Shown in pieces: positions 1 to 10,795 of a stretch of 10,795 bases of DNA. The notes beneath the pieces were generated by a model. The model worked only from the letters and a program-made list of their open reading frames with translations. It made no database searches and had not been told where the DNA came from. The DNA lies in assembly GCA_041288095.1 (NCBI GenBank), contig JBGGMJ010000125.1, positions 1-10,795 of the forward strand, read 5' to 3'. The stretch's first letter is position 1, and every line of letters starts with the position of its first letter. The translations under genes were made by a program, and so were the position numbers. Source of the DNA: Myxococcota bacterium. GTDB lineage: Bacteria > Myxococcota > XYA12-FULL-58-9 > JALHOP01.

Positions 1-149
1 GATTCCACGCGGGCAGCCGCCGCGTCGAGATCGAGGAACGTCAGCTCGCCGGACGCGACATCGCCCGACACCTCGCCGCCGCAGGCAAAGCTCTGGCCAA
101 CAAACACGGATGCGCAGAGCGCGAGGAAACGCGCTTTCGAACCGGTCAT
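1..149 (-). CDS. Putative lipoprotein, 5' part only (runs off the left edge)
   Basis: Manual translation from ATG at 149 gives MTGSKARFLALCASVFVGQSFACGGEVSGDVASGELTFLDLDAAAARVE..., open to the edge. An AAGGAG SD lies at 156-161, and the signal peptide ends in a lipobox-like FAC-GG. This ORF is not in the supplied track. Confidence 0.75.
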   Translation of the reverse strand, partial: MTGSKARFLALCASVFVGQSFACGGEVSGDVASGELTFLDLDAAAARVE

Positions 150-230
150 GGGGGGCTCCTTTGGTACGTAGAACCACACCATGCGCGGATGGAGGCGATC
201 TTTCCCGGACCCTGGGACGACGCCGCGCTT

Positions 231-770
231 TTACTCGGGGGCGGTGACCGTCACCTGCTGCGATGCAACTTCACGCGGCTTCTGAGTGGCCGCTTCGACG
301 ATCACCTTGACGTCGTAGTTGCCCGGCGCAAGCGGCACGTTCGTCTCGATCCCGGATCCACACAGGCAACGGCACGGGTTACCGGTGAGCTGCTCGCGCA
401 CCGTGACGACGTTTCCCTCTACGCTCGTCTCGACCGAGCCTTTCAAGCAGCAGGCGTGGCGCACCTTGTGGCTCACGACCACTCCGGCGGACGTCGTGCT
501 GACGTGCACCGCTTCGGTCATGTCGTGTCCGTCGTTCTGGGGAGCGGCAGACCGCGTGGCGCTGGCGCAGCCCTGAACCGTGAAGGTCGGGCTCGTCGCC
601 GGAGCTGGATTCAACGACACAGTAGCCGGTAACACCGGCCGCGGTGGTGGCATTGGGGCGTCGGCACCCGCGAGCGTGGGGCCGCTATCAGACACCGGGG
701 CTTCCACTGTAGCGGACTTAGTGCACGCTATCGCGAACACAGCGAAGACTGTCAGGCAGAGCTTCTTCAC
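231..770 (-). CDS. Lipoprotein (179 aa) with a Pro-rich linker and a beta-rich C-terminal domain carrying CC and CxCxC motifs
   Basis: The likely start is GTG at 770 (MKKLCLTVFAVFAIAC, lipobox), overlapping the clostripain TGA as GTGA. It is followed by a PMPPPRP linker and then HACC...NPCRCLC in a strand-rich domain. Confidence 0.8.
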   Translation of the reverse strand: MKKLCLTVFAVFAIACTKSATVEAPVSDSGPTLAGADAPMPPPRPVLPATVSLNPAPATSPTFTVQGCASATRSAAPQNDGHDMTEAVHVSTTSAGVVVSHKVRHACCLKGSVETSVEGNVVTVREQLTGNPCRCLCGSGIETNVPLAPGNYDVKVIVEAATQKPREVASQQVTVTAPE

Positions 771-2779
771 AGCGGCGGCCAGTTCCGCTCGAGCGACGAG
801 ACGGCGTCTCCGTCCCCCGTCGAGCCCGTGGCGAACAAGAGCGTGAACGCTTCCCAACTCGCGTTACCCAGCACGAGCGAATACGCGAGCGACAGAGCCT
901 CGGTCGGGTCGAACGCCACGGAATCCACCAAAATGAACTCGATACCGTTGTCCGTGAGCAGGCCCTGCACCGCGTAGAGCGCCGAGCCCACTTCGGGCGT
1001 CAGCTCAGCGTAGCCAGCGTCGCTGTACTGATAGAGCGTCGACTGCTGCGGCACGCCGTTCGTGTCGTAAGTGACGATGTAGATCGCCGAGGTCGCCGTG
1101 GACTCGCCCGGCCGCTGATAGAAGAAGGGAATCGCCGCGAGCGTCGTGCCATCGCCGGCTTCCTGGAAGCTGAGGTAGCCGAACACCGAGTCGACGCCCT
1201 GCGTGATGGTCAACACGTAACCGTCCCAGGCGCCGACGACGTAGCGGTCTGCATCGAGAACGCCGAACGAGTCGCCAAGCACGAAGATGTTGTCGCCCTG
1301 CGTGACCCCGTAATAGAGCCCGGTCTCGACGACGTTGACCTCCGTGCCGGCTTCGAGCTGAGCGCCGTAGAGGTAGGCGCTGCCACTGCTCGCGATCTGA
1401 ACCAGGACCGGGTCCGCGGTGAACCTGGGGACGACATCGCCACCGGTATGGGCGGCGCTTTGCGCGGTCTCGAGGAAGTTGCGCCAGGCGTTGATGCCGG
1501 GGACGGAGTCGTAGGCCGCGTTGTAGGCACTGCGGTAAGGCGGCCAGTAGACCGCGATGCCGGTGGCCGAAGCAGTGGTGCGGCCGCTCGTCTTGGCGAT
1601 GACAGCGGCCTGAATCGCCGCGGTCAATTGATTCGCCGAAGTCGCAAGCGTCGGCACGGACGCCGCGATAGCGGAAGCAATGTTGCCCAGGTCGAGCATG
1701 TTCGCCGAAGCGGACCCAGAAGGATCACGGCCGAACTCCAGGGCCTCGTCGCGGGCGCGCACGACCACAGGGGTCACGGAGTTGTCACCGACGAGCGCGT
1801 TGTCCATCGCGTGCAAGGCGCGTTCGACTGCCTTCAGGTTGTAGAGGTCGACCAGCGACAAGGTGATGTTGTCGTCGGTGTTTTCGGTATCGGCCTGAGC
1901 GGCAAAACCGGCGATCAGTGCTTGGCCAAGAGCCGTCACGGTCGAGGTCCCAGTGACCGAATCCAACGCGCGGTAGTCCCAGCCATGTCCAGGCTCGAGC
2001 TCTTCGGAGGCAAGCAGGAACTCGGCATAGGGGCGCAGCGCGAGCCCCGTCTCGAGCGCGCCCATCAGGCACGCATCGAATCCGAGGAGATTGATGCTCG
2101 TGCGACCGAGCGTCGACAGCGCCACCTCGAGTCCCAAGGCGGTCTCGGGCATCGTCAGCGCGTCGTAGTTATCCGAAAAGTCGGCGCCGAAGCCCGGCCA
2201 GGCGCTGCCGTGGTCCCAGAGAATGACGGCCAGCTTGTCCGCGGGATACGTCTGCGCACCCCAAACGATGAAGTCGGAGAGTCGCGCGCTCTGGCCGTGA
2301 TTGAGCTCGCCTAAGTCAGACACCTGCGTCAGCGACCCCTCGTTCACCAGCAGGCGCTTCGTCGAGGTAAAGTTGCCGAGCCCGCCGATACCACCGTCGG
2401 AGAAGTCCTCGGCGCGATCGATCTGCACCGCGATGTTGAAGCCGGCGCGCGTGCCGACGACCATCATCTCCTCGAGATCGAGGAGAGCGAACGGCTCGAG
2501 GTCGTTGTCGGCGACCATGTACACGAGGAAGGTCCACGAAGCGCCGCCGCTCGTGTGGACCCTCTCCGGGTCGTTGATGCCGGGAGGCGGATCGTGGGGC
2601 GTGCCTTGGTTGGTGTCGTCGTCACCACCGTCGTTGTCGCCGGTGTTGTCGTTGTCGCTATCGTTGTCGCTGTCTCCAGGACCGCGATCATCGTCGTCGG
2701 CCTTTCCGTCACCGCCACACGCCGCGAGCGACGTGACGAACGCCAAGAACACGACTCCGAGCCAACTGCGATACGACAT
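767..2779 (-). CDS. Clostripain-family (peptidase C11) cysteine protease lipoprotein with a C-terminal extension
   Basis: Motifs WTFLVYMVADNDLE, WDHG (catalytic His, 2210-2212), GFDACLM (catalytic Cys, 2069-2071) and ASEELEPGHGWDY are present. Lipobox LAAC. A GGAGG SD precedes ATG 2779 (alternative start GTG 2782). Confidence 0.93.
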   Translation of the reverse strand: MSYRSWLGVVFLAFVTSLAACGGDGKADDDDRGPGDSDNDSDNDNTGDNDGGDDDTNQGTPHDPPPGINDPERVHTSGGASWTFLVYMVADNDLEPFALLDLEEMMVVGTRAGFNIAVQIDRAEDFSDGGIGGLGNFTSTKRLLVNEGSLTQVSDLGELNHGQSARLSDFIVWGAQTYPADKLAVILWDHGSAWPGFGADFSDNYDALTMPETALGLEVALSTLGRTSINLLGFDACLMGALETGLALRPYAEFLLASEELEPGHGWDYRALDSVTGTSTVTALGQALIAGFAAQADTENTDDNITLSLVDLYNLKAVERALHAMDNALVGDNSVTPVVVRARDEALEFGRDPSGSASANMLDLGNIASAIAASVPTLATSANQLTAAIQAAVIAKTSGRTTASATGIAVYWPPYRSAYNAAYDSVPGINAWRNFLETAQSAAHTGGDVVPRFTADPVLVQIASSGSAYLYGAQLEAGTEVNVVETGLYYGVTQGDNIFVLGDSFGVLDADRYVVGAWDGYVLTITQGVDSVFGYLSFQEAGDGTTLAAIPFFYQRPGESTATSAIYIVTYDTNGVPQQSTLYQYSDAGYAELTPEVGSALYAVQGLLTDNGIEFILVDSVAFDPTEALSLAYSLVLGNASWEAFTLLFATGSTGDGDAVSSLERNWPPL
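2603..2698 (-). repeat. Asp/Asn-rich low-complexity linker inside the clostripain gene
   Basis: DDDDRGPGDSDNDSDNDNTGDNDGGDDDTNQ, encoded by degenerate GACAAC/GACAGC iterations. Confidence 0.8.
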
Positions 2780-2789
2780 CACGCGACCT

Positions 2790-2807
2790 CCGGGCTCATG
2801 AGCCCGG
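2790..2807. promoter_or_regulatory. Perfect 18-bp palindrome upstream of the clostripain gene (operator or 5'-UTR hairpin)
   Basis: CCGGGCTCATGAGCCCGG equals its own reverse complement and overlaps the first bases of the minus-strand GGAGG SD. Confidence 0.6.
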
Positions 2808-2811
2808 CGCG

Positions 2812-2841
2812 CCTCTAGCAGACGGGCCCTAGATCGGCCAA
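2812..2841 (-). promoter_or_regulatory. Possible sigma70-type promoter for the clostripain operon
   Basis: TTGGCC-N18-TAGAGG with a TG one base upstream of the -10. The last T of the -10 is missing, so the match is imperfect. Confidence 0.3.
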
Positions 2842-2845
2842 GCCT

Positions 2846-3328
2846 TCAGTGCGCGGGCGCGCGTCGCGCCTTCACGCCCTTCACCTTCGCCCTATTCAAG
2901 ATCTTCTCGAGCGATCCCAGGGCATCGTCCGTGAAGGTCAGACGCTCGCCGTCGACACACTGGTTCGGATCGGAGCAAGGCACGCGTGTGCCGCCCGGCT
3001 CGGTGTTGTGGCACTTGAAGCAGATCGTATACTCGTCGAGCGCCGATGTTCCGTTATAGAAGACAAGCGAATGATGCGGCTCGAAGCAAGCCGCGGCGCG
3101 CGTGCGGTCGTAGGTTTCGTGGCTCCGTAGAATCCGGACGAGCTCGTCCAGCGCCTTGCCGGTGATGATCACGGGGCGCTCCGCGTCGCGGCAGAGCTTC
3201 CCATCGGGCTCACGCGCGGTGAGACAACGGGCCGCGGACTCACGGAGGTTGTAAGCGATGACCTCGGCGCGGGTCGGCGAGGGCAAGGGCTCGACGCCCA
3301 GCATCGACACCAGCAGCAACAGCGGCAT
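2846..3328 (-). CDS. Hypothetical, possibly exported Cys/His-motif protein (160 aa)
   Basis: Hydrophobic N-terminus, motif ACFEPHHSLVFY...ICFKC and protein-like composition. The ORF fills the gap between its neighbours. Confidence 0.8.
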   Translation of the reverse strand: MPLLLLVSMLGVEPLPSPTRAEVIAYNLRESAARCLTAREPDGKLCRDAERPVIITGKALDELVRILRSHETYDRTRAAACFEPHHSLVFYNGTSALDEYTICFKCHNTEPGGTRVPCSDPNQCVDGERLTFTDDALGSLEKILNRAKVKGVKARRAPAH

Positions 3329-3334
3329 GGCGCG

Positions 3335-3340
3335 AGACTA
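3335..3340 (-). promoter_or_regulatory. Putative -10 box (TAGTCT) of a leaderless transcript
   Basis: TANNNT lies 6 nt upstream of ATG 3328, with no SD in between. Confidence 0.5.
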
Positions 3341-3382
3341 CGTCAGCTCCTCACCGCGCGCCATGACGGGCATCGCCCCGTT

Positions 3383-3410
3383 TTGAGGCGCCCGGCGGAC
3401 GCGCTAGAGT
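3383..3410 (+). promoter_or_regulatory. Putative sigma70 promoter of the kinase gene (leaderless)
   Basis: TTGAGG-N16-TAGAGT, with the -10 lying 6 nt before GTG 3417 and no SD. Confidence 0.5.
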
Positions 3411-3416
3411 GCCTGG

Positions 3417-4916
3417 GTGGAGACTAGCGCCGCCCCCAAGGCAGCAGCACTCGACGGAACCCTGCGCGCGGTGATCGCGGCCGATCGCCTTGCGATATCG
3501 GAAGCGGGTGAGGGCAAGGAGCTGCTGCACAGCCGGCTCGTCGTGTTCTACGCGTACTTCGCCGCGTTCGGGCTCTGCGGCACCGTCTTCAGCCGACTGC
3601 GCACGCCTCCGGTCGACCCCGAGAAGTTCGCGTTCGTGCTCGACATGCAGCTCGCGTGCGCCATGGCGCTTTGCGCGGTGTTCGTCTCGCTCAAATACTG
3701 GATTCGCGAAACACCGGCGATGCGGGCAATCGACTTGTTCGCTACAGCGGTCGTCGCGACCACGGCGGTCGTGGCCTTGTACGTCGTGCCTCGAACGTTG
3801 TCGGTCGACGTCACGGTCGTGTCGTTCTTCATCCTCTTCTTCGTGCTGCGAGCCGCGCTGGTACCGAGCAAGCCCTGGCAGGCCACTCTGGTGGCGACAG
3901 TGTCCGCGATACCGTTCACGATTGGGTTCGCGGCGATGTACACGCGCGCGGATGTGTTCGAGCCCCAAGCGGCAACTCTCGCCGCCATGCGCGCGATGTT
4001 CGGTGGCATCGTTGGCGTTTATATCGTCTCGAAGACGATCTACGGCTTGCGCCAGGTCGTCCAGCACGTGGTGCAGCTCGGTCAGTACGTGGTGCACGAG
4101 AAGATTGGCGAAGGCGGGATGGGCGCGGTCTATCGCGCGAGCCACGCTATGCTGAAGCGTCCCACCGCCATCAAGTTGATCTCGCCCGAGCACGCGAGTG
4201 AGGTCGCGGTCGCGCGCTTCGAGCGCGAGGTGATGGCCGCGAGCCGCCTGACGCACCCGAACACCGTCGCCATCTACGACTTCGGTCGCACACGCGGGGG
4301 CGTGTTCTACTACGCGATGGAGCTGCTCGACGGACAAGACCTGGGCCGCCTCGTGGAGAAAGAGGGCGCCCAGCCTCTATCGCGGACACTCGATATTCTG
4401 ACCCAGCTCACCGCCGCGCTCGCGGAGGCGCACGACGCTGGGCTCATCCATCGCGACGTGAAGCCACAGAACATCATGTTGTGCACACGCGGCGGCATGA
4501 GCGACTTCGTGAAGGTGTTGGACTTCGGGTTGGTCAAAGACGTCTCGACGCCCGAGGCCGCCAAGCTCACACGTGAAATGTCGGTCGCCGGCACGCCGCT
4601 CTACATGGCCCCGGAGACGATTCTCGCCTCCGACTCGGTCGGTCCACCGGTGGATATCTACGCGGTCGGCGGCGTCGCTTACTTCTTGTTATGTGGTCGG
4701 GCGCCGTTCGAAGGCAGCAGCTCGGTCGAGCTCTGGGCCAATCACCTCCACACCGTCCCCGACCCGCCCTCGCGACACGCCAGGGTGCCCGCCGAAGTCG
4801 ACGAGCTGGTCATGCAGTGTCTCGCCAAGGACCCAACGAAGCGGCCCTCCGCCCGGGAGCTCCGCCAAAGGCTGCTGGCGCTCTCTGGAGGCCAATTGGC
4901 GGCCCCCGTAGCCTGA
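3417..4916 (+). CDS. Membrane-bound Hanks-type Ser/Thr protein kinase (about 6 N-terminal TM helices)
   Basis: IGEGGMGAVY, AIK, HRDVKPQN, DFG, GTPLYMAPE and DIYAVG are all intact. Six hydrophobic segments lie in roughly residues 40-205. Confidence 0.96.
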   Translation: METSAAPKAAALDGTLRAVIAADRLAISEAGEGKELLHSRLVVFYAYFAAFGLCGTVFSRLRTPPVDPEKFAFVLDMQLACAMALCAVFVSLKYWIRETPAMRAIDLFATAVVATTAVVALYVVPRTLSVDVTVVSFFILFFVLRAALVPSKPWQATLVATVSAIPFTIGFAAMYTRADVFEPQAATLAAMRAMFGGIVGVYIVSKTIYGLRQVVQHVVQLGQYVVHEKIGEGGMGAVYRASHAMLKRPTAIKLISPEHASEVAVARFEREVMAASRLTHPNTVAIYDFGRTRGGVFYYAMELLDGQDLGRLVEKEGAQPLSRTLDILTQLTAALAEAHDAGLIHRDVKPQNIMLCTRGGMSDFVKVLDFGLVKDVSTPEAAKLTREMSVAGTPLYMAPETILASDSVGPPVDIYAVGGVAYFLLCGRAPFEGSSSVELWANHLHTVPDPPSRHARVPAEVDELVMQCLAKDPTKRPSARELRQRLLALSGGQLAAPVA

Positions 4917-4962
4917 ACGACTTGGCAGAACGGTGTCGCGATGCGTATCTTCCGCCACCGTG

Positions 4963-5427
4963 ATGATCCGCCTCTCATTGATCCTGGGGTTCGGCCTGGT
5001 TGCCGCCGCGTGCGAGGTCTCGCGCCCGCCACTACCGCATCCCGCTGCCGCTAGCTCGCCGACCGCGCGCATCGCTAGCTCGGGAGTCGAGGGACGTGAG
5101 TACGCTCAAGCGGTCTACCACTGCGCGCACGACAACCTCGCTCCCGGCGCCAAGAAGTTGCCCGACGGTGTGGCCTCCGTTGCCTTCGTGGTGCGCGGCG
5201 GCCGGTTCGTCGACCCGCATTTGATCCGCGCTTCCGGCTCACCGGAGTTCGACCGCGCCGCGCTCGACGCCGTGAAGGCCTGTGACGCCCGCATCGCGAC
5301 CCCATCGGTCTTGCGCGAACAGCTCGCGGCCGAGGGTCTCGAGGTCAGCTTCTACGGAAAGAACGAGAAGTTCGTCGCCCGGCCACGTCGCGATGCGACC
5401 ACGGTAGCGCGCCGCCGCACGCGCTGA
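4963..5427 (+). CDS. Small lipoprotein with a TonB/TolA C-terminal-like domain
   Basis: MIRLSLILGFGLVAAAC lipobox. GVASVAFVVRGGRFVDPHLIRASGSPEFDRAALDAVKA matches the TonB_C 'SSG..xFDxAALxAV' pattern. The start may be GTG 4960 or ATG 4963. Confidence 0.75.
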   Translation: MIRLSLILGFGLVAAACEVSRPPLPHPAAASSPTARIASSGVEGREYAQAVYHCAHDNLAPGAKKLPDGVASVAFVVRGGRFVDPHLIRASGSPEFDRAALDAVKACDARIATPSVLREQLAAEGLEVSFYGKNEKFVARPRRDATTVARRRTR

Positions 5428-5488
5428 TCAGCCGCGTCGAAGCCCGCGGCTTGACCAGCCGCGCCACCTCGGCAATGCAGAGCGTCTC

Positions 5489-6133
5489 ATGCGCACCGCT
5501 CTCGTCATCGTCCTGGGGTCCATCATGGCAACTGCTTGCGGTCACGGTCACCACGGGCACCACGAGAAGCGCTTCGAGGGAGCCGAGGCCTGGGCGGAGG
5601 TCTTCGATGATCCGAAGCGCGATGAATGGCAGCGGCCGCAAGCAGTCGTCGACGCGATGGAGCTCACCCCCGCGATGACGGTCGCCGACATCGGCGCCGG
5701 CACGGGCTACTTCACCATGCGCATCGCGCGTGCCGTCCCGCGGGGCGAGGTCTACGGCGTCGACGTCGAGCCCGACATGGTCCGCTATCTCGGAGAGCGC
5801 GCCAAGCGGGAAGAGGTCACCAACGTGCGTCCGGTGCTCTCCACCGCCGACGATCCGAAGCTGCCCGCCGAGGTCGACCGGGTGCTGGTCGTCGACACCT
5901 ACCATCACATCGCCAAGCGCGAGCCTTACTTCGCGGCGTTGCGCGCGAATCTCAAGCCCGATGGCCGCGTCGTCATCGTCGACTTCACGGAGTCATCGCC
6001 GGTCGGCCCGCCACCCGAGCACCGCCTCGCACAAGGCGTCGTCGAGGGCGAGATGATGACCGCGGGTTACCGCCTCGTCGCTTCACCGCCGCTCCTACCC
6101 AACCAGTACGTCCTCATTTTCACGCCGCGCTAG
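5489..6133 (+). CDS. Class I SAM-dependent methyltransferase with a lipoprotein signal and His-rich N-terminus
   Basis: Motif I VADIGAGTGYF, motif II YGVDVEPDM, plus VDTYHH and LKPDGRVVIVDF. The N-terminus is MRTALVIVLGSIMATAC-GHGHHGHH. Confidence 0.92.
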   Translation: MRTALVIVLGSIMATACGHGHHGHHEKRFEGAEAWAEVFDDPKRDEWQRPQAVVDAMELTPAMTVADIGAGTGYFTMRIARAVPRGEVYGVDVEPDMVRYLGERAKREEVTNVRPVLSTADDPKLPAEVDRVLVVDTYHHIAKREPYFAALRANLKPDGRVVIVDFTESSPVGPPPEHRLAQGVVEGEMMTAGYRLVASPPLLPNQYVLIFTPR

Positions 6134-7785
6134 TTGCGCAGCGCCGCCGTCTCACGACGCTTCGCCGCGAACTCCGCGTCGGGTTTCCACTCGACCCACT
6201 TCGCGTCTTGCGCGACGCGGTAGCCGAGCCTGAAACCGATTCGCAGGTCCTCCACTCCGCCGGCGAGATCCCAATCGGCGCCAACGACGTCGGAGGGCTT
6301 GTGGTAATCCTTCGCGAAGAACTTCGCGGACTGCTCGTCGCCGAAGCCCTTTGCCTTACCGATGTAGTCGTTGCCCTTGTAGAGCCAGAGCGCGGGCACC
6401 CCCGCTTTGGCGAACTCGAAGCTGTCGCCGCGATAAGGGGTACCGCGCTCCGGGTGCGCATCGGCGACGAGCACGCGTCCCACTTGTTTCGTGACCCACT
6501 CGAGCGCCTCGTCGAGCGTCGAGACGCGGTCACCGACGAGCTGCAGATCCTTGGTGCGGCCCCAGGGATTCACCCCGTCGAGGTTGATGTTCGCGAGTGT
6601 CCGCGCCAGCGGATACAGCGGATTCTCGACGTAATACTTGGCGCCGAGGAGGCCGCGCTCTTCACCCGTGGTCGCCACGAACACGACCGTGGCCTTGGCG
6701 GGCTTGTTCAACGCCTTGAACGCTTCGGCGATCTCGAGCATCCCCGACGTGCCGGATGCGTTGTCCAGCGCGCCGTGAAACACCTTGTCGCCCTCGCGCT
6801 TGTCGTCGCGGCCAAAGTGATCCCAGTGCGCCGAGTAGACGAGATAGCGCGCGGCGTCGGCCGCTTCGCTGCCGCTGATCTTGCCGATGACGTTGTGTGA
6901 TTGGACTTGTCGCTCGGTCCGCTCGAGCGTCATGCTGAGCTTCTGGCGCAGTGGCACCGGCTTGAAGTCGCGCAACGCCGCCGCCTTGGTGAGCGCCTCG
7001 AGGTCGAGACCGGAGTCCTTGAAGAGCCTGCGCGCGGCATCCTCGGTGATCCAGGACTCGATTGCCGCCCGGCCCGCGTTCTTGTCCGCCGCGACGGTCG
7101 CGAAGTTCTCGCGACCCCAGCTGTCGACGACGACGCTCCACGGGTACGCCGCCCGCTCGGTGTTGTGAATGATGAGCGCCGCGACCGCGCCCTTCTTGGC
7201 GGCGATCTCGAACTTGTAGGTCCAGCGGCCGTAGTAGGTCATGCCGGGACCTTTGAAGAGCTTGGGATCGAGCTTCGTCGGGTCCGCCGGGTCAGCGACC
7301 TGAGGGTCGTTGATGAGCATGACGACCGTCTTGCCGCGCACGTCGACGTCCTTGAAGTCGTCCCAGCCGTACTCGGGGGCGACGACACCGTAGCCAACGA
7401 AGACCATGTCCGTCTTGTCGATGGAGACCTTGGGCACCTGCCGCTGCGAGACGGCGACGAGATCACGATGGGCGAGGAGCTCTTCGCGTTTCCCCTGGGT
7501 GTCGAGCTCGGCGCGGTAGGTCGAGACGGCGCCGACGAGCGGCACGCGCTGCAGATAGGTGCCGTCGGGGTTACCCGGCTCGAGGCCAATGGCCTTCATC
7601 TGGTCGACCAGGTAGGCGACCGTCACTTCCTCGCCCTTGGTACCCGGCGAGCGGCCTTCGAAAACGTCGGATGCCATGGTTTGGATGCGCTCGAGCAACC
7701 CCTTGGACTCGATGGCCTTCTCGGCGGTCTGGAGCGGGCTCATCGGCGGTGCGGCAAGGAACAGAGCGACAATGAATGGGGTCAC
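6130..7785 (-). CDS. Secreted M28-family zinc peptidase with a PA domain
   Basis: Metal-ligand motifs SAHWDH, GALDNASG, GEERG, NINLD and DYH are present. The PA insert has VFVGYGVVAPEYGWDDF and YYGRWTYKFE. A GGGAG SD precedes GTG 7785. Confidence 0.95.
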   Translation of the reverse strand: MTPFIVALFLAAPPMSPLQTAEKAIESKGLLERIQTMASDVFEGRSPGTKGEEVTVAYLVDQMKAIGLEPGNPDGTYLQRVPLVGAVSTYRAELDTQGKREELLAHRDLVAVSQRQVPKVSIDKTDMVFVGYGVVAPEYGWDDFKDVDVRGKTVVMLINDPQVADPADPTKLDPKLFKGPGMTYYGRWTYKFEIAAKKGAVAALIIHNTERAAYPWSVVVDSWGRENFATVAADKNAGRAAIESWITEDAARRLFKDSGLDLEALTKAAALRDFKPVPLRQKLSMTLERTERQVQSHNVIGKISGSEAADAARYLVYSAHWDHFGRDDKREGDKVFHGALDNASGTSGMLEIAEAFKALNKPAKATVVFVATTGEERGLLGAKYYVENPLYPLARTLANINLDGVNPWGRTKDLQLVGDRVSTLDEALEWVTKQVGRVLVADAHPERGTPYRGDSFEFAKAGVPALWLYKGNDYIGKAKGFGDEQSAKFFAKDYHKPSDVVGADWDLAGGVEDLRIGFRLGYRVAQDAKWVEWKPDAEFAAKRRETAALRN

Positions 7786-7834
7786 TAGGGGCTCCCTGGT
7801 TGCCGCGGCGGGGTATCACCCTGGCCGCGTGTGA

Positions 7835-7890
7835 ACAACCAGACACCGCGCGAGGACAACCAGGCACCACCCGCGAAGCAACCTTGACCC
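7835..7890 (+). repeat. Three imperfect direct repeats with a CAACC core at 21-22 bp spacing in a divergent intergenic region
   Basis: ACAACCAGACACC (7835), ACAACCAGGCACC (7856) and GCAACCTTGACCC (7878). Confidence 0.55.
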
Positions 7891-7930
7891 CGAGACGCCG
7901 ACATTGAGGAGCCGTCAATTGGGAGCCCTC

Positions 7931-8254
7931 ATGACCAGCGACATCCGCCTTTCCAGCGTCTCGAATCGCACCCCCGACATCTGGCCGAGCAACATGGTTT
8001 CGCCGATGGCCGCTCCGTTCATCACCATGGTGAACAAGCTGTTCAGCAGCCAGGGCCCGCTCTCGAGCTACGAGCTCCAAAGCATCGAGCTCAAGGGCTC
8101 GCACTTCACCATCGGCGTCCCTTACGGTTGGCAGGCCGGTGTGCAGAAGGCGGTCGGTGACGTCATCAGGCGCCACGCCGCCGGCGACGTGAACACTCAG
8201 GGTTGGACCTTCGAGATCACCGACACGTCGAACAACGAGCTGCCGCGGGGCTGA
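7931..8254 (+). CDS. Hypothetical cytoplasmic protein (107 aa)
   Basis: A GGGAG SD at 7921-7925 precedes ATG 7931, which is preferred over the track start at 7904. Third codon positions are strongly G/C-biased. I recognise no motif. Confidence 0.8.
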   Translation: MTSDIRLSSVSNRTPDIWPSNMVSPMAAPFITMVNKLFSSQGPLSSYELQSIELKGSHFTIGVPYGWQAGVQKAVGDVIRRHAAGDVNTQGWTFEITDTSNNELPRG

Positions 8255-8255
8255 G

Positions 8256-9383
8256 CTACTGCCGGTTCATCCAACCGGCAATCGCAACGAGCCAGGCGAC
8301 ACGTTCGCCGGCTCGTCCGCTATGACGTTGCGGCTCCGGCGTAATACCGTGACGCGATAGGATCGGCTCCATCTGGCCGGGCTTGCTGCGCGTGAAGTTC
8401 GCGTAGGCCGCCTTGACGCTGACGGCGTCGCGGAACGGCGCGAGCGCCAGGAGCTGCCGCATCGTCGGATGGTTCCAGGTGACGAGCGCGTCGCTCGGTC
8501 GCACGAAGTCGCGGATAGCATCGCCGAGCTCGCTGGGCGTGATGCCCGCTTCGACACGGGCGCGACTGAGCCCCATGTAGTCGAAGCGCCTGTCGTCGAC
8601 CGCGGCACCGGGGCGGATGAGCCACTCACGATGCTCGCCGTCGGCGAGGCGCTGCAGGCAGACTTGCACGACCGCTTCGTGTTCCACGCCGTCGGCCTGG
8701 TAGACGACGTATTCGGTGTATCCGGCGACGAGCGCATCCCGATCCCGAAGCAGCGGGTGCGGCCGGAGCTTGCGCATGGGCGGTCGCTTGTGTCGGTAGG
8801 AGCCATTCGGCGGCCGCTCCGTATAGGCGATCTGTTGATCGATCATGCGCGCGAAGCGCGAGAGCAGCGCGTCCCAACCATTGGTTTCGGGCTCGAGCGC
8901 CACGAGCGCATGCACCAGCGCTTCCAACGTCGAGACGTAGTTGTCCTTGGGCTCGCGGCGGATGCGGTAGTTGCTGGGTGGCGGCTGCGCGAGCTTCACG
9001 TGCGGCAAGTCCGCGAGCCACGGGTTGTCGCGATAGAGGACCTTCGCCTGCGACCAGGTGCCGTCGATGGCGACGAGGGCGGTCGGCCGCTTCGATGCGT
9101 CGAGCTCGCTCACATCGCGGGCTTTCGCGGATGGGTAAAGGAGCGCCGCGCCCGGGGGAATCATCGAGGGTGTCACCTTGAGGTCCCAGGCGACGTGTAC
9201 CTCGCACCGTTCCAAACCCAGCCGCGCCAGCCGCTCGGTGCCCAAGGCGTGCCGTACCTCGCGCGGATGCTGGATGATCACCGCCTGTGTGCGATTACGG
9301 ACGGCCGGCCCCCCGCAGACGCAGACGACGGCGGGCTTGAAGCAGCGGTAGCAGTAAGCGCGTTGGGGTGAAGCTTCGGTCAT
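8256..9383 (-). CDS. DTW-domain protein (TapT/YfiP-like tRNA-uridine aminocarboxypropyltransferase) with an extra C-terminal domain
   Basis: N-terminal CxxC-x6-CxC, then QHPRE, LLYPS, IDGTWSQAK, YRIRREP and STLEA. About 185 additional C-terminal residues follow. Confidence 0.9.
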   Translation of the reverse strand: MTEASPQRAYCYRCFKPAVVCVCGGPAVRNRTQAVIIQHPREVRHALGTERLARLGLERCEVHVAWDLKVTPSMIPPGAALLYPSAKARDVSELDASKRPTALVAIDGTWSQAKVLYRDNPWLADLPHVKLAQPPPSNYRIRREPKDNYVSTLEALVHALVALEPETNGWDALLSRFARMIDQQIAYTERPPNGSYRHKRPPMRKLRPHPLLRDRDALVAGYTEYVVYQADGVEHEAVVQVCLQRLADGEHREWLIRPGAAVDDRRFDYMGLSRARVEAGITPSELGDAIRDFVRPSDALVTWNHPTMRQLLALAPFRDAVSVKAAYANFTRSKPGQMEPILSRHGITPEPQRHSGRAGERVAWLVAIAGWMNRQ

Positions 9384-9429
9384 GCTCGGGGCGCACCGTG
9401 CAGGCTTGGCGGCGCATTCGTCAACACGC

Positions 9430-9435
9430 TAAGGT
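9430..9435 (+). promoter_or_regulatory. Putative -10 box (TAAGGT) of a leaderless transcript
   Basis: Lies 6 nt before GTG 9442, with TTGGCG 18 nt upstream (9406-9411) and no SD. Confidence 0.5.
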
Positions 9436-9441
9436 CCCCGC

Positions 9442-10152
9442 GTGCACTCCCCCAAGCCCATTCTCGCTCTAGCGCTCGTCATGTCGGCCTGCGGTGGCTC
9501 GTCCGCGACCTTCGACACTGTCTACGAAGGCGGACAATACCATCTGGGCCCGGTCAACTACGACGAGACGCATTTCCACAACGCCTGCGCTCCCGCCACC
9601 AAGTACTCGCAACAAGTGCGACAAGCTCAAGGCGACATGCTCGCCGGCGTCTGGAGCGGGCTCGATGACATCGGCAACTTCTGCGACACCTGCATCCTCG
9701 TGAAGACCGCGCAGGGCAAAGAAGCGCTCTTGCGCGTCGTCACTTACGGCGACACCACGAAGAACAGCATCGACGTCAGCCAGAACGCCTTCGACATCCT
9801 CAATAGCGGAGAGTTTCCGCGCGAGATGACCTGGCAGCTCACGAAGTGTCCCGAGACGGGCGGCGTCATCTACGAGTTCCAGACCGCCGCCAACGAGGAC
9901 TGGACCAGCCTCTGGGTGCGCAACGCGCGCGTGCCGCTCGAGAAAGTCGAAGTGAAGAGCGTGAAGCACGCGTCCTTCACGAAGCTCGAACGCGCTGCCG
10001 ACGGCACCTTGACCGACACCCAGGGCTTTGGTCGCGGTCAGTTCACCATCAAGCTCACCGGCATCGACGGCGGCACCTACAGCGACACGTTCGAGTGGCC
10101 CGCGAACGGGCTCGGTGGCCGCACGCTCGTCGGTGAAGGTAACTTCGACTAG
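9442..10152 (+). CDS. Expansin-like (EXLX1/YoaJ-type, DPBB + CBM63) lipoprotein
   Basis: Lipobox MSAC. DPBB-like features are NAC, CDTCILV, IDVSQNAF and MTWQLTKCP. CBM63-like features are WTSLWVRNARVPLEKVEV and GFGRGQFTIKLTGIDG. Confidence 0.82.
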   Translation: MHSPKPILALALVMSACGGSSATFDTVYEGGQYHLGPVNYDETHFHNACAPATKYSQQVRQAQGDMLAGVWSGLDDIGNFCDTCILVKTAQGKEALLRVVTYGDTTKNSIDVSQNAFDILNSGEFPREMTWQLTKCPETGGVIYEFQTAANEDWTSLWVRNARVPLEKVEVKSVKHASFTKLERAADGTLTDTQGFGRGQFTIKLTGIDGGTYSDTFEWPANGLGGRTLVGEGNFD

Positions 10153-10158
10153 AGCAGC

Positions 10159-10629
10159 TCAGCCGCGCCAGAGCTCGACGCCGGTCGCGACGATGCGCAC
10201 TTCCCGCGCTGTTCCGTCGGCCGTCTTGCCACCGACAGTGCCGCCCTCGCTCTCCATGTGCGCGACTTCGCCGGCATCGACAGCCTTCACGGAAATGACG
10301 CCCTGCACGCGGGCATGGGCACCGCGTGAGTCGGTCGGCACGAAGAACCCGTAGTCCTTGAAGGTCACGCGGGCGCCGGCTGGCGCGTCGGCGGTCGGGG
10401 CGAGCTCCATCCAACAGCCTTTGACGGTGCACGCCTGACGAACCTCTCCGGTGAGCGTCACTGTCTTGTCGGCGTAGACTTCGGGCTTGGCGAGCACTTG
10501 CGCGAGGGTCGCCGACTCACCGCCATCGCGGATGGGAGCGCCGTAGGTGTTGCGCGGGGCGCTGGGCGGCTCGGCTTTGCCGCAAGCGGTGAACGTTACC
10601 AACGCGACGAGGGCGAGCATCGACTTCAT
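10159..10629 (-). CDS. DUF4920-like OB-fold lipoprotein
   Basis: Lipobox FTAC, then YGAPI, GEVRQACTVKGCWM, RVTFKDYGFFVP and a terminal ATGVEL. Confidence 0.85.
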   Translation of the reverse strand: MKSMLALVALVTFTACGKAEPPSAPRNTYGAPIRDGGESATLAQVLAKPEVYADKTVTLTGEVRQACTVKGCWMELAPTADAPAGARVTFKDYGFFVPTDSRGAHARVQGVISVKAVDAGEVAHMESEGGTVGGKTADGTAREVRIVATGVELWRG

Positions 10630-10635
10630 GAGCGC

Positions 10636-10641
10636 ACTCTA
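10636..10641 (-). promoter_or_regulatory. Putative -10 box (TAGAGT) of a leaderless transcript
   Basis: Lies 6 nt before ATG 10629, in the same CTAGAGTGC context as upstream of the kinase gene, with no SD. Confidence 0.5.
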
Positions 10642-10669
10642 GTCCGACGCGTGTTAGGCTGGGAAGCAC

Positions 10670-10795
10670 GTGAGCGACCACTCTGGCTCGATGGTGTTGG
10701 GCATCGTCGGCGGCATGTTCCTCGCCATTGGCTCGGTCTTGGCGACGGTCTTCTGCTGGGGATTGCCGACCGATCTCGGCATCGATCTGCACACC
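10670..10795 (+). CDS. Membrane protein, 5' part only (possibly DUF3592-like)
   Basis: Manual translation from GTG 10670 gives MSDHSGSMVLGIVGGMFLAIGSVLATVFCWGLPTDLGIDLHT, open to the edge, with one TM helix. An extended -10-like TGtTAGGCT lies at 10652-10660. The family guess is weak. Confidence 0.65.
   Translation, partial: MSDHSGSMVLGIVGGMFLAIGSVLATVFCWGLPTDLGIDLHT

Follow-up and report, generated by a model that had tools for sequence, protein, structure and literature searches.

Enzymes of the DTW superfamily act on U47 and U20/20a of tRNA and on 18S rRNA (PMC6895100; PMC7026641). The first structures of TapT date from 2025 (PMC12630136). The SAM-binding and activity residues of the E. 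coli enzyme are T70, P111, D137, W140 and T182, the stretch from D137 to W140 being required for both SAM binding and activity, and its zinc finger is formed by C31/C34/C41/C43 (PMC12630136). An N-terminal CxxCx6CxC zinc motif is described as a trait of bacterial YfiP-like proteins (PMC7026641; PMC12630136). Patch1, a cluster of arginines (R16, R19, R24 and R27), sits N-terminal to the zinc finger in E. coli TapT; its loss makes the Kd about 50-fold worse and abolishes activity fully (PMC12630136), and deletion of 20 N-terminal amino acids is reported to remove acp3U47 in vivo (PMC7026641).

Burroughs and Aravind reported that DTWD2-family proteins of planctomycetes and delta-proteobacteria carry an inactive 3'→5' exonuclease domain as a fusion partner, and proposed that this domain binds RNA (Burroughs and Aravind, 2014, Front Genet 5:424, PMC4275035). 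The fusion takes up one sentence and a figure of that paper, where it is used to argue for an RNase role (PMC4275035). The family studied here has in common with their report the architecture, the taxa, the call of inactivity and the RNA-binding proposal. The preliminary description of this DNA held the fusion to be undescribed, which was mistaken, as both the architecture and what it probably means have been in the literature since 2014 (PMC4275035). The 2014 paper predates the recognition of DTW enzymes as acp transferases, and its sentence on the fusion gives no residue mapping, structure model, comparison of linker and Patch1 or loss pattern.

Exuperantia is a dead exonuclease-like domain that has been reused for nucleic-acid binding. 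Dead DEDD-like domains have also been reported as nucleic-acid binders in PML PXL (PMC13659232) and in Egalitarian (bioRxiv 10.1101/2025.08.03.668247). All three are described as combining a DEDD-like fold lacking catalytic residues with RNA or DNA binding. They are eukaryotic, belong to another context and, unlike the domain described below, have no RNA-modifying enzyme attached, and the analogy is functional only.

We analyzed a window of 10,795 nucleotides (the whole stretch of DNA under study, from Myxococcota contig JBGGMJ010000125.1). The open reading frame of interest lies on the minus strand, a point on which the preliminary description was silent; the plus-strand reading of 8256..9383 is interrupted by stops. 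All peptides quoted in that description (YRHKRPPMRKLRP, LVAGYTEY, VVQVCLQRL, WLIRP, YMGLSRARVEAG, IRDFVRPSDALVTWN, ILSRHGI and GRAGERV) are found in the translation, and homologues of the same length (375 aa) align over 100% of the protein at 84-88% identity. The gene product is a TapT (DTW)-type protein joined to a DEDDh-fold domain that has no canonical active site, with the following features:

8256..9383, minus strand: whole coding sequence, TapT-like DTW enzyme plus pseudo-exonuclease domain, 375 aa, ATG start, TAG stop (8256-8258)
8832..9362, minus strand: DTW (TDD/SPOUT-like) acp-transferase domain, residues 8-184
9315..9353, minus strand: Cys4 zinc knuckle CxxCx6CxC (C11, C14, C21, C23)
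9054..9065, minus strand: DGTW motif (D107-W110), the D/E-x-T/S-W signature
8736..8816, minus strand: basic linker, residues 190-216 (RPPNGSYRHKRPPMRKLRPHPLLRDRD)
8259..8735, minus strand: DEDDh-fold pseudo-exonuclease domain (C-domain), residues 217-375
8712..8720, minus strand: ExoI equivalent Y222-T-E224 (DxE to YxE, Glu kept)
8460..8477, minus strand: ExoII equivalent W303-N-H-P-T-M308 (HNxxxD to WNxxTM, Asp lost)
8412..8414, minus strand: K324, a near-invariant Lys following strand 5 (Lys in 59/62, Arg in 3/62)
8301..8318, minus strand: ExoIII equivalent G356-R-A-G-E-R361, at the N-terminal end of the last helix

The DTW domain matches its Pfam model (PF03942), scoring 137.4 bits (cutoff 33.7; E 6.5e-40), and PDB TapT 9kyt by sequence (phmmer E 5.3e-7). 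By structure, Foldseek aligned it to TapT chains 9kyt_B, 9kz5_B and 9kza_A (E 2e-6 to 2e-5, TM by target 0.69-0.70, 19-20% identity). Sequence similarity to E. coli TapT/YfiP (PDB 9kyt, 9kz5, 9kza) is low; the DTW/SPOUT-like fold, the Cys4 motif, DGTW and the SAM-contact residues are common to both. The four cysteines, each conserved in at least 90% of the family alignment (A1), align with those of the E. coli zinc finger, and D107-G-T-W110, invariant in 50/50 sequences, aligns with D137-W140. T49, P84, D107, W110 and T152 correspond to E. coli T70, P111, D137, W140 and T182 and are likewise invariant (50/50). From these alignments the domain looks fully functional as a SAM-dependent tRNA uridine 3-amino-3-carboxypropyl (acp) transferase.

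The window protein differs from E. coli TapT by an added basic linker and a C-terminal domain of 160 aa, and in the surfaces that hold tRNA. The N-terminal arginine Patch1, which belongs to the E. coli enzyme and does not define the Pfam family, is absent: only 10 residues, one of them basic, precede the zinc motif, and the 166 full-length fusions have a median of 12 such residues with 2 basic. Of Patch2, about half is kept, with K114 and R118 aligning with E. coli R144 and R148, and with V115 and D119 replacing K145 and K149. The linker, which is modeled at lower confidence (pLDDT block means 68-82), has medians of 8 K/R versus 2 D/E among the same 166 fusions and a dN/dS of 0.06-0.28 relative to the three closest relatives. 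Judged from these alignments, the missing N-terminal arginine patch and the conserved basic linker found instead are new relative to the 2014 report. The intact DTW domain and the basic linker of the preliminary description are thus both borne out, the former by its Pfam score and invariant motif residues, the latter by its composition across the family.

No Pfam or NCBIfam model matched residues 185-375, and the NCBIfam search gave nothing beyond one spurious match (E 0.3). Pfam RNase_T (PF00929) gave no match at all for the window protein and weak matches in 13 of 62 family members (best E 0.0021). A family profile reached four DEDDh families at E 4.7e-4 to 0.03, among them the PolC exonuclease 2p1j (E 4.7e-4) and Cas2-DEDDh (E 1.8e-3). 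The AF2 model of the C-domain alone (pLDDT 94.2, pTM 0.89) yielded 190 PDB matches at E<=0.001 in Foldseek. The top matches listed are all DEDDh-type exonucleases or close relatives (TM by query 0.54-0.71), and the matches include Pol III epsilon, ERI2, 3'hExo and TREX1. Against Atlas structures, the C-domain gave TM 0.76-0.79 to RNase_T clusters. The domain has the fold and the strand and helix order of the DEDDh 3'-5' exonucleases (Pol III epsilon, RNase T, ERI1/2/3, 3'hExo, TREX1, ExoX), to which it is linked by remote sequence homology and a common ExoI Glu.

What distinguishes the C-domain from these enzymes is its catalytic center, in which four of the five DEDDh positions are replaced family-wide. 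YTE lies opposite DxE in four independent HMMER alignments (to 2p1j, 8fyc, 5z9x and 7n8v). In the corresponding columns, the Asp position is Tyr in 43/62 members and acidic in 5%, and the Glu position, the sole one kept, is Glu in 61/62. In the profile alignments, W303-N304 pair with the ExoII H-N, so that the Asp position falls on M308. W303 is found in 57/62 members and Leu at position 308 in 43/62, and neither 307 nor 308 is acidic in any of the 62. As a search of the retrieved loci turned up no canonical DEDDh genes, our comparison profile was built from E. coli dnaQ, rnt and orn; it aligned from ExoI to ExoII only, and the ExoIII mapping therefore rests on hhalign and helix position. In the hhalign alignment to E. 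coli DnaQ, the last aligned residue, H162, faces S355/G356, in a register uncertain by one residue, and the last helix of the AF2 model spans residues 356-374. Among the 62 members, G356 is conserved in 59, R357 in 58, the following Ala in 54 and R361 in 46, and position 360 is acidic in 23%. For the H-x4-D motif of ExoIII, we found no conserved His at 354-357 and no conserved Asp near G356-R361 in these members, nor a second or third conserved carboxylate in either register. Compared with DEDDh exonucleases, the ExoI Asp has thus become Tyr, the ExoII Asp Leu or Met, and the ExoIII His and Asp are gone, with Arg residues occupying that region. Given these losses, the C-domain is predicted to be unable to carry out two-metal exonuclease chemistry. 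The DnaQ-like C-terminus with substituted catalytic positions that had been proposed at the outset is confirmed by the fold and profile matches and by YTE, M308 and G356-R361, with the qualification that the ExoI Glu is retained.

To place the fusion in its family, we searched genome contigs and obtained 587 confirmed matches, the best 80 of which were used for architecture counts. The two domains are fused in 73 of these 80 loci, mostly from Myxococcota (31/73) and Planctomycetota (24/73). One further locus (L069) stops at a contig edge and was counted neither as a fusion nor as DTW-only. Relative to the three closest relatives, the C-domain has a dN/dS of 0.14-0.27; by this measure the fusion is under purifying selection, and with its recurrence in 73/80 loci the open reading frame is not a chance one. 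Six relatives have a complete DTW gene only and are scattered inside the fusion clade, a pattern for which loss of the C-domain is the simplest reading. Downstream of these genes, the search for a trace of the C-domain gave nothing better than E 0.58. The C-domain thus appears to have been lost repeatedly and to be dispensable. The basic tail is kept in four of the six, suggesting that the linker may be more important than the C-domain. The net charge of the C-domain has a median of 0 (range -10 to +11; 166 proteins), making it neutral overall by sequence composition; this neutrality and the apparent repeated loss go beyond the 2014 report.

Among the best 80 loci, we found no C-domain open reading frame without DTW. 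A representative search with residues 206-375 yielded short proteins. Of the 260 proteins collected in all, 229 have both domains, 29 the C-domain only, one DTW only and one neither. We inspected 11 of the short proteins. Six begin directly in the C-domain, with a first residue other than Met in P0129, P0137 and P0158 and with Met in P0207, P0216 and P0151. P0126, P0181, P0202 and P0241 begin with M-(I/V)-D-x-Q, whose Met is the conserved one in the last DTW helix; P0257 begins within the DTW domain. We read these 11 proteins as probable fragments or internal start calls and not as a separate family, less surely so for P0207, P0216 and P0151. The Atlas also contains a cluster of 190-aa Myxococcota proteins with 64 members, which are possible stand-alone C-domains.

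We propose that the DTW domain would transfer acp from SAM to a tRNA uridine in the manner of TapT, and that the flexible K/R-rich linker would take over the electrostatic tRNA grip of the missing Patch1. The dead exonuclease domain would serve as a non-catalytic accessory whose remodeled old active site would touch the RNA substrate, probably via E224, W303, K324, R357 and R361. The likeliest contact would be a single-stranded end, for example the tRNA 3' terminus, and it would add affinity or selectivity and entail no cleavage. We put the probability of this proposal as a whole (acp transferase, basic-linker tRNA grip and dead C-domain as an RNA-contacting accessory module) at about one half. 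The RNA-binding role is supported by the same proposal having been reached independently by Burroughs and Aravind, in their brief mention of the fusion (PMC4275035). The proposal is weakened by the neutral median charge of the C-domain and by its apparent dispensability in the six DTW-only relatives. The window contains no tRNA gene and no Rfam match, and no gene neighborhood is conserved (the commonest neighbor family occurs in 7/81 loci); the lack of a tRNA gene and of a conserved neighbor lends no support to any particular substrate.

Alternatively, the C-domain may be a structural or protein-interaction module for stability, oligomerization or docking, making no RNA contact, with Glu and Arg merely filling the metal site. 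Its neutral charge and its apparent repeated loss without remnant in six relatives would both agree with such a role, as would mutual pairing of the conserved acidic and basic residues: E224, R357 and R361 could form a salt-bridge network within the domain that repairs the vacated metal site, and not a pocket for a ligand. A homodimer prediction for the C-domain (two copies, alignment A2) scored 0.00, a value that counts neither for nor against oligomerization. We find this reading rather doubtful, given that no conserved neighbor gene hints at a partner, that a near-invariant, exposed-type Trp at ExoII together with the near-invariant Lys would suit ligand contact better than packing, and that other dead DEDD-like domains (PML PXL and Egalitarian) are reported to bind nucleic acids.

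The accessory role that we favor has a more specific version. The preliminary description suggested that the domain reads tRNA 3' ends and may give new substrates, and the conserved Glu, Trp, Lys and Arg residues at the old active site would fit that idea. In this form, the pocket of E224, W303, K324, R357 and R361, with arginines replacing both metals, would sense how far the tRNA 3' end has matured (CCA or trailer), or would read the end of another RNA, and acp would then mark only some of the RNAs or be placed elsewhere than at U47. We think this unlikely; the idea of a 3'-end reader is weakened by the median net charge of 0 and the six scattered DTW-only relatives.

Unlikelier still, the fusion might retarget the acp transferase to another site or RNA, for instance a different position in tRNA, a tRNA precursor or the end of an rRNA; the C-domain would then determine specificity. 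The DTW superfamily is already reported to cover tRNA U47, tRNA U20/20a and 18S rRNA (PMC6895100; PMC7026641), and the known tRNA-binding element, Patch1, is missing. However, the DTW-only relatives in the fusion clade also lack Patch1, whose absence therefore does not track the C-domain, and the best 80 loci come from 80 assemblies, a set with no close second copy for the canonical job.

In DEDDh enzymes, the ExoI Glu contacts the terminal nucleotide. The C-domain might accordingly sense a small nucleotide or a 3'-terminal mononucleotide-like ligand and regulate acp transfer allosterically, its pocket having retained the Glu and gained Arg and Lys able to hold a phosphate. We regard this as improbable: we found no precedent, and the flexible linker and the lower pTM of the full-length model (0.67 versus 0.89 for the C-domain alone) speak against tight coupling. 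The same difference suggests that no fixed composite surface is predicted between the DTW domain and the C-domain. Finally, that the C-domain still acts as a nuclease through a non-canonical site is highly improbable despite E224 in 61/62 members, since the ExoII Asp position is acidic in 0/62, a conserved His and a second or third conserved carboxylate are missing, and the DEDD mechanism needs two metals, which a single Glu cannot hold.

The modification acp3U is widespread in tRNA, and how TapT chooses its substrates is only starting to be understood. If the 3' end is indeed read, this would be a licensing step unknown for any tRNA-modifying enzyme of the TapT-like family. With the C-domain, the few dead exonuclease folds that have been turned to binding would also gain a bacterial example. 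The remaining value of the fusion lies in its bench test, not in its discovery: as a natural variant that has dropped the arginine-rich N-terminus and gained a linker and a pseudo-nuclease, it lends itself directly to experiments on modular RNA recognition.

The fusion gene is a single open reading frame at 8256..9383 on the minus strand, with an ATG start and a 375-aa product; the plus-strand frame across this interval is interrupted by stops. The translation agrees with the sub-coordinates of all annotated parts and contains every peptide quoted in the preliminary description, and the observation made there, a DTW domain fused to a dead DEDDh-like domain, is confirmed. Pfam DTW covers residues 8-184 (E 6.5e-40). 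E. coli TapT (9kyt) is the sole solved structure matched by sequence (E 5.3e-7), and comparison of the full-length model with its fold gives a TM by target of 0.69-0.70. The TapT passages of PMC12630136 describe C31, C34, C41 and C43 as the zinc-finger cysteines, T70, P111 and T182 as SAM contacts, and D137 and W140 as part of a D/E-x-T/S-W motif whose mutants lose most SAM binding and activity. The cysteines align with C11, C14, C21 and C23 of the window protein, and T70, P111, T182, D137 and W140 align with T49, P84, T152, D107 and W110. In a family alignment of 50 sequences the latter five residues are invariant and the zinc-motif cysteines are at least 90% conserved. This conservation makes acp-transferase activity of the DTW half very probable.

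Residues 185-375 have no match in Pfam or NCBIfam. The full-length AlphaFold2 model has a mean pLDDT of 91.2 and a pTM of 0.67, and residues 206-375 modelled alone from a 62-sequence alignment reach 94.2 and 0.89. The domain model has the element order of DnaQ-like exonucleases (three long strands, helices, strand, helix, strand, helices and a long terminal helix). Foldseek against the PDB returned 190 matches at E<=0.001; the top matches (TM by query 0.54-0.71, probability 1.00) were Pol III epsilon, ERI2, 3'hExo/ERI1, ERI3, TREX1 and the DinG exonuclease domain, with Exo X, RNase T, Cap18 and Pop2/Caf1 also among them. In the ESM Atlas, clusters carrying Pfam RNase_T were matched with a structure TM of 0.76-0.79. 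Homology to DEDDh exonucleases also shows in sequence when a profile serves as the query: that of the 62 sequences matches the PolC exonuclease domain (2p1j, E 4.7e-4), Cas2-DEDDh (1.8e-3) and SDN1 (9.5e-3), and more weakly ERI2 (0.033) and epsilon (0.3-0.7). Singly, 13 of the 62 members match Pfam RNase_T weakly (best E 0.0021), and an hhalign comparison with the exonuclease domain of E. coli DnaQ reaches E 5e-4 across 136 columns, though at a probability of only 31%. Model, Foldseek, ESM Atlas and profile matches thus bear out the DnaQ/RNase T-like C-domain first read from the sequence.

We then examined the catalytic positions. DEDDh enzymes carry H-x4-D at the position equivalent to the start of the last helix, which begins at G356 in both models. 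Four independent HMMER alignments place the Y-x-E of the family on the ExoI D-x-E. W303-N304 aligns on the H-N opening ExoII in PolC and DnaQ/RNase T, so that the catalytic Asp falls at M308. For ExoIII, hhalign sets epsilon H162 opposite S355/G356 in a register uncertain by one residue, and the register initially proposed (H to G356, A to A358, D to R361) is at least as consistent with the hydrophobic pattern.

Residue occupancy in the 62-sequence C-domain alignment
Position 222: Y 43/62; acidic 5%
Position 224: E 61/62; D 1/62
Position 245: R 56/62
Position 252: F 55/62, but Arg in the window protein
Position 253: E/D 54/62
Position 303: W 57/62
Positions 307 and 308: acidic 0/62
Position 324: K 59/62; R 3/62
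Position 329: N 43/62
Positions 354-357: no conserved His
Position 356: G 59/62
Position 357: R 58/62
Position 358: A 54/62
Position 360: acidic 23%
Position 361: R 46/62; H 5/62; Q 5/62

The substitutions originally noted therefore hold (ExoI DxE to YxE, ExoII Asp to M308, no conserved ExoIII His). On these alignments four of the five catalytic positions are lost family-wide, and no member of the 62 keeps a full DEDDh set or active site. Since the catalytic set is gone while other residues are conserved, the domain is constrained for a purpose other than two-metal hydrolysis.

An unconserved read-through is rejected by dN/dS against the three closest relatives (L001-L003), which is 0.14-0.27 for the C-domain, 0.06-0.28 for the linker and 0.06-0.16 for the DTW domain, rough values given a near-saturated dS of about 0.8-1.2. 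At E<=0.001 a word-indexed search gave 375 proteins; of the 120 matches listed, 116 are 363-445 aa long and align over at least 89% of the query. A C-domain HMMER scan of 1.84 billion representatives gave 200 clusters at E<=0.001 (22 at E<=1e-10), with no canonical exonucleases among the matches. The 260 gathered proteins comprise 229 with both domains, 29 with the C-domain only, one with DTW only and one with neither, a low-complexity false match. The 11 inspected C-only proteins all begin either in the C-domain itself or at the Met conserved in the last DTW helix and so look like fragments, less clearly in the case of P0207, P0216 and P0151. Some family members have much longer stop-to-stop frames or extended N- or C-termini (proteins P0140, 483 aa, and P0165, 456 aa; loci L015, L028, L029, L041, L049 and L071); the longer open frames, of 634-1053 aa, are stop-to-stop lengths.

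In GTDB, at one genome per species, 587 of the 598 pattern matches held up on confirmation. The best 80 of these 587 loci, each from a different assembly, carry both domains on one ORF in 73 cases, DTW only in seven and the C-domain only in none. By record label, which may be unreliable for MAGs, the 73 fusion loci belong to Myxococcota (31), Planctomycetota (24), Pseudomonadota (5), Bdellovibrionota (2) and Acidobacteriota (1), with 10 unassigned. One DTW-only locus (L069) is truncated where its contig stops; the six complete genes (L042, L043, L050, L058, L068 and L072, at around 6001-6650 in most loci) have no C-domain remnant downstream, and four of them encode a short Arg/Lys-rich tail at the linker position. 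In a quickly built maximum-likelihood tree of DTW domains (81 rows, midpoint-rooted for drawing only), DTW-only forms are dispersed among fusions, with five state changes, at least two forced by well-supported branches. Such a pattern suggests that the C-domain was lost cleanly more than once within the fusion clade; as the tree is unrooted, loss is preferred on parsimony only.

The neighbouring genes with a family assignment in the window (G+C about 65%) are functionally unrelated to the fusion gene; they are listed here together with a small ORF, a tandem pair and a hairpin:
767-2782, minus: clostripain-family (Peptidase_C11) protein, N-terminal region Asp/Gly/Asn-rich
3417-4916, plus: Ser/Thr protein kinase, kinase domain after a hydrophobic N-terminal part of about 220 aa
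6130-7785, minus: M28 peptidase with a PA-domain trace, downstream of the fusion gene on the same strand
7825-7866: 21-nt tandem pair
7931-8254, plus: convergent small ORF, 107 aa (116 aa from an upstream TTG)
8255-8285: hairpin with 13-nt arms, overlapping the stop of the fusion gene
Upstream of the fusion gene, divergent: lipoprotein-like ORF
Farther out: DUF4920 and methyltransferase

The window holds no tRNA genes or Rfam matches, and no neighbour family is conserved, the commonest occurring at 7/81 loci. L001-L003 are syntenic with most of the window. The fusion-gene stop and the M28 peptidase gene lie about 410-430 bp apart (7820-8252), and the intervening sequence is missing in these three closest syntenic relatives, with gaps of 25, 9 and 133 bp, respectively. 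Its ORF has no Pfam match, no tblastn match among the fetched loci and no usable Atlas match, and the stretch may represent a small gene specific to the lineage, or an insertion.

E. coli TapT requires a basic N-terminal stretch before the zinc finger, and its Patch1 mutant R16A/R19A/R24A/R27A binds tRNA about 50-fold less tightly and loses all activity, as the tRNA-binding passages of PMC12630136 report; a 20-residue N-terminal deletion abolishes acp3U47 in vivo (reported in the deletion passages of PMC7026641). The fusions instead have a K/R-rich linker. Before the zinc motif the window protein has 10 residues, one of them basic (median 12 and 2 in 166 full-length fusions), whereas the linkers of these 166, modelled at lower confidence in the window protein, have a median of 28 residues, 8 K/R and 2 D/E. 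The Patch2 helix is partly kept, K114 and R118 aligning with TapT R144 and R148. The contrast between the stretch before the zinc motif and the linker suggests that the electrostatic grip, N-terminal in E. coli TapT, may have moved to the C-terminal linker or tail.

We propose that the window protein would act as an active TapT-like enzyme, holding tRNA by its zinc knuckle, the basic linker and what is kept of the Patch2 helix, and that the tethered dead exonuclease domain would give an extra contact via its remodelled cleft. Given how DEDDh enzymes work, the retained ExoI Glu, a near-invariant Trp in place of the ExoII His, and Lys/Arg at former metal sites would be expected of a non-cleaving pocket for a terminal nucleotide and phosphate. 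Against a strong version of this extra contact, the C-domain is charge-neutral overall and appears dispensable in some lineages, the Glu and Arg could simply pair together, and the full-length pTM, lower than that of the domain alone, suggests no fixed two-domain surface in the predicted structure. Taken together, the structural interpretation in the preliminary description is supported, and the putative role it offered, a tRNA 3'-end reader or specificity module, is plausible.

The preliminary description knew of no account of this architecture, but one exists: Burroughs and Aravind, 2014 (PMC4275035), reported DTWD2-family proteins of planctomycetes and delta-proteobacteria joined to an inactive 3'-5' exonuclease domain, for which they proposed RNA binding. 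They read the fusion as favouring an RNase function for DTW, an interpretation since replaced by acp-transferase assignments (PMC7026641, PMC6895100), 2019 papers whose passages on fusions or nucleases do not mention the fusion. In full-text literature, only PMC4275035 was relevant to a DTW domain with an exonuclease, no paper among the matches listed joined TapT, YfiP or aminocarboxypropyltransferase with a pseudonuclease, inactive exonuclease or exonuclease-like domain, and no experimental study of the fusion was found, subscription journals lying outside the search. The window protein is thus a member of an architecture already in the literature, and the contrast between Patch1 and the linker is a new observation on this family.
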